Virus record (IMG/VR): IMGVR_UViG_3300037418_002332
Length of the DNA stretch: 64,000 nt
Reading direction: 5' to 3' (one strand)
Source of the DNA: a virus
Taxonomy: Duplodnaviria; Caudoviricetes
Shown here: one piece after another, positions 1 to 64,000 of the stretch
Numbering within the stretch: the first letter of the stretch is position 1
Layout of the letters: each line of letters begins with the position of its first letter
Translations under genes and position numbers: made by a program
The notes under the pieces: model-generated
What the model was told of the DNA's origin: nothing
The model's input: only the letters and a program-made list of their open reading frames with translations
Database searches by the model: none

Positions 1-552
1 CGTCTGTCCACCTACATCAGCAATGCTGACAATGACTATTACGATGAAGGCTATGGTGAAGGAACCGAACGGAAGGACGACCGTTATATTGGTTTGATGG
101 AAGATATTGATTGCGATGATGTCACTCATAAGCGCGAAGAAACCAAAAAGAAACGACTAAATAAGACGAAAGTCGTGGATGAGGATAATGACGACGAATC
201 TACTGCACCAAAACAGAAAAATATTTTCGTCAATTTGTCTGATCTTCTGAATTCTATTGATGGACTTAATTCACCAGAAGATTTCATCCTTATCGCCACA
301 ACTAATCACATTAATCAGTTGGACCCTGCTTTACTTCGCAAGGGACGTTTCGACGACATTATCGAAATCAAACCACTTGAAACTCCAGAAATCGTCAGAA
401 TGATTTCAGTCTTCCGTGAAGACGTTGGAACCAAACTAAACAACCTAACTTTCAATCCTATTCCTGGATCAGTGTTGCAAGATTTAATTCTCCAGCACTT
501 GGATGATCCTGTTGAAGTGCTGATTGAAAAACTAAATGAGAGGACCCCATAA
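1..552 (+). CDS. AAA+ ATPase, C-terminal part (BCS1-like); 5' end lies outside the window
   Basis: Frame 1 is open from base 1. 'NLSDLLNSIDG...IATTNHINQLDPALLRKGRFD' matches the AAA+ post-Walker-B helix, sensor 1 and second region of homology (Arg finger) as seen in BCS1-like ATPases. Confidence 0.85.
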   Translation, partial: RLSTYISNADNDYYDEGYGEGTERKDDRYIGLMEDIDCDDVTHKREETKKKRLNKTKVVDEDNDDESTAPKQKNIFVNLSDLLNSIDGLNSPEDFILIATTNHINQLDPALLRKGRFDDIIEIKPLETPEIVRMISVFREDVGTKLNNLTFNPIPGSVLQDLILQHLDDPVEVLIEKLNERTP

Positions 553-1073
553 TGGCAGATGAAATTGAACAAGAAGTAGCAAACACTGTACAAGTCGTTA
601 GCGAACCAATTGAAGTAGAAATTGGTGAACCAATCACCCAATTGGAGCATGATCCTGTGCAAGCCGATTTGATGTCAACTATCAATCAAATTCAAGCTCA
701 AGATAATCCAATTGATACAAGCAAGGCAATGCTTGAACTTCAAATCCAAATGGAACGTGAAAAAGAAGCAGCAGAAGCAGCAGAACCTGTTAAGAAGACA
801 CGTAAGCCAAGAGAACCAAAAAAGTCCATTAAAATTCAACAAGTTGAAGTTGAAGATATCAAAGATCATAAGATATTTTCATATTTAAATGAAATTGATG
901 AATATCAAACCGAATTTGATGTGTCAAAGGAAGATGCTGTTAAATTGGCACAACAACTATTGGGCATTCGTCAAACTGGCGAATTGGATCAGACCACTAT
1001 CTCTGCCCTTGATGCTGAATCAAGTCCAAGAGATTTTATCAATGATTATAGAAACCGAAGAAAGAAGAAGTAA
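552..1073 (+). CDS. hypothetical acidic protein with a C-terminal peptidoglycan-binding-like motif
   Basis: 173-aa ORF coupled to the ATPase by TAATG. 'AVKLAQQLLGIRQTGELDQTTISAL' resembles the PG_binding_1 motif. Confidence 0.6.
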   Translation: MADEIEQEVANTVQVVSEPIEVEIGEPITQLEHDPVQADLMSTINQIQAQDNPIDTSKAMLELQIQMEREKEAAEAAEPVKKTRKPREPKKSIKIQQVEVEDIKDHKIFSYLNEIDEYQTEFDVSKEDAVKLAQQLLGIRQTGELDQTTISALDAESSPRDFINDYRNRRKKK

Positions 1074-1083
1074 GGAGAAAGAC

Positions 1084-1227
1084 GTGTTTAAGAACTTTTT
1101 GAAGAATAGACGTGCAATTCGTGCAACTGAGAATGAGCTTTATCGTCTCAGCGATCGTGATCTGCGTGATCTAGGATTTTCGCGTTGTGATATTCCAAGA
1201 ATTGCGAGAGATTCAGTTATTCGTTAA
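1084..1227 (+). CDS. short Arg-rich DUF1127 (YjiS-like) protein, 47 aa
   Basis: AAGGAG SD at about 1072-1077 precedes GTG at 1084. MFKNFLKNRRAIRATENELYRLSDRDLRDLGFSRCDIPRIARDSVIR contains the DUF1127 signature 'EL..LSDR.L.D.G.SR.DI'. The track's 889 start is an in-frame extension. Confidence 0.85.
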   Translation: MFKNFLKNRRAIRATENELYRLSDRDLRDLGFSRCDIPRIARDSVIR

Positions 1228-1256
1228 TTGACTTTCACTCCGATTTCATTTACAAA
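1228..1256 (+). promoter_or_regulatory. sigma70-like early promoter
   Basis: TTGACT (1228-1233), 17-nt spacer, TACAAA (1251-1256), ahead of the GGAG SD of the next gene. Confidence 0.5.
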
Positions 1257-1274
1257 TGAGCATTGGAGAATTAT

Positions 1275-1586
1275 ATGAACGAAACGGAAAAATTGCTACG
1301 ACGTATTGGTTATTATCGTAGCAAACAAAAATACGGAAAGGGAAACGTCAAAAATCCCTTTCCGGACCTCACCATAAAGACTACATACTCTTTGTCGAAT
1401 GGATTTGCCAAATCAGGCTTCAAACAATCCATAGACGATCATCGATGGAAACGAGATCGAGAAGAATCAAAAGCCACGATTGATGCCATCGAACGCAAAA
1501 AGAAATCAGTAGCGATTGCCTATAACAAAGGTGGATATCAATATCTGCCCAATAAAGACGACGCCAAATACATAGGGAAGAAATAG
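1275..1586 (+). CDS. conserved T4-like phage hypothetical protein (basic)
   Basis: GGAG SD and ATG at 1275. The C-terminal 'AIAYNKGGYQY' motif is typical of a T4-like phage hypothetical family. Confidence 0.65.
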   Translation: MNETEKLLRRIGYYRSKQKYGKGNVKNPFPDLTIKTTYSLSNGFAKSGFKQSIDDHRWKRDREESKATIDAIERKKKSVAIAYNKGGYQYLPNKDDAKYIGKK

Positions 1587-1808
1587 TTGGAAACTGTAAT
1601 CTACTCAAAACCAAATTGCCCATACTGCACAAACGCCAAGAACCTGTTTGAAAGACTTAACATTCCTTATGAGGAAAAAGTTCTTGATATTGATTTCACT
1701 CGTGATGATCTACTTGAAATGTTTCCTGGTGCTAAGACATTTCCTCAAATCATTTATGATGGTGAATACGTTGGTGGTTTCGCTGAATTGGCAAAGAGAT
1801 TCGGCTAA
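1587..1808 (+). CDS. nrdC: glutaredoxin
   Basis: 'IYSKPNCPYC' active site, 'TFPQI' and 'YVGGF' motifs; TTG start. Confidence 0.92.
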   Translation: METVIYSKPNCPYCTNAKNLFERLNIPYEEKVLDIDFTRDDLLEMFPGAKTFPQIIYDGEYVGGFAELAKRFG

Positions 1809-2137
1809 TGGTTGATACACCAAGAACAACTTTATCTGACGGAACTCAAATTTATCCAAGTCATCGTGAAATCAATCCCAAAACAGGACAACAACAGGGT
1901 TATGTTGTTTTGGCTGAAGAAGAACGGGCAAAAGGATTTGTTCGGCCATTAAGAAGAACTTACACTCATTTGTTTTGCAAAACAGATACAACCATGGGTC
2001 AAACGATTGCTGAAACGTATGCTCGTGATCCATATTTTTACAGTGGAACATTTTGTTGCGGGTGCGGCAAACATTATCCTGTTGGTGAAGATGGCGAGTT
2101 TGTATGGAAAGGCACAAGTGAAAAGGTTGGCACATGA
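1808..2137 (+). CDS. hypothetical protein with a probable Zn-binding module
   Basis: 109-aa coupled ORF with 'HLFC' and 'FCCGCGKHYP' motifs. Confidence 0.65.
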   Translation: MVDTPRTTLSDGTQIYPSHREINPKTGQQQGYVVLAEEERAKGFVRPLRRTYTHLFCKTDTTMGQTIAETYARDPYFYSGTFCCGCGKHYPVGEDGEFVWKGTSEKVGT

Positions 2138-3075
2138 ATGAAATTATTGAACCACTAGACAATGGAACTTATCAAAAGGCCAAAGGCGGCACAGAAATGA
2201 TGTATGGGGAGCTTATCAAACGGCTCCCTCAACATCTTGTTGATAAGACGCAAATCATTTGTTCACGCATTCGCAATCTTGATCCAACGAAGAAAAAAGT
2301 TTTGTGGCTTCATGACACATGGGATGATCCTGAAAATGAACATCTCAAATATCCTGAATTGCGCAAACGATTTTCCAAATTGGTGTTTGTATCCAATTAT
2401 CAATTCCAGACATATCATCAAGCATATGGCATCACATACGAAGAATCCGTCGTTCTGAAAAATTGCGTTCAGCCATTTACTTCAATCAACAAACCCGATA
2501 TAAATGAGCGTGTTAATCTGATCTATCATACAACACCTCACCGTGGTTTGGAATTGTTGGTTCCGGTGTTTGTGAAGATGGCCCAGTCGAACCCAAAGTT
2601 GCATCTTGACGTGTATTCATCGTTCGACATTTATGGATGGCCACAAAGGAATGCGCCATATGAACCATTGTTTGACATTTGTCGTAATCACCCTCAAATC
2701 GATTACCACGGAACCGTACCAAATGCCGATGTCCGGTCGGCTTTGGAAAAGGCCCACATCTTTGCATTTCCTTCAATATGGCCTGAAACCAGTTGCATTG
2801 CTGTTATGGAGGCAATGGCTGCCGAGGTAGCAGTGGTCTGTTCGGATTATGCAGCATTGTCAGAAACGACAATGGGCAATGCAATGATGTATCGCTTCCA
2901 AGAAACTCCGGTTGCACACGCGAACCTTTTTATGTACGCTCTGCAGGAGACCATCAAAAACCTCACTCAAAATGATCTAAGAAAGAACTTGACTTTTGCC
3001 AAAAACCAGGTTATAATGAATTATTCCTGGGAATATAGGATTCCCCAGTGGATTGAGCTCTTGGAGAACCTTTGA
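2134..3075 (+). CDS. glycosyltransferase, GT-B fold (GT4/group 1)
   Basis: 'FPSIWPETSCIAVMEAMAA' is the E-x7-E nucleotide-sugar motif; 'YHTTPHRGLELL' and 'KGGTE' are typical of phage GTs. Confidence 0.88.
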   Translation: MNEIIEPLDNGTYQKAKGGTEMMYGELIKRLPQHLVDKTQIICSRIRNLDPTKKKVLWLHDTWDDPENEHLKYPELRKRFSKLVFVSNYQFQTYHQAYGITYEESVVLKNCVQPFTSINKPDINERVNLIYHTTPHRGLELLVPVFVKMAQSNPKLHLDVYSSFDIYGWPQRNAPYEPLFDICRNHPQIDYHGTVPNADVRSALEKAHIFAFPSIWPETSCIAVMEAMAAEVAVVCSDYAALSETTMGNAMMYRFQETPVAHANLFMYALQETIKNLTQNDLRKNLTFAKNQVIMNYSWEYRIPQWIELLENL

Positions 3076-3076
3076 T

Positions 3077-4102
3077 ATGAAAAAGAGGCAAGTCTCAGAA
3101 ATCCTTCTGAAGCGTGCTATTGGTCGTGAGCCGGAACCGAATTCGGTTATCGACGATGTTTCCTCGGTTTTCAATACCTTTAATGAAAGGAAGAACCGCA
3201 AGGACGCAATCGGATTTTTCGAAGCCTATATGGCTGAGAAGAACCCTGAGTTTCTGAAGGAACGTGACTACTCGAAGCTTGAGACGACCGTCGGTTGGAT
3301 CGCTCGGCTTCTGACTTTGAATTGCTCGTTGCCATCCGAAACCGTGGAATGGTTCAATCGTAAGGTTGACGCATTCCCGGCTGCTACCGCCAAGCCGGTT
3401 GCGAATATGGCTTCGGTTCGTGATAGTCTGGAAATTCGGACAATCGCTGAAATCGAAGAAAAATTCGACCGCAATGAAACTGAATCCTTTGATTGGCTGA
3501 AAGGCCAGCAACTGCCGAAGTCGGTGATCAAGGCGATCGACCGTATCTTCCGCGGAAGGCTGGAGGAACTTGATCTGATCGACACCGACGATCAGGTTCG
3601 TGAAGCGTTTTCGGTATTTACTCCGAAGGAAATCAAGGGTATGAAGGATTCGCTTTCCCGCCTTCTCAATGTGTTCGGTTCTACCGAAGGCGCTGAGGAA
3701 GTGGTGAAGCGTGGCCGTCAGTCAAAAATTAAGACGGCAAAGGAAATCGCCCAGTGGATGACTGTGGCTGGTGATGACGCAGACACTGGTCTGAAGGGAT
3801 TGCCGGCTGAGAAAATTGTTGGTGCGACGACCGTTGTTGTCTATCGACCAGACCACCGAACCCTGACGATCTTTACGGCTCTCGAGGGAAAGACCTTGAC
3901 CGTTAAGGGAAAATCAATTATGAATCATGATCCGGAGAAGAGTTTCGCCAAGTCTGTCCGTAATCCGGAGAAACTTGCGGCTCACTTCCTGGTCAAGAAC
4001 CATAAGCGGCTGATGGCGGCATTTGAAACCCTGAACACTAAAGCGAGGCCGCAGACAACTTCCCTGATTTCTGCAAATCATATGTTGATCTCCGCCTTTT
4101 AA
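3077..4102 (+). CDS. hypothetical protein (341 aa), GC-richer codon usage
   Basis: GGAG SD and ATG at 3077. Long ORF rich in CTG/CCG/GCG/ACC codons. Confidence 0.75.
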   Translation: MKKRQVSEILLKRAIGREPEPNSVIDDVSSVFNTFNERKNRKDAIGFFEAYMAEKNPEFLKERDYSKLETTVGWIARLLTLNCSLPSETVEWFNRKVDAFPAATAKPVANMASVRDSLEIRTIAEIEEKFDRNETESFDWLKGQQLPKSVIKAIDRIFRGRLEELDLIDTDDQVREAFSVFTPKEIKGMKDSLSRLLNVFGSTEGAEEVVKRGRQSKIKTAKEIAQWMTVAGDDADTGLKGLPAEKIVGATTVVVYRPDHRTLTIFTALEGKTLTVKGKSIMNHDPEKSFAKSVRNPEKLAAHFLVKNHKRLMAAFETLNTKARPQTTSLISANHMLISAF

Positions 4103-4110
4103 GGAGAGAA

Positions 4111-4416
4111 ATGAATAACGTCCTTATCTACCCAAAATTTAAGAAGACTGATCTAAAAGAGATCGTAAGTGACGCGGATATGGACAGTGTAGCTAATCAC
4201 TACACTGTCCAGTTTATGAAGGCAATGGAGAACCACGGCATTAACGCCGACCCTGCCTTCTATAAAGACCTGACCTTCCTTCGTGAAATGGTTAAGGCAA
4301 TATTGCTCCGAACCCAAGGCAAGCACCATTCGATCCAAGACTTTATGGACGATGCGTACATTGATGAAATGCCTTTCGATGAGGATGCCGATTACAATGA
4401 AGAGGATGAGCATTGA
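4111..4416 (+). CDS. hypothetical protein
   Basis: AAGGAG SD; 101-aa ORF with an acidic tail. Confidence 0.65.
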   Translation: MNNVLIYPKFKKTDLKEIVSDADMDSVANHYTVQFMKAMENHGINADPAFYKDLTFLREMVKAILLRTQGKHHSIQDFMDDAYIDEMPFDEDADYNEEDEH

Positions 4417-4610
4417 AAACGTTTGATGAATGGTTTGATGAAAAATTTCCAGAAGAATCATTCGGTTCACTCAAAGGCGCATTTCGTTTAGGAGTGAAAA
4501 ATGATATCGCTCGCAAAGCTTATGAATTTGCTGTGGCGAGTTCCGCATTGATTGCTGATTCATATTTGGACGGCACAGAAATTTCAAATGATATCAGAAA
4601 CCTAAAATGA
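4413..4610 (+). CDS. hypothetical protein
   Basis: 65-aa ORF overlapping both neighbours by 4 nt. Confidence 0.5.
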   Translation: MKTFDEWFDEKFPEESFGSLKGAFRLGVKNDIARKAYEFAVASSALIADSYLDGTEISNDIRNLK

Positions 4611-5473
4611 TCCTAGTTGATTTTAACAACGTGGTGTTTGCCGGCATCATGGCCCAGTTGGGTGAGTTCGGCGGCAAGTTTGAGGAAGGCTTAATCCGTC
4701 ATATGGTATTGACCTTCATACTAAGCTACAAGCGCAAATATCCTGGGTATGGAGAGCTCGTTCTTTGTTGTGATGGTGGTAACCCATGGCGTAAGGATTA
4801 CTTCGAACACTACAAGGCGCGACGTAAGGCAAAGCCGGTTGAAGGCGAGGCTGATGAGGCTGCTGAATCCGATGACTCATTGGATATGGAGGAGTTCTTC
4901 CGTATCCTAAACGTTGTCCGTGAGGAAATGAAAGCCCGAATGCCTTACAAGGTGATTCAGGTTTACAGAACCGAAGGCGACGACGCTATTGCGGTTCTAG
5001 CTAAGCATATGCCCGGTCCTCATGTCGTCATATCCAACGATAAGGATTTTACGCAACTTTGTAAGTTCGATGGATTGATACATTTCTCACCATTGCGTAA
5101 GGGTGAAGTGAAAACGGCCAATGCGGATATGTTTTTGAAAGAAATGATCATTCGCGGTGACGCGGGTGACGATGTTCCGAATATTCTGTCTGACGATGAC
5201 GTGTTTGTCGTTAAGGAAAAGCGGCAAAAGTCAATCATGGCTAAGAAGCTCGTCAATTGGCTCGTTGAACCTCTTGAACAAAACTTCGATGCAGATAAAA
5301 TCGAACGCAATCGACGAATGATTGATTTTGAAGAAATTCCTCAAGAATATGTCGATAAAATTTTGGGTGAATATGAATCCCAAAAAGACAAACGCATCAC
5401 TCGTCAAGATATCTTTGGTTATTTTGTCGCCAAGAAACTGTCGCGAATGGTTGATATGATTCAGCATTTCTGA
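4607..5473 (+). CDS. rnh: T4-like RNase H / 5'-3' exonuclease
   Basis: 'MILVDFNN', 'WRKDYFEHYKARR', 'EGDDAIA', 'ISNDKDFTQL' and 'IIRGDAGDDVPNI' are FEN/T4 RNase H motifs. Confidence 0.93.
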   Translation: MILVDFNNVVFAGIMAQLGEFGGKFEEGLIRHMVLTFILSYKRKYPGYGELVLCCDGGNPWRKDYFEHYKARRKAKPVEGEADEAAESDDSLDMEEFFRILNVVREEMKARMPYKVIQVYRTEGDDAIAVLAKHMPGPHVVISNDKDFTQLCKFDGLIHFSPLRKGEVKTANADMFLKEMIIRGDAGDDVPNILSDDDVFVVKEKRQKSIMAKKLVNWLVEPLEQNFDADKIERNRRMIDFEEIPQEYVDKILGEYESQKDKRITRQDIFGYFVAKKLSRMVDMIQHF

Positions 5474-5474
5474 G

Positions 5475-5481
5475 CTAAATA
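5475..5481 (+). promoter_or_regulatory. T4-type late promoter variant (CTAAATA)
   Basis: CTAAATA in the intergenic gap after rnh, about 27 nt before the ATG at 5509. Confidence 0.45.
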
Positions 5482-5508
5482 TTTAAACAATTTAAACAAG
5501 GAACTAAC

Positions 5509-5940
5509 ATGAAATATGCTATCTCAGAAATTTTAGAATTGGCTAATGAAGCATGGGGCAAAAAGCGTAAGATCGCTGCTCTTCATGAACATTCAGGACC
5601 TCAATTGAAAGTGATTCTCGATTATTGCTACAATCCAAACATCAAGTGGCTTGTCGATCCTGATATGAAATATGATCCATGTGACGATAATCTCAACTCC
5701 CTCCGTACTCGCCTGTTTACAGAAGCTGCCAGCCTTAACAGATTTGTAAACATTGGGCCTTATCCTACTCTCAATCAAAAGAAACGCGACCTGTTGTTCC
5801 AGACAGTGTTGGAAACAATCCATCCAAAGGATGCTGAGTTGCTCCAATTCATCGTGAAGAATCGCGCTCTTCCATACAACAAACTCAATAAGGAAACAAT
5901 CGCAGAAGCATTTCCAATTCTGTCACAAAACTGGGGATAA
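5509..5940 (+). CDS. conserved T4-like hypothetical protein downstream of rnh
   Basis: AAGGAA SD; 'ILDYCYNPNIKW' and 'LETIHPKDAELL' match a family commonly found next to rnh. Confidence 0.7.
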   Translation: MKYAISEILELANEAWGKKRKIAALHEHSGPQLKVILDYCYNPNIKWLVDPDMKYDPCDDNLNSLRTRLFTEAASLNRFVNIGPYPTLNQKKRDLLFQTVLETIHPKDAELLQFIVKNRALPYNKLNKETIAEAFPILSQNWG

Positions 5941-5949
5941 CATTTTGTT

Positions 5950-6360
5950 ATGGCTAAAACATGGTGGTTGCGAAAACGGTTGACTCCAGATCAAAGGAGT
6001 GAACTTCGTACCGAAATAATGAAGGTTGACGTCGATGCATATTGGGAAGAGCACGAAACAGACAAATCTATCATTAGCCTTGGCCGGTTGAACACCTGGA
6101 TTCAACCGGATGAAAAAGGAACTGTGATAGTGTTCCAAGACAATTCATTATTTTCTCTTCGCAATTGGCAAGAAGTCGTCAAAATAACTGAGTTAGAATC
6201 AGGACCACTTTTAGCAATCAAACCTATTGGTGGAATTCATGTTGAAAATATTCGCTTGATTAAGAACCAAAAAGTTTCATTCAAAATACATTCAGACAAA
6301 TGGAAAAATTTTGATACATTGATTTTGTCTGAATGGTTCATAGCAGGATTTGATTTGTGA
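5950..6360 (+). CDS. LEDW-family paralogue 1 (unknown function)
   Basis: N-terminus 'WWLRKRLTPDQRSEL'; C-terminus 'LILSEWFI'. Confidence 0.7.
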   Translation: MAKTWWLRKRLTPDQRSELRTEIMKVDVDAYWEEHETDKSIISLGRLNTWIQPDEKGTVIVFQDNSLFSLRNWQEVVKITELESGPLLAIKPIGGIHVENIRLIKNQKVSFKIHSDKWKNFDTLILSEWFIAGFDL

Positions 6361-6752
6361 GTCATTGGTTCGTACAAAAATCCATTGCTGTTCGAGATCA
6401 TGTTGAACTACATAGACTTCTAACAAAAGCCGGAACCGTTTTTGAAGACCTCCTTTGGTATGAAACTGATGGCTATTCGGTGATCAGTTTCACAGGATTA
6501 TCTCAATGGTTGCTTGAGTGGAATAAACATTTCAGAGACGTCAAGGAATTGTATCTCATATATCATGATGAGGTAATTCCAAGACCTGTGAAGATTGATA
6601 AATTGGTGCAATTGGATAATGCAATTCAATTCCACTATGAGCTTGGTTTTAGAAACGTTCGTGACCGACAAATTGTTAATCTTCATCTGAAGCATATAGA
6701 TTGGGATTTTGTCATTCATTTAGAAGATTGGGAAGTGGTTAGAGTGGACTGA
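6357..6752 (+). CDS. LEDW-family paralogue 2
   Basis: GTG start overlapping the previous stop; 'WFVQKSI...HVEL' and 'IHLEDWEV'. Confidence 0.7.
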   Translation: MSHWFVQKSIAVRDHVELHRLLTKAGTVFEDLLWYETDGYSVISFTGLSQWLLEWNKHFRDVKELYLIYHDEVIPRPVKIDKLVQLDNAIQFHYELGFRNVRDRQIVNLHLKHIDWDFVIHLEDWEVVRVD

Positions 6753-7156
6753 TGATATCTGAGTGGCGCATTCAAAAATATTTGACGCTTCCTCAACGAA
6801 CCGAATTGACCAAAATGATTGGCGGTTGGTTACTAGTTGATATGTTTGATGATCAAACAGATAGCTACATCAGTTGCGCAATGTTTGATGAATGGGCTAG
6901 AATGTACGGTGATCGGGCTATTATACATGTTTGGTGGAAAGATGCGACAAAAATTTGGCACGAAAGAAAATTTCGTGGATTTGAAGAAGGCAGATCATCA
7001 GGTAAACTGTTTGCAAATATCTTTGATGTCAATGGAAAAGAATCTTCTATGCTATTTAATGTCGGAAGCGATATCTCAATGTCCGTTGAACTTGATACAT
7101 GGCCGAATGAAATTTTGTTTCTCGAACATTGGAAAGTTGGGAAGGGCAGACAATAA
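6752..7156 (+). CDS. LEDW-family paralogue 3
   Basis: 'WRIQKYLTLPQRTEL' and 'LFLEHWKV'. Confidence 0.7.
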   Translation: MISEWRIQKYLTLPQRTELTKMIGGWLLVDMFDDQTDSYISCAMFDEWARMYGDRAIIHVWWKDATKIWHERKFRGFEEGRSSGKLFANIFDVNGKESSMLFNVGSDISMSVELDTWPNEILFLEHWKVGKGRQ

Positions 7157-7554
7157 TGTATCATTGGTACATCAGAAAACCTTTGTATGATCAGGATCAC
7201 GAGGAGTTGGGCAAACATTTTTTAGCTGGCTATCGTCGTGAAAAAGATGATGAAGGTGATTGGTATTCTCAACTTGATATTGAAATATTGATGAAAATGA
7301 TTGATATGCCAGAATTGTTAGAAGTGAAAGTTTTTCATCTTCCAATTTTTGATCGTTTGATGAAATTAAAAATGATTACTGATGAAGGTGATTTGTTACA
7401 CTTCCAAATTTGGGATCAAGAATTACAAAGAACTCGAGTGATAGATATTGCCTACGGTGAAGGAATTTCAGTATCAATTGATTTGTTAAAACAAACCGAT
7501 TTCTTGTTATATCTTGAAGGTTGGACATTGGGTAGAAAATGGGTTGGACGATAG
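7156..7554 (+). CDS. LEDW-family paralogue 4
   Basis: TAATG coupling puts the start at 7156 rather than the track's 7129; 'WYIRKPLYDQDHEEL' and 'LYLEGWTL'. Confidence 0.7.
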   Translation: MYHWYIRKPLYDQDHEELGKHFLAGYRREKDDEGDWYSQLDIEILMKMIDMPELLEVKVFHLPIFDRLMKLKMITDEGDLLHFQIWDQELQRTRVIDIAYGEGISVSIDLLKQTDFLLYLEGWTLGRKWVGR

Positions 7555-7925
7555 TCAAAGTTCTTAGCAATTCTCTTACGGATGATTTCAACAATCATTT
7601 CAAAGGAAAGAGCATTTCCAAAGTTAATGAAATGACTGCCTATGAATCAGAAGCGATCATTTTCTTGGAATCATTCGTGACTTTGACCAGTAAACATACT
7701 GATGAATTTGCTTGTTATTTGTATGAAGAGGACAAAAAGTACAAAATTTCTTCAATTAAACATTCAAGACAATTTGTCGATTTTGAACTTTTTCCACCTG
7801 CACTACCAACTGGTGATGAATATAGAACATATGAACACGGTGATGTGATAAATTTGGAATTGGAAACAAGTGACCTTTCTGTGTTTCTTGAAAACTGGGT
7901 TCTGTTGAATGAGGACGGCAGATGA
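7539..7925 (+). CDS. LEDW-family paralogue 5
   Basis: 'WTIVKVL' and 'VFLENWVL'. Confidence 0.65.
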   Translation: MGWTIVKVLSNSLTDDFNNHFKGKSISKVNEMTAYESEAIIFLESFVTLTSKHTDEFACYLYEEDKKYKISSIKHSRQFVDFELFPPALPTGDEYRTYEHGDVINLELETSDLSVFLENWVLLNEDGR

Positions 7926-8209
7926 AAATCTCAGGCAAAACAGTTGATTACAAAATTGTGGTAGATGAGGTGTTCGAATTCATCGACACCCATGGTTTGC
8001 CATTAGATTATGTATTGACTTATCTTCATGAACGTAATATGGAAATGGACTGGCTTGCGTTCTTCTTAGATGCTAAGAAAGCCGGTTGGAATATCTCAAC
8101 GATCAAATCGAAAAGTATGGCTGCTGTCGCTGATGCGTTCGGTGGTCGTTCCGTCAGGACACTGGCGATAAATGACAGAATTGCTAAAGCATTGGACCCA
8201 TTCTTATGA
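7922..8209 (+). CDS. small protein resembling a helical segment of alanyl-tRNA synthetase
   Basis: 'VFEFIDTHGLPLDYV...ERNMEMDWLAF' parallels the AlaRS 'AFKLYDTYGFPLDLT...ERGLTVD..GF' segment. Confidence 0.55.
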   Translation: MKISGKTVDYKIVVDEVFEFIDTHGLPLDYVLTYLHERNMEMDWLAFFLDAKKAGWNISTIKSKSMAAVADAFGGRSVRTLAINDRIAKALDPFL

Positions 8210-8766
8210 AAACTGCATTGATTATTGGAAACGGTGTTTCCCGGAAAAAACTCAATCTGCATGCTTTACCGCCTGAAGGTTTCACAACCTTTGGGTGCAA
8301 CGCATTATATCGAGAGTTCACTCCTGATTGGTTAGTGGCCTTGGACGATAAAATCATTGAGGAGATCAATCAATCCGATTTCCCCAAGGATCGCTTCTAT
8401 GTACCGCCTTTCGATGAGCAGTTCGAGCCTGCCATATACAATCCCAGTCGGCCTAGGGAGAACGCTGGCATGATCGCTATGCGTTTGGCGATCCAGCTAG
8501 GTTATGATAATTTAGAGCTCATAGGATTGGATTTTTTGGTGGAAGATGGCGTGCTGAATATGGCTAACATTTATGATGGCACGAATGCCTATGGGCCTGA
8601 AACACGGGCAAGTTATTTTGATTGCATTATGCGTTCTGAATATTTCAGATGGTTTGTTAAACAAAATCCGACTGTGAAGTTCAAGGTTATCTATCCTGAA
8701 AGTTTTATCACCGACCATGCTGTACGTGTGGCTCCAATGGACAATTTTGAATATGCGGTGTTCTGA
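8206..8766 (+). CDS. Rossmann-like protein of the MptE/DUF115/sialyltransferase-like group
   Basis: 'ALIIGNGVSR', 'FGCNALYRE', 'PDWLVALD' and 'LELIGLDF' motifs. Confidence 0.55.
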   Translation: MKTALIIGNGVSRKKLNLHALPPEGFTTFGCNALYREFTPDWLVALDDKIIEEINQSDFPKDRFYVPPFDEQFEPAIYNPSRPRENAGMIAMRLAIQLGYDNLELIGLDFLVEDGVLNMANIYDGTNAYGPETRASYFDCIMRSEYFRWFVKQNPTVKFKVIYPESFITDHAVRVAPMDNFEYAVF

Positions 8767-9173
8767 TGTTTTACATTTTCAAGGAAATTCCTATTTGGGA
8801 TGTTGCAACAGACCTTGAAAAAATTATTGCCAAATCCCATGTCACAATTTTGGGTGACATGGTACGCATTGATTTAAGCAGTTCTTTAGCGGTTATGTTG
8901 GAAGTAAGAAATTATGTTGGCTATTTTCTTGCTGAAGGTCAACGATGGAAAATTGATTATCATGCCCCCACCACACCAGAATTTGCTCAATTGATGTTTG
9001 GTCGTGGTGATGGAAAGCCGGCATATTATGTCACTGGGGTTTCAGAAAAGAATAAGGAAAAGAAAACTCATTACATTCTGAATGAAACTTTGACCACATT
9101 TGAATTTGAAAATGATTATCAACATATCGTTTTTGAAGATTGGCTAGCAAAGGATATTCCTCTTGAGCGCTGA
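8766..9173 (+). CDS. LEDW-family paralogue 6
   Basis: 'YIFKEI...TDLE' and 'IVFEDWLA'. Confidence 0.65.
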   Translation: MFYIFKEIPIWDVATDLEKIIAKSHVTILGDMVRIDLSSSLAVMLEVRNYVGYFLAEGQRWKIDYHAPTTPEFAQLMFGRGDGKPAYYVTGVSEKNKEKKTHYILNETLTTFEFENDYQHIVFEDWLAKDIPLER

Positions 9174-9561
9174 AGTTAATGTTGAACTTTGCAAATTCAT
9201 ACATCCTGACAGTGCACAGGAATTGATGGAACATCTTTATGATCCATCGAAAATCGTATCAGACGTCGTCAATATGAAATACACTTTGTATATTCCTTGG
9301 CGGACTTTAATCCAAGAATCAGTACAATTGCGTGCTGAACTTCTCATAAAACGTATTGACACGCTTGATTTCGAAAAACTCACTGGTTGGAAAGCTTATA
9401 GAGTTAAAAAGTTTAGTGGTTCATATGAAGAATTTTGCGTAAGGACCAACTACGATGATGAATGGTTTTCTTATAGAACTAGTCAATTGATTACTGTGAG
9501 ATTGAAATATTATTCTGATCTCATTATTGATTTGGAAGATTGGGGCATTTCATGTACATAG
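9163..9561 (+). CDS. LEDW-family paralogue 7
   Basis: 'ELCKFIHPDSAQEL' and 'IDLEDWGI'. Confidence 0.65.
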   Translation: MSAEVNVELCKFIHPDSAQELMEHLYDPSKIVSDVVNMKYTLYIPWRTLIQESVQLRAELLIKRIDTLDFEKLTGWKAYRVKKFSGSYEEFCVRTNYDDEWFSYRTSQLITVRLKYYSDLIIDLEDWGISCT

Positions 9562-9923
9562 TGAAAACAATGGATAGAGAAGCTGCTAGAGAACTCAACA
9601 AATTATTGTATATGGATGTAACATTTTACGATAATGACTCTGACGAAGTTCAGGTGAAAATTCATCATTCTGATATACTCAATCCATTGAATGATGGATT
9701 TCAGCAGTTGATATTCAAACAGAAAATGCCAAATGGTTTGAATATGGATTATGAAATTTCAACACTTTCCGAAGATAACACCTTTGATAATGCTCATTTG
9801 GTATTGCATGACATGGCTGGTGATCCATTAGCCAGCTTTTCTCGTGGTTCGGATTGGAATTGTATAATCCATACAAATAAACATATGATTGAACTTGAAG
9901 ATTGGGTTATTGACGACGCATGA
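9552..9923 (+). CDS. LEDW-family paralogue 8
   Basis: ATG at 9552 (track start 9540); 'YIVKTMDREAAREL' and 'IELEDWVI'. Confidence 0.65.
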   Translation: MYIVKTMDREAARELNKLLYMDVTFYDNDSDEVQVKIHHSDILNPLNDGFQQLIFKQKMPNGLNMDYEISTLSEDNTFDNAHLVLHDMAGDPLASFSRGSDWNCIIHTNKHMIELEDWVIDDA

Positions 9924-10291
9924 GTATTTTCATCTGGAAATACATCGCTGGTGTTAACGTTGAACAATCAAGGGAAATACATAACACATTTCCCTACATG
10001 ATCACAAAATGGAATGAAATGTCATACGATTTGTATTTTGATGATTTGTTGAAACATTGGGATATCTATCTGAAGATGTCAGATGAACCTAGATACATCA
10101 GAAATGTACGCGAAGCTGACAACAAAGATTTAACTGTTGGACATATGTTCATCATTGAGTTTGTTAATCCTTTGTTAAGTGATTTCAAACTTTGGTATGG
10201 TGATGATCATGATTATATTTTGAAATCGAAAAAGACTGGTGAAGTCGTTCACCTTGAAGAATGGTCAATTGGAAATAATATTGAAACATGA
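9920..10291 (+). CDS. LEDW-family paralogue 9
   Basis: ATGA overlap; 'FIWKYI...QSREI' and 'VHLEEWSI'. Confidence 0.65.
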   Translation: MSIFIWKYIAGVNVEQSREIHNTFPYMITKWNEMSYDLYFDDLLKHWDIYLKMSDEPRYIRNVREADNKDLTVGHMFIIEFVNPLLSDFKLWYGDDHDYILKSKKTGEVVHLEEWSIGNNIET

Positions 10292-10707
10292 AACCACAAT
10301 TGTTTCTTCAAAAGACTTTAACTCAATCTCAATATGATGAGTGGACTAGCCATATTCCGGCGAAATATTTCAACAAAATGTATGCAACAAATCCCAATGG
10401 TCAAAGAATAGTTTTGATTGAATTTGAAGTCATTGAATACTGGAAACATTTGATGTTTGGAAATGACGGTTCGAATTCAGTAAAAATTCACATAATAGGG
10501 GAATGGCACTCAATTGTTAAATTTGATATTTTGACTTATCCTGACAAACCAGAAAAATATGGTATCCAAACTCAATTGATGTCTCCACTAGGAGCATATT
10601 CCAATTATTCTCATCATTATCAAGATCAAATGGAATTTAGAAATATCAGATTTTTAATTGGTAACCTAACAATTGAGCTTGATAAATGGAGAATGGTTAT
10701 ATCATGA
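10288..10707 (+). CDS. LEDW-family paralogue 10
   Basis: ATGA overlap; 'LFLQKTLTQSQYDEW' and 'IELDKWRM'. Confidence 0.65.
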   Translation: MKPQLFLQKTLTQSQYDEWTSHIPAKYFNKMYATNPNGQRIVLIEFEVIEYWKHLMFGNDGSNSVKIHIIGEWHSIVKFDILTYPDKPEKYGIQTQLMSPLGAYSNYSHHYQDQMEFRNIRFLIGNLTIELDKWRMVIS

Positions 10708-11120
10708 AACGCATTATCCTAGTCAAAAAGATGAAGTTTTTGACATTTATGATGCTTAGTCGTACTCTTGAAGGTGCAGGTGTCACTTTATCTTCAAATG
10801 AAACTCCAATTGGTTATTCTGATGTCTACATTGATTTTGAAAAACTTTCGAAATATGTCAATCAAAGGGATGAATGCATTTGGTTCGGAACTAGAGTTAT
10901 GGATGGTCTTCCACCAAATTATAATTTTAGAACTGAAGAAGTTACTCATAGAGTATCAAGCGATGGTACCGATAAACTTGGTTGGGATTTAATAAGTAGC
11001 AAAACCGCCAGTCATGGTGTCAGAAAAGAAGTATATGATCCATTGAGAACATATTGCTTTAGAATTGAAGGTCCTGATCGAATAGTTGATCTGGAAGATT
11101 TCACTATAGAACTCAGATAA
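10704..11120 (+). CDS. LEDW-family paralogue 11
   Basis: ATGA overlap gives a start at 10704 (track 10686); 'IILVKKM' and 'VDLEDFTI'. Confidence 0.6.
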   Translation: MKRIILVKKMKFLTFMMLSRTLEGAGVTLSSNETPIGYSDVYIDFEKLSKYVNQRDECIWFGTRVMDGLPPNYNFRTEEVTHRVSSDGTDKLGWDLISSKTASHGVRKEVYDPLRTYCFRIEGPDRIVDLEDFTIELR

Positions 11121-11122
11121 AA

Positions 11123-11129
11123 CTAAATA
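11123..11129 (+). promoter_or_regulatory. T4-type late promoter variant (CTAAATA)
   Basis: CTAAATA followed by the GAGG SD of the 11147 ORF. Confidence 0.45.
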
Positions 11130-11146
11130 ACCATGTAAGAGGAAAA

Positions 11147-11395
11147 ATGCCTAATTATAACTTCTACGATCCTAAAACTCGCAAAACTGTAACTTTGGAA
11201 ATGAAAATTTCCGAGTTAGACACATTTCTCAAAGACAATCCTCATTTACAACAAACTCTTCAACCTATTCCATCAGTTGATCCTCATGCTGTAGGCAGAA
11301 CACGCACAGATTCGCGGTTCAGAGATGTGTTGAAAAAGATAAAGCGAGACCAACCAGGATCTACCATTCGTACTGATAATATAACTGAAATCTAA
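11147..11395 (+). CDS. FmdB-like small protein (Cys-less zinc-ribbon homologue)
   Basis: 'MPNYNFYDPKT' resembles the FmdB 'MPxYxYxC' N-terminus; 'FRDVLKKIK' is typical of T4-like homologues; GAGG SD. Confidence 0.6.
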   Translation: MPNYNFYDPKTRKTVTLEMKISELDTFLKDNPHLQQTLQPIPSVDPHAVGRTRTDSRFRDVLKKIKRDQPGSTIRTDNITEI

Positions 11396-11430
11396 GGGGA
11401 TATCACTGATGGAAATCATAAAGGATTTCC

Positions 11431-12216
11431 ATGTTAAATTCAGATCTAAAACAAAAATCATACCTATCTGATGAGGAAATTGAACAATTCTTCGATACAC
11501 CTAGAAAGGCTCGCAAAGGCAAAAGAAATAAGCAAGAGGCTGCACCTGCTCCTCATTATGGTTTGAAAGAAATTTCCCCGTTGACTAGAACGCAGGCAGA
11601 AATTTTTGAGTCATATTTCAATTCAAATCAAAATATGTTTCTTCATGGTTACGCAGGCACTGGTAAATCCTTTATATCCTTGTATTTGCTCATGTCGCAA
11701 ATGATGAATGATTCCTCATTCAAGAAGTTGAAAATTGTTAGATCAACTGTTCCAAGTCGTGACCAAGGTTTCTTGCCTGGTTCCGCTGCTGAAAAAGCGA
11801 AGATTTATGAAGCTCCTTACCAAGCAATCTTCACTGAATTGTTTGGTCGTTCCGATGCCTACGATTATTTCAAACGTCGTGGTTTGGTAGAATTTGAAAG
11901 CACTTCATATCTTCGTGGTACAACTTGGAATGATACGCTGGTTTTGTTTGATGAATTTCAAAACACCAGTTATAATGAAGCTATGACAGTTTTGACCAGA
12001 ATCGGTGACAACTGCCGTATCATTGTTTCCGGTGACTTCCATCAAACTGACTTGAAACGTGATGACGAAAAACGTGGTATCCTTGATATCATCAAAATTT
12101 TGAAGAAAGTCAATCTTGTTGATTTCTTTGAATTCAAGAAAGAAGACATTGTAAGAAGTGGGTTCGTTCGTGAACTCATCCTAGCTGAGGCGAAATATAA
12201 ATTTGAGAAGTCTTAA
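11431..12216 (+). CDS. phoH: PhoH-like ATPase
   Basis: Walker A 'GYAGTGKS', 'GFLPGS...K...Y', 'YLRGTTW', Walker B 'LFDEFQN' and 'GDFHQTDL'. Confidence 0.93.
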   Translation: MLNSDLKQKSYLSDEEIEQFFDTPRKARKGKRNKQEAAPAPHYGLKEISPLTRTQAEIFESYFNSNQNMFLHGYAGTGKSFISLYLLMSQMMNDSSFKKLKIVRSTVPSRDQGFLPGSAAEKAKIYEAPYQAIFTELFGRSDAYDYFKRRGLVEFESTSYLRGTTWNDTLVLFDEFQNTSYNEAMTVLTRIGDNCRIIVSGDFHQTDLKRDDEKRGILDIIKILKKVNLVDFFEFKKEDIVRSGFVRELILAEAKYKFEKS

Positions 12217-12889
12217 TCAGACCATACAACGTGACTTCCCTAGAGTGGAGTTGGAGCAAAAGGTTATAACCGAAGTTTCAACTCCACGCGGAAGATATTA
12301 TGAAACACCTGCCGGTTGTTTCCCATCCGTGACTAATGTTCTTTCATCTAAGGACAATCCTGAGCTGGATGCATGGCGACAAAGGGTTGGTGATGAGGAA
12401 GCTGATCGAATCAGTCGAGAAGCAACCAATCGTGGGTCACGTATGCATGATCTATTCGAATCATATTTGCGGGGGAAGGAGATTTCTTTCCCCCATCCCA
12501 CAATTAAGGAACATTTTCTTCAAGTCAAAAAAGAACTCGACAAAATCGAGTTGATCTACGCAAATGAAATTCCACTCTATAGCAAATATCTGAAGGTCGC
12601 TGGACGTTGCGATTGCATTGGTGTGGTAGACGGTATCATCAAAATCATCGACTTCAAAACATCCAAACACTTCAAGGTTTTTGAGCAGATTGAAAGCTAT
12701 CGTATGCAATGTGCAGCATATGCTTTCATGGCTAACGAAATATATGACTTGAAAATAAATAAGTTTTCAGTTATAATAACGAATCTTTACGAAAACGCAT
12801 CCACGGTTTTTGAGGGTGACGCTCGTGAATCAATCAAAGCTTTTTGGGAATTAAGACAAAAATGGGATATGATTTCAACCAATTCTTGA
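12203..12889 (+). CDS. PD-(D/E)XK exonuclease (T4-like phage exonuclease, Cas4-related fold)
   Basis: 'RYYETP', 'PSVTNVL', 'RGSRMHDLFESYL', 'AGRCDCI', 'IIDFKTS' and 'QCAAYA' motifs; sits next to phoH as in other T4-like phages. Confidence 0.88.
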   Translation: MRSLNQTIQRDFPRVELEQKVITEVSTPRGRYYETPAGCFPSVTNVLSSKDNPELDAWRQRVGDEEADRISREATNRGSRMHDLFESYLRGKEISFPHPTIKEHFLQVKKELDKIELIYANEIPLYSKYLKVAGRCDCIGVVDGIIKIIDFKTSKHFKVFEQIESYRMQCAAYAFMANEIYDLKINKFSVIITNLYENASTVFEGDARESIKAFWELRQKWDMISTNS

Positions 12890-13152
12890 AAAGATATGTT
12901 TACATCATAGACATAGATAGATACGATGACGAAAAGGACAGAATGTTCTTGAATAAAATCGAAGAAGTGGTAAACAAGTTCTTCGGTGAACCAGTTGTCA
13001 ATCTGATCGTATTACCATCACCACGTGAGGATGTATCTTCGAAAAACATATATGCTGTATATGATAATGAGGAGCATCCTTTTGATGATGGTTTTGTGGC
13101 TGATGTCGTTAAGAAAACGATAAAGGCATTTGGAGTGAAAATAGGAGACTAG
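12886..13152 (+). CDS. hypothetical protein
   Basis: TTGA overlap with the exonuclease stop suggests a start at 12886 (track 12844). Confidence 0.55.
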   Translation: MKRYVYIIDIDRYDDEKDRMFLNKIEEVVNKFFGEPVVNLIVLPSPREDVSSKNIYAVYDNEEHPFDDGFVADVVKKTIKAFGVKIGD

Positions 13153-13296
13153 ATGAATAACACGCGAATATTCAATGATAAAAATGTGACTAAGCTTGAT
13201 GCATTCTTGGAGTATCTCTTTTCTCACAAGACTGCTTACACGGTACAAGCTAAAAAAGAGAATGGTGAAATGATTTTTGTAATAAGGTATGAGTAA
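13153..13296 (+). CDS. small hypothetical protein (47 aa), not in the track
   Basis: AGGAG SD at 13143-13147, ATG at 13153; MNNTRIFNDKNVTKLDAFLEYLFSHKTAYTVQAKKENGEMIFVIRYE; TAATG coupling to the next gene. Confidence 0.6.
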   Translation: MNNTRIFNDKNVTKLDAFLEYLFSHKTAYTVQAKKENGEMIFVIRYE

Positions 13297-13523
13297 TGGC
13301 AAAAATTTACGATCGGTATTTCATTCAAATCAAGAAAACTTCCAAACCAACTTTGGTCAAGAAGAGGAAAGAGTTTATGGAATTGCTTCTTAAAACTCTC
13401 AGTGACGATGCTGAGGCTCAACTTGATCTATTGAATAAATTTGGGACGAGTGTCGTTGCCAAAACGGCGAATGGCAGCGACGTTAGTGTGATTGTGGACG
13501 GCGAGAGAACTTTTAAGATTTAG
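13296..13523 (+). CDS. hypothetical protein
   Basis: 75-aa coupled ORF; its stop overlaps the gp16 stop on the opposite strand. Confidence 0.55.
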   Translation: MAKIYDRYFIQIKKTSKPTLVKKRKEFMELLLKTLSDDAEAQLDLLNKFGTSVVAKTANGSDVSVIVDGERTFKI

Positions 13524-13981
13524 TTCCCTTGGTGCTTCCTAATCCAATCATGTAAATCTGAGGTTGTGCCGGTGAAAATGGCTTTATCAATGTTCACGTT
13601 TCCGGCACCCTCTGATTTGACTTTGGTGTGGTATCTTTTCTTCTCTGAATAAATTTCCAAAAGTTGTTTGTTAGCATTTAACAGCGTTGTTGACATTTGA
13701 GCCAATGCTGAGAAGTGGCTTGCCTTTTCTGAATCTTGAGCAATCAATGAAAGCTTTTGAACACCATCAGCAATTTCAGTTATGAGGTCTTTCAGTGATT
13801 CACGAATTTCCTCAAAATCATCATTGAAACGGTCATCCATTCCTTCATCTGGATTGAAGACCATATCATAATTTTGCTTAACGGTTTGTAAATTCTTTTG
13901 AGCTTGTGTAACAATGTTATTCGTCTTGTTCACTTGCTTTTGTTCTTCTATTTCGAAGATATCATCTAAATGTTTCGCCAT
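13520..13981 (-). CDS. gp16: terminase small subunit
   Basis: Follows gp15; helical core 'DDFEEIRESLKDL...NANKQLL' and C-terminal 'NIDKAIFTGTTSDL' fit cyanophage-type gp16. Confidence 0.82.
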   Translation of the reverse strand: MAKHLDDIFEIEEQKQVNKTNNIVTQAQKNLQTVKQNYDMVFNPDEGMDDRFNDDFEEIRESLKDLITEIADGVQKLSLIAQDSEKASHFSALAQMSTTLLNANKQLLEIYSEKKRYHTKVKSEGAGNVNIDKAIFTGTTSDLHDWIRKHQGN

Positions 13982-14853
13982 TACTTGTCAGTTCCTGATA
14001 CTGGGTCATATTTCTTTCCATCATCAAACACTTCAATCGTTTCAATCAAAGCATATGGATCATCACGATTAATTTCACTAACTGGAATTGAATCACCCAA
14101 CACTGTGGTTGGTGTCCCATTTGCAGTCAATCCTGGTTGTACTGTAATTCTGGTATCACGACCAAATTTATCAACTTCATCACCAGTCACTGGACCGTTT
14201 CCTGGAACTGAAATCAAGTCAACAATAGCTCTCTTGATAACACCTTGACTTGAAATTGGACCAAAGAAATAAGCTGCCATTCTGAATTGAAGTGTCCAAT
14301 TGATAAATCTTGGTTCTTCAACACCACCTTGATATTCATCATTTTTGTCGATATTGGTCAATTCAACCATGGAGTCAAATCTCAAATCCATTTCTGGGAT
14401 AACAATAACCGTTGGTGTGAATGAAGGTCTGAAAAATGGAATGATTTGTCCAATTATTTGATGGGCATCATCAGTTGTCTTTGTGTAAATTTGAAGTGTA
14501 AAATCAAAGTTGTAAGGAATTTCAGCATATTGAACTTTCATCACATTTGAATTCAACACTTTGACGTTTTTTTGAATTGGATTGACTGCGCGTTCCCGAG
14601 CAAACTCAATGTTGGTCAATTCATAAGCCATTCTTGGGAGTTGAGTTTGGACTTTGGTGGTGATCGGATTCTTTTCATCCAAAGCAACAAACTTGGATGC
14701 ACCTGCGATTTGACAAGGCACTGGAATAACTTGAAGTTTTGTGCCTGTTGCATCCACTCTATGGATGTATATGTCATTGAACATATTACCAAAGACTGTT
14801 GAATATTTTCGAATTATGTCGTTGTTGAAGAACTCAACTCCAAGCATTACCAC
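13981..14853 (-). CDS. gp15: tail sheath stabiliser / tail terminator
   Basis: 'IIRKYSTVFGNMFNDI', 'LPRMAYE', 'PYNFDFTLQI' and 'QIIGQIIPFF' motifs; synteny. Confidence 0.92.
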   Translation of the reverse strand: MVMLGVEFFNNDIIRKYSTVFGNMFNDIYIHRVDATGTKLQVIPVPCQIAGASKFVALDEKNPITTKVQTQLPRMAYELTNIEFARERAVNPIQKNVKVLNSNVMKVQYAEIPYNFDFTLQIYTKTTDDAHQIIGQIIPFFRPSFTPTVIVIPEMDLRFDSMVELTNIDKNDEYQGGVEEPRFINWTLQFRMAAYFFGPISSQGVIKRAIVDLISVPGNGPVTGDEVDKFGRDTRITVQPGLTANGTPTTVLGDSIPVSEINRDDPYALIETIEVFDDGKKYDPVSGTDK

Positions 14854-15692
14854 TTCCCTCTATTGATAAATGGTGATTGATCAGAATAATCAATGAGCAC
14901 TTCACCATTCTTTTGCAACAATTCATTATCAGCTTGACTATCTTTGTCTTCAATCACGTTGTTTTCTTCAACCAACACATCATTGCCTGATTGATCTTCA
15001 ATTGGGTCTCCATCTTCATCATCAAGAGCCTTTGGAAGTTGATCAGTGCTTAACAAAGTATTAAATGCATCAATTGCATCATCACCAGTATCAAATTCTT
15101 CGTTGTTGTAACGGAACAACTCGCACTTCAAATCATATGTAAGTAGAGTGCCAAGCGGATGGAACAAGTTTTCATGTTCTACGAATAGAATTTCAAAAAT
15201 TTTATCAACCATAGGCATGTAAATCAAGTCGCCAGCCTTCGGAAATGATGCTTCAACTGAATAATCACCACCAGGACCGTTTTCTTCAGTCAGCGTTACA
15301 GTTTCATAAGGTGTCCAATCAGGTGATTCAGCAGGTTCAATTGGATTACCATATTCATCCAACACTTTTTCTTCATTTGATTCACGCCAACGACGTCTTG
15401 AAACTGTGAAAGTAATTTGATCACGTTGTTCTTCACCAAACATGGTCATGATTTCATTCTGACCTTCATAGTTATCATATGATTTGACGTAAACTTCAAT
15501 TTCAAACGCATAATTGAATTTGGCAAATGTATCATCACCAAAAAGTGGATCACGTTCGAACTGTTCTCTTGGTATATAACGAATGAACATGCCATTCATT
15601 CTGATTGCTTGAATGATCAAATCCTCAATCAACTTTTGTCGAGGCTTGAAAAAGTAGTTGTTAACGAACGGATTTGGTGATTTTTCAACCAT
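14847..15692 (-). CDS. gp14: neck protein
   Basis: 'YIPRE...LFGDD', 'IEVY', 'GDLIYMP', 'FEILFVEHE' and 'YDLKCELFRY' motifs; synteny. Confidence 0.92.
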   Translation of the reverse strand: MVEKSPNPFVNNYFFKPRQKLIEDLIIQAIRMNGMFIRYIPREQFERDPLFGDDTFAKFNYAFEIEVYVKSYDNYEGQNEIMTMFGEEQRDQITFTVSRRRWRESNEEKVLDEYGNPIEPAESPDWTPYETVTLTEENGPGGDYSVEASFPKAGDLIYMPMVDKIFEILFVEHENLFHPLGTLLTYDLKCELFRYNNEEFDTGDDAIDAFNTLLSTDQLPKALDDEDGDPIEDQSGNDVLVEENNVIEDKDSQADNELLQKNGEVLIDYSDQSPFINRGKW

Positions 15693-16444
15693 TAAGCGAT
15701 TTCATCCAATACTGGGAAGTTGCCTGTTGAGATGAGCTTTTCTTCAAGCTTATCAATTTCATCAATAGCTTCTGAATACATCGTTTGAGCATCTAAAGTG
15801 ACACCATTCAACAATGGAATGTTTGAATACAACTTCAGATTTTCTGCCCACTGACGTTTCATCAACGCAGTTGCATATCTCTTCAACCAACGATCTTGCC
15901 AGATAGAAGCATATTGATTAGGGTCAAGGAAAGCTTCAGTTTCAAAGATGATTTTATTACCTAGAACCATGATCTGTTGACCAGCTGCACCGTAAATTTC
16001 AACAGTGTTGGTAATCTTGCTGAAACGAATTGACGGAGTAGTGTTGAATAGGAAATTGATATCCGCCAATCTTGTCATAGCCACGTAATATGGAATGAGT
16101 GTGTAAGAAACATTATGATTCATGTTGTAAAATTCATCGCGGAGATACTGATAACGATCAGACATCCAACTAGAGTCAAAGTAACCAACAGGTGGCAGAA
16201 TGTTGGATACAGTCATGATAGTTTCCGGCAAATGGATTTTACCAGTGTCGATGTCTTCTTGAGTTATGGTATGAATATAGAGTGACTTTTCTGAACCGAG
16301 ATAGTGATAATCTCGATAAAAAGCTAATGCATCGTCTATTCTATCCATTGCTTGTTCATTCTCAACGTTGACTTGGATTACAGGCCATCCTAGACGACGG
16401 AAAATGTATGCTTTGAATTCTGCTTTTGATCTTGGTTCTGCCAT
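15692..16444 (-). CDS. gp13: neck protein
   Basis: 'YIFRRLGWPVIQVNV', 'WLKRYATAL' and 'GVTLDAQ' motifs; synteny. Confidence 0.93.
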   Translation of the reverse strand: MAEPRSKAEFKAYIFRRLGWPVIQVNVENEQAMDRIDDALAFYRDYHYLGSEKSLYIHTITQEDIDTGKIHLPETIMTVSNILPPVGYFDSSWMSDRYQYLRDEFYNMNHNVSYTLIPYYVAMTRLADINFLFNTTPSIRFSKITNTVEIYGAAGQQIMVLGNKIIFETEAFLDPNQYASIWQDRWLKRYATALMKRQWAENLKLYSNIPLLNGVTLDAQTMYSEAIDEIDKLEEKLISTGNFPVLDEIA

Positions 16445-16466
16445 GGAATTTCCTCTGGTTTATTCA

Positions 16467-16474
16467 TATTTATT
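16467..16474 (-). promoter_or_regulatory. T4-type late promoter (AATAAATA)
   Basis: AATAAATA on the - strand about 22 nt upstream of the gp13 ATG. Confidence 0.55.
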
Positions 16475-16522
16475 CCCTAAAGAAAAACAATCTTCCTTTA
16501 AAAATTTAGCTTTGGATAACTC

Positions 16523-16551
16523 TTGACTTCAAGCGTAGTTAAGCGCAAGCT
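16523..16551 (+). promoter_or_regulatory. sigma70-like promoter for the peptide gene
   Basis: TTGACT (16523-16528), 17-nt spacer, CAAGCT; shares 'CTCTTGACTT' with the promoter at 16842. Confidence 0.45.
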
Positions 16552-16586
16552 AATAATGCGAGGGGATTTAGAGGGAGTACCTGAAA

Positions 16587-16736
16587 ATGAAAGCAATATG
16601 CGCTCTGTGCGTAGCCATTTTCATGGCTGCGATTCAACCTCAAGCATCTCGAGCATGCACTGATCAATCCATGTGTGATGGGTTTCTTGGCGGCGGAAAT
16701 AACCAAAACCATAATTCTGCTGGCAATCACAATTAG
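16587..16736 (+). CDS. 49-aa putative secreted peptide with a Sec signal sequence, not in the track
   Basis: GAGGGAG SD at 16571-16577; MKAICALCVAIFMAAIQPQASRA|CTDQSMCDGFLGGGNNQNHNSAGNHN shows n-, h- and c-regions with an S-R-A cleavage site; flanked by a promoter and hairpins. Confidence 0.65.
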   Translation: MKAICALCVAIFMAAIQPQASRACTDQSMCDGFLGGGNNQNHNSAGNHN

Positions 16737-16786
16737 TTGAAGATTTGCTTCAAAGGTGAGAGCGGGTTGGGGATCTTTGGAGCAAA

Positions 16787-16829
16787 AAGGTGGTGGCCCA
16801 GGTGTGACCGCGTCGGGCCACCACTTTCT
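16787..16829 (+). terminator. intrinsic terminator (possibly bidirectional)
   Basis: GTGGTGGCCC (16790-16799) / GGGCCACCAC (16815-16824) is a perfect 10-bp stem, with an A-run before and TTTCT after. Confidence 0.7.
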
Positions 16830-16841
16830 AGAAGAAACCTC

Positions 16842-16870
16842 TTGACTTTATCTAAAATTTTAGGCATAGT
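16842..16870 (+). promoter_or_regulatory. sigma70 promoter, alphaproteobacterial type
   Basis: (C)TTGACT at 16842-16847, exact 17-nt spacer, CATAGT at 16865-16870. Confidence 0.65.
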
Positions 16871-16875
16871 GGTGT

Positions 16876-16993
16876 TGTTCTGGAGCTTGCCTAGCCTCTC
16901 CCTTCTGTTCCATGGGATGGGTGAGTTCTGGAAACCCACCGCGAGTCCGCCACTCCCCCCTTCGGTTAGGATCGCGGTGGGTTCTTCATTTTT
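16876..16993 (+). ncRNA. candidate ~118-nt trans-acting sRNA with anti-Shine-Dalgarno loops
   Basis: Directly follows the promoter. Stem 1 is 16882-16893/16918-16929 (G-U rich) around CCUCUCCCUUCU. Stem 2 is a perfect 12-bp 16933-16944/16972-16983 around ACUCCCCCCUU. A U-tract follows. Confidence 0.55.
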
Positions 16994-17594
16994 ATGAAGG
17001 CCAATAAGAATTGTTGGTGTAGTCCGTTGGAATTGGACTGGTGGATTTAATTGCTCTCGCGGCAAAAATGCACTTTGTTTCCCATGATGCGGCTGCTTGA
17101 CCGAAAGCAAAGCACGTTGGAGCATCCATCAAATTCAGGCTGTTATCATCAGCGATCCAAACGAAATCTGATGTACCTCCATGCCAACGATAGTTTCCTG
17201 CTGCGGCTCCAGCAGCCATTGCGAACCCTGCTAGAGTCGCTGCTCCGATGATACGAGCCTTGGACTCGTTGTCCATCGCGTAGCTTTTACCGTTGAAAGT
17301 GAACCCTGTTGCGATTCGGCGATCGCGCTCAGCATTCACTTCAGTTGACGTTACAACTTGAGCAACAGTTGACCAAACATATTTTGGAATACCATTGGTA
17401 ACAACAACCGAAACTGATGTTGGAATACGACCAGCTGGAATTGGATCGGCAGAAACAATTTCTTTCAATGTATGCGTAGCGTTTTCCCAACCAGCATATG
17501 CTGGGGATGTTTGATCATTACCAATCGTAAATGATCCACCAGGAAGGACTTCCTTCACGAAACTTGCGTCTGACTTCTTAATAAGTGCTAGCAT
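16992..17594 (-). CDS. tail fibre assembly protein / chaperone (DUF4376-like)
   Basis: 'VNAERDRRIATGF' and 'WIADDNS..LMDA..CFAFGQAA..W...IFAARAIK' are typical of DUF4376 proteins. Confidence 0.8.
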   Translation of the reverse strand: MLALIKKSDASFVKEVLPGGSFTIGNDQTSPAYAGWENATHTLKEIVSADPIPAGRIPTSVSVVVTNGIPKYVWSTVAQVVTSTEVNAERDRRIATGFTFNGKSYAMDNESKARIIGAATLAGFAMAAGAAAGNYRWHGGTSDFVWIADDNSLNLMDAPTCFAFGQAAASWETKCIFAARAIKSTSPIPTDYTNNSYWPS

Positions 17595-18228
17595 TTTTTA
17601 TCCTGTTGTAAAGTTCAATGTCTTGTTCATAGTATTTATTGACAGCATTTCGTGTATCTTCATTGTAAAACCTATCAACAAATTCCTTTGTATCATGACC
17701 ATTAATGGACTTGTTTTGCCATTTCAATGGTTCCTTAACTTCAACTCCATATGTTTCAACAAATTGATTAATATGTTTTTGGATGTTATCAAATAGCCAC
17801 CAAGTTCCAACTTGTTTACCTTGATATTCCAAAAATGTATGCTGTTCTTGATTTTGCCAAAGTGTGTCTGGATAATATCCACTCATGACACTTTCTCTGA
17901 AATGCTGAACACTCGGATTTGAAATCAAACCTTGTTTTGCTCTATACAAATACAAGCTCAATACACGTTCAAATGGTTCTCTGATAACTCCAACGATAGT
18001 TTCATTCAAATCAATTAATCCATGTTCAACTGCATATTCAACATCCATATGGGAATGTGGTGCATGAACACCCATACCTTGAGACCAATGATCAGTTGGA
18101 GTGTTGTAATATGCAGTGTAACGATCTTCAGGACCAACTACATTATCAATAAAAAACCGTCTAATTGATGTAGAAGCATTCTTCGGAACGTTGATGAAAT
18201 TGAATTTATACTTTCGTATGCTTATCAT
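17578..18228 (-). CDS. sulfotransferase (Sulfotransfer_2 family)
   Basis: 5'-PSB 'FINVPKNASTSIR', 3'-PB 'VIREPFERVLSLY' and C-terminal 'YYEQDIELY'. Confidence 0.85.
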   Translation of the reverse strand: MISIRKYKFNFINVPKNASTSIRRFFIDNVVGPEDRYTAYYNTPTDHWSQGMGVHAPHSHMDVEYAVEHGLIDLNETIVGVIREPFERVLSLYLYRAKQGLISNPSVQHFRESVMSGYYPDTLWQNQEQHTFLEYQGKQVGTWWLFDNIQKHINQFVETYGVEVKEPLKWQNKSINGHDTKEFVDRFYNEDTRNAVNKYYEQDIELYNRIKNASTY

Positions 18229-18788
18229 CGCATTAGGAATGTGTTAAGGGTTAATCGGATGGAGTCGGTTGATCGATATGAATGCCAGGTAACTCCAGAT
18301 TTACCAGCAAATACCATAGTTCTATTTGGTTTCCATAAAATTTGTTTCACGAAGTTTTTCTTTTGATCATAAAGCATTGTACCTTGACCTGAACTTGGAT
18401 ACAAATAAGTCACTGATGATAGAACTTTATCTTCAGATTCATCATGGACTGGGTGTTCAGCTGAAGTTAAACAAAGTATGCATTCTCCATACAATCTCAA
18501 ATTTGTATAATCACGATGATCTGGAAACAATTCAAGCAATTCATTAACATTTTTGCTTTGAAGTAATTTTTGAGTTATCGGAAATTTAGCATTAGTATAG
18601 AGATTGTTTTTGGATATGAAAATATTGTTGCCCGATTTGACAACAAATTCATTTTTATCACTTGTTAATAAGCTGAACATTTCCCTTGTTGCATTTTTGA
18701 GCAACTGTTCGTCATAATGATCGTCTATTACAACATGAGGCCATGGATCATTTGAAATTGATAATGCGTTGTTCAATTCGTTCCTCAA
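18225..18788 (-). CDS. 2OG-Fe(II) oxygenase
   Basis: 'PVHDES' (HxD), 'VTYL', 'WKPNRTMVF', 'TWHSY' (distal His) and 'RLTLN' (2OG-binding Arg). Confidence 0.85.
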   Translation of the reverse strand: MRNELNNALSISNDPWPHVVIDDHYDEQLLKNATREMFSLLTSDKNEFVVKSGNNIFISKNNLYTNAKFPITQKLLQSKNVNELLELFPDHRDYTNLRLYGECILCLTSAEHPVHDESEDKVLSSVTYLYPSSGQGTMLYDQKKNFVKQILWKPNRTMVFAGKSGVTWHSYRSTDSIRLTLNTFLMR

Positions 18789-19605
18789 AGTTTGAATATG
18801 TTACATCAATGCACAGTTCATGTGCATACCATGAAAGGAAACGCTTCAAATCAGTTTGATCAACAGGTTGAACATCTTCCAATTCATATGCAGTATTTAT
18901 CATGGGTAAAATTTCAGAAAATGCAGTGGTGTCATAACTTGCAACTGGTTTTCCACGAATCATCGCATTAACACTGACTGATGACCATGAACTAAACACT
19001 CTTTCTGCATTGTCAAGTAAATGATCCAAATTGCAATTGGCATCAGCAAATATAGCATATTTGCTTTCAGGAATTGTAATTTGTGTAAGTGGATGTTGTT
19101 TGAAAATTGTATATACTTTACGATCGTTTGCATAGTTTATAGCATCCATCAGATGATCATATTCAGCACCGATGCTATCCTGCATCAAAAACAAGTTGTA
19201 TTGATCGGGTAATTGGATTTTGTTTGATGCGGGGATATATTTTGAACCAAAATGGTCAGTGATATTTGGATCAATATCACTGGTTTTCCATTGATTGAGA
19301 AAAGGATTCACTCTATCAAGATATTGATGATTTGGTGCGAATACAAAAAAGTTGATATTTGGTGAACCAAATCTCCAAGTCAATGTGTGATCAAAATTGG
19401 CATGATCATAAAGTTCAGAAAAAATACAATTTGATAGATTGTGCTTTTCAAGAATACGATCAACAGCTGAAGCTACTTTGAATACAATTGGAAATATGTA
19501 ATGAGTTTGGTGTAAATTACGAACACCATGCATCCACTTTAATACAAGATTAAGATTTGATTGCCTTTGGTTTGATGTCAAACATGTATTCATTATCTTC
19601 ACCAA
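18748..19605 (-). CDS. capsule-polysaccharide-synthesis-like GT-B protein; true start may be 19533
   Basis: 'IFKQHP' and 'SSVSVNAMIRGKPV' resemble the KxHP and STVGIEA..GKPV motifs of KpsC/KpsS-type capsule proteins. Confidence 0.6.
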   Translation of the reverse strand: MVKIMNTCLTSNQRQSNLNLVLKWMHGVRNLHQTHYIFPIVFKVASAVDRILEKHNLSNCIFSELYDHANFDHTLTWRFGSPNINFFVFAPNHQYLDRVNPFLNQWKTSDIDPNITDHFGSKYIPASNKIQLPDQYNLFLMQDSIGAEYDHLMDAINYANDRKVYTIFKQHPLTQITIPESKYAIFADANCNLDHLLDNAERVFSSWSSVSVNAMIRGKPVASYDTTAFSEILPMINTAYELEDVQPVDQTDLKRFLSWYAHELCIDVTYSNFEERIEQRIINFK

Positions 19606-20260
19606 CCTTTTCAGCTACCAATTTTGCCCTTGGTTCTTTAATCTTTTTCTTACGAACATAAACAACAGGACATTTATCATTCAATGCATTTTGGATGGTT
19701 TGTTTGAACCATCCTTCTGAGTCAGGTCTACAAATCAAACAAACCATTGAATCATCAAATTTAAATCCAAGGGCATTTGTCAATGTTACTGGATATTCTG
19801 CAGTTTCATACTTTACAACATCAATGCATGTCACTTCGAAACCTTCATCAGCAAGTATTTTGCCAACATGACCGGTGCCTGCTCCACAATCTATTATGTG
19901 TTTACCTGAATACAATTCTTTCATCTTATCAATGAATATTTGTTTCGGTTTGAAATATATTTCATTTGGAAGGAAATTAGGAACTGCTTCAAGTATTTCA
20001 GCAAATTGCTCATCAGTCAAAGTTCGTTCATTGTATGAAGCAACAATTTCACTTTCATGTGCTTTTTTATAAGCTGCTATGACTTCATCTGTCCAAACTG
20101 TTTTGTGTGCTTCATTGACAGCATCTCTAACTTCAGGAATCAAAAAATCATCTGCAGACATTCTGATCCATTTGTTATCAACAATTTGAGCTGGTGGAAT
20201 TTCGAAAGTGACACCAGGAATTTCAAGATGGAGAATCTTGAATGGACCTACATAGTTCAC
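19550..20260 (-). CDS. class I SAM-dependent methyltransferase-domain protein
   Basis: Motif I 'IIDCGAGTG', then 'GFEVTCID'. Confidence 0.7.
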   Translation of the reverse strand: MNYVGPFKILHLEIPGVTFEIPPAQIVDNKWIRMSADDFLIPEVRDAVNEAHKTVWTDEVIAAYKKAHESEIVASYNERTLTDEQFAEILEAVPNFLPNEIYFKPKQIFIDKMKELYSGKHIIDCGAGTGHVGKILADEGFEVTCIDVVKYETAEYPVTLTNALGFKFDDSMVCLICRPDSEGWFKQTIQNALNDKCPVVYVRKKKIKEPRAKLVAEKVGEDNEYMFDIKPKAIKS

Positions 20261-21129
20261 GGCTGGACAAACCTCATTGATTGAACAAAATTGCTGTAAA
20301 AATAATATGTTGTTGTCGTGCTTCCACCACTGTGACCACCGCCACCGCCAGTTGTAATAGATGTGTATCCTGTATCAGTGACAAAAGTGCCACTAGCATC
20401 CATTGTATTGAGTGCAATTTGCCTGGATTTGCCACCATATGTGGCGTTAGTTTCAATTACTCTAGTATTTGCTGGTCCTGAATGTCCGATTGTTGGAATA
20501 GTAGAATCAGTTAAATCCAAACCACCTTTAATGAACACCAGATCATTTGCGTTGACTGCAATGCTTGTTGTAGAATGGCCAGAGCTGGATGATTGTCCAC
20601 CACCATAGAATGAATTAGTAACTCCAGTCCATTTACCCGGAAGAACAAACACTTGTTGACTGTTTGTCATTGAAGTATTGCTTGCCTTATTAAATGTCAC
20701 ATTTACAGATGATAAATTTCCAAATCCTAAAGGAATTTGAAATTGACATAACGTGAAATAAGCTCCAACACCAGTCGTTTTATCGTACAGAATTGTTTCA
20801 TCAGTAGCAGAATATGCTCCATTGTTGACATTAACTACAGTTGTTCCTGGTGTAGAACCATGTTCATTGAGTGTCAACAAAGTTGTCCATCTGCTGTTTC
20901 GATTAAGGGATTGGGGATAAGTTAAAGTTCCGCTAATGGATGTAGCTGTGGCATATGTTGAATCAAAGCCTTCTGCGAAAGGACCTGCACCTGCATTTGT
21001 TTCAAAGCCTTGGGCAATCGAAGTCTTAGAAATCAGTTGATTTCTAGATGAGATCGTTTTCAGATCGGTGATAACATCAGTAACAGTTATCAGAGTTGGA
21101 CTAGGTGGAATCAGAGGAAACGGAAACAT
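20257..21129 (-). CDS. putative tail-fibre-associated structural protein
   Basis: S/T/G/N-rich beta-type composition with a Gly-rich loop 'GGGGGHSGGS'; directly downstream of the fibre gene. Confidence 0.55.
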   Translation of the reverse strand: MFPFPLIPPSPTLITVTDVITDLKTISSRNQLISKTSIAQGFETNAGAGPFAEGFDSTYATATSISGTLTYPQSLNRNSRWTTLLTLNEHGSTPGTTVVNVNNGAYSATDETILYDKTTGVGAYFTLCQFQIPLGFGNLSSVNVTFNKASNTSMTNSQQVFVLPGKWTGVTNSFYGGGQSSSSGHSTTSIAVNANDLVFIKGGLDLTDSTIPTIGHSGPANTRVIETNATYGGKSRQIALNTMDASGTFVTDTGYTSITTGGGGGHSGGSTTTTYYFYSNFVQSMRFVQP

Positions 21130-21138
21130 TATTTATCC

Positions 21139-22944
21139 TTACGAAGTCTTCGTGATGCTGCACAACTTGATTCCGCTTATGCTGGTAATAAACAGCAAGA
21201 ATGTACTTCCCACAGTCAAATCCAAACTATCACCATTAACTTTTGTGAAACCTGAGAACGTAACGGCACCAGGAGCTGAATTGTACAAATACAATACCAT
21301 AGACCCTTCTGCGGAAGGTGCAGCAAGGGTGAATGCTCCGCCATTTCTAATCAACTGAAGATTTCTTGATGCAATATTAGGTGTCAATGTGCCACTTGAT
21401 TGAGTACCAAGATCAAGTGTTGTTGCTGTATAACCAGTAGTTAAATTTTTAGTGACGCTTGGTTGAATGTATCGAGCATCTTGTTCAACTTGGCTGATTT
21501 GGCATTTGTACCATGCTTCCCAAGTACCATTGTTTTGAGCTCTACGATAAATTTTAGTATCAGATGAGCTGTCTGCTGTAAAACTATGAATAGTTTGAGT
21601 ACACCAAGCACCATTGTGATTTTCGACAGTGCCAATCCACCAACTTGTATCAGGAGCATTGGCAACTGAAGAACCCATGTACCAACCGTTTTCAGTGGCA
21701 CTGTTCCAATCAGTTATGGTTTTAGCAACAGTTCCTAATCTAGTTGACAATCTAGCATCAGGCAAAGTACCTGAAGATTGGTTAGATGAATTTGCGTAAT
21801 AACCACCAGTTTGACCATCAAGTAGATCGGCATCAAGGCCCGAACCAGCACCGTCAACTGTTTTGATTTTTGTCAAAACGTCGGATGCGGTATAAGAAGC
21901 TGCTGCGAGATAGTATGCGCCTTGTTGACCATCAAGTAGATCGGCATCAAGACCAGAAGCTGGTCCATCGACCGACAGAAGTGGTGTCAATACGTCTGAA
22001 CCTGTCAAGGTCAAAGCGTGAGTATGGGATGTTGAAGTTACAGCATTTGTTGAAGATGAAGTAATTGTTCCCGGTGTACCCAAAGTCAAAGTTCTATCGG
22101 CACCAAGTGTACCACCACCTGTCATACCATTACCAGCTATAATTTGTCTGCTTGCAAAGGCATATAGCGTATCAGCATAAGTTTTAATTGCGGCTTTGAA
22201 ATTTGTCCAAGTAATTTTCTTCAATGCAAATGATGCAGCACTGTCATCCAAAGGAAGAACGTCAGCATCATCAATTGTAGTTTTAGCAGTTGCACCTGAA
22301 ATCGATGAACCAACATTTGTAGCTGACGTCACATCAGCGTTTGTGGCAACAGAATCAAGTTTAGTTTTGTCTGAAGCTGAAAGGAAACCAGCAACAGAAG
22401 TTGTTGCAACAGAGTGAAGTGTACCACCACCACGTGATCCGTGTGAAGAATCACTTATTCTGCCAGCAGGTAATGTACCTGCATTCATATTATCGGCATT
22501 TTGATAATATGAACCGTGTTGTCCGTCTAGTAAATCTGAATCAAGGCCAGAAAGAGCACCATCAACCAAAACCAAACGAGACAACATATTAGAACCGTTT
22601 GAATAGGTGTTAACATATGTGTTTGCTGCGAAAGTTGAACGAACGTAGTTGTTTTGTGCGAATCTACCATTGGTATAATTTCGCATGTAAGTATTTGATG
22701 CGTAGAAAGTGCCTTCTTGTCCATCCAAAAGATCAGCATCTAAACCTGACAAATGTCCATCAACAGTTGACAGTCGAATCAACATATTTGATGCGTTTGA
22801 ATATTGGTTAACATAAGTTGAGTCAGGAATTGTGGTGTTAGCTGTGATTGTGTTGACAGCAACAATCAATTTGTTGGTGGTATTTGCCCATTGAGGAACG
22901 CTTAGTGTAGAGCTACCTGAAATATCAAGTAAGGAAATTGCCAT
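21139..22944 (-). CDS. tail fibre protein
   Basis: Four 'SGLD(A/S)DLLDGQ' repeats, a 'HTHAL' fibre motif and a knob-like 'TDWNSATENGWY...QTIHSF...KIYRR' segment. Confidence 0.85.
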   Translation of the reverse strand: MAISLLDISGSSTLSVPQWANTTNKLIVAVNTITANTTIPDSTYVNQYSNASNMLIRLSTVDGHLSGLDADLLDGQEGTFYASNTYMRNYTNGRFAQNNYVRSTFAANTYVNTYSNGSNMLSRLVLVDGALSGLDSDLLDGQHGSYYQNADNMNAGTLPAGRISDSSHGSRGGGTLHSVATTSVAGFLSASDKTKLDSVATNADVTSATNVGSSISGATAKTTIDDADVLPLDDSAASFALKKITWTNFKAAIKTYADTLYAFASRQIIAGNGMTGGGTLGADRTLTLGTPGTITSSSTNAVTSTSHTHALTLTGSDVLTPLLSVDGPASGLDADLLDGQQGAYYLAAASYTASDVLTKIKTVDGAGSGLDADLLDGQTGGYYANSSNQSSGTLPDARLSTRLGTVAKTITDWNSATENGWYMGSSVANAPDTSWWIGTVENHNGAWCTQTIHSFTADSSSDTKIYRRAQNNGTWEAWYKCQISQVEQDARYIQPSVTKNLTTGYTATTLDLGTQSSGTLTPNIASRNLQLIRNGGAFTLAAPSAEGSMVLYLYNSAPGAVTFSGFTKVNGDSLDLTVGSTFLLFITSISGIKLCSITKTS

Positions 22945-22945
22945 T

Positions 22946-23146
22946 TTATTCCTTTGTAAGTGCTGTCAAAATCATATCAAGCTTAGTTTCTAGACTATCA
23001 AGTCTATTTTCAAGTTGATCGATCTTCTTATTTTTTTGTCTTAGAATTGCTTTACGCTTTTTATATTGCGCGAGAGTTTGATCATCCAAAACTACAATGG
23101 CTTTGGTTTTTGGGTCCCGCGCAATTTTGTTTAAGTTTGTATCCAT
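22946..23146 (-). CDS. small coiled-coil protein following the DUF4815 gene
   Basis: 'RDPKTKAIV' followed by a heptad pattern; this position is usual in cyanophage-type T4-like phages. Confidence 0.65.
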   Translation of the reverse strand: MDTNLNKIARDPKTKAIVVLDDQTLAQYKKRKAILRQKNKKIDQLENRLDSLETKLDMILTALTKE

Positions 23147-23152
23147 TAGCTT

Positions 23153-26100
23153 TTACTTTTGTAGACAGATAGCACGCATATCACGGCATCTTGGAACAAC
23201 TACTGAATCACTACTCAATAGAACGATCTTGATTGACAAGTATTTGTAACCAGTAAATTGAACGTTCTTTGAGTTAATGTATTGGTATTCACCATTCAAA
23301 CCAGTCAAGTTTGCATCATCAATTGAATATTCAAGTTCCTTGAAGTCCAATCTGTCTTCAGTATCAGAATACAGATTCTTGGAAGTCATGGTCAAAGGAA
23401 CCCACTCAATATCATCGAAAGTATCTGAATCAGAAGCATTCAACAATTTTGCATATACAAGAATATCAGTGGATGGTGGTCTGTAACCAGTTACATAAAC
23501 CTTCAAGTCTTCAGCATCTTGACCTTCAGCCAAAGTTACTTTTCTAGTGATGTACTTATTTAGGGCATTGCCTCCGGTGTTACTATCTTCACCAGTTGAG
23601 TCATTGTTAATGATATTGTGAACAAAGATATTATGTACTCTAGAAGTATTAACAACTGGAGAAACATTAGTATCAAATGTAGTCAAAGTAGAACGAAGTC
23701 TCAAAGTATCGGATGCAACAGAAGCAGATGAAATAATCTTTTCTTCAGATACAGTATAGTCACTACCAACTGGAATTCTTGTCAAAGCTGAAAGTGAATT
23801 GGTATTTGAAGTTGTGCGGATATCCCAATCAATGTATGTGTTCAACAAAATAACTTCGGCTGATTGCGGATTAACCAAATTGAATTTCTTCGCTTGGAAT
23901 GAACCAATAATCGCTGAGTTATTTGAAGTTTCACCACGAATATTTTCACCAACAGTGAAGGCTGTTGAGTTAGTTCTAACAACATCCATCAAGAATGTGT
24001 TAGCAGTTGAAGAGTTGTATTTCAAAAGCGTACCAAGAGGCACAACAGTGCTTGAAATTGTACCAGTCACACCCTTCGCGGTGTTATTTGCATAGCGAAC
24101 TGAGAAAGTTTCGACAGGAGTAAAATCAGTGAATACGTCTTTCAATCTGAAGTTTGGAGAAGTGCCTGAAACAACAGTACCTCGACCACCAGAAGTTGTG
24201 CCGACGATGATATCAGTATTTGCAATTGTACCACCAGTTACGCCGGATACAACCATTCTGGTTTCACCGTAAATTGTTTCACTGACTTCGTCCCATTCAC
24301 CTGAAGTGGATGAAAGTGATAGGAAGTCAGTTGGAACGTTCACGAAGTCAGCATAACCTGAACCTGAAGTGAATTGTGCAATAAACAAGTCCAACTTGAA
24401 GTCTTCATCTTGGATAGGTTCATATACACCATCGTTTGATGAAGCATAAAGAACACCAGCAAATGGTTGCTTTGAAATTTTTTCACCAGTTACAACGTCT
24501 GTTCTACCAAGCTTAGCAACCCAAAGTGTAGTTTGATCATTGTTTGCTTCAGGTTTTACAATCAAAGCATATGAGGTGTTATTCATCAAGAATATTGGAC
24601 CATCAAAAGTCACAGTTGTTGCAGTTGCAGCAGTAGCTGAAACGTTAATACTTGCTGACGGAATTCTAACCTTTGAACCTGGAACAACTTTATTGGTAAT
24701 GTATTGTGCTGAATTCAATTCACGAAGTTCAACAATAGCACCATATGTAGCATGTTTTGAAGCAAAATACAAATTTACACCAGTGAAGAACAAACCAGGT
24801 GACAGTCCTGAATCAACCAAGAAAGTTTGAGCAATAGGATCGTTAGGAGAGCCTGTACCACGGCCTGATGAACCACCAGCTTCTGATCCACCACCACCTC
24901 CGCCACTAGTGCCATTAATAACTCTGGTTTGAGTTGATGAAGTAGTTGGAGTTGGGCTGAAAGTAGTTACAGTCGCAGTTTGTGTCAAAGTGTTAATTGA
25001 AATATCAGGAATTTCAGTTGACACGATAGTGTTTTGTTTGGTTTGATTCAAACCAGAAGCGTTGAACGCTGCTTGACCTGAAGTTGTAACCAAACCTTGA
25101 TCAGTTTCATTTGTTGAACTGTCGGTCAATCTGAAATTTCTTTGCCCAGTTCTGAATCTCAATGAATTATTATTTGGAATTACAAATGTACCATAGATCA
25201 AACCATTTGAATCAGTCATCAAAGTAGATGATGGGTTCAAGTAATTTGAATCAGTCTTTTTGGTATATGAAGTGATATTCTCACCATCAAAGAACGCATA
25301 AAGTTTGGTTGAAGGTTTGAAACCTGAACCGAAGTATTTTACAGTTTGTTGACGAATGAAAGGAATGACGCTGACGTCAACAACTCTATCACCATAGTTT
25401 TGAGTTTGAGTACCACCACTTGATACTAGAAGTTCTGTACCACTTCTTGTTGAAGTAGCAGTCGTGGTTGTACCACCACCTGAAGTGGTTGTTGTAGTTG
25501 AAGTGGTTGTTGACGAACCAATTCTTGAAGTAGAGGTAGAAGTTGTTGTTCTACCTGCAGTTGTTACTGAACCAGTGATGACGGTTTGCCATGCACCCCA
25601 ATCTGTGCCCCAAGCATCTGAAAGTTGTTGCCAGTTGTCAAGGTTGGTTGTATCGGTGATTTGCAAGTCTGGGATGGTAGTTGTGTCAACCCAATAATCA
25701 CTGTTTGGAGTAAGAACGATATCACCAACATAGTTGTAGAACAAACCAGCTGCGTTTCTAGTTGACGTAGCATTTGGCTGTGACAAGTAAGTGCTGGTTG
25801 TATATGGTCTGGTCAAATTCTTACCTGACAAAGTCAAACCTGAATTTGAAACATACTTCATAGCAATATCATCCATCACAAAGATAGGACGAATTTCTGA
25901 AGCTGTACGATCAACTGCGATGTTGTAATCTGGATTTGATAAATCACCAACACCGTGGTCGTTGAATGGATCAACCAAAATACCGTTCTTGAATCTGTCA
26001 AGACCATCTTCATCGACGATCTTAGTGTCGAAAGTATCTTTTTCAAGCATAGACAAAGTGACATAGTATTCAAGATTTGAAATACGTTGTTCAAGTGTAC

Positions 26101-29026
26101 CAATATCTTTCATAGTATAACGCTTGATAGCGATGTTTTGAACTTTGTTTGCGTAGCTTGGTCTATTAGCTGCAACGGCAATACTTGAAGGCAAGCTTGG
26201 ATATGGAGCAATGTTAACGATTGAAAGAACCATAGATTCTTCAAGGTTATTAGGCACTGCTGGGTTCAGACTTGGAATACCTTTGATTTGTTGGATCAAA
26301 CCATTTTTGTCAACAATGATCAAGTCTTTTCTTGGCAAGTAATAGCTGTAATCAATAATGAAGTCACTGTTTGGAGTTGCAGTATGTAGACCACCAGTTG
26401 GTACAATGAAGGAATTTGTAGTTGCTGGATTTTCCGTAGCAGAACCAATTACAGTTGTAGTTGTTGCAGTATTGGTTTTAGCTGATCTTGTATCAATACA
26501 ATCACGAAGATTGAATACTTCACCAGTAATTGTTGATCTGAAAAGTGGAATTTGTTGAGTGGTGATTGCATTTGTATTTGCTGCACCATTAACATCATCA
26601 ACTGGATAGCTGTCAACTGAATAGTAACCAGCACCTTGAGTTGTGTCATGTTCAAAATGATCTAAGCTAACCAAAAGATAATCACCGGAAGCAACCGCAC
26701 CAGTTACAAGTGGGCGAAGCTTAGCATGATCATAGAAATTATCTCTTTGACCATCATCCAAAGCAAAATTTTCAGTGACTAATGTACCTTCAGAAGTTGA
26801 AGCAAAGGCTGAACCTTTCTTTCTAACCCAATTGATACGAATTACGTCTGACAAACCAAGATTCCAAGGTCCAACTGTAGTTGCAGGGTTGGTTGAAATG
26901 CGAATTTTAACTAATCTGTTTGTACGAAGGATTTTCTTGATTTCTTGAGCTGTTGTTTTTCTCAAGTTGGTGATAATTGATGCAGAAACTGTACCAGTAT
27001 AAGTTTCTTTCAAGTCAAACGCAGCTGAAGTTGAAGAAGAGATAGTTACAGTACGATCTGTACCATTGTCAACACCCTTCAATGATAGATCAACTATGTC
27101 ACCGACCAAATATCTCTTAGAGAACGCTGAAGATGACGCTGGCGAGCTTGGTGCAGCGTCCAAAGTCATCAAAGTATTGTTTGTGATGGTTGCAACACGA
27201 CGAACTGATGATGAATCAGCAATTAAAATCTTGTCACCAACGTTCAACTTGGTGAAAGCAGTGCCTGAACCGTTGACAGTGGTACCAGAAGTTGAAATTG
27301 TACCTGCCATCAAAATAGAAGTTGCCGCATTGAAGCAAAGTTGGAAATTTTCACGCTTCTGAGTAGTGTTCAGAGCACCTGCACCGAATGGAAAGATTTC
27401 GTTCGCGGTGCCAGTGTTAAGTGTAAAGGTGCCGTTGGTACCAATTGAGATGTCGAATTTCTTTTTGAAGCTGAAACTTGTCTCAACATTTCCGCCATCA
27501 TCACGAATTCTCTTGATATTTTCAGTTGGAATTTTGAAAATTGAGTTGTCAAAGTTCTTTTCAAGTAGTTCTGGTGTACCATAAACGTCTGCAGAAGCAT
27601 CCGCAGTTGATGCATTATCGTAATGAAGTGCTTTTACTGATGAAAACGCAGCATTGGACATGACAACATTGGTTAAATGTGCTCTATAGATAGCTGAATT
27701 TGCGCCAGGAATACCAGATTCATATTCAATTGATTTTAGAGTTGCTGTACCAATTTGAGCACCGGAAGCAGAGCCTGAATATGTTCTATTGGTGATCTTT
27801 TTATCGGCTGTATCGTGAAGAGTAACGACAATACCATCGTTGACATTCCAGTCACCGACTAATTCATTTACTCTTACATAGTTACCATAGTTGGCAGCAA
27901 TGGTTTGGCCTGAAACTTCTTTGGCATCAATGCCTTTTTCGATTGAAACATATTCCGTAACAATCTTTTCAACTTCATAACCCTTGACATATGCTTTACC
28001 AGGTTCAACACCAACTGCAAGCAATGAAGAATTACCACCATCGATTTGAGAAAGGAAACCAGCGTTTGTACCATCATTCAGATGTTCACGAAGTCTGATT
28101 TTTAGACCATTGACAACATAGTCACCAGATTCATCGTAAGTTCTGCGTGCGAATTCGTCACGGATAACAGAATATTCAGTACGAGTGACGAGCTTATTAA
28201 TAACACCTGATCGAATATCGAGAATTTGGATAAAATCATCAGGAATTGTATCACCGTCATTGTATACGCGAAGTACAGGAACAAGTTGAAGACGGTCTGC
28301 ACCAGGAGCCGCGTAATTGTAGGAGCCTGAAGCTGGGTCAAGGAGGGTAAAGTCTTCGTTGTTGGTGATGATGTTTTCTTCAATTACAAACCCTGCCTTA
28401 CATGTCGGAGTCAATGAATATTTGGAAAGGATAACTCTTTGTTCATCGAAACGAATAAAGTGGTCCTTAGCAAAAATAATACCATCAGTGATATGAAGTG
28501 AAACACCAGTACCAACCGCAGTGTTTGAGTTGAATACTTGGAATGTTACACCGGTGTTTGAGGTGATTGTTTCGTTTTTCTTGAAGACTTTTTCAGTACC
28601 ATCGGTTGAGCCTGAAAGGTATTTGATGAATAGAGTTTTAGTATCTGGGTCTTCAGCTTCTGAACCAGAAGCATATGACATGACCAATGCGTTGATACCA
28701 TTGTTAGCTGATGTAAGTCTCTTACCTACAAGCTCAGAGAGATTTAATGGATTTGAAATTGTGTCTTCATCATTGACCTTGATATAGAATGTGTCATAGT
28801 CAACATTAGTCTTACCATTCTTAACGATAGCACCTTCAGCAAAGAAGTGCTCAGCATTACGATCAATTTGGTTTTGAAGTATAGTTTGAAGCTGAGTGAG
28901 TTCACGTGCTTGAACTGCCAAACTTGGATTGAACAAGATTCTATGGTAGTTCTTATTTTCATTGAAATCGTCATAGTAAGGTGACGTGTTGAAATTGGTG
29001 GTCAGTGTGTTATTATTTGCCATCAT
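23153..29026 (-). CDS. giant virion structural protein (DUF4815 / VrlC-like), 1957 aa
   Basis: 'NTSPYYDDFNENKNYHRILF.P..AVQARELTQLQTILQNQI', 'ARRTYDESGDY', 'RFKNGILVDPF', 'DPIAQTF' and terminal 'VPRCRDMRAICL'. Confidence 0.9.
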   Translation of the reverse strand: MMANNNTLTTNFNTSPYYDDFNENKNYHRILFNPSLAVQARELTQLQTILQNQIDRNAEHFFAEGAIVKNGKTNVDYDTFYIKVNDEDTISNPLNLSELVGKRLTSANNGINALVMSYASGSEAEDPDTKTLFIKYLSGSTDGTEKVFKKNETITSNTGVTFQVFNSNTAVGTGVSLHITDGIIFAKDHFIRFDEQRVILSKYSLTPTCKAGFVIEENIITNNEDFTLLDPASGSYNYAAPGADRLQLVPVLRVYNDGDTIPDDFIQILDIRSGVINKLVTRTEYSVIRDEFARRTYDESGDYVVNGLKIRLREHLNDGTNAGFLSQIDGGNSSLLAVGVEPGKAYVKGYEVEKIVTEYVSIEKGIDAKEVSGQTIAANYGNYVRVNELVGDWNVNDGIVVTLHDTADKKITNRTYSGSASGAQIGTATLKSIEYESGIPGANSAIYRAHLTNVVMSNAAFSSVKALHYDNASTADASADVYGTPELLEKNFDNSIFKIPTENIKRIRDDGGNVETSFSFKKKFDISIGTNGTFTLNTGTANEIFPFGAGALNTTQKRENFQLCFNAATSILMAGTISTSGTTVNGSGTAFTKLNVGDKILIADSSSVRRVATITNNTLMTLDAAPSSPASSSAFSKRYLVGDIVDLSLKGVDNGTDRTVTISSSTSAAFDLKETYTGTVSASIITNLRKTTAQEIKKILRTNRLVKIRISTNPATTVGPWNLGLSDVIRINWVRKKGSAFASTSEGTLVTENFALDDGQRDNFYDHAKLRPLVTGAVASGDYLLVSLDHFEHDTTQGAGYYSVDSYPVDDVNGAANTNAITTQQIPLFRSTITGEVFNLRDCIDTRSAKTNTATTTTVIGSATENPATTNSFIVPTGGLHTATPNSDFIIDYSYYLPRKDLIIVDKNGLIQQIKGIPSLNPAVPNNLEESMVLSIVNIAPYPSLPSSIAVAANRPSYANKVQNIAIKRYTMKDIGTLEQRISNLEYYVTLSMLEKDTFDTKIVDEDGLDRFKNGILVDPFNDHGVGDLSNPDYNIAVDRTASEIRPIFVMDDIAMKYVSNSGLTLSGKNLTRPYTTSTYLSQPNATSTRNAAGLFYNYVGDIVLTPNSDYWVDTTTIPDLQITDTTNLDNWQQLSDAWGTDWGAWQTVITGSVTTAGRTTTSTSTSRIGSSTTTSTTTTTSGGGTTTTATSTRSGTELLVSSGGTQTQNYGDRVVDVSVIPFIRQQTVKYFGSGFKPSTKLYAFFDGENITSYTKKTDSNYLNPSSTLMTDSNGLIYGTFVIPNNNSLRFRTGQRNFRLTDSSTNETDQGLVTTSGQAAFNASGLNQTKQNTIVSTEIPDISINTLTQTATVTTFSPTPTTSSTQTRVINGTSGGGGGGSEAGGSSGRGTGSPNDPIAQTFLVDSGLSPGLFFTGVNLYFASKHATYGAIVELRELNSAQYITNKVVPGSKVRIPSASINVSATAATATTVTFDGPIFLMNNTSYALIVKPEANNDQTTLWVAKLGRTDVVTGEKISKQPFAGVLYASSNDGVYEPIQDEDFKLDLFIAQFTSGSGYADFVNVPTDFLSLSSTSGEWDEVSETIYGETRMVVSGVTGGTIANTDIIVGTTSGGRGTVVSGTSPNFRLKDVFTDFTPVETFSVRYANNTAKGVTGTISSTVVPLGTLLKYNSSTANTFLMDVVRTNSTAFTVGENIRGETSNNSAIIGSFQAKKFNLVNPQSAEVILLNTYIDWDIRTTSNTNSLSALTRIPVGSDYTVSEEKIISSASVASDTLRLRSTLTTFDTNVSPVVNTSRVHNIFVHNIINNDSTGEDSNTGGNALNKYITRKVTLAEGQDAEDLKVYVTGYRPPSTDILVYAKLLNASDSDTFDDIEWVPLTMTSKNLYSDTEDRLDFKELEYSIDDANLTGLNGEYQYINSKNVQFTGYKYLSIKIVLLSSDSVVVPRCRDMRAICLQK

Positions 29027-29050
29027 TCTCTCTTAAATGGGAAGTTGAAT

Positions 29051-29057
29051 TATTTAG
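29051..29057 (-). promoter_or_regulatory. late promoter variant (CTAAATA)
   Basis: CTAAATA on the - strand about 24 nt upstream of the DUF4815 ATG. Confidence 0.55.
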
Positions 29058-29063
29058 TTGTGT

Positions 29064-29107
29064 AATTGCCCAGAACCTAACGAGATTTTCAAAGGTTCTG
29101 GGCAATT
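29064..29107. repeat. perfect 15-bp inverted repeat
   Basis: AATTGCCCAGAACCT (29064-29078) / AGGTTCTGGGCAATT (29093-29107) with a 14-nt loop. Confidence 0.85.
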
Positions 29108-29112
29108 CAAAT

Positions 29113-29724
29113 TCACTTTTGAACTTTCACCATTACAGTTTGATGCTTCAAATATTCTTTCAAAATTGTCAATTCACCCAATTTGGATAAAAATTCAATT
29201 CCTCTAGTTCTTTCTCTGACATCAGTTATGATAATACATCCATCTTTTGCTTGTGCTTTAATTTTGTCAAAGTATTCAGTTATTGGGAAATGAAATCCCC
29301 AAGCAATAGTAGATATGATCAAGTCCAATTCCACATTCGGAAACTCATTTTTATTTCCGTCATAGATATTGATATGTTCTATTGGTATACCATTTCTATT
29401 CAAAAATGCGGAAGTCAAATTCAAATCGCAATAAATGCTACCTTCATCGAACCCATATACAACATCATCAGATTTACCATGCTTATCCAATAAATGAAAA
29501 TTTGGTTTGTTATCATAATGTTCATTCAAAAGACAATTTATGGCGCCCATACCACAACCAATATCCAAAATGTTAGTCGCTGATTCTGGCAAGTATAGTT
29601 TTATAGCATCAAACTGATTTACAACACCATCATAAAAATCATCACCAAAATTATTTGACTTGTTTAATGCAGTTCTCTGTAACTTGAGATATTCAATTTC
29701 ATCTTCATTGATGGGTGATAGCAT
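29113..29724 (-). CDS. class I SAM-dependent methyltransferase
   Basis: 'NILDIGCGMG', 'LLDK' and 'DLIISTIAWGFH' motifs. Confidence 0.8.
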   Translation of the reverse strand: MLSPINEDEIEYLKLQRTALNKSNNFGDDFYDGVVNQFDAIKLYLPESATNILDIGCGMGAINCLLNEHYDNKPNFHLLDKHGKSDDVVYGFDEGSIYCDLNLTSAFLNRNGIPIEHINIYDGNKNEFPNVELDLIISTIAWGFHFPITEYFDKIKAQAKDGCIIITDVRERTRGIEFLSKLGELTILKEYLKHQTVMVKVQK

Positions 29725-29742
29725 TTACTTTCCTTAATGTGC

Positions 29743-29774
29743 TGACAGGACCTTAGTAAAACTGAGGCCCTGCC
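29743..29774. terminator. hairpin / probable terminator after the acidic protein
   Basis: GACAGGACCTTAGT / ACTGAGGCCCTGCC pairs with G-U on the - strand. Confidence 0.5.
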
Positions 29775-29795
29775 AAGAAAAATTTTTATAGAGAA

Positions 29796-30266
29796 TTATT
29801 CGGATGCTTGATCAGTAACAACTGGAGACTCTGATTCAATCGGCGTAGCCGGTGAATCTACGGGAGCCTCAGTTTCGACTACTGGAGATGTTTCCACAGG
29901 AGTTTCGACAGGAGCGTAAACTGCTACAGGAACTTCGACAACAGGTTCAGCAGGAGCAGGTTCACTTACTTCTTCTGCAGGAGCGGAATCAGCCACAGGA
30001 GTATCAACAACGACTGGATCAGCAGCTTCGACAGGATCGGAAGGCTCATCGCCAACAGCACCTGTGTCACTGGTATCATCAGTACCATCTACATCACCTT
30101 CATCTTCAACAATATCAACGTCATCACCTTCAGTATCAACTTCATCTTCACCACCGAACAAGTCTTCAATTTCTTCAATTACTTCTTCGACGAGCTCTTC
30201 AACTTTCTCTTCAACAACGGTCAATTTTTCTTCGACCCATTCAACAACTTCTTTAATATCTGGCAT
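29796..30266 (-). CDS. highly acidic low-complexity protein
   Basis: AAAGGA SD and CTAAATA (30295-30301) upstream; E/D/V/P/A-rich with only 3 Lys and no Arg. Confidence 0.7.
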   Translation of the reverse strand: MPDIKEVVEWVEEKLTVVEEKVEELVEEVIEEIEDLFGGEDEVDTEGDDVDIVEDEGDVDGTDDTSDTGAVGDEPSDPVEAADPVVVDTPVADSAPAEEVSEPAPAEPVVEVPVAVYAPVETPVETSPVVETEAPVDSPATPIESESPVVTDQASE

Positions 30267-30366
30267 TTGCTATCCTTTTGGTTAGAGGCACTACTATTTA
30301 GGCAGTGAACCATCCTGAAAGGCACCGTAACCAAAAGTTTACCAAAATTTAAAGTTCGAAGAAGTC

Positions 30367-31878
30367 TTAGAACTTGACGATAATCTTAACGTCTTCTTGT
30401 TGATCAGATGAACGGCTGATAGGTGAACGATTTTCGATATACAATAGCTTGCCCTGATATTTCTTTAGATCAGGCTTTGTAATACCAACAACTGTAGCAG
30501 TAGCACCGGATGTACCACCAGTGATAGTTTCATTGTTAGCGAACAATGTCACATTACCAGTGACCATCAATACTGTATTGGAATGATATTCAACTGAGTA
30601 AGCAGTTGCACCACTTGTACCACCAGTAACAACTTCGTCAGCAGTAAAGGTCAAGGAAGGGTTGTCAAGTGTCAAACGAGTTGTTTGGTCATAGGTTGTA
30701 TCAGTAGCAACAGTGTTAGCAACCAATTCAACTGGATCAACGATCAGGCCAACTGTACGGAAATCATTAGCGATGAAGAATGTATTGGACTCAGAACCAG
30801 TCATCTTAACGTTCATGATGATATTGTGCGCAAATAGTTCACTGACCGCATCCTTACCATGACCACCTACAGGTGAAACTTGGGCATCAATGGTAGCACC
30901 TGAACCAGTGTTCGCTGTAACTGTACCAGTGACACGAGTATAGTTTGAACCTGGAACGATAACATTGATCTTGGAAATCTGTCCACCTGATACTCGGCTG
31001 ATCGCCTTTGCACCAGTACCATCGCCAGAAATATTAACAGTTGGACTAACGATATATGTTGAACTTGTATCTACAGCTGGTGAGAATGCCGGTGATACAG
31101 TGATTTGCTTGGTAGCACCATCGTAGTCAACGATTGAACGAATTTGACCAGCACCTGTACCGGATGCAATGTATACTGTGCTGAAATTGTAAATGTTATT
31201 TGTAGAGTTCGCAGTTGGTTGAAGTCTGGCAGTAGTTGTACCACCCAGCACAATCGCGCCAGAATGTTCCTTATAGTTTGAACCACCAGTCGTAACCAAT
31301 ATTGAACTCAATGAGCCATTAACCGCAGCTTGTTGGACGGCCCATTGGTCTGAACCGTCATCTGATGCCAGCACCTTAGTCGGAATAATTTTCGTTGTAC
31401 TGAACTTCAATGCGTCAGCAGCTGTGACAGTGTACATATATTTCCAAACATAACCATCACCAGTGGTCAAATTGGAAGTAGAACGACCTGTAGGCTTTAC
31501 AGTACTTGGAACGCCACCATTGTTATAGATGCACTTGTAAACATAAAAGTCTTCAGTAATGACATAGAAACGATTATTTGAAAAGAATTCAGTGTCACTG
31601 GTGTACTGGTCATAGACTGTACCTGATGTCCAATCCACTCTATCTACACCATATGAAACGTCCGATGGTGTAATACGCTTCAATGCCAACATATTGTCCC
31701 AAACATTGTAGACCGTTTCATTGGTCGTATCAAGTGGTTCAGGTGGTGAATTTTCGTTGTCCCATGGATTTGAACGTGCCAGGAAGAAGTAGATTCTTGA
31801 TGGCGCAGCTTCATCAAACTGTTCGTAGAATTGTTCAGCTGAATGCAATCTGAAATTCTTCGTAATTTTTCCTGGCAT
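30367..31878 (-). CDS. gp8: baseplate wedge subunit
   Basis: 'FRLHSAEQFYE', 'WTSGTVYDQY', 'FYVYKCIYN..G.PSTVKPT', 'DGYVWKYMY' and terminal 'RSSDQQEDVKIIVKF'. Confidence 0.9.
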   Translation of the reverse strand: MPGKITKNFRLHSAEQFYEQFDEAAPSRIYFFLARSNPWDNENSPPEPLDTTNETVYNVWDNMLALKRITPSDVSYGVDRVDWTSGTVYDQYTSDTEFFSNNRFYVITEDFYVYKCIYNNGGVPSTVKPTGRSTSNLTTGDGYVWKYMYTVTAADALKFSTTKIIPTKVLASDDGSDQWAVQQAAVNGSLSSILVTTGGSNYKEHSGAIVLGGTTTARLQPTANSTNNIYNFSTVYIASGTGAGQIRSIVDYDGATKQITVSPAFSPAVDTSSTYIVSPTVNISGDGTGAKAISRVSGGQISKINVIVPGSNYTRVTGTVTANTGSGATIDAQVSPVGGHGKDAVSELFAHNIIMNVKMTGSESNTFFIANDFRTVGLIVDPVELVANTVATDTTYDQTTRLTLDNPSLTFTADEVVTGGTSGATAYSVEYHSNTVLMVTGNVTLFANNETITGGTSGATATVVGITKPDLKKYQGKLLYIENRSPISRSSDQQEDVKIIVKF

Positions 31879-31887
31879 CTAATGTCC

Positions 31888-33525
31888 TTAATGGTTAATC
31901 AATTTATATGAAAGTGACGCTGATGGAGTGTACTGGTATGTATCTCTCAGCTGAATGATTGTATTCCCAAGTAATCCTTTGATGAAATACGTAGAGTCTT
32001 GGTTATTTATAATGTCGTGCACAGATAAGATTGTACCTTTACGAATAGGTTCTGAACTGAAATCGGTACCAAATACAAACTTATTTGAAAGCAAATCGTT
32101 ATATGACAAGTCTGCTATGTCCAAATAATTCAACTGGTCAATGTCAACATAATCATCCAGCTTCTGTATAGTAATAGAGTTCAATCCCGTGGATGTGTCT
32201 CGATTGTACCTAAAGGTTGAAATATTGGAATTGAATACAGAAGATGTTCTCAATCTGACAATTAATCCTGAAACCTCTGAGTACACCCATCTATCTCGAA
32301 GCTTATACACGCCTGGACTTATAACACTTTGAATGGTTACTTCCGTTGATCGCTTACTTACAGGTGCATAAATCTCAAGTACATCCCCGGCAACTGCCGC
32401 AGCCATACCAGTGACTGTAATGTTCTGTCCACTAACAACTCCAGTGCCACTAGATGAAACTGTATCCGTAATAAATGAAGCATAGTTGACAGCATTGAAT
32501 GTATATTCCAAAATGTATCGACCAGCAATTTGACCTCGGTGAACGTCTGATTCCAATGAGAAGTTAAAGAAGTCATTCAATGGAATATTATATGAGATTT
32601 CCTTTGAGTACTGTGGAACGAATGAGTTGACATCCAAAGTATTGTCAAGTTCAATTCTCAAATTGTATTCACCGAAGAAAATAGATCCTGCTGGGTGGGC
32701 GAGTTCCTTCAATACATCTGAGTAAGCAGATGGGTCCTTAGCTGATTTGATAACATAACTGAACTCTTGATAGTAATGGTTGTCTTGAAGGACACGATCA
32801 CTACTAAGCCAACCATCCGTTGTCAAATATTTTCCAGGGTATGTGGTGAACCCGCCGAATGTCAGGGTGCCAATTTCTAAATTTTCTAGCTTTGAGAGAA
32901 GCCTTTCGCCATCCACGTAGTTCCCAAATTTATTACTAATGAAAACTTCCGTTACTATGACAGAATCTTCAAGTCTCTGTTCAATCCTTTGTATTTTAGA
33001 TATCGCCCCCGAAGCCGCACCTACAAGAAAGTCATTAGACGAGATGTTCTCAATTGGAACACTCGGCAAAATCTTGAGGGATTCTTCAACAGACCATCTC
33101 CCGTCACTAGCGCGCAAGATATACTTACCTGGATAGTCGAATTCAACATCTTCATTGTATAGTATGCGGAACAACAAAGTAATTGCTGACTCTGTACCTT
33201 TTGCTTTATAGAAGTCTTTGATGTTCTTCAGAAGCAGTCTTTCATCCACCTGCAAGTTCGATGGAATGTCACGCATGAATTCATCAATCAAAAACTTCTC
33301 AAATTGCTGATAACCATTTCCCTTATAGTCCAAATCATTGAAGTCCATAATGCGTCTTGACCAGTAGTCAGGTCCACCAGTGTTATTAGTGCCTGTATTT
33401 GATTCCATCCATTCATAGTAATACTTGATGAATAGTGGAAATGTACTTTCCTCAAAGTCGAAGAACTGTGGAAGTTGATCAGCGACTTTAAGTGATTTGA
33501 ATCTACCAGTAAGTGGATTTGTCAT
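31888..33525 (-). CDS. gp7: baseplate wedge initiator
   Basis: 'FIKYYYEWME', 'IKDFYKAKGTE', 'LQDNHYYQEFSYVIKS' and 'HPAGSIFFG' motifs; lies between gp6 and gp8. Confidence 0.85.
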   Translation of the reverse strand: MTNPLTGRFKSLKVADQLPQFFDFEESTFPLFIKYYYEWMESNTGTNNTGGPDYWSRRIMDFNDLDYKGNGYQQFEKFLIDEFMRDIPSNLQVDERLLLKNIKDFYKAKGTESAITLLFRILYNEDVEFDYPGKYILRASDGRWSVEESLKILPSVPIENISSNDFLVGAASGAISKIQRIEQRLEDSVIVTEVFISNKFGNYVDGERLLSKLENLEIGTLTFGGFTTYPGKYLTTDGWLSSDRVLQDNHYYQEFSYVIKSAKDPSAYSDVLKELAHPAGSIFFGEYNLRIELDNTLDVNSFVPQYSKEISYNIPLNDFFNFSLESDVHRGQIAGRYILEYTFNAVNYASFITDTVSSSGTGVVSGQNITVTGMAAAVAGDVLEIYAPVSKRSTEVTIQSVISPGVYKLRDRWVYSEVSGLIVRLRTSSVFNSNISTFRYNRDTSTGLNSITIQKLDDYVDIDQLNYLDIADLSYNDLLSNKFVFGTDFSSEPIRKGTILSVHDIINNQDSTYFIKGLLGNTIIQLRDTYQYTPSASLSYKLINH

Positions 33526-33597
33526 TTATGTTAGTATTCCAATGGTAACTTCAGAAGTAATTCTTCCTGAATTGTGTTGTTTTTATTTTGTAGAACC

Positions 33598-33628
33598 TTG
33601 ATAGTCATCATAGATTCAGGCATATAAT
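33598..33628 (+). promoter_or_regulatory. sigma70-like promoter firing antisense into the gp7-gp6 intergenic region
   Basis: (C)TTGATA at 33598-33603, 17-nt spacer ending in AGG, then CATATA/TATAAT at 33621-33628; same 'AGG-CATA' junction as the 16842 promoter. Confidence 0.55.
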
Positions 33629-33782
33629 AGTTCCTCGCGTGCGCGAGAAGTTTTGAGTCAGTATGACGAAAAATCTTCCCAATAAGTGTGTAACAAGTAA
33701 TTGAAAGTGACAAGTTAACCCCAGTGAATGAATCGTTAACCGGCCGATGACTGAAGAGCGAAAATACATCCAAACTGTTTTC

Positions 33783-34040
33783 CACCGTGGTCAGAGTCAA
33801 GATTTTATATACATGCTTCTGTACTTTGCCAAAAGCTGATCGTCGGGTTAGTCCACTGCTCAGAGAGTCGTTCCATGATATTCAAATCCTTTTCACCCAG
33901 TGGTCAGAGTCATCATCTATACTTGGGGAGATCCTATATTTTACTATGGCACTCCTTGTCAATACAATCGATTGCTCTCAGGCTTAGTCAACTGCTCAGA
34001 GTATGATTCACCGAATTTGAACTGCTCAGATAGTGATTCC
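33783..34040 (+). repeat. cluster of degenerate direct repeats (iteron-like)
   Basis: ACTGCTCAGA at 33855, 33991 and 34021; GTGGTCAGAGTCA at 33787 and 33900; shared core TG(C/G)TCAGA. Confidence 0.75.
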
Positions 34041-34083
34041 AAGAGTTTATCAACCATATCCACTATTCAGTCCACTCATTCAC

Positions 34084-35973
34084 TTACAATGTAACCAATG
34101 TTCCTGTCACTGAGGATGACAACAGTGGGGATACATTGCCAGTTACATCCAATATGCCAGACTTTGTAATCTGGTTGTTTTTACTGTCAATAATGAACAA
34201 TCTTGGGTTGCTTATCAGTACAATCTGATTCAATGTCTGTGTATAGTCACGTGAATTAGGAGTTACATACAATCTCATTTCAGGTTCATCATCTTCTAGT
34301 GAGGTGAAATACATTGACTTTAGATTTACTTCACCAGTACCATAGTCAACTGTACCAACATTTGCGTTGAATATTCTTTTTACATTAGTATTGTCAATAT
34401 AGAACTGTCTAAGTTTACCAGCACCATCATCTTCCAGATACATGGTTTTATCAGACTGTACCACTTTGAAGCCTGAGCTAGTCAAACCACCAAGATAGCC
34501 ATCATATGGATGTTTTATTGCAGCACCAAATTGAAGTTTGTAGGAGATAGTAGAACCAAATATAGGAACGAATCTCTTTTCCAATTCAATATCAGTTTCA
34601 TTGCCTTGGATTGATCTATCAGCATTATCGATTAGTTTAATGAATGAAGAGTATCTGAAGCTTTTTCCAAAGTTTGAGAGATAGTTCATTTCATACTGTT
34701 GTACAGATAGCTGAATTGAATTATAGATTTCATCTGGAGTTTTTGTTGTTTTGGTGGAATCATATGTAGCACGGATCGTTGGTTTAATGAACGTGAATAT
34801 AGGATCAATGATTAGAGGTTCAGTTGTTACGAGATTCTTGGTGCGCATTGCCGCAACAATTTCATTCTTGGTTACGAGAGGCAGCGCATATCCATCGAAT
34901 GGTTTGATTGATAGAATTACTTTGCCATATAGTGGTGTCCAATGGTCTTCACCACCCCATACATTTACTGATTGTACATATGGGAAGTTGGTATATACGA
35001 AGTTTTCATAGTCCTTGGTTGTTACTAGGCGATTTTGTGCGAAATAACTGTTAGGAGCATTGAAACGAATGGATTCAATTGACTCACGTTCCTTACCATT
35101 CAGTGAACGTTCAACGACTGTTACTTTGGTAGGAGTGTATTTCTGTGTTGCGTCCAAGAGATTTTGAGCGATATAGCCAACTGCCTTGAATGATGCCAAT
35201 CCATTGCCTGCGGCGCCATCAGTTGTCAGATACTCAATATTAATCTGATTGCCATTTTGTAGTGCTTTGCCGAGGACATCATTGCCGAAATACAATTCAT
35301 ATTGTTCATCGGAGTTTTCCTGTATGAAGTACACGTCATCGTCAGGTGTAATGTCAACGATGCTGGACACTGGCTTTAGGAATGTCAGGTCAGATGATTG
35401 GGCATTTGGTTGTACTGAAACAATTAGAGTTGAGATGTCAACATTGCGTTCAAGTATAGGATAGAATGGAGTGGTGTCACTGTATGTATAAACTTGTTTC
35501 AGAACATTGCCTTGGTAGATCGGAATGGTCTTTTCATAGGTGTTGTTCACGTTTACAATTGAGTAATCCTGAATAGTGGCAAATTGGTAATTCACACCAT
35601 CCTTGGTTGATTGGAATATAGATCCCTTAGGGATTTTCAATTGTGGTGGATTACCAGCAGGTTGGAACTGGACTGATACACGAGCAACAGCAGCTGTAGC
35701 TGATTTTGGTGTGTAACCGAGTTTCTTTGCGTTCGTTACAACATTAGCACGAATTTGGGCTGTATCAAGATATGTTTCATTGATAGCCATGTTGGTATAG
35801 AATGAGTTCATGTAAGTGTTATAAGCAAGGATATCCAACATGTATGAAAGTGTAGATCCTTCGAAATCATAGTCAGTGAATTCGGTTTTATTTGCGATGA
35901 ATGTCTTCAAATTCTGCTTGATTTTAGAGAATTGAAGATCAGATACTTGTAACTCTGTATTTGCCGAAAACAT
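34084..35973 (-). CDS. gp6: baseplate wedge subunit
   Basis: 'DYDFEGSTLSYMLDILAYNT', 'LGYTPKS', 'FGNDVLGK', 'SIRFNAP...QNRLVTTKDY' and 'GTVDYGTG' motifs. Confidence 0.95.
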   Translation of the reverse strand: MFSANTELQVSDLQFSKIKQNLKTFIANKTEFTDYDFEGSTLSYMLDILAYNTYMNSFYTNMAINETYLDTAQIRANVVTNAKKLGYTPKSATAAVARVSVQFQPAGNPPQLKIPKGSIFQSTKDGVNYQFATIQDYSIVNVNNTYEKTIPIYQGNVLKQVYTYSDTTPFYPILERNVDISTLIVSVQPNAQSSDLTFLKPVSSIVDITPDDDVYFIQENSDEQYELYFGNDVLGKALQNGNQINIEYLTTDGAAGNGLASFKAVGYIAQNLLDATQKYTPTKVTVVERSLNGKERESIESIRFNAPNSYFAQNRLVTTKDYENFVYTNFPYVQSVNVWGGEDHWTPLYGKVILSIKPFDGYALPLVTKNEIVAAMRTKNLVTTEPLIIDPIFTFIKPTIRATYDSTKTTKTPDEIYNSIQLSVQQYEMNYLSNFGKSFRYSSFIKLIDNADRSIQGNETDIELEKRFVPIFGSTISYKLQFGAAIKHPYDGYLGGLTSSGFKVVQSDKTMYLEDDGAGKLRQFYIDNTNVKRIFNANVGTVDYGTGEVNLKSMYFTSLEDDEPEMRLYVTPNSRDYTQTLNQIVLISNPRLFIIDSKNNQITKSGILDVTGNVSPLLSSSVTGTLVTL

Positions 35974-36374
35974 TAGCGAACTCTTTCTAGAAATACTTCA
36001 ACAGTTTCCTTACGAACTCTGTTAATAGGTGTGAATGTAATAGTGATATTGATGCCATTGCGATCCAGTGTTTCATTATTTGAAATTGCTACATCATTAA
36101 GGATAGCACGTGGTTCAAATTGTAGAACTTGTTCAATTTTGCTTTTCAATACAGACACAAGAATAGGATCGAAGTTTTCAAATAGAGAACCGAGAACACC
36201 ACTGTAGATATCACTGTTGTAGAACTTTTCATATGCGTTGGTCAGGACTAGATTTCTGACTGATCTTTTGATAGCATTCACATTGGTGAGAACTGGTATA
36301 TCCTTGGTAACAGGATGTGGACGGAAGTAGAAATCCACATCAGAATATGCTACTTCTTTAATTTCAGTTGACAT
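35973..36374 (-). CDS. gp25: baseplate wedge subunit, gp25 family
   Basis: 'YSDVDFYF..HPVTKD', 'AIKRSVRNLVLT' and 'FEPRA' motifs. Confidence 0.92.
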   Translation of the reverse strand: MSTEIKEVAYSDVDFYFRPHPVTKDIPVLTNVNAIKRSVRNLVLTNAYEKFYNSDIYSGVLGSLFENFDPILVSVLKSKIEQVLQFEPRAILNDVAISNNETLDRNGINITITFTPINRVRKETVEVFLERVR

Positions 36375-36642
36375 AGAGTTTGGTCTGTCCTGTTGCTATA
36401 GTTGATGCACCACATGTGCGACTGTCATTATTTCGGTGGATCATGTTGCCATTCACCCAGAGTTTACCAGAGCCAGTTGCAGCTGCTGGATTTGGATGGA
36501 ATAGATTATCAGTGTCAGCAGATGAACCGACTACAACCACTTCAATACCACCAGCAAACATTTTGCCTCCTGTATTGTCAGCATGGAGAGCACCACCACC
36601 ATGGCTTTCTGGGTCACCTTTGACTGCTACAAGTTCCGACAT
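36364..36642 (-). CDS. gp5.4: PAAR-like spike tip protein
   Basis: 'GDPESHGGG', 'HPNP...GSGKLWVNG..IHR..D..TCG' His/Cys metal-binding pattern; adjacent to gp25. Confidence 0.8.
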   Translation of the reverse strand: MSELVAVKGDPESHGGGALHADNTGGKMFAGGIEVVVVGSSADTDNLFHPNPAAATGSGKLWVNGNMIHRNNDSRTCGASTIATGQTKLYVN

Positions 36643-36748
36643 ATCTGAAAATCCTTTAGTTCATGTTATTTATTTGAATCATGATTGATCGAGATTCATT
36701 TAATTTCAAGCATTTAAAATGAATCAATGAAATTTGAAGATTTTGGGA

Positions 36749-37294
36749 TTAGATACCCAGAATTGAGGTAAATCCTTGCTCAAATATTCCAGATAAATTA
36801 TCAATTGAAGAAAGTTTGGGAAAAGTATTGTTCAAAAGATTGGTCTTGATAGATTTCTCAGAGAAATTCATGCGCATGAATGATGAATTGCCATAAATTA
36901 ATGACAAACTGTCTGCTCTACCAGACAAATTCTGAATAGTTTTGGCAACATTGTACATATTATTCTCATATCCACGAATTTGGACATCAAAACTCTGACC
37001 GAGATTGGCAATTGATGACAAATTTGGGGAAAATGCTGACTTCAAAATCAAATCTCCACCAAATTCATTCAGTAATCCTTCAAGAAGTCCTTGGGCACCA
37101 AGTTGAAGATTCTTGGCAACTTGCCATGTAGGCAAAGTTGAACTGCCTGGTTTCAAAAATGCTGTGTATTGGGGAATAATTCTACCAAGAACATAGTGAT
37201 ATGCTCCAGATGTTGTATGACCCAGAATCAAATTCTGTGAAAGATTCAATCCTGTTCCAATAATTGTATTGGCATCTATGGTTGTTTTAATCAT
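36749..37294 (-). CDS. hypothetical protein resembling a degenerate peptidase M15 domain
   Basis: 'AKNLQLGAQGLLEGLLNEFGGDLILKSAFS...GQSFDVQ' parallels M15 'NL..LA...LEP.R..FG.PI.ITSGFR...G.A.DI', but the Zn-binding His residues are missing. Confidence 0.45.
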   Translation of the reverse strand: MIKTTIDANTIIGTGLNLSQNLILGHTTSGAYHYVLGRIIPQYTAFLKPGSSTLPTWQVAKNLQLGAQGLLEGLLNEFGGDLILKSAFSPNLSSIANLGQSFDVQIRGYENNMYNVAKTIQNLSGRADSLSLIYGNSSFMRMNFSEKSIKTNLLNNTFPKLSSIDNLSGIFEQGFTSILGI

Positions 37295-37960
37295 TTAGAG
37301 AGAATTCCTTCCAATATCAAATGGCAAGTGTGGGAACACGTTCTGCCCAACTTGCATTCTCTTAGTGAAATACTGAACAACTTCCTTATTCTTACGAATT
37401 ACTTGGTCATCAACTTTCAATTTGTAGAATATTTGTTGATCAAATTTAGATCCTACAGGACTTGCTTTTTCATATGGTTCATTTTGCGCTTTATCCAACA
37501 AAGTTTTTACTTGGCTGGCAGAATCTAACATGTATGCCATCATAACTTCAGAATTGAATGGTTGTCTGCCCAAAATTTGGTTCAATTCTGGAACATAACC
37601 TTTAATTTTGTCAATTAATGACTGGGCATCACCAGCATCTGAACGAGTATCAAGTTTCTTTTCATTGTCCAAAGCATAGATTAGAATTTCAATTGGAAAT
37701 TTTGACTTGTATGCTGCTTTAATTATGTCAGTCAGAACTTTTGGTTTGATATCTTCAGTCAAAAGTTCTTCCTTACTATTGGCATGTTGTCGATTTTGGT
37801 TCAAAGTATTCTTCAAACCAGATTCAGACAATAGAGGATGGTCATAATCTACAACATTTGATTTGACAGATTCATCGGCAGGTTCAGTATGACCTTCTGC
37901 TGTTTGTAATTCCTGGAAGAATCTAGTCATGAATGGGAATTGCAATGAAGTAAAATCCAT
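37295..37960 (-). CDS. hypothetical protein resembling a degenerate lytic transglycosylase
   Basis: 'ILGRQPFNSEVMMAYML...QQIFY...EV' parallels the alphaproteobacterial SLT pattern 'LGR.PT..ELY.AHFLG...N..IFY...EV'. Confidence 0.4.
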   Translation of the reverse strand: MDFTSLQFPFMTRFFQELQTAEGHTEPADESVKSNVVDYDHPLLSESGLKNTLNQNRQHANSKEELLTEDIKPKVLTDIIKAAYKSKFPIEILIYALDNEKKLDTRSDAGDAQSLIDKIKGYVPELNQILGRQPFNSEVMMAYMLDSASQVKTLLDKAQNEPYEKASPVGSKFDQQIFYKLKVDDQVIRKNKEVVQYFTKRMQVGQNVFPHLPFDIGRNSL

Positions 37961-40410
37961 TAAACTGTACCTCCTGAATAATGCTCGAATGCTTCTTGGG
38001 TAGTTGTGCCACCAGTTTTGTTTGCTGAGTTTTTCAAATTGTCTTTGTTGACAACTTTGCGTTTTGGTGGAGCACCCAAATCAGATGATTCAGCACCTTC
38101 AACAGATTTGGACTTGCCTTCACCAACTCTCATGATGTCATCTGCTGTAACCAATGGTGATTTCAATCCAACTTGTGATCCAGCTTCAATATCAACATTT
38201 TTGGCACCCTTGATGGTGACACCTGATCTCCCTTCAATGTTTACATTTTTGTGTGCAAGTATGTCAATATCACCCATGGATTCAAATACAATTTTGTTGG
38301 CTCTGAATTTCAATTCATCACCAACTGATACCAGATAGTCACCGGAAATTAGCAATGAACCATCACCGCCCATGTTAACAACCATTGCACCATCTGATTG
38401 TAAATTCATATCAGATGTTGAACGGATATGCATATCATTTACTGAGGTCAAGAAGTATTTGCCCATGACACCTTGGTAACTGTCGCCATAATTGGATTGG
38501 TAATAGTTGCCATGAATTCTGAAAGCTGCTGAACCATCACCGAACATTTCCAAACCAGTTCCTGAACCAGCTTCAATGTTGACACGTTCAGCACCAGGAG
38601 TGTCATCAAGTTCAATTATGTGACCAGCACGTGTAGACTTGGTATGATTGTATGGATACTGTGGAGCAGCTTTTAGTTCAGGTTCACCAAATGTACCAAT
38701 ATCACCAGCTGCTGGCATACCAGTCATTCTACCACTATCTTTTGCCAAAAGTCTGGTTTGATTAGAATATGAATTGAAACCACGTGCATTCATATGTGTA
38801 CTTGGTTCACCACGATATTCAGGTGTAGGCAATGAATTTGTTGGGTCTTGATAACCACGAGGATTGCCATCTGGAACTGCGTTGCCTGTAGCAAATGCAT
38901 TAGCATTTGCAAGTCTAGATCTACTTGAAGCAGAATTTGGATCACCATGACCGGAATACACTTCATAGGCAGAACCAAATCCCAAAGTTGCTTCAGAAAC
39001 TGAACCAGCACTTGACAATGCGGAAACTGCTGATTTATGTGTTGTCTGAAGTTCATGATCCATGAAGTCAAGTTGTTGACTCAATGAAGGAGTTGCTGTA
39101 CCAGTGTAATTCTGAAGTGCAGTGTATCTATCACCATTCCATTGTGCAATACCATATGAAACTTTACCATTTGAATCGATGGTTCTAGCATTTGGATTGA
39201 AACCAGATTCAGTTTGCAAGTTGCCCATGATACCAGCAATTTGCGTATCGTTATATCCTTGAGCTTTTAGATGGTTATAAACAGCTTCTTGATTTGCTGT
39301 TCTAGTTTGAATTCCTTTGGAATCATTAGGATCAGCATTTTCATCTTTTGATCCTTGGGAAGTTGAAACACCTGACAATCCTGGTTTACCATGATACCAA
39401 CCAGCTTCTGTAATTGCTGATCTAAACCATGGTTCTGATGCACCAAGCCAAGTTCTACCTCTCAATGTGTCAATGTGAATGAAATTCTGTGACCAGTAAA
39501 TACCAAATCCAACAAAACCACGTTTGACTGCCATTTTACCAAATGCTGCTAAATTTGCTTTTGAACCACCACCAATTGAACTGAATGGAATATCAATAGC
39601 ACGACCAGTGGTGTGTGGACCATGAGGACCTGTATGCGCAACTTTCATGTTGTACGCAGGTGTACGATAAGCAGATGTTAATGCAAATTTGCCTTTACCA
39701 ACATCTTCAGTAAGTTTTTCAAGTGCTAGTGCTGTATTGTAATGCATACGCAAAGATGCTAATCCATCTTTACATGCGAAACCATCGGGAGCAGCACGCC
39801 AAGTGTAATATTTGAATCCAAGTTCTTTCCATCTTGGAGCATCTTTTGGTTGAAGATATTGATTGATATCGCCAACTGCTGTCATGGCTCCTTGGCCTTG
39901 TGCAGACTGATTGGTGTATGGTACAGTAGAATCAGGTGATGGATTACCACCAAGTGTAGATTGTCCGGAAGAATTGTTATATGGTGCAGCTGCCTGATTA
40001 TCTTCAGTCGTTTCACCACCATGATAGTCTCCTTTATTCAGGAAACCAGTGGATGTACCTGATGGTTGACCAGGTGCTTCTGGTCTATGAATACCAGGAA
40101 CAGAATGTGTTACAACTGGATATTGGGCATCACGACCATCCATGAAGAAACCATATACCCATGATCCACGTTCAAGACCATTTGGAGATTCACCAACACC
40201 AGAAATAGATGCAGAAGTCGTTGGTGTTAATACCAGTGCCCATGGTAATGCATCTGTTGGTATTTCATTTGTATCTTCAGTGTGGTAATGGAAACAACGA
40301 ACCTTGACTCTACCAAGATTCATTGGATCAACATTATCTTCAACAACACCCCAGAACTTTGTATTATGTTCTAGTGCGTTCTTTTTGATTTCTTCAAAGT
40401 AATTTTCCAT
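37960..40410 (-). CDS. gp5: baseplate hub / tail spike with peptidase M15 and phage-tail-lysozyme domains
   Basis: OB domain 'WGVVEDNVDP.NLGRVKVR...LPWA', M15 'LTSAYR...HTTGRAID...FIHIDT', lysozyme 'IAGIMGNLQTESGFNP...GIAQW' and spike 'YPYNHTKSTRAGHIIELDDTPGAERV'. Confidence 0.93.
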   Translation of the reverse strand: MENYFEEIKKNALEHNTKFWGVVEDNVDPMNLGRVKVRCFHYHTEDTNEIPTDALPWALVLTPTTSASISGVGESPNGLERGSWVYGFFMDGRDAQYPVVTHSVPGIHRPEAPGQPSGTSTGFLNKGDYHGGETTEDNQAAAPYNNSSGQSTLGGNPSPDSTVPYTNQSAQGQGAMTAVGDINQYLQPKDAPRWKELGFKYYTWRAAPDGFACKDGLASLRMHYNTALALEKLTEDVGKGKFALTSAYRTPAYNMKVAHTGPHGPHTTGRAIDIPFSSIGGGSKANLAAFGKMAVKRGFVGFGIYWSQNFIHIDTLRGRTWLGASEPWFRSAITEAGWYHGKPGLSGVSTSQGSKDENADPNDSKGIQTRTANQEAVYNHLKAQGYNDTQIAGIMGNLQTESGFNPNARTIDSNGKVSYGIAQWNGDRYTALQNYTGTATPSLSQQLDFMDHELQTTHKSAVSALSSAGSVSEATLGFGSAYEVYSGHGDPNSASSRSRLANANAFATGNAVPDGNPRGYQDPTNSLPTPEYRGEPSTHMNARGFNSYSNQTRLLAKDSGRMTGMPAAGDIGTFGEPELKAAPQYPYNHTKSTRAGHIIELDDTPGAERVNIEAGSGTGLEMFGDGSAAFRIHGNYYQSNYGDSYQGVMGKYFLTSVNDMHIRSTSDMNLQSDGAMVVNMGGDGSLLISGDYLVSVGDELKFRANKIVFESMGDIDILAHKNVNIEGRSGVTIKGAKNVDIEAGSQVGLKSPLVTADDIMRVGEGKSKSVEGAESSDLGAPPKRKVVNKDNLKNSANKTGGTTTQEAFEHYSGGTV

Positions 40411-41855
40411 TATTGTACACTTCTCGTTGGAATTCGTTTCAATGTATCTTTTGCTTCAACATCAGCGCCAGTGGCTGCTTTATTCTCTGATGCAATTGAA
40501 GTTGAGTTGCCCATGCCAGTTTGTTCAATTGGTTGTTCATATGCATTTTTGGATACATTCATGACAGTATCATAACCATTGGAATTGTAAATGTGTCTGA
40601 CTGACAATACTAGATATTCCCCAGAAATGAACTTGTTAATTTCTTGTTCAACCTTATCTGTACCACCATATTCAGGAAATTGTAAATCAACAACTTGTCC
40701 ACATCTCTTTTCAGAGTCACCAGGAATTGTAATAGTGGCATTAACATTTTCAAATATGAATTTTGAACCAATTTTGTTTTGAAGTATTTCAAATGATTGG
40801 TCAGGTTGATATGTATTTTGTTGTGTATGATTAGTTGGTTCAATCAAAGTAAAACTGTCACCAGATTTGATGTAATCATTGCTATCAGTCAAAAATGCTG
40901 CTGCACGATTTTCACTGGTTTTCTTAAACACATTGTCATTTTCATTGTATTTGTACACTTTTTCTTCATAGAATGAAGTAGCAGGATCTATGAAATTGAT
41001 TTTGTTTTCAACGTATCCCATACGCATGCCAGCATAATAATTGCCCATATTGTGGAATACAAATGATTTGAGTTTCAAGTATTCATATGGTTTTGATGAC
41101 AGTTGGGAAGCACCACCAGAACCACCTGTTGCAGATGATCTTGGTGTACCACCACGACTGAATTCAAAATCCATACCATAGTATTTGTCAATTGATCTAC
41201 CATTTTGCGATCCTTTTGTTCTAACTACAGGATCAATGATTTGATCAGATGTAACAAATCGAAAACCATCTAATGATTGGAAAAAGAAATATGCGTTGGA
41301 CATATAGTTTTGTGATTTAGCATTACGAGTCAACCACAAACATGCATCTGATGGTGAAATATTTGGCACAACATATGTACGAGTGCCTTCAGTTGGATCA
41401 TTTGCTTCACATTCAGCACCGAGATAATCTTTAACAATAGTTTGAACCATTTCTGAAATTGGTCTGTCAACATATGCCTTACGGATACGAGTATTCATAT
41501 CTTTGATCATTGGTGGACTGACACAATTCAACATGTAAGTTGTTTCACGAATGTTTTCGCGTTTGTACTCTTGAATACCAATAACACGAAATGCGTGTTC
41601 AATTGGTTTCAAAAATGCATTACCAGGAGTTTTGAATTTGATTTGAATTACTTCTTGACCAATGATTGGAAATTGTGTGACCAATGCAACAGCATCATGA
41701 ATGACAAAGGATGCTGTAACAAATGGTTTATTCATGGATTCATAGATATTGAATTCCATGACGATAGGAGTGATGTTCGTCTTTCTGCTGCCATTGTAAT
41801 TTGTCAGAATGATTTCATCAATCTGAATACTTCCTGGCTTGTTATACTGTTCCAT
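40410..41855 (-). CDS. baseplate hub protein (gp27-like)
   Basis: 'EFNIYESM', 'FPIIGQEVIQI', 'YFFFQSLDGFRF', 'IPGDSEKRCGQVV' and 'ISGEYLV..VRH'; lies between gp53 and gp5. Confidence 0.8.
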   Translation of the reverse strand: MEQYNKPGSIQIDEIILTNYNGSRKTNITPIVMEFNIYESMNKPFVTASFVIHDAVALVTQFPIIGQEVIQIKFKTPGNAFLKPIEHAFRVIGIQEYKRENIRETTYMLNCVSPPMIKDMNTRIRKAYVDRPISEMVQTIVKDYLGAECEANDPTEGTRTYVVPNISPSDACLWLTRNAKSQNYMSNAYFFFQSLDGFRFVTSDQIIDPVVRTKGSQNGRSIDKYYGMDFEFSRGGTPRSSATGGSGGASQLSSKPYEYLKLKSFVFHNMGNYYAGMRMGYVENKINFIDPATSFYEEKVYKYNENDNVFKKTSENRAAAFLTDSNDYIKSGDSFTLIEPTNHTQQNTYQPDQSFEILQNKIGSKFIFENVNATITIPGDSEKRCGQVVDLQFPEYGGTDKVEQEINKFISGEYLVLSVRHIYNSNGYDTVMNVSKNAYEQPIEQTGMGNSTSIASENKAATGADVEAKDTLKRIPTRSVQ

Positions 41856-42408
41856 AAATCTTTTCAGCTTCCTTCAGGATTTGCGGAATGAAAGACTTCT
41901 CAATTACTTTGATTTGCTTGCGTGCTTCGTTCTTTTGCAATTCATAATTGTAATTTGTTACACGTTCACGTTCAGAATCTACAAGCATTTGGTATGCTGC
42001 CTGATCAATTTCGAATTTCTTTTCAGGAACTTGGAAGCCATCATATGTTGTTGTTTGTTTTTGGAATATTTTGTAATATTTGGCATATGTCGTTTTGGCT
42101 GCTGGTATAGAGCCATATTTCTTTTTGATGTAATCATTGAATTCACGATTTGACATTGGCCATTCAAAATATGGATCAATGATTTTGTTGGTGATCAAAA
42201 TCAACCAATCAAGAGTTTCGTCTTTGTAATATCGTTGAGCAACAATGCCTGGTCTCTCATTTTCACGAATGACATATTTGAACAAAATGTATTTGTTTTG
42301 CAAAACTTTCTCAACAAACTTGAATCGTTTGGTGATATCAGTTGCATTGATTTGGTTATTGTCAAGTAAAACATAGTCTACTTTAGGATAATTGTCGAAT
42401 AACCACAT
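41842..42408 (-). CDS. gp53: baseplate wedge subunit (LysM-like)
   Basis: 'FDNYPKVDY', 'ERPGIVAQRYY' and 'WLILITNKIIDPYFEWP' motifs. Confidence 0.92.
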   Translation of the reverse strand: MWLFDNYPKVDYVLLDNNQINATDITKRFKFVEKVLQNKYILFKYVIRENERPGIVAQRYYKDETLDWLILITNKIIDPYFEWPMSNREFNDYIKKKYGSIPAAKTTYAKYYKIFQKQTTTYDGFQVPEKKFEIDQAAYQMLVDSERERVTNYNYELQKNEARKQIKVIEKSFIPQILKEAEKIYGTV

Positions 42409-43328
42409 TAGAAGTTTGCTCCTTCTTTGGCGAAATCTTGACGAGTCAAAATTGCAACTTCCATTAATTCAAGATCAAGACTCATTGAAGCTGGAACTTT
42501 TTCACCATTTGGACCTGTGATGTAAACAGGATAGCCTTCATTGTGATATGATACTGCCAAATTGGTCATAACTGTTGGTTTGAACTGGAACAAATGGGAA
42601 TCATTTGTAATTTTCAATAAGAACAAATCTGGATATGTATAGATATTGTTTTTGAAAATAGCATCAAAATCAGGTGACATACCAACTTGCAATTGACTGA
42701 TAATGTCACGAATTGCCACTGCCTCTTGATAATTCTTAGGAAACATTTTCCAACCAAATCGAAATGTTCTAAATGATGGTGAACCAAACAAAGCAACTTT
42801 ATATGGATTTCTGGTCATACCAGTAAATGCACTTGTATCTTTGAATATGTCCAAATTGGTCAAAATGCTAGAACCATATGCCATTGCAGCATTCCAGCCA
42901 AAACTCTTCAAATCAGCAGCATCTAAACCAGTTACTGTATCTGCTAATGATTTAGCAATACCACCAGCAGAATAACCATTTGGATTATTTGCAGGCAAAG
43001 CATTTCTGAATTTGTTGATACCTTCAGTTGCTGCACCACGGATGAAATTAGTCCATGTTCCAACATTTTCTGTATCCCAACCAGCAGTGTAACTCTTGTT
43101 TAGATCACTTGGTATTGGTAATGCAATTACTCTTGCACCATCAGCATCGACAAGTTTTTCTTCACTGTCGATATCTTCTTTGGAGTATTTCTTACGTGTG
43201 ATTGTAATCCAATTACCAATTTCGTTATAATTGGATGTTGGAAATCTCAGCAACGATGTATCTGCTGTCGAAGCATTAATCGGTGAGTCTTCAGATGACG
43301 GAGAAACTGGTGTGTCGTCGAAAGGCAT
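42408..43328 (-). CDS. gp48: baseplate tail tube cap
   Basis: 'IALPIP', 'NPYKVALFGSPSFRTFRFGWKMFPKN..EA..IRDII' and 'LELMEV' motifs. Confidence 0.88.
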   Translation of the reverse strand: MPFDDTPVSPSSEDSPINASTADTSLLRFPTSNYNEIGNWITITRKKYSKEDIDSEEKLVDADGARVIALPIPSDLNKSYTAGWDTENVGTWTNFIRGAATEGINKFRNALPANNPNGYSAGGIAKSLADTVTGLDAADLKSFGWNAAMAYGSSILTNLDIFKDTSAFTGMTRNPYKVALFGSPSFRTFRFGWKMFPKNYQEAVAIRDIISQLQVGMSPDFDAIFKNNIYTYPDLFLLKITNDSHLFQFKPTVMTNLAVSYHNEGYPVYITGPNGEKVPASMSLDLELMEVAILTRQDFAKEGANF

Positions 43329-43334
43329 GTTGTT

Positions 43335-43366
43335 CCTATAAATATTTGATCAACATTATTTATAGG
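43335..43366. promoter_or_regulatory. face-to-face pair of T4 late promoters (TATAAATA on both strands)
   Basis: + TATAAATA at 43337-43344 serves gp4; - TATAAATA at 43357-43364 serves gp48; together they form a 10-bp inverted repeat. Confidence 0.8.
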
Positions 43367-43370
43367 CATC

Positions 43371-43817
43371 ATGCGTAGATTTCCAAAACCAAAACCATTC
43401 AAGCCAAAGAACCCATCCAAGTATGTTGGTGATGTACATAAAATCATATGTAGATCAGGTATTGAACTGCGTTACATGAAATATTTCGATGAAACAACAG
43501 CAGTGACCAAATGGGCATCTGAAAAAATAGTCATACCATATGTCAATCCATTGGATGGTCAAGTACATCGATATTTCCCTGACTTCATGGTACAAATATT
43601 GACGAAAGGTCAGAAAAGAAACTATTTGATTGAAATCAAATCAAGTGGTGATACTGTTCAACCAGTCAAAGGTAAAAGAGCCAGTAAAACGTTTATCACT
43701 GAACAGGCAACATGGTCAGTCAATAATGCCAAATGGAAAGCAGCCAAAGCATTTTGTGCCAAACATAATATGACATTCATGGTGCTCACAGAGAAGGAAA
43801 TCAAATTCAAGTTCTAG
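43371..43817 (+). CDS. gp4: head completion protein (TnsA-like nuclease fold)
   Basis: 'FKPKNPSKYVGD...RSGIE', 'WASE...IPY', 'HRYFPDF', 'IEIK' and 'NNAKWKAA' motifs. Confidence 0.93.
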   Translation: MRRFPKPKPFKPKNPSKYVGDVHKIICRSGIELRYMKYFDETTAVTKWASEKIVIPYVNPLDGQVHRYFPDFMVQILTKGQKRNYLIEIKSSGDTVQPVKGKRASKTFITEQATWSVNNAKWKAAKAFCAKHNMTFMVLTEKEIKFKF

Positions 43818-43820
43818 TGG

Positions 43821-43828
43821 TATAAATA
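43821..43828 (+). promoter_or_regulatory. T4 late promoter TATAAATA
   Basis: Exact consensus upstream of gp2. Confidence 0.75.
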
Positions 43829-43851
43829 TTGGTTAGAACAAGGAATTGATA

Positions 43852-44460
43852 GTGGTCGCCAAAGCAAAACCCAAAAACTCTCGAACTTTTGATTACATCT
43901 TGTCTGAAGGTGTAAGAAAAGGACTTGCTCCAGCCAAAACACAGGAAGCCAGAAATTGGTTTCGACAAAAAGCAAAATCAACTCTTGCTACACCATCCAG
44001 TTTGATTCGTGAAGATAGAGAAAGACTTCAAACACAAATCAAAATTGGTGAAATGTATCATTTCTTCTATGATCCAAAACATAAGAAAGAATTGCCATAC
44101 TATGACAGTTTCCCATTGATTTTCAAAATTGAAGAATATTCAGATCGCTTTCTCGGTATCAACCTGCATTATTTGCCATTACCATTGCGTGCCAAATTGA
44201 TGGATGCGTTGTATTCATTGTCAACTAACACAAGATATGATGAAAAGACAAAACTCAAAATTTCATATCAAATTCTCAAGGCAGCATCCAAGTACAAATG
44301 GTTCAAACCGTGTATTAAGATGTACTTGAAATCGCATGTTAAAAGCAGATTCATGAAAGTATATGCAACTGAGTGGGACATTGCTCTGTTCTTACCAACA
44401 GAAAGCTTCAACAAAGCATCCAAACAAAAAGTTTGGAGAGATTCAAGGGAATCAGTATAA
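43852..44460 (+). CDS. gp2: DNA end protector protein
   Basis: 'GEMYHFFYDPKHK..LPYYDSFPLI', 'GINLHYLP' and 'PCIKMYL..HVKS' motifs. GTG at 43852 fits the AGGA SD better than the track's TTG at 43846. Confidence 0.93.
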   Translation: MVAKAKPKNSRTFDYILSEGVRKGLAPAKTQEARNWFRQKAKSTLATPSSLIREDRERLQTQIKIGEMYHFFYDPKHKKELPYYDSFPLIFKIEEYSDRFLGINLHYLPLPLRAKLMDALYSLSTNTRYDEKTKLKISYQILKAASKYKWFKPCIKMYLKSHVKSRFMKVYATEWDIALFLPTESFNKASKQKVWRDSRESV

Positions 44461-45008
44461 TGCCATTCAACATTAACGAATTCGTGTCTGAATTGAATGC
44501 AAATGGAGTTGCGAAACTTTCCAATTTCGATGTCATCATCAACGGACCTGCTGGTATTCAAGATGTTGGTGTTGAACGTTCAATTCAAATGAGATGTTTT
44601 GTAGTTGATTTGCCAGGCAGACGTGTAGAAACTGGTGGTGCTATTGTGTATGGTCCTCCAAGAAAAATAGCAACCAATTCTATCTTTGATGAAATTACAT
44701 TACAAATAATTTTGTCTGAGGATATGGCAGAACGTGAATACTTTGAAACATGGTTTGACAAAATTGTTGGCAACTACAGAAATTTGCAATCTGATCCAAA
44801 TATGTACGATGTTGGATTCTATGATGATTATATTGGTACAGTTGAAATTACCAATTATTCTGAATCAGGAGACGTAATTCATCGAACAAAATTGATTGAA
44901 GCATACCCACTGAATATTGGCGCTGAGTCATTATCATGGGAACAAGGAAATCAATTGATGATACTTCCAGTGACCATGTATTATAAACATTACAAAAATG
45001 AAAACTAA
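44460..45008 (+). CDS. gp54: baseplate-tail tube initiator
   Basis: TAATG-coupled ATG at 44460 (track 44373); 'MPFNINEF', 'DLPGR', 'EREYFETW' and 'EAYPLNI...LSW' are tube-like motifs. Confidence 0.82.
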   Translation: MPFNINEFVSELNANGVAKLSNFDVIINGPAGIQDVGVERSIQMRCFVVDLPGRRVETGGAIVYGPPRKIATNSIFDEITLQIILSEDMAEREYFETWFDKIVGNYRNLQSDPNMYDVGFYDDYIGTVEITNYSESGDVIHRTKLIEAYPLNIGAESLSWEQGNQLMILPVTMYYKHYKNEN

Positions 45009-45019
45009 GGAGTTATAAT

Positions 45020-45721
45020 TTGCTGCCTGTACTTAACATTGCGAAACAACAAATAACAGTCCCATTTGTTAACAAAACATATACCATTAGACCATACCTT
45101 GTTGGTGAAGAAAAAGGCCTGATGATGTCTCTTGAATCAAGAGACGACGTTCAAATTGCTAAAGCAATCAAAAATCTGATTGTATCATGTGTGGAAGAGA
45201 AAATCAATATCGATGATCTATCCACATTTGAAACTGAATACATTTTCCTTCAACTTAGAATTATGTCAGTCAGTAACATTTCAGAAGTTGGATTTGGTCA
45301 TCAACATTCCACAGAATGTCAACATATCCAAAAAGTCACTATCGATCTAAACCAAATACAAATTGATGGTAAGATTGATAACAAAGTTTTATTGGATGAA
45401 GAATCAGGCATCGGTGTTATGTTAACCATGCCATCCAATAAGACCTTGGCTAAGAAATACAATACTGAAACTGAAAAAGTATTTGGATTGATTCAGGATA
45501 GTATTCAAGCAATTTATGATAAACAATCAGTGTATTACACCAAGGATGTAGCTCCTGATGAGTTGACATCTTGGATCAACAACCTAAATAATTCGCAAAT
45601 GCGCAAAATTGCTGATTTCTTCAGTGATTTGCCAACCATGAATTACGATATCAAGTACAAATGTGAAAAATGTGGCGAAATTGAAGAGTTCAAAGTAACA
45701 GGATTGTCCAATTTTTTATAA
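45020..45721 (+). CDS. gp26: baseplate hub assembly chaperone
   Basis: 'IRPYLVGEEK.L', 'FETEYIFLQLR..S', 'IADFF..LP', 'CEKCG' and terminal 'GLSNF' motifs; TTG start after AAGGAG. Confidence 0.9.
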   Translation: MLPVLNIAKQQITVPFVNKTYTIRPYLVGEEKGLMMSLESRDDVQIAKAIKNLIVSCVEEKINIDDLSTFETEYIFLQLRIMSVSNISEVGFGHQHSTECQHIQKVTIDLNQIQIDGKIDNKVLLDEESGIGVMLTMPSNKTLAKKYNTETEKVFGLIQDSIQAIYDKQSVYYTKDVAPDELTSWINNLNNSQMRKIADFFSDLPTMNYDIKYKCEKCGEIEEFKVTGLSNFL

Positions 45722-45942
45722 TATGTCTTAGTCATGAAAGCTTGAAAAATTATTACATGACCAATTTTACGCTGATGTATGATTTGAAAAAAGACATTAC
45801 ACAATGGGACAACTTCATGCCGTTCGAAAAGCAGATCTACTTGGAAATGATCATGCAAAGGCTTGAATCTGAAAGTAAAAATAACAATAAGAACAATAAC
45901 ATGTCCTCTATTCCAACGGAGGATGAATTCAGAGGCAGATAA
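45718..45942 (+). CDS. gp51: baseplate hub assembly catalyst; lacks a good own start and is probably translated by -1 frameshift from gp26
   Basis: 'LSHESLKNYY.TNF.LM...MPFEKQIY' matches cyanophage-type gp51. The conserved LSHES lies upstream of the first possible start codon (TTG 45742). Confidence 0.75.
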   Translation: MICLSHESLKNYYMTNFTLMYDLKKDITQWDNFMPFEKQIYLEMIMQRLESESKNNNKNNNMSSIPTEDEFRGR

Positions 45943-46380
45943 ATGGTAGACAAAAGAACGGATACTCAAAAGAAGAACGACGACAGATTTGCAAATAGAC
46001 GCAAAATGGCATTTTGGTCATTGTATGCTGTCCTATTGGTTACACTGAGCGTTACAGTCAAAATTCTCATTGCTCCAGCACTTGATGTTGGTCAATATTC
46101 AATCATTCTGAACTGGTCACTATCAATTCTTGGTGGTGTTGTATTGGCATTTATTGGTGCTGCGTCAGTTGAACAAATCAAAACTCCTCTTATTGGTAAT
46201 GACTCAACTGTTGTACTTGGACAAGATGAAAGATTGGTCAAAGCAGCTGATGCTCCAGTAGATAATGGTTCACCCGATCCACAATCAAATTGGACACCAA
46301 CTGAAGATGATACTGACCCTGAAGTATCAGTAGCCAAAAGAAGAAACTATCAAGAACCTGAAGAACTTCAAGGCAACTAA
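45943..46380 (+). CDS. small membrane protein with two predicted TM helices (holin-like, unproven)
   Basis: 'RRKMAFWSLYAVLLVTLSVTVKILI' and 'IILNWSLSILGGVVLAFIGAA' are hydrophobic segments; the tail is acidic. Confidence 0.6.
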   Translation: MVDKRTDTQKKNDDRFANRRKMAFWSLYAVLLVTLSVTVKILIAPALDVGQYSIILNWSLSILGGVVLAFIGAASVEQIKTPLIGNDSTVVLGQDERLVKAADAPVDNGSPDPQSNWTPTEDDTDPEVSVAKRRNYQEPEELQGN

Positions 46381-48458
46381 TGGCAAATGATTTTGACTAC
46401 ACTAATCTGATCAAATCACTGTATTTGGCAGGTGTTAGTGAAGATGAAATTGCAAAACAGTTCAAGTTAACGAGAGCTGTTGTTAATCAATTCATTCAAA
46501 AAATCAAAGCAACGCAGCAGCCAACAACACCTGCGGCTCCTGCTATTCCTGCTCCTGCATCCACACCATTACCAAAAATCAATGCAAATATTCAAGTGAA
46601 TGGTGTTGTTCAAAAAGGACCATCAATTGCTGTTATTGACGATGAAAGTATAAAGAAAATCGTGAATGCGTCAACTCAAGCATTCAGCACTTCAAAATCA
46701 TATCAACATACAATTCAACCAACTGCTGGTAAAAAGATCGATGATCAGGACTTTAGCAGTTTTTTCAGTGGTTACAAAACTGATACTATGAACATCTTCA
46801 CTAAGATGGCTAAAACACTTGAGGATTTGTTGAAGTCATTTGAAAAAAGTGAAGCTCGTATTAATCAACAAGGCAAAAAGCAAGACGCTAAAGATCAACG
46901 CGATAGACTTGACAAAATTGAAGAAGATCGTGAAAAGCCAAATAGAAAAAATGATGAACAAGATGGTTGGTTTGAAAAAATCAAAAATTTGATAAGAACT
47001 GGAGCAGGTGGCGTTGGAGGCGCATTATCAAATCCATCATCTGTAGTTGATTTTGCCAAGAATCAATTTTTGGGTACAGCATTAGGTGCATTTGCTGGTA
47101 ATGTTGTCAGAAGTCCATTCAAAACTGTTGGTGGATTGCTCAAAAATCCATGGTTGTTAGCAGCGTTGGCAGCAGGCAATGAAGCATGGCGATCTGCTGG
47201 ACAAACAGATTATAAACCTGACCCAACTTCACACAATACTGATGACGAAAATTATTTGGGCAGATTTTTAGCTGGTAATGGAAGCAAAGATTGGACTGAC
47301 AGAATTCAACATTATGCAGGTCTTGCTGGTACAGGTTTCTTGGCTGGTGGTGCAGGCGGTTCAGTTATTGGTGGTGTTGGTGCAATTCCTGGTGCAATAT
47401 TGGGTGGACTTGGTGGACTTGGTGTGGCAGCTGGTGGTGAATTGATTGGTCAAGATGCAATGGCAAACATAGTTGGTGCAGTAAAAGCTGGTGCATCAAA
47501 TGTTACTCCTGGTATGTTCATGGGGGTCAGAAGTGGCGACATTGGTATAAGTGAGGATAGAGCAGACCGTCTCCGTAAAGAAATTGCAGAAACTGATGTA
47601 GATATCAAAGCCAAAAATAAAAAGATGGATGGCATTATGGATGCCATGGCTAAATTGAGACTACAAGTTGATGACGCAAACAAACGTGGTGATAAAGCTG
47701 GTGCAGCTGCACTTCAAGCTCAAATGGATGCATTGAGCAGTGAAGGTGGTCAAACACAAATTGCTATCGGTGCTGCCCAAAAGAAAAGAGATTGGTCTTC
47801 ACAAGATTTGGATAGAGGCATACGTGAAAATGCTGCACAAACAGGTGCAGATATTGGTGGTGACATTTTAACTAATGTATTGAAAAAGAAACATGAAAAG
47901 GCAATGGGTGAACTTGGTGCTCAAGTTGGTAAACTTGTTGGACCAAAGATTGATCCAAATATTCCACTTGATCCGGGGATCAATGCACAAAAGATGAAAG
48001 TTTTACAAGGTTCAATCTATGCACCTGTTGGACAATTTTTGGATGATGCCAAATCAAGTATCGAAAGCATTTTCAATTGGGACAATTTTTTGAAAACATG
48101 GTACAGTGGAAGTCCTGAAGCTTACAACAAGATAGCACCTGCAGGTGCACAATTACCTGTTGATCCTTCCAAACCACATATTACCATGGAATCATATTTG
48201 AAATCTAAGGAAGAAAATAAAGGTTGGTTGTCCAATTTGTTTACATCAACTGAAAAGCCAAAGACAAAATCAATTCAAGAAATGGCTCGTGATGCAAATC
48301 AAGGCAGTAACGCATTTGGACAAATGCTTGGTGCTATGTCAAATATTCAAAATCAAAATACAAGTGTTAATAACACTGTCAATAACAAAACTGTGGTCGC
48401 TAGACCACCACTCGCAACCGATCAAAACTTCGGTGGATATGGAAGGGGAGGGTTCTAA
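46380..48458 (+). CDS. tape-measure-like baseplate hub protein (gp29 equivalent)
   Basis: 692 aa with coiled-coil stretches and Gly/Ala hydrophobic segments; directly downstream of gp26/gp51. Confidence 0.65.
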   Translation: MANDFDYTNLIKSLYLAGVSEDEIAKQFKLTRAVVNQFIQKIKATQQPTTPAAPAIPAPASTPLPKINANIQVNGVVQKGPSIAVIDDESIKKIVNASTQAFSTSKSYQHTIQPTAGKKIDDQDFSSFFSGYKTDTMNIFTKMAKTLEDLLKSFEKSEARINQQGKKQDAKDQRDRLDKIEEDREKPNRKNDEQDGWFEKIKNLIRTGAGGVGGALSNPSSVVDFAKNQFLGTALGAFAGNVVRSPFKTVGGLLKNPWLLAALAAGNEAWRSAGQTDYKPDPTSHNTDDENYLGRFLAGNGSKDWTDRIQHYAGLAGTGFLAGGAGGSVIGGVGAIPGAILGGLGGLGVAAGGELIGQDAMANIVGAVKAGASNVTPGMFMGVRSGDIGISEDRADRLRKEIAETDVDIKAKNKKMDGIMDAMAKLRLQVDDANKRGDKAGAAALQAQMDALSSEGGQTQIAIGAAQKKRDWSSQDLDRGIRENAAQTGADIGGDILTNVLKKKHEKAMGELGAQVGKLVGPKIDPNIPLDPGINAQKMKVLQGSIYAPVGQFLDDAKSSIESIFNWDNFLKTWYSGSPEAYNKIAPAGAQLPVDPSKPHITMESYLKSKEENKGWLSNLFTSTEKPKTKSIQEMARDANQGSNAFGQMLGAMSNIQNQNTSVNNTVNNKTVVARPPLATDQNFGGYGRGGF

Positions 48459-48468
48459 GGCCCTCCCC
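48445..48468. terminator. bidirectional terminator between convergent genes
   Basis: GGGGAGGG / CCCTCCCC stem between the tape-measure gene and gp32. Confidence 0.65.
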
Positions 48469-48476
48469 AACTCTCA

Positions 48477-49430
48477 TTATTCGTTAATCCACTCATCGAT
48501 CAAGGCTGAAGTGTCATCAGACGAATCTGATTCCGTTTCTTCGAGAAGTCTATTAACTTCATCGTCGTCTTGAGCGACTGGTGGGCGCGCTTCACTCTTC
48601 TTTGGTTCAACTTTCTTCTCTGAAGGAGTAGCAGAGCTATTGGTTGTACCATATAGAACTTCATCCAATTTTTTCTTCAACTCATCATAAGTCTTGAAAT
48701 GCTTTGAACGATCAAGAAGTTCAAGCAATGAATACTCTGCATCCCAAATTGCTTCAATTTGGTCATCAGAAAGTGGCTTGCCATTTTTGTCTGAGATAGG
48801 AGCAACACTATCCCATTCAGATGAATCGTAATTTGGGAATGACTTGTCATCAACTTTGACAGTTTTGATTTTCATTCTGAAGTTACGACCAGTCCAGAAG
48901 TTAAATGGATCGATTGGGTCTTCACCATAGGTTTCATCTGGATTCATCAAAGCAGTGATCTTATCATAGATTTTCTTGCCATATTTGTACAAGAAAACAC
49001 GACCTTCATTTTCTGGATTCAAAGGATCTTTGACCACCAAAATGTTACTGGTGTACTTCAAGTCTCTCTTTTGACGAGAAGCTTGTGCTTTACCAGCATC
49101 ATCTTGTTCCCAAAGCTTGCTGTTAAGTTCACCAACAGGATCCTTTTCATTGAATGTAGTCAATGAATTTTCTGCGTAATACTTACCAGTTGCCTTATTG
49201 TTGAAATTGTGTGAGTAAATCTTCACCCATGGAAGAGCTTCTGGGTGGGAATCATCAACTTTGGATACAGGGAGGAATCTAATGATGGCGAAACCATTAC
49301 CGTCGTCGCCACGTTTTGGAGACCAATAACGTTCGTCTGACTTCTTTTCGTAGACTGGTGCCTTGGCTTTTTCTTTGAATTTTTCGAGATTTGATTTTGA
49401 TCTTGCTTTGAGTTCTTGTAGTGATGTCAT
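48477..49430 (-). CDS. gp32: single-stranded DNA-binding protein
   Basis: 'DERYW', 'GNGFAIIRFLP', 'YAENSLTT...DPVGELN..LW', 'GRVFLYKYGKKIYDKI', 'NYDSSEW' and an acidic tail. Confidence 0.96.
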   Translation of the reverse strand: MTSLQELKARSKSNLEKFKEKAKAPVYEKKSDERYWSPKRGDDGNGFAIIRFLPVSKVDDSHPEALPWVKIYSHNFNNKATGKYYAENSLTTFNEKDPVGELNSKLWEQDDAGKAQASRQKRDLKYTSNILVVKDPLNPENEGRVFLYKYGKKIYDKITALMNPDETYGEDPIDPFNFWTGRNFRMKIKTVKVDDKSFPNYDSSEWDSVAPISDKNGKPLSDDQIEAIWDAEYSLLELLDRSKHFKTYDELKKKLDEVLYGTTNSSATPSEKKVEPKKSEARPPVAQDDDEVNRLLEETESDSSDDTSALIDEWINE

Positions 49431-49503
49431 GTATATTTTTCCTTTTAATTTTGGATCTTTTTGGCTAATTTATGGCTTCACCAATAATCAAAGTATAGAA
49501 CCA

Positions 49504-49511
49504 TATTTATA
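49504..49511 (-). promoter_or_regulatory. T4 late promoter TATAAATA upstream of gp32
   Basis: Exact consensus on the - strand at the gp59 stop. Confidence 0.6.
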
Positions 49512-50093
49512 CTATGAATTACGAACTGAACGAATGATATTCGAAAAAATTTCTTCTCTAAATTTCAAAAACGGTTCAATTCTTTCAAGAAAGTTGATGA
49601 AGTCATTTGCAAGTGGATCATCAGTCGATTTCCACTTTTTCCTAAGTAGATGCGCAAACTTCAACAAGTGTAAAATGGTAAAGAGTGACAATTGTTTTTG
49701 ATAGAACATAGTCACAACATCATTTATGTCAGCTAATCTTTTGATTTCATCTTTCGCTTTGAGTGTTTCAAACTCAGAGTAAAGATTGACTTCGAGTGAT
49801 TTTAGACTGTTGAGAAATTTTTTGTAGTTCTCAAGTCCTGTATCATTGACGATATCTGGAAAGAAGCTGCAGAATCTACCATGTTCAAAGTAATAATGGA
49901 TTTGGTTAGCAATCAGATAATAAATCAAATGATCTTCATCTGCGATCTTGGTTACAATGTAGGATGCCGCATGTGTAATTTTCTTGGGCATCCTTTTGCC
50001 CAACTTGCCATTATATTTGAAGAAATCATAGTTAGAAGATAGATGCAGTCGTACAGCCTCAAAAAGTTCTTGAGCGCGTTCTTTTTCTATCAT
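49512..50093 (-). CDS. gp59: helicase loader
   Basis: 'AVRLHLSSNYDFFKYNGK' N-terminal motif; lies between gp33 and gp32. Confidence 0.75.
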   Translation of the reverse strand: MIEKERAQELFEAVRLHLSSNYDFFKYNGKLGKRMPKKITHAASYIVTKIADEDHLIYYLIANQIHYYFEHGRFCSFFPDIVNDTGLENYKKFLNSLKSLEVNLYSEFETLKAKDEIKRLADINDVVTMFYQKQLSLFTILHLLKFAHLLRKKWKSTDDPLANDFINFLERIEPFLKFREEIFSNIIRSVRNS

Positions 50094-50317
50094 ATTGGAA
50101 GTGCATCAGCCTTTTTCAGTAGATGTAATTTAGCAGCTTCTGATTCAAGTTTTTCCTTGAGAGACTTGTCAATCAATCGAGCGACGGATTCAATTTCAAG
50201 TCCCTGCTGTTCAGCAAATAGAATAACTGCCTCCATGGCGGGGATATGTTTGTTTTCAATCAATTCAATTACATTTTTAGTGAATACTTCTTTTGTTATT
50301 ATTTTTAGAGATTCCAT
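50090..50317 (-). CDS. gp33: late promoter transcription accessory protein
   Basis: 'MEAVILFAEQQGLEIESVARLIDKSLKEKLESEA..L.LLK' is the typical gp33 pattern. Confidence 0.9.
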   Translation of the reverse strand: MESLKIITKEVFTKNVIELIENKHIPAMEAVILFAEQQGLEIESVARLIDKSLKEKLESEAAKLHLLKKADALPI

Positions 50318-51045
50318 ACTGTTCCTAATCTGTCATTAAGTTGTTCAATTGTTCCTCGCATTTTCAATGAAATCACATATTTTTTGTCTACAGTGTATTT
50401 TTGTAGACGTTTGATGGTAATCGCAACCAAACTCATGGTTTCCTGATCCATTACATCATCAGGACCACGTGGTGGATACTTGAGAATTTGTTCTTGATAC
50501 ATCTTACGACGTTTATCAGTGAAGTCAAGTTCACCATTTTGAAGCAATACCAAACAGGCATCGGTAACATGAATGACATCTTCATCAAATCCATAATACC
50601 AATTGGAGTTTTCGAAATCAAAATTGGAAACTAGTTTGACCGGATCAAGTCCTTTGACGAATGTCACATTGACTTGTACTTTGGACAACTTGCCAAGAAT
50701 GAATTTGAATGAACTATCCGAATCAGTGATAAACTTGTAATTGTCCTCAGCAAAAGTGATTTCCTCAAAACCAGTTGCATATTTTTCAGCCAGTTTTTTG
50801 AGTTCTGATTTGGTGGTGATTGAATAGTTCACGAAGATATCAAAATCAGCACCATTTGGTGAGATTTTTGGATGGAACAAATTGCCTAAACGAGAACCTG
50901 AGATAATTCCTTCTCTTAGTATCTTTTCCATTAGAGTGCCAAATTCAGAATTTGATCGAGTGGCCAATGCCAAAATTTCACGGCAATCTGCTCTCAAAGC
51001 CTTTTTGAATTTGCCCATCAAAGCTTCTAGTTCTTCATCAGTCAT
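50305..51045 (-). CDS. hypothetical protein with a nucleotidyltransferase-like motif
   Basis: 'GIISGSRL...ADFDIF' (GS...DxD), a later 'NFDF' and a terminal 'KRLQKY..K.Y'. Confidence 0.5.
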   Translation of the reverse strand: MTDEELEALMGKFKKALRADCREILALATRSNSEFGTLMEKILREGIISGSRLGNLFHPKISPNGADFDIFVNYSITTKSELKKLAEKYATGFEEITFAEDNYKFITDSDSSFKFILGKLSKVQVNVTFVKGLDPVKLVSNFDFENSNWYYGFDEDVIHVTDACLVLLQNGELDFTDKRRKMYQEQILKYPPRGPDDVMDQETMSLVAITIKRLQKYTVDKKYVISLKMRGTIEQLNDRLGTVWNL

Positions 51046-51066
51046 TCATTTTTTCCATCATTTTGT

Positions 51067-51074
51067 TATAAATA
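51067..51074 (+). promoter_or_regulatory. T4 late promoter TATAAATA upstream of gp17
   Basis: Exact consensus followed by an AAGGAG SD. Confidence 0.75.
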
Positions 51075-51094
51075 TTTTGTTAAAAGGAGATCAC

Positions 51095-52708
51095 ATGGTA
51101 CAAAGAGATATGGCGTATAGAGGAAATAAAAACCTCAAACGCTCAAACATCATGATTAATTATACTGAGGATCAGGTCAAAGAGTACATCAAATGTGCAC
51201 TTGATCCAATCTATTTCATCGAAACATACGTCAAGGTTGTTCACGTTGACAAAGGTTTGACGCCAATGAAATTGTATTCATATCAAAAGAATACAATTTT
51301 GGCATCCAACAATAACCGTAAAGTCATTTGTAAGTTCCCAAGACAAAGTGGCAAAAGCACTTGTATCGCTGCTTTTGCTCTTCATCAAATCATTTTCAAA
51401 GAGAACTATAATATCCTCATCGCTGCAAACAAAGGCAAAACAGCGCAGGAAATTATGAAAAAAGTACAAACATCATATGAATATCTGCCAAAGTGGCTTC
51501 AACAGGGTATTGTTCCTGGTGGCTTCAACAAATCAACGATTGAACTTGAAAATGGTTCACGTTGCATGGCAACCTCAACTTCAGCTGACTCTGCTCGTGG
51601 TTTCTCATTCAACGTCGTTATCCTAGACGAATTTGCGTTCTTGCCTAAGACAGTCGCCGATGAGTTCTTCACCTCAATTTATCCTACCATTTCATCTGGT
51701 GAAACAACCAAGATGATTGTGATTTCAACTCCAAAAGGATTGAATCACTTTTACAAAATGTATACTGATGCGGTCAACAAAAAGACCGACTATTTCCCGC
51801 TCGAAATCAAGTGGGATGAAGTTCCTGGTCGTAATGAAGCATTCAGAGAAGAACAAATCAAAAACTTTGGTATCGAACGTTGGAAACAAGAATTTGAGTC
51901 TGAATTCCTCGGTTCATCCAATACTCTTATTTCATCATATACTCTTCAGAACCTGGTTTCAATAGATCCTATAAAGAAAGTCAACGGCATAAAATTCTGG
52001 GAAATGCCAGTCAAAGGACGCAAATATTTTATCTCCATGGACGGTTCTGAAGGTAAAAATCTTGACTATCATGCATTCACAGTTTTGGACATCACCGAAC
52101 GGCCATTCCGCATTGTAGCCACGTGGCGAGATAAGGAAATGGAGCCATTGCTCGTTCCTGACATTTTGTATTATGCTGGCAAAATGTACAACGATGCGTT
52201 TATTCTTATTGAAACCAAATCCACCGGTGGGCAAATTGCTGACGAACTGTATTACAATCGTGAATACTGGAATGTTCTTGGTGCTAAATCCAATGGTAGA
52301 TCAGGTCAAACATTAACAAACTATTCAAAAAATGCAAAAGGTCTTAACACTTCCAAGATAACCAAAACTGTTGGTTGCACCAACTTGAAGATGATTATTG
52401 AACATGAGCAAATCATCATCAATGACTTTGATATTGTTGAAGAACTTTCCAACTTTGCTTTGAATCAAAACACATACAAAGCTGATGAAGGTTTCAACGA
52501 CGATTTGGTCAGCTGCTTGGTATCATTTTCATGGGCAACCACTCAAACTTTCTTCCAAAACTTGAGTTCAATCAATGTTCAGGACATTTTGACTGAAAAA
52601 ACCAATGAAATGATGGAATCTTTCCTTCCAATGTTCATGTCAGACGGTATTCCTGGTTCAGATAGATCATTAGATGATGATGGTTGGGATCACTATTTCA
52701 ACAACTAA
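51095..52708 (+). CDS. gp17: terminase large subunit
   Basis: ATG at 51095 after AAGGAG (track 50882 is too long); 'EYIKCALDPIYF', 'PRQSGKST', 'ILDEFAF', 'ISTPKGLNHFY' and 'NDDLV' motifs. Confidence 0.97.
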   Translation: MVQRDMAYRGNKNLKRSNIMINYTEDQVKEYIKCALDPIYFIETYVKVVHVDKGLTPMKLYSYQKNTILASNNNRKVICKFPRQSGKSTCIAAFALHQIIFKENYNILIAANKGKTAQEIMKKVQTSYEYLPKWLQQGIVPGGFNKSTIELENGSRCMATSTSADSARGFSFNVVILDEFAFLPKTVADEFFTSIYPTISSGETTKMIVISTPKGLNHFYKMYTDAVNKKTDYFPLEIKWDEVPGRNEAFREEQIKNFGIERWKQEFESEFLGSSNTLISSYTLQNLVSIDPIKKVNGIKFWEMPVKGRKYFISMDGSEGKNLDYHAFTVLDITERPFRIVATWRDKEMEPLLVPDILYYAGKMYNDAFILIETKSTGGQIADELYYNREYWNVLGAKSNGRSGQTLTNYSKNAKGLNTSKITKTVGCTNLKMIIEHEQIIINDFDIVEELSNFALNQNTYKADEGFNDDLVSCLVSFSWATTQTFFQNLSSINVQDILTEKTNEMMESFLPMFMSDGIPGSDRSLDDDGWDHYFNN

Positions 52709-52755
52709 ACATCAAAAAACCCTAAATATCTGAAAATAATAACAGGAGTAAATCA

Positions 52756-54675
52756 ATGGCATCATTATTGTCACCTCAAGTCTTTGTGAAGGAAACCGAT
52801 CTAACAACCATTGTACCTGCTGTCTCATCAACTGACGGTGCTATTGCTGGACAATTCAATTGGGGTCCTGTTAACTATCCAACATTGATCGACAGCGAAA
52901 ATTACTTGGTTGAAGTTTTCGGCAAGCCAGATAATAACAACTCAGACGACTGGTGGTCAGCTGCTAACTTCCTTGCATATGCTAACAAGCTTTACGTCAC
53001 TCGTGTAGTTGACGAAACCAACGTTGACACTAGCCAACGTGCGAAGAACGCTGTTTCAGGCAACACTGCATTCTTGGTCAGAAATGATAAAGAGTATGCT
53101 TCTAAGTACAACAATGGTTCTCTTCAATCAACCAACGGTACAGGTGCTTGGATTGCTAAGTTCCCTGGTGTTCTTGGTAACTCATTGAAGATTTCAGTTG
53201 CTCCTTCAGCTGCAGCATATCAATCAACTCTTACTGGTACTCTTTCTGTAACAGCTAACTCATTGACAGTTACTGGTTCCGGTGGTTCCGCATTCTCAAC
53301 TGAAGCAAACGTTGGTGACTTGCTTGTATTGAACAGTGAAGTTCATAAGATTGCTGCAATCGCTAACTCAAGTTCATTGACTCTTGCTGATAGACACATT
53401 GCTGGTGCTACTGCAGCAACTGGTGTTCGTCGTTGGGAATATTACGCAAACGTTGACACTGCTCCTGGTACATCCGCTTCCGTAGCAGCGAAGGGTGGTT
53501 CAAATGACGAAATGCACATCGCTATCGTTGATGAAGATGGTGCATGGACTGGTCAAACTGGTACAGTTCTTGAAGTTTACCAATTTGTTTCAAAGTCAAA
53601 AGATGGTAAGATCAACAATGGTGCTACCAACTATTACAAAGAAGTAATTAACACCAAGTCAAAGTATGTACGTTGGGCTGGTCACGAAAGTGCCATTCCA
53701 AACTTGGGTGCAGCAGATAATCAAACTTTCGGTGCGGCTGCAAAACCATTCAAGTACTCTTTGGCTGGTGGTCTTGACGGTGCAAACATTACTGAAGACG
53801 AAAAAGTTCGTGGTTACAACTATTACAGATCAGCTGAAGACATTGATATCTCATTCATTATCGGTGCCGCAGCTAACCAAACTATAGCAGTTCATATCAT
53901 TAACAATATCGTTGAAGTTAGAAAAGATTGCGTTGCATTCTTCTCACCACCAAGATCATATGTTGTTGATGCTGAAGGTTCAGAAGCTGACAATTGCGTC
54001 ACTTTCAGAAATACTTTGCCTTCAACTTCATTTGCTACTCTTGATGGTAACTGGAAGAACCAATACGACGTTTACAACGACGTTTACAGATATGTTCCAT
54101 GTAATGGTGACACTGCTGGTCTTTATGCTCAAACCGATAATGATCGTGATGCATGGTGGGCAGCTGCTGGTCTCAACAGAGGTCATATCAAGAACGTTAT
54201 CAACTTGGCTTGGAACCCAAGACTTGCTGAACGTGACATTCTTTACAAAAATGGTATCAACCCAGTTGTTTCCTTCCAAGGTGAAGGTCCAGTTCTTTGG
54301 GGTAACAAAACTCTTCAAGCAAAGCCAAGTGCTTTCGACAGAATGAACGTTCGTCGTTTGTTCATCGTTCTTGAAAAGGCAATCTCAAAGGCTGCACAAT
54401 ACACCTTGTTCGAATTCAACGACGTATTCACTCGTGCTCAATTCAGAAACATGGTAGAACCATATCTTCGTGACGTTCAAGGTCGTCGTGGTATTTACGA
54501 CTTCTTGGTTGTTTGTGATGAAACCAATAACACTCCAGAAGTTATTGACCGAAACGAATTCAAGGGTGATATCTACATCAAGCCTGCTCGTGTTGCTGAA
54601 TTCATTACTTTGAACTTCGTTGCAACAAGAACTGGTGTTGAATTCACCGAAATCGTTGGTAGAACTGGCGTCTAA
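52756..54675 (+). CDS. gp18: tail sheath protein
   Basis: 'LSPQVFVKETDLT', 'AANFLAY', 'WWAAAGLNRG', 'LYKNGINPV', 'SAFDRMNVRRLF' and 'IYIKPARVAEFITLNF'; CTAAATA at 52722-52728 upstream. Confidence 0.97.
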   Translation: MASLLSPQVFVKETDLTTIVPAVSSTDGAIAGQFNWGPVNYPTLIDSENYLVEVFGKPDNNNSDDWWSAANFLAYANKLYVTRVVDETNVDTSQRAKNAVSGNTAFLVRNDKEYASKYNNGSLQSTNGTGAWIAKFPGVLGNSLKISVAPSAAAYQSTLTGTLSVTANSLTVTGSGGSAFSTEANVGDLLVLNSEVHKIAAIANSSSLTLADRHIAGATAATGVRRWEYYANVDTAPGTSASVAAKGGSNDEMHIAIVDEDGAWTGQTGTVLEVYQFVSKSKDGKINNGATNYYKEVINTKSKYVRWAGHESAIPNLGAADNQTFGAAAKPFKYSLAGGLDGANITEDEKVRGYNYYRSAEDIDISFIIGAAANQTIAVHIINNIVEVRKDCVAFFSPPRSYVVDAEGSEADNCVTFRNTLPSTSFATLDGNWKNQYDVYNDVYRYVPCNGDTAGLYAQTDNDRDAWWAAAGLNRGHIKNVINLAWNPRLAERDILYKNGINPVVSFQGEGPVLWGNKTLQAKPSAFDRMNVRRLFIVLEKAISKAAQYTLFEFNDVFTRAQFRNMVEPYLRDVQGRRGIYDFLVVCDETNNTPEVIDRNEFKGDIYIKPARVAEFITLNFVATRTGVEFTEIVGRTGV

Positions 54676-54681
54676 TATTTT

Positions 54682-54701
54682 GGAGGGGATTCTTCCCCTC
54701 C
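54682..54701 (+). terminator. intrinsic terminator after gp18
   Basis: GGAGGGGA / TCCCCTCC 8-bp stem with a 4-nt loop, followed by TTCACATTTT. Confidence 0.7.
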
Positions 54702-54725
54702 TTCACATTTTAAGGAGAAAATGAT

Positions 54726-55799
54726 ATGTTCTACACTCGCGGTTATATGAATGACAAAGTCGTTCAAAACGTCAGAGATATTTTCAAAAAGCAATCCGAA
54801 ACCAAAACTGTAACTGAAAAGGCAGAAGAAGTCAAGGACGAAAAAGTTGAAAAGCTTGATGAAGAAGTTCTAACCGAAAAAGCTTCTGCTCAAACCACAA
54901 GTTTGAAAGACATCAAGAACAAAGCAGTTGAAAAAGGCAATCTAGATTCAGCTGATAAAGATAAAGTTCCTGCCGCACCTGTTGGTGATGATGACGATGA
55001 AGAAGTCGAAAAAGAAGATGAAGATCTTGAGGAAGGTTACAAAATTGGCGATATGGTCAATGTAACTAATCCTAAGGCAACTCCAAGACATCAAATTGTT
55101 GGTAAAACCAAAACACATTATGCCATTAAGAAAGACAAAGGTGATATTCAACATTTTCCAAAAGAACGTATCGCTAGAGTAAACAAGCAACGTTTCGATA
55201 GATTGAAAGCAAATGTTACTCCTAATCGTTTGAAAGGTTCAGATATTCCCGTTAGAGAAGACGTTGAATTTGATGATGTTGAACAACTTGATGAAGTAAT
55301 GAGAATTGCTTATAAGAAAGTTGGTCCAACACATTACAGAAGTGTTGAAAAAGGCACTTGGCGTCCAGTTCCTAAGAACGTTGAAATCAAGAAAGTTGGC
55401 AATACTGTACATGTTCGTAAAGACAAGGGTACATGGATTCCTAAAGGTCCGCATGTAACCATGGAATCAGTGTTGTCTGAAGAAGAGATTGAAAAGATTA
55501 ACGCAACTTTGGCTTCAATCAATGAATCAGAATCAAAAAGATTGTCAAAAGATTTGCCTGCTGGTTATCATACTGTTGCTATTCATGACGATGCTCATAA
55601 GTCTTTCCAAATGGGTGACCGTGTTCATGTTAAATCACATGGTGACGATGTAAAAGCTGGATTGGCACACGTTAAAAGTGTAAACAATGCTGGCAACAAC
55701 TATCAACATAAGCTTGTTTATCACGATGGCAAAGGTAATTTCCATTCAACTCATCATGAAAAGGGAACTCCAACTGGCCATTATGTACAAAGAGCATAA
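54726..55799 (+). CDS. charged multi-module protein, probable internal head / prohead-core protein
   Basis: AAGGAG SD; repeated (I/L)-x-E sites (LDE, LTE, LEE, LDE, LSE, INE) separate small basic modules. Confidence 0.55.
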   Translation: MFYTRGYMNDKVVQNVRDIFKKQSETKTVTEKAEEVKDEKVEKLDEEVLTEKASAQTTSLKDIKNKAVEKGNLDSADKDKVPAAPVGDDDDEEVEKEDEDLEEGYKIGDMVNVTNPKATPRHQIVGKTKTHYAIKKDKGDIQHFPKERIARVNKQRFDRLKANVTPNRLKGSDIPVREDVEFDDVEQLDEVMRIAYKKVGPTHYRSVEKGTWRPVPKNVEIKKVGNTVHVRKDKGTWIPKGPHVTMESVLSEEEIEKINATLASINESESKRLSKDLPAGYHTVAIHDDAHKSFQMGDRVHVKSHGDDVKAGLAHVKSVNNAGNNYQHKLVYHDGKGNFHSTHHEKGTPTGHYVQRA

Positions 55800-55836
55800 T
55801 AAATAACTGAACCAATAAGAACAATAAGGAATAAAC

Positions 55837-56388
55837 ATGGCTTTCAATATCAATAATTTCAGAAGTGAGTTGCAATATGGTGGTGCAAGAACTTCACTTT
55901 TTGAAGTCATTTTGACCAATCCAATTGATGGTTCAGCTGACACCAAGTTGCCATTCATGTGTAAAGCTGCTTCATTACCAGCTTCTTCAATTACACCACT
56001 CGAAGCATCATATTTCGGCCGTGCTATCAAGCTTCCTGGTAACAGAACATTCGATGAATGGGCAATTACTGTCATCAACGATGAAGACTTCAAAATCAGA
56101 AATGCAATGGAAACTTGGTCAAACGCGATTAACAGATATGAAGGAAACATCAGAGGACTTCCAAGTTCTTCTCCTTCATTGTATAAGACAACTGCTGAAG
56201 TTCGTCAATTCAGTCAAACAGGCAACCTGTTGAGAACATACAAGTTCGTTGGTCTTTGGCCAATCCAAATCACCCCAATTCAATTGAATTGGGAAAATGA
56301 AAGCATTCAAGAATTTGAAGTCTCATTGGCTTTGGATTACTTCTATGTTAATGATGGTGGTTTGACTGGCAACGCTGGCGGACGCTAA
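55837..56388 (+). CDS. gp19: tail tube protein
   Basis: 'GGARTSLFEV', 'CKAASLPAS', 'YFGRAIKLPGNRTFDEW.ITVINDEDF.IR.AME.W' motifs; AATAAATA at 55798-55805 upstream. Confidence 0.96.
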   Translation: MAFNINNFRSELQYGGARTSLFEVILTNPIDGSADTKLPFMCKAASLPASSITPLEASYFGRAIKLPGNRTFDEWAITVINDEDFKIRNAMETWSNAINRYEGNIRGLPSSSPSLYKTTAEVRQFSQTGNLLRTYKFVGLWPIQITPIQLNWENESIQEFEVSLALDYFYVNDGGLTGNAGGR

Positions 56389-56577
56389 ATGATTCGTGAT
56401 AGAATTTTGAATAGACTTGACGAAGTATCTTCAAAAACTTTGAAAGCTTACATTCGTAAAGCAAGTCATAATAATCCAGATCATGATGTACATCAGTACA
56501 ACAAACGACAAAAGAAAATTAGACTTGCTAAACAAAAGTTAAATGTGAACGGAAATTCTAAAATCGGTGCAAATTAA
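56389..56577 (+). CDS. small basic protein with an 'LDEVSSKTLKAYIRKA' motif
   Basis: Starts immediately after the gp19 stop; an L-D-E site precedes a basic helix, as in T4-like internal head proteins. Confidence 0.5.
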   Translation: MIRDRILNRLDEVSSKTLKAYIRKASHNNPDHDVHQYNKRQKKIRLAKQKLNVNGNSKIGAN

Positions 56578-56598
56578 GGGAGCTTCGGCTCCCTTTTA
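56577..56598. terminator. intrinsic terminator
   Basis: AAGGGAGC-TTCG-GCTCCCTT followed by TTTATTTT (UUCG tetraloop). Confidence 0.85.
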
Positions 56599-57183
56599 TT
56601 TTAGGTCAGTGAGGAAAGTTCTGATATTGTTGACAACACCTTCATTCATCAAAATTTCATAATGATTAGTGCTGACATCAATGTATTTGACGTTTGGAAT
56701 TGCTTTTTGAGAAAGTACACTTACAACACCATCGTTTTGTTTACCAAGAAACAATGGATTTGAACCTTTTGTTGAAACGTAGAATTGATATGGTACAGTA
56801 ATAGGTTTGGTTAACAAATATGAATATTCTCTTTCGAGTTTGTGAAATTCACTGTAGATAGATTTTGGAAACCAAAAACGGAGTAAACTATGATTTGTAA
56901 TGCCACCAAATGGTGCAGACATAGTTGTGATGCTTCTGATATTCTTAAGGCCAAGATGGAATAGAATGACACACATGACACCACCCAGTGAATGACCAAT
57001 CAAGTCAATTTTGGTATTGTCCTCAACTCTTTTTTCAATTCTTGATTTGATTTTCTTAACAGTTTCTACCAAATCAGATTCAGTTTTGTATTCAATGTAA
57101 ATGTCATCATCTAGAGGCATCTGCGTCTTGATGTAATTGAATGAGTTCCGTGTTGAGTAGGCACCATGGATATAGATACGCAT
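56596..57183 (-). CDS. alpha/beta hydrolase (lipase/esterase-like)
   Basis: 'YIHGA', nucleophile elbow 'GHSLGG', 'NDGVV' (Asp) and 'TNHYEIL' (His). Confidence 0.88.
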   Translation of the reverse strand: MRIYIHGAYSTRNSFNYIKTQMPLDDDIYIEYKTESDLVETVKKIKSRIEKRVEDNTKIDLIGHSLGGVMCVILFHLGLKNIRSITTMSAPFGGITNHSLLRFWFPKSIYSEFHKLEREYSYLLTKPITVPYQFYVSTKGSNPLFLGKQNDGVVSVLSQKAIPNVKYIDVSTNHYEILMNEGVVNNIRTFLTDLK

Positions 57184-57239
57184 TAATTACACCTTTGTTG
57201 TACTAAATATATATTAGATTGGAAATAAAAGGATAATAC

Positions 57240-58958
57240 ATGGCGACATTCTTTGAAAAATTGCTTGGTGTGAATCTCACAAAAGATGAAGACGAAGCAA
57301 AAGCAAAAGGTGCTTTCCAACTCCCTGAACCACCGAAAAATGACGGTTCAATTGAAGTTGATAGCAGTAACTTTTTGCAATTCGGTACTTCATTTGATTA
57401 TGCAGTTCCTGAAGACGAAGTACAACTCATCACCAAGTATCGTGAAATGGCCGAGCAAATGGAATTTGATCGTGCTATCAACCACGTTGTTAATGAATTC
57501 TTTGCATATGATACTGACACCATGCCTGTATCCATCAACCTTGAAAACACAAAACTTTCAGATAACATCAAAAAGAAAATTACAACTGAATTTGACAACA
57601 TTTTGAAGATGTTGAACTTTGGTACTGATGCATATGAAATCTTCTCAAGATGGTATGTTGATGGCCGTTTGTATTACCAAAAAGTCATTGACGAACAAAA
57701 CAAGTCCAAGGGTATCCTTGCACTCAAGTATATTGATCCTCGTAAGATCCGTAAAGTCAGAAAAAAAATAGACGACAAATCTAACAAAACGACACAAAAC
57801 AATGTTAAAAACAACATCCGTCTCGATGTGCAATACAAAGAATTCTACGTTTACAACCCAACTGGCATTAACAACACCAATGTTCAGGGTCTACAAATCG
57901 AAAAGGATTCAATCACGTATGTTCACTCAGGAAAGTTTACCAGAGAAAACAAGACCGTCATCTCACACCTGCATAAAGCCATTCGTTGGTTCAATGTTTT
58001 AAGAAATATTGAAGACTCCGTCGTCATTTATCGTTTGTCACGTGCATCTGAAAAAAGAGTATTCAACATTGAACTAGGTGATTTGCCTCAGTCACAAGCT
58101 GAAGCTCACATGAAGAAAGTCATCGACAAATTCAGAAAGAGACTTTCATACAATCCACAAACTGGTGAAGTCATTGAACAAAAACGTTTCATGACTATGT
58201 TGGAAGACTTCTGGTTCGCAAAGCGCGATGGTAAAGGTACATCAGTTGAATTTCTTCAAGGTGGACAAAACCTTGGTGAAATGGAAGACGTTGATTACTT
58301 CAAGAAGAGATTCTATGAGTCATTAAACGTTCCAATTACTCGACTTGATCCAACCATTGGTTTCACTTTGGGTCGTGCATCGGAAATCACTCGTGAAGAA
58401 CTTGCATTCTACAAATTCATTTCACGTCTCCGTAAACGTTTCAGCTATTTGTTTGAAGACATTTTGAAGACTCAATTGATTTTGAAAAATATTTTGAAAG
58501 AACAAGAGTGGAATGATGTATACCAAGACATTCACTTCGATTACCTTGAAGATACTTACTTCAGTGAATTGAAAGAAACTGAAATTTGGCAAAACCGTTT
58601 CAACGCGGCTCGTGATACAGGTGTTGAAGGCAAATTGGTTTCGCGTCTATTTGTTCAAAAGAAATTGCTTCGACTTACTGATGAAGAAATTGCTGATGAA
58701 AATAAGCAACTTGAAAAAGAAAACAATGATGATCTTGAGATAAGCTTGCAACAACAAGCTGTTCAACAGGCTGGAGCACCTGAAGATGAAGATCGTGGTC
58801 CACAACCTGGACCTGAACCAAAGTTCCAACAAGGTTCTGAAGCTGATATCAGTGAACAACTTGAATACATTAAAGAAGAACTTGAAATAACCAAGCGTCG
58901 TCAACAACGTGAAGAAACTGAGTTCTATGAAATGTTGAAAGGTCTAATTGATGAATAA
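57240..58958 (+). CDS. gp20: portal protein
   Basis: 'ITKYREMA', '[11 protein letters not shown]', '[11 protein letters not shown]', '[20 protein letters not shown]', 'MLEDFW..KRDGKGT', 'PITRL' motifs; CTAAATA at 57203-57209 upstream. Confidence 0.97.
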
Positions 58959-59760
58959 TAAATTTCAAGCAGTTGCTGGTCTCATTAAAAAACTTGTTGA
59001 AAAAGAAAATGCCAAAGTAACAAAGTATTTCAATGACATTTTGGTTGAAAAAATTGATCCAACCAGAGTTCATTTGATTGAAGGACCGCAGGGTCCTCCT
59101 GGTAAAATTGGTCCAGCAAGTAACATTCCTGGCCCTCCTGGCCCAGCTGGTCCTCCCGGTCCAATTGGTATTCCTGGACCAAAAGGTAAATCAATCAAGG
59201 GTGATCAAGGACCACAAGGAATTCCTGGACCAAAAGGTGAACCAGGTCCTCCTGGCCCAGCTGGTCCTCCTGGCCCAATTTCTGATGTTAAATCTGAAGT
59301 TACAAAAATTGAAAAAACATTGCTTGAAAAATTCCAAGCATTGAAATCTGACTTGGAAAGTAGAGTCAACTTCCTTGGAAGAAGAACTGCTTCTGGTGGT
59401 GGTTCTACTCGTATTCTGGACAATGATGATGTTGATTTCCATCAGCCTGAGGACGTTCTTGACAACTCTATTTTGCTTTATGACGCATCAATTCGTAAAT
59501 TTGTGCCTCTTAACTTGGTCACAGTTATAAATAACTTGAAAAGCGAGTTGGAATTCATGTACAATAAAGTAATTGATGACACTGGCAACATTGTCTATAT
59601 CGGTGAGACTGATCCATCTGGTCTAGATTATAATGCAGCAAATTGGAGAATCAAAAGGGTTGATCAAACTGATCCAACTGATACTCGTATTACTTGGGCC
59701 GACGGCACGACTGACTTCGACAAAGTTTGGGCAGACAGAACAACTTATACTTATTCATAA
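58951..59760 (+). CDS. collagen-like (Gly-X-Y) repeat protein
   Basis: Pro-rich G-X-Y tracts at 59083-59277, e.g. [11 protein letters not shown] twice. Confidence 0.85.
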
Positions 59761-59779
59761 CAAGAGGATTTAAAAACTT

Positions 59780-60184
59780 ATGGCACTTCAATATTCAGTA
59801 GCTGTTAGAAATGCTAGACTTGATACAGTTGAATCAACAATCGGCACTTCACCAGTTCTTCAAATCAAGTCTGGTTCAGCACCAGCAACTTGCGCAACTG
59901 CTAACTCTGGTACAATTTTGGCTTCAGCAACTTTGCCTTCCGACTGGATGGCAGCTGCGTCAGGTGGTACAAAGTCATTGTCAGGTACTTGGCAAGATAC
60001 TTCAGCTGATAACACTGGTACAGCAGCTCACTTTAGAATTTTCTCTTCAACAGGTACTTGTCACATTCAAGGTACTGTAACTGCAACTGGTGGTGGTGGT
60101 GATATGACTGTGGATAACACTTCATTCGCTTCCGGTCAATCATTCTCAGTTACAACTTTCACTTTGACTGCTGGCAACGCTTAA
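59780..60184 (+). CDS. small virion structural protein
   Basis: 'MALQYSVAVRNARLD...GTAAHFRI...QGTVTATGGGGDMT' is a recurring T/G/A/S-rich phage virion family. Confidence 0.7.
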   Translation: MALQYSVAVRNARLDTVESTIGTSPVLQIKSGSAPATCATANSGTILASATLPSDWMAAASGGTKSLSGTWQDTSADNTGTAAHFRIFSSTGTCHIQGTVTATGGGGDMTVDNTSFASGQSFSVTTFTLTAGNA

Positions 60185-60211
60185 TTCTTTCTGAAATATT
60201 CTGTTATTATT

Positions 60212-60242
60212 TGAAGGCGGCAATTATGCCGCCTTCATTTTT
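60212..60242 (+). terminator. intrinsic terminator
   Basis: TGAAGGCGGCA / TGCCGCCTTCA 11-bp stem followed by TTTTT. Confidence 0.85.
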
Positions 60243-60284
60243 ATGATTAGAATAAATAAACTGATAACATATTCAGGAAGAAAA

Positions 60285-60860
60285 ATGCCATTAGTTGATA
60301 GCAATCTCGAGTCTACATGGTTACAATTATACAGCTGTGAAATCGACGGGAAAATCGTTGGATTTGATCGTTCCGCCAAACAACAGTATTTTGGTAATGA
60401 TCATATGATCCTTAAAGATGCTCTCCAACTTACTCCTGAAGATGGCATAGTATTAATTGGTGGAGCATTTGGTTGGGTAGCAGAAGATTGGATCGCTACT
60501 GGTCTTTCTGTAATTGTTACCGATACTTCTACATGGATTCAAGCTCACAAAGCTGAACAAGCTACAATTCCAATTCTTTTTGAATCATCTCTTACACCGG
60601 AATCTAGAGCAACTATTGCGGAAGCAATGGGTCGCCCAATTACAGTTGTCATTACTGAAGATGTACTTCCCAATTTGACTGATAATGAATGTGTTGAATT
60701 GTCAAATGCTATGCGTTTGATGTCACAAAATGTTGTTCATTGGGTATCATGTGCAACACCAAGTTCAGGCGGTGGATTGAATTGGAAGACTGCAGATGAG
60801 TGGAAGCAATTACTTGGTCCTGACCGCATCGTTCGTCGCGGCACAAGTGAGGTGATCTAA
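60285..60860 (+). CDS. hypothetical protein, possibly a degenerate methyltransferase fold
   Basis: AATAAATA at 60251 and an AGGA SD favour ATG at 60285 (track 60243); 'IVLIGGAFGW' resembles SAM motif I. Confidence 0.5.
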   Translation: MPLVDSNLESTWLQLYSCEIDGKIVGFDRSAKQQYFGNDHMILKDALQLTPEDGIVLIGGAFGWVAEDWIATGLSVIVTDTSTWIQAHKAEQATIPILFESSLTPESRATIAEAMGRPITVVITEDVLPNLTDNECVELSNAMRLMSQNVVHWVSCATPSSGGGLNWKTADEWKQLLGPDRIVRRGTSEVI

Positions 60861-63800
60861 TGGCATTACCTGTAACAATTACTGGCATTGATACTGCCGT
60901 TAATCCAGTTGGCCCATTCAGGTCATCTGCTGGTAACTATTATTTCTTCGGTAAAGATAGCACCACCGCAACGACATTACAGGCTTTCAAATCTACGGCA
61001 CCAACCTCTTCTTGGTCAAGTGCTGCAACAAAAACTGGTTTTACTACTGGTGTTCAAGCTATTTCAGGTTTCCAGGTAGCTGATGTTATTCATCTAGCTG
61101 TAACAGATGGTGCAACTACATCTGTTAACTTCAAATATGTCACCTACAATATGTCGACTGATGCTTTCGGCACAACCGAAACAATCACATCAGCACTGAA
61201 TACCCAAACTAACGGACTTGTTAACGCTTACGGAAACTCTATCGCTGTTCGTTCTGATGGTACAGTTGTAGTTCTTCACCAAGGTGCTCGTGTTGTCAGC
61301 ATGAGCAACTCGTACTCACGTACTGTATATTCAAGACGTGCAACGAACGGAACATGGACAGCAAACATTGCTGTCGATGCTGGTGGTGCATTTGATGGCC
61401 TTGTATTTGACACTGCAGTAGGTACAAGTGACAACGTTCACTTCATGTTTATGGCAGGTTCTGGTACTTTCTCGCAGAGAACTTTGTCCAGTGCAAACGT
61501 TCTTCAGACACAATCAACTGCAATCAATGGTGTTTCATTTACAGGATCAATTCTTGGTACTTCGGTATCATATCTGAGCACTAATCAGAGAGTTGTCTTT
61601 GGTGTTACCACTCAAGTACAGCAAACCAACTTCATTCCGGCCGGTTTCTATTTCGATTCTGGGAACACACCTACACTGACTAGTACTGTAGGCGGTGGTA
61701 CCAACACATCAACTTCACGTCTATTTCAGTATAATGGAACTGTTTACCACCTTTGGAATGTCACTGGTAACAATGCTAATATCAATTTGCACACATCAGC
61801 AGATAATGGTGCTACGTATGTTTCATCTTCAGTAGTTTACACTGGCACTTCTACTTGTAGTTTGTTTTCGCATGACGGTGCAGTTTATCAAAGCGGAAGT
61901 AACATTGTTGTTCCATATCTTATATTGGATAACGGCACATTAAAATACAATGAATACACTGTACAATATGGTTTGGCTGCTTCCATAACAGAAGCAAATG
62001 ATACAGTTTCATCAACTGCAAATCCAAAAATCACTGCCAACAATCCGGGTGGTGTTGCATTCACACAACAAGCTGCACCAAGTGCTGGCACAAAAAGTTG
62101 GCAAGCAGTAGCATCATCAACTACTGGTTCAACTGTTTGGGCAGCAGTTTATGGTGGCGGCATCTATAAATCTACCGACTATGGTGCAACTTGGGCACAA
62201 AGAGTTGGTGCTGCAAATTTCCAAGATATTTGTTCTTCCGCTAATGGCCAAGTTGTAGCAGCTGTTGATAACAATGTCGGTAACATTTGGTCAACTACTG
62301 ATGGTGTAAACTTTACAGCAAGAACTGGTGCTGGGTCAAGAGCTTGGTGGGCTATCGCTTGTTCTTCCGATGGTAGCAGAATGGTTGCTGTCATCAATGG
62401 TACAGGCTATACATATACATCGTCTGACTCAGGTGTAACTTGGACTGAACAAACTGCTGCTGGTACCAAAAACATTAACGCACTTGCGATGTCGTCAGAT
62501 GGAAGTATCGTTTATGCTTGTTATGGTGCAAGTCCTTATCGTATCTATAAATCTACTGATTATGGTGTTAATTGGACATTACTATCCAACTCACCTACAT
62601 CGTGGTGCAATGCTATTACTTGTTCTGCTGACGGAACTCAAATTTACGCTACAGTCGGTGGTGGCAACATCTATGCTTCGACTGACTCAGGATCAACTTG
62701 GAATGCATTATCAGGTGCCGGAACTGCAAATTGGGGTATGATCTCATGCAGTTCTAGTGGCACTAAAGTAATCGCTGCATCATATTCTAACAGTGTATTA
62801 ACTTCGATTGATTCTGGTGCCACTTGGACTACAAATCCAGTTGGTTCAAGTACATGGCAAGATGTCGGTATATCCCCTGACGGAAGTACATGGTTCGCAT
62901 TAGCTTATGGCAGTTACTTCTACACTGGTGCATTGAGTGCACCAAAACAAATTGTAGCAATACAACCAACATCATTTGGTGCTGCAAACTTTGGTGATAT
63001 TACAGCGGATACTGGACTTGGCCAAACGTTTATTCCTCGTTATTTGGTTCCAGGTCTTATACAAACCTCAACCATCAATGGCGGTTTAGTTTTTGGTTTT
63101 AATTCAACCTTTAAAGGTTTAGCACAAGCTATCACGCCTGCTACCAATTCTACAGTTGATCGTATAACTTTCAATATGTACAAAACTGGTACTCCAACAG
63201 ATAATGTTTGGGTAGAACTTCGAGATAATACTGGAGCATCAATTATTGCCACATCAAATACTGTGGCAGGTTCTTCAATCAATTCTGGTTCATCTAGTAG
63301 TCAAGACATTCAATTTACTTTTGCGTCTCCACCAACGTTGAATGCAGGTACAACCTACATTTTGTTGGTTCAACGTAGTGGTGCAGTAGATTCTTCTAAT
63401 TACTATTCTATTAACGCTGATTACACAAATCCTTATGCTGGTGGTGATTCATACTCTTGGAATGGATCTGCATACACCTTAAATGGTGGTCAAGATCTTG
63501 CATTTGCTGTCTATAGCACATCAACTGCTACAGTTGTAATTTCTGATATTACTTTGAAACTTATAAAAAATGGTTCGCCTACTGATAATCTCACTATTGA
63601 ATTGAGAGATTCGACAGGTGCTACTTTACTTGGAACATCAGATGCAATTGCTGGCGCAAGTACTTCATCAAGTACAACAGCTACAACGTTTACATTTTCA
63701 ACACCCGTCAGTATTACAGCCGGAACAACATATATGTTTGTTCTGCGAAGATCAGGTGCAGTCGATGCTTCCAATTATTGGGGTGTAGTTAGAAATAACC

Positions 63801-64000
63801 AAAATCCTTATCTGGATGGTGCTGCATACACATACAATGGCAGTACATACACCGTTATCAGTACTCCAACTGACTTAGTCTTCACTGTTAATTCACCAAT
63901 ACAAAATATTGGTAATATCACCGAAGCTGATGATACAGTTTCTGCTGTTGGTACGCAGGTTGCGTTCGATAGAAATGCAGTTGTTGCGGCGACGGAAGCA
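60860..64000 (+). CDS. large virion-associated protein (>1047 aa, runs off the window) with BNR/Asp-box propeller repeats and Ig-like modules; not in the track
   Basis: TAATG-coupled ATG at 60860; the frame reads open to base 64000. It has repeated 'S-x-D-x-G-x-T/N-W' Asp-boxes (KSTDYGATW, SSDSGVTW, KSTDYGVNW, ASTDSGSTW, SIDSGATW) and 'TEA(N/D)DTVS' linkers. Confidence 0.85.
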   Translation, partial: MALPVTITGIDTAVNPVGPFRSSAGNYYFFGKDSTTATTLQAFKSTAPTSSWSSAATKTGFTTGVQAISGFQVADVIHLAVTDGATTSVNFKYVTYNMSTDAFGTTETITSALNTQTNGLVNAYGNSIAVRSDGTVVVLHQGARVVSMSNSYSRTVYSRRATNGTWTANIAVDAGGAFDGLVFDTAVGTSDNVHFMFMAGSGTFSQRTLSSANVLQTQSTAINGVSFTGSILGTSVSYLSTNQRVVFGVTTQVQQTNFIPAGFYFDSGNTPTLTSTVGGGTNTSTSRLFQYNGTVYHLWNVTGNNANINLHTSADNGATYVSSSVVYTGTSTCSLFSHDGAVYQSGSNIVVPYLILDNGTLKYNEYTVQYGLAASITEANDTVSSTANPKITANNPGGVAFTQQAAPSAGTKSWQAVASSTTGSTVWAAVYGGGIYKSTDYGATWAQRVGAANFQDICSSANGQVVAAVDNNVGNIWSTTDGVNFTARTGAGSRAWWAIACSSDGSRMVAVINGTGYTYTSSDSGVTWTEQTAAGTKNINALAMSSDGSIVYACYGASPYRIYKSTDYGVNWTLLSNSPTSWCNAITCSADGTQIYATVGGGNIYASTDSGSTWNALSGAGTANWGMISCSSSGTKVIAASYSNSVLTSIDSGATWTTNPVGSSTWQDVGISPDGSTWFALAYGSYFYTGALSAPKQIVAIQPTSFGAANFGDITADTGLGQTFIPRYLVPGLIQTSTINGGLVFGFNSTFKGLAQAITPATNSTVDRITFNMYKTGTPTDNVWVELRDNTGASIIATSNTVAGSSINSGSSSSQDIQFTFASPPTLNAGTTYILLVQRSGAVDSSNYYSINADYTNPYAGGDSYSWNGSAYTLNGGQDLAFAVYSTSTATVVISDITLKLIKNGSPTDNLTIELRDSTGATLLGTSDAIAGASTSSSTTATTFTFSTPVSITAGTTYMFVLRRSGAVDASNYWGVVRNNQNPYLDGAAYTYNGSTYTVISTPTDLVFTVNSPIQNIGNITEADDTVSAVGTQVAFDRNAVVAATEA

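What the first reader, a model, noticed from the sequence alone, without database searches (positions are those of the whole stretch)
5950..11120. Tandem array of 11 highly diverged paralogues with shared N- and C-terminal motifs ('LEDW' family)
Eleven ORFs of about 123-140 aa, most overlapping or coupled to their neighbours, share two motifs. The N-terminal one is [W/Y/F]-x-x-x-K-x-[L/I/M]...E-L (WWLRKRLTPDQRSEL, WRIQKYLTLPQRTEL, WYIRKPLYDQDHEEL, YIVKTMDREAAREL). The C-terminal one is hydrophobic-x-L-E-[D/E/H/G/N]-W (IHLEDW, LFLEHW, LYLEGW, VFLENW, IVFEDW, IDLEDW, IELEDW, VHLEEW, IELDKW, VDLEDF, LILSEW). The middles are unalignable by eye. Conserved termini around a hypervariable core suggest one scaffold fold with diversified surfaces, for example a repertoire of anti-defence or host-protein binders, or subunits that co-assemble through the termini. 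I do not recognise the family.
Basis: partly seen in the sequence, partly recalled or inferred. Interest (0 to 1): 0.8.

Follow-up and report, generated by a model that had tools for sequence, protein, structure and literature searches.

The report
Expanded orphan small-protein family, soil phage
An uncultured soil T4-like jumbo phage has multiplied one previously unseen gene for a ~130-residue soluble protein into 14 very diverged copies that keep the same protein ends but differ in the middle; such expansions are known in large phages and usually mark host-interaction genes, but the function here is untested.

Summary
All 11 ORFs, their sizes, their coupling and every quoted motif are present, and the conservation is at protein level.

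- The "array" is two sub-arrays (m01-m05, m06-m11) on either side of two unrelated genes (7922-8766).
- One of those genes, x2, is the ancestral resident of this slot in related phages.
- Three more members lie 113 kb away in the same 247-kb genome, giving 14 in all.
- Two further blocks are shared, so only about 40-60 residues are truly variable.

No Pfam, PHROG, NCBIfam, PADLOC or PDB match was found. Two AlphaFold models (pLDDT 62-63) found no structural neighbour. A profile search of 1.84 billion representative proteins returned only this phage's own genes. Relatives with flanking genes 41-66% identical have none in the main slot and at most one probable copy at the second slot. So this is a lineage-specific expansion, and similarity decaying along the array points to local tandem duplication.

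My best reading (about 45%) is an early- or middle-expressed panel of binders or inhibitors of host proteins on one scaffold. The precedents are T4 accessory genes such as tifA and nrdC.5.

This scan has reported comparable orphan arrays of other families in other jumbo phages.

The parts
5950..6360 (+). m01, family member (136 aa); N-terminal W-W-L-R-K, C-terminal LILSEW
   Evidence: N-terminal leave-one-out profile rank 1 of 376, C-terminal rank 31. z = 6.0 to m03 and 4.9 to m02.
6357..6752 (+). m02, family member (131 aa, GTG start overlapping the m01 stop); IHLEDW. This member was modelled.
   Evidence: Leave-one-out full-length E = 2.8e-8, rank 1 of 1234. Rank 1 at both termini. AF2 model pLDDT 63.5.
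6752..7156 (+). m03, family member (134 aa); LFLEHW. The only population SNP lies here (C>T at 6959, His70Tyr).
   Evidence: SNP.
7156..7554 (+). m04, family member (132 aa from the ATG at 7156; an alternative TTG start lies at 7129); LYLEGW
   Evidence: z = 6.2 to m02. Terminal ranks 2 (C) and 1 (N). Public gene calls give 132 aa.
7539..7925 (+). m05, family member (128 aa); VFLENW; last gene of the left sub-array
   Evidence: C-terminal rank 1, N-terminal rank 4. z = 4.0-4.4 to m04 and m08.
7922..8209 (+). x1, an unrelated 95-aa gene inside the array; not a family member
   Evidence: No family motif. Weak sub-threshold Pfam match to the class II AlaRS core (PF01411, E = 4e-5, 22.8 bits against a cut-off of 30.3). 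No homologue found in L021 or L022.
8206..8766 (+). x2, an unrelated 186-aa gene; the ancestral resident of this genomic slot
   Evidence: phrog_30607 (E = 1e-13). Homologues 55% (L021) and 47% (L022) identical sit in the same slot between DUF6433 and the 82-aa gene in the closest relatives, which have no family members there.
8766..9173 (+). m06, family member (135 aa); IVFEDW. Membership rests on the C-terminal block and on z = 5.2 to m08.
   Evidence: C-terminal rank 2 of 376, N-terminal rank 135. Not recovered by the full-length leave-one-out profile. z-scores.
9163..9561 (+). m07, family member (132 aa, TTG start); IDLEDW
   Evidence: C-terminal rank 1 (E = 5e-6), N-terminal rank 3. Leave-one-out full-length rank 1.
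9552..9923 (+). m08, family member (123 aa from the ATG at 9552; an alternative TTG start lies at 9540); IELEDW
   Evidence: N-terminal rank 1 (E = 2.7e-5), C-terminal rank 2. A public gene call gives 123 aa.
9920..10291 (+). m09, family member (123 aa); VHLEEW. It is the array member closest to the second cluster.
   Evidence: C-terminal rank 1. z = 4.0 to n1. Highest mean z to the n-cluster among array members.
10288..10707 (+). m10, family member (139 aa); IELDKW. Membership rests on the N-terminal block, size and position.
   Evidence: N-terminal rank 1, C-terminal rank 24. Leave-one-out full-length rank 2. No pairwise z >= 3.
10704..11120 (+). m11, family member (138 aa from the ATG at 10704, which overlaps the m10 stop as ATGA; an alternative ATG lies at 10686); VDLEDF. 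This is the weakest member.
   Evidence: C-terminal rank 1 (E = 0.11), N-terminal rank 32. Full-length leave-one-out rank 75. No pairwise support.
5509..5940 (+). Conserved upstream flank: DUF6433 gene. It marks the left edge of the plastic slot.
   Evidence: PF20025, E = 1.6e-13. Syntenic in all relatives examined.
11147..12216 (+). Conserved downstream flank: an 82-aa phrog_385 'transcriptional regulator' gene (11147-11395) and PhoH (11431-12216). They mark the right edge of the slot.
   Evidence: 66% and 61% identical in L021.

Best explanation
SHOWN (about 90% confident). This is one real protein family, expanded in this phage lineage. There are 14 genes for soluble proteins of about 116-139 residues, mostly acidic and rich in tryptophan. 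Eleven lie in the window as two sub-arrays on either side of an older resident gene (x2). Three lie at a second locus between the endolysin-like gene and the DNA ligase. The window genes sit in a plastic slot of an otherwise conserved T4-type gene string (RNase H, DUF6433, [slot], 82-aa regulator, PhoH, PD-(D/E)XK exonuclease). The closest known relatives have no copy in that slot.

INFERRED from the pattern of similarity. The copies arose by repeated local tandem duplication and then diverged very far. The left block m01-m05 is the youngest. In T4, segmental duplication of this kind proceeds through recombination at short microhomologies.

INFERRED from two moderate-confidence models and the conservation pattern. 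The conserved N-terminal strand-helix (h-x-h-x-K ... E-L) and the C-terminal hairpin (h-x-L-E-x-W) pack together as the invariant core of a small alpha+beta fold. The 40-60 residues in between form the diversified surface.

INFERRED from context only (about 45%). The proteins are made before late transcription. They act as a panel of binders or inhibitors, each copy tuned to a different host protein or to a variant of one. The most likely targets are effectors of anti-phage defence or toxin-antitoxin systems of the soil hosts. On this reading the expansion broadens or secures host range.
For: Family reality: (leave-one-out profiles, motif enrichment 11/14 against 0/375, coding frame). Protein-level conservation.

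Lineage restriction. The profile search of 1.84e9 representatives returned only the phage's own 14 genes, and the word-index search of 5.8e9 proteins returned only its own. The closest relatives L021 and L022, with flanks 41-66% identical, keep x2 but have no member in the slot. Seven relatives' endolysin-ligase slots hold at most one probable member, L023 8991-9380 (A2 profile E = 0.002, top of 800 ORFs; C-terminal profile rank 2 of 376). The slot is 0.5-2.3 kb in distant T4-like phages and 5.5 kb here.

Tandem duplication. Adjacent genes are more alike than random pairs (permutation p = 0.046; Spearman rho = -0.28, p = 0.037). Mean z is 3.3 in the left block and 0.6 in the right block.

Scaffold. 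The m02 and n2 models share the terminal architecture.

Expression class. TATAAATA late promoters occur only at 32-59 kb of the window, with none near the array. The neighbours are replication and nucleotide-metabolism genes.

Protein properties. pI 4.5-7, negative GRAVY, no conserved Cys or His.

Precedents in T4-type phages. tifA, an early 85-aa gene, inhibits the ToxN toxin and is tandemly amplified by microhomology recombination under selection. nrdC.5 overcomes Dsr1. dmd, tifA and adfA form an 'anti-TA island' (PMC9391042). Lineage-specific expansions of small proteins are known in jumbo phages, for example about 35 zinc-ribbon copies in Bacillus phage G (PMC7824862).
Against: There is no functional evidence of any kind: no host, no RNA data, no partner, no similarity to any known anti-defence protein and no PADLOC-related hit.

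Expression timing is inferred only from the absence of a late-promoter consensus. The sigma-70 promoter scan was at chance level (31 found, 31.3 expected).

The models are only moderately confident and were built from a shallow alignment of paralogues alone. The variable middle is unresolved (pLDDT below 50).

'Absent elsewhere' is weaker than it looks. Left-out members score only 2-31 bits against the profile of the others, but the weakest hit that passed E <= 0.001 in the 1.84e9-protein search scored 36.7 bits. Equally diverged homologues in other phages would therefore have been missed. Only partial contigs of the relatives could be examined.

The population is clonal (one SNP), so there is no within-population signal of diversifying selection.

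Membership of m06, m10, m11, n1 and n3 rests on one terminal block plus size and position.
Confidence: 0.45

Rival explanations
1. The paralogues are subunits that co-assemble through their conserved termini into a hetero-oligomeric complex or lattice. Translational coupling would set the stoichiometry.
For: Ten of the twelve junctions in the array are overlapping start/stop codons. The conserved terminal strands could be an interface as well as a fold core.
Against: Three members are encoded 113 kb away. Overlapping junctions are the norm for all small genes in this region, including the unrelated x1 and x2. Copy number seems to vary from 0-1 in relatives to 14 here, which is unusual for an obligate complex. 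There are no late promoters, as would be expected for a virion component.
Confidence: 0.12
2. The family is a set of small-ligand binders ('sponges' or sensors) on a ferredoxin-like alpha+beta sandwich, like PII, PstA/DarA or ACT domains. It would sequester different signalling nucleotides or metabolites, not proteins.
For: The weak top structural rows for both models fall in this fold class: PII-like, PstA/DarA, ACT, ABM and NIPSNAP.
Confidence: 0.1
3. The expansion is a largely neutral or selfish by-product of recombination in a plastic region. The copies have no distinct function and are drifting or decaying.
For: Divergence is extreme (10-25% identity). Relatives do without the array. T4-type genomes duplicate segments readily (PMC9391042).
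Against: All 14 reading frames are intact and of similar length. They keep phage-typical codon usage, coupled starts and the same terminal blocks after divergence that has erased nearly everything else. That indicates purifying selection on each copy. The headful packaging limit makes 5.7 kb of useless DNA costly (principle stated in PMC9391042).
Confidence: 0.1
4. The shared 'motifs' reflect a nucleotide-level junction element (regulatory, RBS or recombination cassette) repeated at gene boundaries, or are a chance resemblance. On this view the ORFs are not homologous.
For: The C-terminal motif of one gene lies only 15-30 nt from the next start. The purine-rich tails provide Shine-Dalgarno-like sequences.
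Against: The motif leucine uses the codons TTG, TTA, CTC, CTT and CTG, and the tails differ in length and sequence. No DNA repeat longer than 33 nt at 65-82% identity was found. The last genes of each block (m05, m11, n3) keep the motif although no family gene follows. Co-linear full-length similarity exists among m01-m05, and leave-one-out profiles recover the members.
Confidence: 0.03

Closest known systems
T4 early accessory counter-defence genes: tifA (61.4), dmd, adfA, nrdC.5 (Srikant, Guegler and Laub 2022, eLife, PMC9391042)
   Same: Small soluble proteins encoded in non-late, plastic regions of a T4-type genome. They are lineage-variable. tifA was shown to be tandemly amplified by microhomology recombination under selection from a host defence. 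The different genes neutralise different host toxins or defence proteins.
   Different: No sequence similarity was detected (Pfam and PHROG scans negative). The experimental tifA amplifications are identical recent repeats, whereas these are 14 anciently diverged copies. No target is known here.
Lineage-specific expansions of small proteins in jumbo phages, such as the ~35 zinc-ribbon copies of Bacillus phage G (Iyer et al. 2021, PMC7824862); comparable orphan arrays noted by this scan in 121Q/PBECO4-like coliphages
   Same: One small-protein family is multiplied within a single large-phage lineage, is absent or rare in relatives, and has no known function.
   Different: This is a different protein family: no zinc ligands, about 130 aa, alpha+beta. 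The host environment is soil and the phage is T4-like.
Multigene families and 'genomic accordions' of large eukaryotic DNA viruses (poxvirus K3L amplification, Elde et al. 2012, as cited in PMC9391042; the comparison with ASFV MGF families is from my own knowledge)
   Same: Tandem duplication of host-interaction genes followed by divergence of the copies.
   Different: Eukaryotic viruses and unrelated proteins. This is an analogy of process only.
Tandem arrays of diverged immunity proteins in bacterial polymorphic-toxin loci (for example Imm11, PF07791)
   Same: Small alpha+beta proteins in back-to-back arrays of very diverged paralogues, each neutralising a different toxin. An Imm11-containing cluster was the first row of the Atlas shape search.
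   Different: That match is at noise level (TM 0.33 by the model, 65 residues). There is no Pfam hit, the genes are phage-encoded, and no toxin genes are adjacent.

Membership tests
Any curated protein family (Pfam-A, PHROGs v4, NCBIfam, PADLOC) | Significant profile-HMM match | tested here: not met
   Pfam and PHROGs on m01-m10: nothing below E = 0.01 and nothing above a curated cut-off. m11 against PHROGs: none. All 14 against PADLOC and NCBIfam: only single chance hits, E = 0.0055 and 0.017.
T4 NrdC.5-type family (Pfam DUF7235) and other named T4 accessory families | Sequence match to the family model | tested here: not met
   No such family appears among the Pfam hits at E <= 1 for m01-m10. 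m11, n1, n2 and n3 were not scanned against Pfam.
Polymorphic-toxin immunity proteins (Imm11, PF07791) | Profile match or a clear fold match, plus an adjacent toxin gene | tested here: inconclusive
   No Pfam hit. Atlas TM is 0.33 by the query and 0.50 by the row over 65 residues. No toxin-like neighbour was found.
Lineage-specific tandem expansion (a genomic phenomenon, not a protein family) | Several paralogues in tandem | tested here: met
   5 + 6 + 3 adjacent genes recovered by leave-one-out profiles. Similarity decays with distance along the array.
Lineage-specific tandem expansion (a genomic phenomenon, not a protein family) | Absent or low-copy in the nearest relatives at syntenic positions | tested here: met
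   None in the DUF6433-PhoH slot of L021 and L022. Zero or one copy in seven endolysin-ligase slots. Caveat: only partial contigs of the relatives were available.
T4 internal proteins (IPI-III type) | N-terminal capsid-targeting sequence ending in a head-protease site, with late expression | not tested
   No formal test was run. There are no late promoters nearby, and the proteins are acidic, not basic.

The most novel reading that the evidence does not exclude
The 14 genes are a phage-encoded repertoire of binders on a previously unseen small alpha+beta scaffold. The scaffold is clasped shut by its conserved N- and C-terminal strands. The repertoire was built by accordion-like tandem duplication and diversification, and each copy neutralises a different host defence effector or toxin. 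That would make it a bacteriophage counterpart of the multigene host-range families of large eukaryotic DNA viruses, and a new fold class of anti-defence proteins.
Probability: 0.3. Interest if true: 0.7.

Novelty: new variant of a known kind. Interest (0 to 1): 0.5.

Why it matters
Lineage-specific expansions are among the few sequence-only signals that point to genes engaged in the virus-host arms race. This one offers 14 natural variants of a single, apparently new scaffold in one genome. That is a ready-made panel for screening against defence systems and for asking how a phage diversifies a binder.

It also shows, with syntenic relatives, where and how a T4-type genome grows: on both sides of an older gene, inside a conserved replication-gene string.

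The value is limited for now because the phage is uncultured, its host is unknown, no transcript data exist, and the phenomenon itself (orphan paralogue arrays in jumbo phages) is already known.

Tried and rejected
1. DNA similarity to sequenced phages (megablast and blastn) and tblastn of m02 against 50,697 phage records gave no match.

2. IMG/VR and JGI metagenome scans through the flanking genes found only distant relatives (<= 37% identity) with no family member in 753 ORFs.

3. Protein-language-model atlas on m02 and m07: no usable hit.

4. Fold searches of both models in PDB (Foldseek and VIA-align wide) and the ESM Atlas, and of the m02 model in BFVD: nothing above noise.

5. PDB sequence profile search: only E > 3.

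6. Complex prediction for the adjacent pair m02 + m03: 'no answer' (score 0.02 against a mark of 0.32). This is neither support nor evidence against binding.

7. Sequencing runs: seven soil or rhizosphere DNA holders and no RNA holder listed. Contigs laid on the array showed a clonal population with one SNP, so no selection analysis was possible.

8. A mid-protein conserved histidine that I suspected from the first alignments is not stably aligned, so I dropped it.

9. Junction-DNA-element hypothesis: rejected on codon evidence.

10. Control hits were inspected and dismissed. The deaminase-like ORF c14 (z = 3.8) and the small membrane ORFs at genome 42-48 kb that match the loose motif are chance matches.

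11. The weak profile hit to L022 1108-1584 belongs to a different expanded family. hhalign of that family against this one gives probability 0.02%.

12. Sigma-70 promoter and terminator scans were at or near chance level. No Rfam family matched at 4000-13500.

13. The genome search on the relatives' records was not possible because those records are not held.

Full report
SETTING

The window is positions 137197-201196 of a single 247,119-bp contig. It is a T4-type myovirus. It has a T4-type RNase H, PhoH, a portal, a tail sheath, baseplate wedge proteins and a large terminase. The T4 late-promoter consensus TATAAATA is enriched, with 7 sites against 2.4 expected, but only within the structural block at 32-59 kb of the window.

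The phage is deep-branching. Its portal protein is at most 49% identical to that of any sequenced phage. Only soil and rhizosphere DNA metagenomes hold this DNA. All other assemblies of it are 99.97-100% identical, with the same gene layout.

THE OBSERVATION

The 11 ORFs, their lengths and every quoted motif are present. From 5509 to 11395 the + strand is packed with genes that mostly overlap by 1-16 nt.
- Genes x1 (7922-8209) and x2 (8206-8766) are unrelated and split the set into m01-m05 and m06-m11.
- A full-length profile also picks up three adjacent genes 113 kb upstream, at genome positions 29313-30460 (n1, n2, n3), which have the same ends. That makes 14 members.

IS IT MORE THAN CHANCE?

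Pairwise similarity is extremely low, at 10-25% identity.
- Smith-Waterman z-scores against shuffles are higher within the family than against 20 size-matched control proteins of the same genome (Mann-Whitney p = 5e-4).
- Only m01-m08 are connected by pairs with z >= 3. m09 links to n1 and n2. m10, m11 and n3 have no pairwise support.

The position-specific signal is much stronger.
- The strict C-terminal pattern, placed 5-10 residues before the stop, is in 11 of 14 members and in 0 of 375 other genes.
- That pattern was derived after seeing the family, so I ran a non-circular test. I built profiles of only the first or last 28 residues from 13 members and ranked the left-out member among the termini of all genes.
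- Every member ranks in the top 3 of 376 for at least one end. Twelve do so by the C-terminus, and m01 and m10 do so by the N-terminus.

All 14 code best in the annotated frame, with codon usage typical of this phage.

The motifs are protein-level. The motif leucine uses five different codons, the DNA between the motif and the stop is not conserved, and no substantial DNA repeats exist. This disposes of the idea that a junction DNA or RNA cassette is what is conserved.

A more careful alignment shows two further shared blocks:
- h-[D/S]-F-x-x-L-x-x-[W/Y] in the first half;
- an alternating-hydrophobic strand just before the last strand.
The truly variable part is therefore about 40-60 residues with many indels.

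WHAT IT IS NOT

No Pfam, PHROG, NCBIfam or PADLOC family matches. A PDB sequence profile search finds nothing.

AlphaFold2 models of m02 (pLDDT 63.5, pTM 0.54) and of n2 from the other locus (pLDDT 62.3, pTM 0.55) agree on three points:
- an N-terminal strand followed by a helix;
- a C-terminal beta-hairpin that carries the L-E-x-W strand;
- a middle modelled below pLDDT 50.

DISTRIBUTION

A profile of the 14 was searched without a word index against 1.84 billion representative proteins. It returned 14 hits, all from this phage; one is a single-residue variant. The word-index search of 5.8 billion proteins also returned only its own genes.

There is an important caveat. Left-out members score only 2-31 bits against the profile of the others. 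The weakest hit that passed E <= 0.001 in the 1.84e9-protein search scored 36.7 bits. Homologues as diverged as the paralogues are from each other would therefore have been missed.

For that reason I looked at syntenic slots in relatives, where the search space is small.

Distant T4-like phages:
- They conserve the string RNase H, DUF6433, PhoH, PD-(D/E)XK exonuclease, with 0.5-2.3 kb between DUF6433 and PhoH. Here the gap is 5.5 kb.

Closer relatives at the main slot, found through DUF6433 (L021 and L022, flanking genes 41-66% identical):
- They keep long synteny: Macro, AAA, glutaredoxin, glycosyltransferase, RNase H, DUF6433, 82-aa regulator, PhoH, exonuclease, neck genes.
- They have a clear x2 homologue in the slot (55% and 47% identity) but no family member.
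- So x2 is the ancestral resident, and the family genes were added on both sides of it.

Relatives at the second locus, found through the DNA ligase (53-62% identical):
- They conserve the order capsule-synthesis-like gene, endolysin-like gene, small genes, ligase.
- Only one carries a probable member: L023 8991-9380, 126 aa, which starts I-S-T-F-K-K-F and ends with a hairpin whose last strand reads L-H-L-K-D-F.
- It is the top hit of 800 ORFs (E = 0.002). It ranks 2nd of 376 by the C-terminal profile and 3rd by the full-length profile.

The family therefore probably pre-dates this phage at low copy, perhaps at the endolysin-ligase locus. m09 is the array member closest to that cluster. The family was then expanded to 14 in this lineage.

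HOW THE ARRAY AROSE

Neighbouring genes are more alike than random pairs (permutation p = 0.046; Spearman rho = -0.28, p = 0.037). The left block is much more coherent than the right, with mean z 3.3 against 0.6. This is the signature of stepwise local tandem duplication, with the left block younger.

In T4 such segmental duplications arise readily by recombination at 6-10-bp microhomologies. They are selected when they raise the dose of an early counter-defence gene, tifA against ToxN (PMC9391042).

MOST LIKELY FUNCTION (INFERENCE)

The proteins are small, soluble and mostly acidic, with no transmembrane segment or conserved Cys/His. They are encoded among replication genes, away from late promoters. 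They are dispensable in relatives and were multiplied and diversified in one lineage.

In T4-type phages, genes with this profile that have been studied are inhibitors of host defence proteins or toxins: dmd, tifA, adfA, nrdC.5 and ipIII (PMC9391042).

I therefore favour, at about 45%, a panel of binders or inhibitors on one scaffold, in which the conserved terminal strands close the fold and the middle carries the specificity. The rivals are:
- co-assembling subunits (12%);
- small-ligand sponges on a ferredoxin-like fold (10%);
- a largely neutral expansion (10%);
- a DNA-level or chance artefact (3%).
The remainder is 'something else'.

The complex prediction for m02 + m03 gave no verdict and is not used as evidence.

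NOVELTY

The protein family is new to every library searched. The kind of thing is known: an orphan small-protein family expanded in one jumbo-phage lineage. The ~35 zinc-ribbon copies of Bacillus phage G are one example (PMC7824862), and this scan has reported similar arrays of other families in other jumbo phages. Hence 'new variant of a known kind', with moderate interest.

Noticed in passing
window 8206-8766 (x2); L021 8029-8610; L022 10980-11555: The 186-aa gene inside the array is conserved at 55% and 47% identity in the same slot of the nearest relatives. It matches only phrog_30607 (unknown function), and very weakly the N-terminus of CST-I sialyltransferase through a G-N-G nucleotide-binding-like start. 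It is the older resident of the slot.
   Followed up: partly
window 7922-8209 (x1): This 95-aa ORF has a sub-threshold Pfam match to a 44-residue stretch of the class II alanyl-tRNA synthetase core (PF01411, E = 4e-5, 22.8 bits against a cut-off of 30.3). It has no homologue in L021 or L022.
   Followed up: partly
genome 24129-25559 (L001:130-1557), outside the window; L022 174-1587 and 16819-18369: A second expanded orphan family of 153-166-aa proteins, with an N-terminal [F/L]-x-D-h-[D/E]-F block and a central F-h-x-x-h-h-[Y/F]-[H/Q] helix. There are 3 copies here and, as far as the motif-level alignment A5 goes, 6 copies in two clusters in relative L022. It is unrelated to the LEDW family (hhalign probability 0.02%).
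   Followed up: partly
window 4607-12889; loci L009, L014, L016, L017, L021, L022: The gene string RNase H, DUF6433, [variable slot], PhoH, PD-(D/E)XK exonuclease is conserved across very distant T4-like phages. The slot between DUF6433 and PhoH varies from 0.5 to 5.5 kb. In L022 it also holds a GIY-YIG homing-endonuclease-like gene (11552-11851).
   Followed up: yes
window 6959: The only variant seen across four soil metagenome runs and the JGI contigs is C>T at 6959, which changes His70 to Tyr in m03. The population is otherwise clonal over the 6.1 kb examined.
   Followed up: yes
window 32004-59533: All seven TATAAATA sites (T4 late-promoter consensus; 2.4 expected by chance) lie in the structural-gene block. 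Two face each other at 43337 and 43357, between divergent genes.
   Followed up: partly
window 11147-11395: The 82-aa gene just downstream of the array (phrog_385, annotated 'transcriptional regulator') is one of the best-conserved small genes of the region: 66% identical in L021 and 43% in L022. It always directly precedes PhoH.
   Followed up: partly
genome 27858-29297 (L001:3859-5295), outside the window: The gene upstream of the second cluster encodes a 479-aa three-part cell-wall enzyme (GH108 lysozyme-like, peptidoglycan-binding and M15 peptidase domains). It is conserved with a capsule-synthesis-like gene in all relatives of this clade.
   Followed up: no

Follow-up and report, generated by a model that had tools for sequence, protein, structure and literature searches.

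P0249, a probable gene for an exported small peptide in an uncultured T4-type soil phage

Introduction

Several small T4 proteins, including Sp (spackle), Imm and RI, are produced from host-type promoters and directed to the cell envelope by an N-terminal export or anchor signal. They are non-essential and patchily distributed among T4-type phages. Fremin et al. reportedly predicted phage small-protein families in bulk in 2022. Small proteins of phages are reckoned in 'millions', many of them with export signals (review, PMC11323111). Arbitrium AimP is a short phage-encoded pre-pro-peptide that carries an N-terminal secretion signal (PMC11323111). T4-type genomes also contain ORFan cassettes flanked by PeSLs, and the rare PeSLs of the virion module accompany genes of unknown function (Arbiol et al. 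2010, PMC2839356). PeSL stem-loops keep early transcription out of late genes (PMC2839356).

The DNA analysed here, which we call the window, is a stretch of 64,000 nucleotides and forms one part of a 247-kb IMG/VR virus record (97% complete, GC 39.8%). The phage is an uncultured soil phage. An earlier note, made from the letters alone, had taken it for an apparently lytic T4-like phage, and the T4-type genome with its virulent-phage layout agrees with this. The same note had proposed an overlooked gene for a secreted peptide at 16587-16736. Here, we report that this frame, P0249, is likely, with a probability of about 0.8, to be a real gene for an exported small peptide, whatever its role.

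In small size, host-type promoter, envelope targeting by an N-terminal signal and patchy distribution, P0249 would be analogous to T4 Sp, Imm and RI. However, it has no sequence similarity to them (PHROG, Pfam), and the mature part would comprise 21-26 residues rather than roughly 70-80. PeSL-associated ORFans offer a second comparison: P0249 would likewise combine a putative sigma-70-like promoter with a GC-rich stem-loop; it occupies different sites in related genomes and lies inside the virion module. In contrast, the RB49/phi1 PeSL sequence motif is absent, and the copies of P0249 share no DNA outside the ORF and the Shine-Dalgarno (SD) sequence. At P0249 itself, the stem-loop and a genome-wide TTGACTT-N17-TATAAT promoter family are present, its own -10 is weak, and no repeat lies on both sides. 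P0249 also resembles the small proteins predicted in bulk in having fewer than 50 codons, being missed by annotation, being conserved among related phages and having a predicted signal peptide, but it is not represented in Pfam, PHROGs or NCBIfam.

Results

The frame lies in a lineage-specific gap

The features of the locus are listed in Table 1. The earlier note had described the gene as antisense within the late region. Its orientation is indeed opposite to that of its neighbours, but it lies in the intergenic gap between gp13 and the DUF4376 gene and overlaps no gene. A longer form is excluded by an in-frame TAG at 16569-16571. Gene callers called nothing at P0249 on any contig carrying the window phage.

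Table 1. Positions of genes, predicted elements and candidate signals around P0249 in the window
Feature	Coordinates	Strand	Remarks
gp15	13981-14853	-	
gp14	14847-15692	-	
gp13	15692-16444	-	
Lineage-specific gap, 547 bp	16445-16991		Stands where relatives carry a DUF1353 gene (synteny)
-35-like hexamer TTGACT	16523-16528	+	Aligns with TTTACA of both homologues; shared spacer piece TARTTAAGCG
-10 position at 17-nt spacing	16546-16551	+	CAAGCT, weak: only A2 and T6 fit (2/6)
Shine-Dalgarno AGAGGGAG	16570-16577	+	9 nt before the ATG of P0249
P0249, 49 codons, with stop	16587-16736	+	Probable gene; ATG start, TAG stop; homologues P0248 and P0250:12-60 (alignment A4)
Predicted Sec signal peptide, residues 1-23	16587-16655	+	K2, h-region 3-16, P18, S-R-A; heuristic test
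Predicted mature 26-residue peptide	16656-16733	+	Cys-Thr start, C-x5-C loop, D-G-FLGGGNN core, Asn/His/Gly tail
GC-rich hairpin after stop	16787-16827	both	Terminator-like; -28.0 kcal/mol on + (z -4.6), -25.3 on -
Small-RNA candidate	16842-16993	+	TTGACT-17-CATAGT, two long hairpins, U-tract
DUF4376 tail-fibre-like gene	16992-17594	-	Beyond it, a sulfotransferase-like gene and further transferases

We compared the gap with the same position in related phages. Six relatives identified through gp13 (52-64% identity) have 2-37 bp before gp13. In relatives identified through DUF4376 (69-76% identity, contigs of 153-262 kb), the gene order is sulfotransferase, DUF4376, DUF1353, gp13. The DUF1353 gene (131-138 aa) overlaps the start of gp13 and, in the comparison with L009, L011, L012, L006 and L007, is present in all syntenic relatives; it is absent across the whole genome of the window phage. 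Contigs with an identical gp13, from several samples, have the same 547-bp gap with no gene calls in it. Judged by synteny, DUF1353 is replaced here by unrelated DNA of similar length with two opposite-strand units, the peptide gene and a small-RNA candidate. Neither a decayed DUF1353 pseudogene (tblastn E > 0.4 in all frames) nor a repeat element (no second copy in the genome) accounts for the gap.

In relatives, gp13 overlaps the preceding DUF1353 gene, so a promoter and an SD of its own were apparently acquired once DUF1353 had been replaced. A T4-late-promoter-like ATAAATA was seen on the - strand at 16467-16473, 23 nt before the gp13 start.

For the small-RNA candidate, the stretch 16737-16995 was predicted to fold at -107 kcal/mol (z -5.1) on the + strand, compared with -85 kcal/mol (z -2.6) on the - strand. 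The gene whose ribosome site paired best with its C/U-rich loop (-30.4 kcal/mol) lies beyond the window, at genome position 68599. The peptide mRNA was rejected as a specific target: its site ranked 25th of 305 (-22.0 kcal/mol), and the duplex energy of the whole mRNA was no better than that of shuffles. No Rfam family matched the region at the gathering threshold (noise only, at E of at least 0.13), no tRNAs were found, and neither blastn nor megablast matched the region to any phage record.

Two homologues define a small family

A six-frame search of the full records of relatives detected a match to the peptide in a 256-kb genome, IMGVR_UViG_3300037466_002112 (G001), with E 4e-8 within that genome. 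This match is a 45-residue ORF, P0248. A profile of the two sequences detected a further homologue, P0250, among 5.8 billion proteins (E 2e-10). P0250 is a called gene of 60 aa on a 59-kb contig from another sample (L037), and its Met12 form aligns end to end. The homologues are 41-43% identical to the window peptide and occupy another position in their genomes. In both relatives, the gene is divergent to a NadR-like (cytidylyltransferase + Nudix) gene, lies on the strand opposite to every neighbour and is otherwise surrounded by small ORFs.

In the three-member alignment (A4), M1, Pro at -6, Ala at -1, Cys-Thr at +1/+2, the second Cys and F-L-G-G-G-N-N are invariant; within the mature part these columns are C24, T25, C30, F33, L34, G35-37, N38 and N39 in window numbering. 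The second Cys lies 4-5 residues beyond the invariant Cys-Thr, followed by the core [DE]-x-FLGGGNN and an Asn/Gln/Gly tail of variable length, with conservation lowest at the C-terminus. The signal region drifts in sequence but retains its character (a basic residue, 12-14 hydrophobic residues, S/A at -3). We wrote the A4 pattern as the SD AGAGGGAG, a signal peptide, small-x-Ala, C-T-x-x-x(0,1)-x-C-[DE]-x-F-L-G-G-G-N-N and an Asn/Gln/Gly tail, with a length of 45-49 residues. All three sequences fit this definition, and pattern scans of IMG/VR returned those three only. Across 185,579 species genomes, the pattern gave a single chance match, inside a 962-aa protein.

Other searches delimited the family. 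The peptide gene is absent from two complete or near-complete relatives, G003 and G004, and a weak match in G003 (E 0.097) is not a homologue. Conservation by tBLASTn, the check proposed in the earlier note, gave noise only among 50,697 phage records (E 6), but the six-frame search of relatives did reveal a homologue. Searches by phmmer in 1.84 billion representatives returned only long low-complexity repeat proteins. Locus searches of viral, metagenome and genome collections, run with either the peptide or alignment A1, detected none; their tblastn confirmation was too strict for such a short query, and the homologues do sit in the same collection. P0249 had no match in Pfam, PHROGs, NCBIfam or PDB and none usable in the ESM Atlas, and the A4 motif did not occur in the literature searched. 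The three distinct sequences all come from soil metagenomes. They constitute a new orphan family, probably of Sec-exported, disulfide-looped peptides of 21-26 residues on free-standing cassettes. So far, the family is found only in jumbo T4-like soil phages.

Divergence follows the reading frame

We next compared substitutions between family members. The G001 and L037 copies are identical at 31 of 45 residues and differ at 10, 8 and 30 sites in codon positions 1, 2 and 3, respectively. Synonymous change has reached saturation (23.8 of 30.5 sites), with a dN of 0.28. The dN/dS ratio of the window copy was 0.17 against L037 and 0.41 against G001, and each of three shared Cys codons differs synonymously between the window copy and G001. 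The frame is intact in the homologues: no frameshift was found, and all indels are whole codons. Between the window phage and G001, identity in core genes is only 41-52% (gp13 41%, NadR-like 46%, sulfotransferase 52%), so the peptide appears to have been kept over a long divergence.

These comparisons bear out the earlier proposal of an overlooked gene, in that the SD, the cleavage-site geometry and the mature core are kept in two homologues and substitution is biased toward third positions. P0249 is, on this comparative evidence, very probably a protein-coding gene.

Predicted signal peptide and mature peptide

P0249 begins with M-K, followed by 14 uncharged hydrophobic residues and Q-P-Q-A-S-R-A, which places Pro at -6 and S-R-A directly before Cys24. 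The 26 residues that follow are polar, starting with Cys-Thr and with the second Cys six positions on. Export was assessed with a rule set of our own (basic n-region, 12-residue hydrophobic window, small residues at -3 and -1). The positive charge of the n-region is provided by K2 in the window copy and by R5 in both homologues, with no acidic residues before the h-region. Residues 3-16 form an uncharged h-region, within the expected ~7-15 residues and with a mean Kyte-Doolittle value of at least 2.0 over 12, and the homologues are similar. At -3 to -1, the window copy reads S-R-A and both homologues read A-N-A, and the helix-breaking Pro at -6 occurs in all three. AlphaFold2 predicted a helix at 3-15 only, with low confidence (pLDDT 58).

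The Sec-type signal peptide and the short Cys-looped mature peptide proposed earlier thus hold as predictions, with the geometry of the n-region, the h-region and small-x-Ala conserved in 3/3 sequences. Taken together, our heuristic and this conservation make export and cleavage of P0249 likely. Processing by signal peptidase II as a lipoprotein or o-spanin was rejected, since the lipobox expression [LVI][ASTVI][GAS]C fails in 3/3 sequences: the PROSITE PS51257-type rule calls for an uncharged residue other than Asn at -2, where these sequences carry R or N. Precursors of lasso peptides or microcins were considered on paper only; Thr at -2 and a double-glycine leader are both absent.

Signals around the frame

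The strong SD reported earlier was confirmed: the octamer AGAGGGAG is identical in all three members, at 6-9 nt before the ATG, in otherwise diverged DNA. The site is meaningful in this phage, because its long ORFs use GGAG/AGGA-type sites at 5-10 nt.

The upstream TTGACT promoter was supported in part. Its -35 is good, is aligned in the homologues and is the same TTGACTT that heads the genome-wide TTGACTT-N17-TATAAT early-type promoters. However, its -10 is poor, and a consensus promoter scan called nothing at TTGACT. The hexamers aligned to CAAGCT in the homologues are CATCAT and TATCGT. There is a good AATAAT 23 nt from TTGACT and no good -10 at 16-18 nt; the sole 8-of-12 site in the gap is TTCAAG-18-AATAAT (16528-16557). 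By its position, TTGACT is weakly suggestive of a promoter with a degraded -10 in the window copy. In the homologues, the consensus scan found promoters, together with a terminator, on the correct strand.

Downstream of the stop, the element that the earlier note had read as a terminator is a very stable hairpin, but it lacks a U-tract on the + strand, where only UUUCU follows, and a terminator scan found nothing. The U-run is better on the - strand, and the hairpin may equally stop late transcripts leaving the DUF4376 gene. Both homologues also have a stable hairpin shortly 3' of the stop. The TTGACT-17-CATAGT site of the small-RNA candidate starts 15 nt beyond the window hairpin.

Metatranscriptome and metagenome contigs

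In one rhizosphere metatranscriptome library, a single 154-nt contig covered 16573-16720, and nothing else of 15700-17600 was covered. This unstranded contig may represent a single fragment or carried-over DNA, and the uncovered parts are not evidence of silence. It differs from the window at one site, G>T at 16662, which changes D26 to Y in a variable column. No RNA runs were listed for the 1.9-kb stretch, and a separate RNA search found one run with a small share. The contig is a weak hint that P0249 is transcribed.

A lone 151-nt contig with nearly the same coordinates was present in a run guessed to be DNA. Thus, two runs have lone contigs of ~150 nt within 16573-16726 with uncovered flanks, which may be a coincidence, fragmentation or an assembly effect.

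Discussion

Alternative readings of the locus

The frame might be a chance one in acquired non-coding DNA, in which case the gap would be no more than an insert with a regulatory function or an sRNA, and the SD and hydrophobic start would be accidental. ORFs as long as this occur frequently in the gap (4 with an ATG and at least 30 aa, against 2.6 expected), gene callers skipped this one, the family, structure and ESM Atlas searches returned nothing for it, and the nearest gp13-relatives have no such gap at all. Its codon-usage score exceeds that of the five other frames, but falls within the lowest 3% of true in-frame windows and so is low for a gene. GC3 is 0.37, compared with 0.36 for the phage, with raised GC in positions 1 and 2, and the RNA fold of the ORF is unexceptional (z -0.4), which fits a coding region. 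Over the whole genome, our rule set passes 12 of 1301 ATG ORFs of 30-100 aa, and 3 of 1301 when an SD is also required; one of the two others is an obvious lipoprotein. When the 547-bp gap was shuffled 58,583 times with dinucleotides preserved, a signal-peptide-like ORF of at least 30 aa appeared in 0.47% of cases, and one with an SD in 0.04%. At P = 0.0004, P0249 is more than chance would give. The two homologues in other phages, located at another genome site, speak against accident as well: their divergence is biased toward third positions, their indels are codon-sized, and SD, start and stop are conserved. A chance frame is therefore largely refuted, and we regard it as highly improbable.

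If P0249 is instead an uncleaved, membrane-anchored small protein, it could be toxic in the manner of Hok and other type I toxins, perhaps under the control of the small-RNA candidate. Its size, its N-terminal hydrophobic helix and its polar, Cys-containing C-terminal part recall Hok; in the predicted fold of the mRNA, codons 10-13 can pair with the start codon, and the RNA candidate with its C/U-rich loops lies 100 nt downstream. Yet the hydrophobic run is just 12-14 residues long and leads into Pro and the conserved small-x-Ala, as in a cleaved signal peptide. Neither a toxin family match (Pfam and NCBIfam, E up to 10) nor a specific antisense RNA partner was found, the RNA candidate pairing best elsewhere in the genome, and the homologues have no such RNA alongside. 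We consider an anchored toxin unlikely. A signalling peptide acting between phages or on the host, by arbitrium-like logic or as a mimic of a host peptide signal, would also be a small pre-peptide with a predicted export signal, and the phage is uncultured. Unlike AimP, however, no copy has an adjacent AimR-type or other receptor-like gene: the neighbours are gp13 and DUF4376 here, and the NadR-like gene and small ORFs in the relatives. Conservation falls on the N-terminal loop and the core rather than on a short C-terminal signal, and the mature C-terminus is variable, with no conserved hexapeptide. The phage, moreover, is of the virulent T4 type and its host is likely Gram-negative. Until lysis, a Gram-negative periplasm does not freely release a peptide of 2-3 kDa, which also counts against signalling. 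The arbitrium-like logic suggested in the earlier note was thus not borne out, and signalling seems to us very improbable.

A possible route from gene to periplasm

The nearest cultured phages are only 33-39% identical in gp13 and grow on Ochrobactrum, Pseudomonas, Serratia, Caulobacter and Sinorhizobium. DNA of the window region was found in soil and rhizosphere metagenomes, and the DUF4376 protein is 51-68% identical to Rhizobiales proteins. Since this identity agrees with nearest cultured phages on Ochrobactrum, Caulobacter and Sinorhizobium, the host is probably a Gram-negative alphaproteobacterium.

As a gene for an exported peptide, P0249 would form its own small transcription unit opposite to its neighbours, with a host-type -35/-10, a short G-rich leader bearing the SD AGAGGGAG, 45-49 codons and a stable hairpin. 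Host polymerase would transcribe it early. The Sec system of the host would then export the precursor, and signal peptidase I would cleave it between small-x-Ala and Cys-Thr. This would deliver a neutral-to-acidic peptide of 21-26 residues to the periplasm of the probably alphaproteobacterial host. There, the first-residue Cys and the second Cys could close a 6- or 7-membered disulfide loop that presents the invariant [DE]-x-FLGGGNN, with a flexible Asn/Gln/Gly tail after it. We derive these steps from the sequence combined with what is established about Sec export and DsbA. The gene appears to be mobile within these genomes, as it stands beside the NadR-like (NAD-salvage) early gene in two phages and here on a DUF1353-replacing cassette.

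Because the peptide is neutral to acidic and not amphipathic, membrane damage is unlikely, and a specific periplasmic binding role is more likely. By analogy with the T4 proteins, we tentatively suggest that the peptide is an early effector in the periplasm, directed at the cell envelope or at incoming phage, and favour superinfection control or masking of the envelope or a receptor. Superinfection exclusion and receptor blocking are reasonable guesses. That an exported, disulfide-constrained peptide of a jumbo phage lytic on Gram-negative soil bacteria serves as a signal or decoy is quite improbable. Lysis might then release it to condition cells nearby, or it might bind a periplasmic sensor or receptor of the host to control superinfection or lysis timing. 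Were this true, phage peptide effectors would gain a new class with no relation to arbitrium.

Small secreted ORFans of phages are already known to be common, and the value of P0249 lies in a specific family rather than in a new principle. It provides a worked example of a gene of fewer than 50 codons that standard gene calling missed and comparative evidence alone validated. The family of probably exported peptides in giant soil phages was previously undescribed. A synthesisable peptide of 21-26 residues is also a concrete and cheap target for asking about periplasmic phage products in non-model hosts. In addition, the locus illustrates gene replacement by an opposite-strand cassette inside the conserved neck/tail-fibre module of a T4-type phage.

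Additional observations in the genome

The DUF4376 gene has a GC content of ~0.5 at 16992-17400 (- strand), corresponding to the GC-rich C-terminal two thirds of the protein. This part is 57-68% identical to proteins of Mesorhizobium, Aureimonas, Rhizobium and Shinella (Rhizobiales). The DUF4376 proteins of the window phage and G001 are 75% identical, against only 41% for gp13, which suggests exchange of a tail-fibre module; the DUF4376 identities also hint at the host.

Early-type promoters of the form (C)TTGACTT-N17-TATAAT/TATAAG occur at ~10 intergenic sites genome-wide, for example at 2988-3025 (G000:C1:140184). They provide a usable consensus for early transcription of the phage.

Two further short ORFs were seen in the genome. 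The one at G000:C1:48771 (+), outside the window, is of unannotated size (47 aa), has an SD and contains V-S-A-C, a textbook lipobox, which makes its product a candidate lipoprotein or o-spanin. The other, at G000:C1:238461, is a signal-peptide-like ORF of 73 aa.

Follow-up and report, generated by a model that had tools for sequence, protein, structure and literature searches.

Small RNAs that act by base pairing are familiar from bacteria and prophages. To our knowledge, very few have been described in large lytic phages, and we know of none in a T4-type phage that acts in trans on another phage gene. The exposed loops of the c4 RNA pair with phage mRNA at or near the ribosome-binding site, keeping icd/ant untranslated, and the alpha-r14 or cuckoo (CcsR-type) RNAs present the loop motif CCUCCUCCC on repeated hairpins. 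The c4 RNA is an antisense RNA of phages P1 and P7 (Citron and Schuster 1990, as cited in PMC8201110). AbcR1 folds into three hairpins and carries two modules with UCCC, M1 in the loop of the first hairpin and M2 in the single strand that separates hairpins 1 and 2 (PMC4152367). PeSLs are repeated promoter/stem-loop families of T4-type phages, present in roughly 50 copies per genome, which lead into the Shine-Dalgarno (SD) sequence and start codon of a gene (PMC2839356).

The locus analyzed here is a candidate small-RNA gene in an IMG/VR record of an uncultured phage (247 kb, 97% complete, 39.8% GC). Bases 137197-201196 of this record form the window, the whole stretch of 64,000 nt that was analyzed, and coordinates refer to the window unless given as genome coordinates. 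The phage is a distant T4-type, with gp15, gp14 and gp13 homologs located just to the left of the element on the - strand, and is presumably lytic. Its gp15 shares only ~35% identity with the nearest cultured phages (cyanophages and the Sinorhizobium phiM12-type), and psbA is absent. The phage DNA is also present in soil and rhizosphere metagenomes; the phage is not known to be rhizobial. Across the genome, no 7-mers are more enriched upstream of genes than ATAAATA/CTAAATA (7-9 fold). Such boxes are found just upstream of late genes (on the - strand at 16473, 17639, 21136, 43363 and 49510, among others) and probably constitute the T4-type late promoter of the phage.

The element is located in a gap of 548 nt (16445-16991) between the gp13 homolog (15692-16444, - strand) and a DUF4376 tail-fibre-like gene (16992-17594, - strand, stop codon at 16992-16994). 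None of eight relatives recruited via the DUF4376 protein (55-76% identity) presents this gap: the gp13 and DUF4376 genes abut in G003, and in G001, a relative with a genome of 256 kb, a 138-aa ORF sits between them. This identifies the gap as an insert, and it comprises two + strand units that oppose the late genes, a 49-aa peptide gene with its own hairpin (hairpin 0) and the small-RNA candidate. A scan of metagenome contigs at the syntenic place did not find the element and added nothing new, and no IMG/VR loci were obtained using gp13, the peptide or the peptide alignment as probes.

The predicted non-coding RNA is ~117 nt long (16877-16993, + strand) and comprises hairpin 1, hairpin 2 and a U-rich tail. 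Folding of the + strand over 16868-16995 yields -52.2 kcal/mol (z -3.75, with 0/200 shuffles as low), versus -37.8 kcal/mol (z -1.04) for the - strand. The earlier note had described two stems with pyrimidine-rich loops followed by a U-tract, and the fold bears this out: the hairpins, at 16879-16932 and 16933-16983, abut with 0-1 unpaired nt between them and lead into the tail. Hairpin 1 consists of a 15-bp outer stem, an inner 4-bp helix and an 11-nt apical loop. Its energy is -24.5 kcal/mol on the + strand (z -3.2, 1/500 shuffles) and -9.0 kcal/mol on the - strand (z +1.05, worse than shuffles). Hairpin 1 exists only in + strand RNA because its outer stem contains six G.U pairs. This strand difference of 15.5 kcal/mol would rank about sixth to seventh among the 16,471 positions of a 60-nt-window scan, the windows of which did not frame hairpin 1 itself. 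Being confined to the + strand, hairpin 1 is not a terminator of the convergent late transcript, which rules out the possibility, raised in the earlier note against its own proposal, that all the hairpins merely terminate that transcript.

Hairpin 2 has a Watson-Crick stem of 12 bp and a large loop rich in C (ACUCCCCCCUUC...). It folds at -28.4 kcal/mol on the + strand and -28.8 kcal/mol on the - strand, begins 8 nt beyond the stop codon of the convergent DUF4376 gene, and is likely a bidirectional terminator. The U-rich tail UUCUUCAUUUUUAU that follows on the + strand (16984-16997) overlaps the DUF4376 stop codon, and the - strand tail after the hairpin is only UUUCC. Hairpin 0 (16786-16823), the terminator of the peptide cassette, folds on both strands (+ strand -26.7 kcal/mol, z -4.65; - strand -23.1 kcal/mol, z -3.5). 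The combination of a GC-rich stem and a U-run expected of a terminator is found on the + strand for hairpin 2, with UUCUUCAUUUUU, and on the - strand for hairpin 0, with UUUUUG. Since the better U-run of hairpin 0 is on the - strand, it is likely a stop for DUF4376-derived late transcripts too. A consensus terminator scan misses hairpins 0 and 2 because their loops exceed 8 nt. The segment had also been said to be much more GC-rich than its flanks; at 57% GC the RNA does stand out from the genome (39.8%), but the flanking peptide and DUF4376 genes are themselves raised, at 45-46%. ARAGORN detected no tRNA in the element. It is overlapped by a 130-aa ORF on the - strand, for which a family scan found no match, and by an 86-aa ORF on the + strand. 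A stand-alone small-RNA unit on the + strand, with structure specific to that strand and a terminator-like 3' end, is supported in silico.

As for the promoter, the motif claimed in the earlier note is present: C-TTGACT (16841-16847) is followed by a 17-nt spacer and CATAGT (16865-16870). The sigma-70-like candidate, TTGACT-17-CATAGT (16842-16870, + strand), matches 9/12 positions of the sigma-70 consensus and places the predicted start near 16877, 2 nt ahead of hairpin 1. In this genome, however, 9/12 matches occur at 1.13 per kb in coding versus 1.26 per kb in intergenic DNA, and locally 11 matches were found against 8.7 expected. Because such matches are equally frequent in coding DNA, the promoter alone is not evidence; the match is at chance level, and its sole weight is its position 2 nt before hairpin 1. 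Sites of the CTTGACTT...TATAAT type recur across the genome. AACTGGC was considered as a promoter box and rejected, its instances being mostly inside genes.

The 247-kb genome, both strands included, contains only 42 pyrimidine tracts of the type seen in loop 1 (CCUCUCCCUUCU, 16895-16906) and loop 2 (CUCCCCCCUUC, 16953-16963), these two among them, and the anti-SD motif UCCC is found in both loops. In loop 1 the UCCC is paired in the weak 4-bp inner helix and the 11-nt apical loop of hairpin 1, UUCUGUUCCAU, is fully open (0.07 kcal/mol to free); opening the 18-nt loop-1 site costs 5.7 kcal/mol. Partners for both loops were searched by scanning both strands of the whole genome and comparing 342 start regions. 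Mean pairing with start regions versus background was -10.9 versus -9.4 kcal/mol and -11.2 versus -10.3 kcal/mol for the two loops. Among the loop-1 duplex matches there surfaced a + strand segment outside the window, at genome ~58021-58095, with the hallmarks of a tRNA (GCCATAGCTCAGCTGGGAGAGCGC ... GGTTCGATCCC), and phage tRNA genes are probably located around this position.

The outstanding partner of loop 1 is a 242-aa orphan gene on the + strand, identified as an ORF outside the window (genome 68600-69328; L091:6601-7329) and 85 kb from the element. The antisense segment CCUCUCCCUUCUGUUCCAUG (16895-16914, + strand) is complementary to genome 68574-68592, which spans -26 to -8 of the start of this gene and covers its SD, AAGGGGAG. 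The duplex includes 14 perfectly paired nt, amounts to 17 bp in all with one bulge and has an energy of -29.7 kcal/mol; the next-best of the 342 start regions for loop 1 reaches -23.4 kcal/mol. When the 24-nt loop segment was shuffled, 0/2000 shuffles had a complement of 14 nt in any start region (two reached 13, the longest seen), and in an energy control 0/150 reached -29.7 kcal/mol (mean -22.9, sd 1.7). Opening the target site costs 1.4-3.4 kcal/mol, leaving a net pairing gain of ~-21 kcal/mol after opening costs. Moreover, the two best non-self loop-1 sites in the whole genome, on either strand, are 170 nt apart in a single leader, that of the 68600 gene. Loop 1 thereby presents an accessible seed whose complementarity to its target goes beyond chance, as is looked for in a trans-acting antisense small RNA. 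These results modify the target range and the two-loop design set out in the earlier note. The evidence points to one phage gene rather than to many host mRNAs, and an anti-SD role is supported in silico for loop 1 but not for loop 2, for which no contiguous or outstanding partner was found in the phage genome.

The two partners also share the 12-mer ATCTAAAATTTT, which lies inside the promoter spacer (16850-16861, + strand) and includes a possible alternative -10 box, TAAAAT. The 12-mer has exactly two copies in the 247-kb genome, both on the + strand and one upstream of each partner, the second being at genome 68546, 28 nt upstream of the target site. A direct local score of at least 24, which corresponds to sharing the 12-mer, is reached by 1.3% of random segments. 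For the whole 215-nt region against the whole genome, in turn, an antisense local match of such score is expected about twice by chance. The significance of the match hence rests on the open-loop position, the start-region position, the second site and the 12-mer, all of them noticed post hoc. A rough joint product of these four coincidences is ~1e-4, put together after the data had been seen. Both loci are GC-rich islands, and shared ancestry or a recombination relic could therefore also yield such repeats; no extended homology that would mark a duplication was found between the element and target loci.

The 242-aa protein has a plausible signal peptide and a long low-complexity body rich in Gly, Asn, Asp and His, and its gene lies in a 53%-GC island of the 40%-GC phage. 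The protein has no Pfam family and no true homolog, the matches being low-complexity only, and an atlas match scoring 0.80 was discarded as chance level. From its composition, it could be metal-binding or extracellular matrix-like. No recognizable sigma-70 promoter was found for the gene, and a search of the relatives G001-G005 with the first 70 residues of the protein yielded no counterpart. RNA and target thus co-occur, yet in this one genome only. The second loop-1 site (L091:6407-6438, genome 68406-68437) is imperfect and coincides in part with a small intrinsic terminator, GGAAGGCUUCC followed by a U-run, which closes an upstream two-ORF unit; loop-1 pairing there would open the 5' arm of this terminator. 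Downstream of the gene, a 10/12 promoter match (TTGACT-17-TAAAAT, L091:7548-7576) is followed by ~350 nt, up to 7927, before the next small gene; this stretch holds no + strand ORF of at least 45 aa and could represent either an extended leader or a further non-coding unit.

The 64-kb window produced no Rfam match at the gathering score, and the region 16450-17050 produced none at E<=10, including AbcR, alpha-r14, alpha-r15 and cuckoo-type models. Searches by blastn against 50,697 phage records and for an exact 23-mer of the element in IMG/VR returned nothing. Three of the relatives G001-G004 are at least 90% complete, and neither blastn nor a covariance model found a homolog of the element in these four; in the 61%-complete fragment G005, blastn found none either. 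Short matches in G001 lie inside coding sequence and were dismissed as chance. The single-sequence covariance model, run on the phage's own genome and on the four relatives, recovered itself in the former and otherwise a sole match in G002 (13 bits, E 0.2 per genome). The G002 hairpin (L019:1501-1599, - strand; G002:C1:114746-114844) is terminator-like and located between convergent genes. The loop, CCCCUUCCGUUAGGA, is almost that of hairpin 2, with which it shares CCCCUUCNGUUAGGA, but the stem is wholly different; the G002 hairpin may be kin to hairpin 2, in which case it would fit a terminator role there. Of the 60 occurrences of the loop motif CCCCTTCNGTTAGGA in IMG/VR, only the G002 copy is in a hairpin loop, which leaves hairpin 2 with a single possible relative and without a family.

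With respect to a host origin, two 18-mers of the element had 16 and 2 matches in 185,579 bacterial and archaeal genomes, where ~17 are expected; the matches fall in unrelated phyla and none extends beyond 20 nt, and this origin was rejected. Contigs from three DNA runs were compared: those that cover the element (X5 and X6) are identical to the window, X7 contributes only short flanking pieces and X8 none; no RNA run is among the sequencing runs listed as carrying the phage. Because the phage DNA is identical across runs, there is no microdiversity with which to test pairs. Likewise, since no homolog of either the small RNA or its target was found in the five relatives, IMG/VR, phage GenBank or 5.8 bn proteins, there is no covariation.

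The neighboring unit of the insert is the 49-aa exported-peptide gene (16587-16736, + strand, SD GAGGGAG). A homolog in G001 (L118:1507-1644, - strand; G001:C1:43415-43552) is 47% identical (E 4e-8) and is found at a different genome position, with its own terminator and opposed to its neighbors. The two peptides have the conserved core C-T-x-x-x-C-D/E-G-F-L-G-G-G-N-N, and the SD AGAGGGAG is common to both phages. No RNA unit follows the G001 homolog and no antisense partner was found anywhere in that genome, so the peptide cassette and the RNA unit are separable. A word-based search among 5.8 bn proteins detected no homolog of the peptide. The peptide and the 242-aa protein were also compared as possible paralogs, and rejected as such: BLASTP gave an E-value of 0.088 through composition only, and DNA alignment was uninformative.

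From the sequence features, folds, complementarity and statistics described above, we infer the transcription of the unit, the ends of its transcript, its pairing in vivo and the outcome. Our preferred reading, about which our opinion is evenly balanced, is that the element encodes a + strand trans-antisense small RNA that represses the 68.6-kb gene by SD occlusion. A non-coding RNA of ~105-130 nt would be read from the + strand, against the flow of the late structural genes. Hairpin 1 would present its open 11-nt loop, followed by the terminator hairpin and the U-rich tail. The open loop would kiss the 5' UTR of the phage gene at 68600, in the loop-to-linear manner of the c4 RNA of P1 and P7 (cited in PMC8201110). 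Pairing would then extend to 17 bp over the SD, and translation initiation of the 242-aa gene would be blocked, with the second site 170 nt upstream possibly adding to repression. Because the RNA gene and the late DUF4376 operon are convergent, late read-through as far as hairpin 0 could, speculatively, silence the RNA or titrate it away and so free the target late in infection. A full timer of this kind in a jumbo phage, with an early RNA from the host-type promoter holding the 68600 gene untranslated until late collision and the perfect complement remove it, seems doubtful to us.

The main rival holds that there is no functional small RNA. Hairpins 0 and 2 would be bidirectional terminators or insulators that serve the DUF4376 operon, the peptide cassette and the gp13 promoter, the promoter match would be due to chance, and the complementarity and the 12-mer would be recombination relics of two imported GC-rich islands. 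We regard this combination of terminators and relic as a genuine possibility, though on balance not a probable one. It accounts well for hairpin 2, which is 8 nt past the DUF4376 stop and equally stable on both strands, and for the - strand U-run of hairpin 0. Termination upstream of gp13 makes sense, since that gene is served by a late-type ATAAATA box of its own at 16473. The lack of enrichment of 9/12 promoter matches between genes, the like-looped G002 hairpin between convergent genes with no promoter, and the high GC content of both loci all agree with it. What it does not explain is hairpin 1, which is absent from the - strand and has no U-tract, so that termination gives no reason for its existence. 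Nor is the inverted repeat placed at random, as it falls in an open apical loop at one locus and on the SD of a gene at the other, with no extended inter-locus homology to mark a duplication. Another explanation, which we deem unlikely, is that the element is a gene-less cassette of the PeSL type, composed of an early promoter and a stem-loop, or the 3' UTR of the peptide mRNA, and in either case would have arisen as a by-product of the shuffling of modules in a T4-type genome. The PeSL form (PMC2839356) is indeed reproduced by hairpin 0 with a sigma-70-like promoter 18 nt further on, and the absence of the insert from relatives, together with the displaced peptide cassette of G001, marks the region as plastic. 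The weak + strand U-run of hairpin 0 would, in addition, make read-through from the peptide gene possible. PeSLs, though, are repeated and precede an SD and ORF; here the promoter of a single-copy element leads into two hairpins with no family-supported ORF behind, and a dead cassette accounts for neither hairpin 1 nor the start-region match.

Two further explanations assign the RNA other targets. The earlier note had envisaged an AbcR-like, Hfq-dependent small RNA, the two CU-rich loops of which would silence many host mRNAs, such as those of ABC transporters and receptors. Both loops do contain UCCC or CUCCC, and their pairing is somewhat stronger with start regions than with background; loop 2, having no outstanding phage target, would be free for host targets. 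Nevertheless, any CU-rich loop pairs with any SD, and the assignment to AbcR, alpha-r14 or alpha-r15 failed in the Rfam comparison even at E<=10, as did that to cuckoo-type models; the loops CCUCUCCCUUCU and CUCCCCCCUUC depart from the cuckoo type, and none of the listed pyrimidine tracts contains CCTCCTCCC. The architecture differs as well, two abutting hairpins with no single-stranded linker standing against the three hairpins with M1 and M2 of AbcR1 (PMC4152367). The element 18-mers occur only at chance level in bacterial genomes, in unrelated phyla, and we find this explanation quite unlikely. A type-I toxin-antitoxin-like pair, in which the RNA would pair with the mRNA of the adjacent 49-aa peptide, appears very improbable to us. 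The genes are adjacent, and the peptide start region, at -16.7 kcal/mol with loop 1 and -20.4 kcal/mol with loop 2, ranks in the top 5% and 2% of the 342 start regions, respectively. Yet the best duplex with the peptide mRNA, at ~-22 kcal/mol against first percentiles of -19.4 and -21.2 kcal/mol, is in the top 1% of single genome windows and is not outstanding, because it is one of ~28 such windows tried. Furthermore, the G001 peptide homolog has no RNA partner nearby or genome-wide, and the peptide carries a cleavable signal peptide rather than the hydrophobic-helix pattern of type I toxins.

The preferred reading of a trans-antisense RNA directed at the 68600 gene has the merit of defining a concrete and cheap test pair, an RNA of ~117 nt and a 5' UTR, joined by a 17-bp match that mutations can disrupt and then re-establish. 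If it is true, orphan RNA genes in the "terminator" gaps of structural operons can exert gene-specific control, and an exported protein rich in Gly, Asn, Asp and His, and perhaps an exported peptide, are functions that the phage must dose or time. If it is false, the locus is an ordinary bidirectional terminator pair in a plastic spot.

Compared with known systems, hairpins 0 and 2 resemble bidirectional intrinsic terminators in having perfect GC-rich stems that are stable on both strands and located right after stop codons, whereas hairpin 1 is strand-specific and has no U-tract, and the loops, of 12 nt or more, are unusually large. Like PeSLs, the locus has a sigma-70-like promoter beside a GC-rich stem-loop able to stop transcription from upstream, and it occupies a variable position in a T4-type genome with an ORFan adjacent. 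Unlike them, the element is single-copy, as judged by blastn and covariance model, leads into two hairpins and no gene, and has an antisense match to a distant gene. As in AbcR1/AbcR2 (alpha-r15), a UCCC in the first-hairpin loop could mask an SD in an RNA of ~110-120 nt with a 3' terminator hairpin, but the element has one long, specific 17-bp match to a single phage gene in place of short seeds for many host mRNAs. The claim is specific and drawn from one genome. The element resembles c4 in being small, structured and phage-encoded, and in having a target leader with two sites complementary to the RNA. The sequences themselves are not similar, and the target here is an exported low-complexity protein; c4 is cut from the same transcript as its target, within a temperate-phage immunity operon, whereas here the RNA gene and its target are 85 kb apart in a T4-like, presumably lytic, genome.
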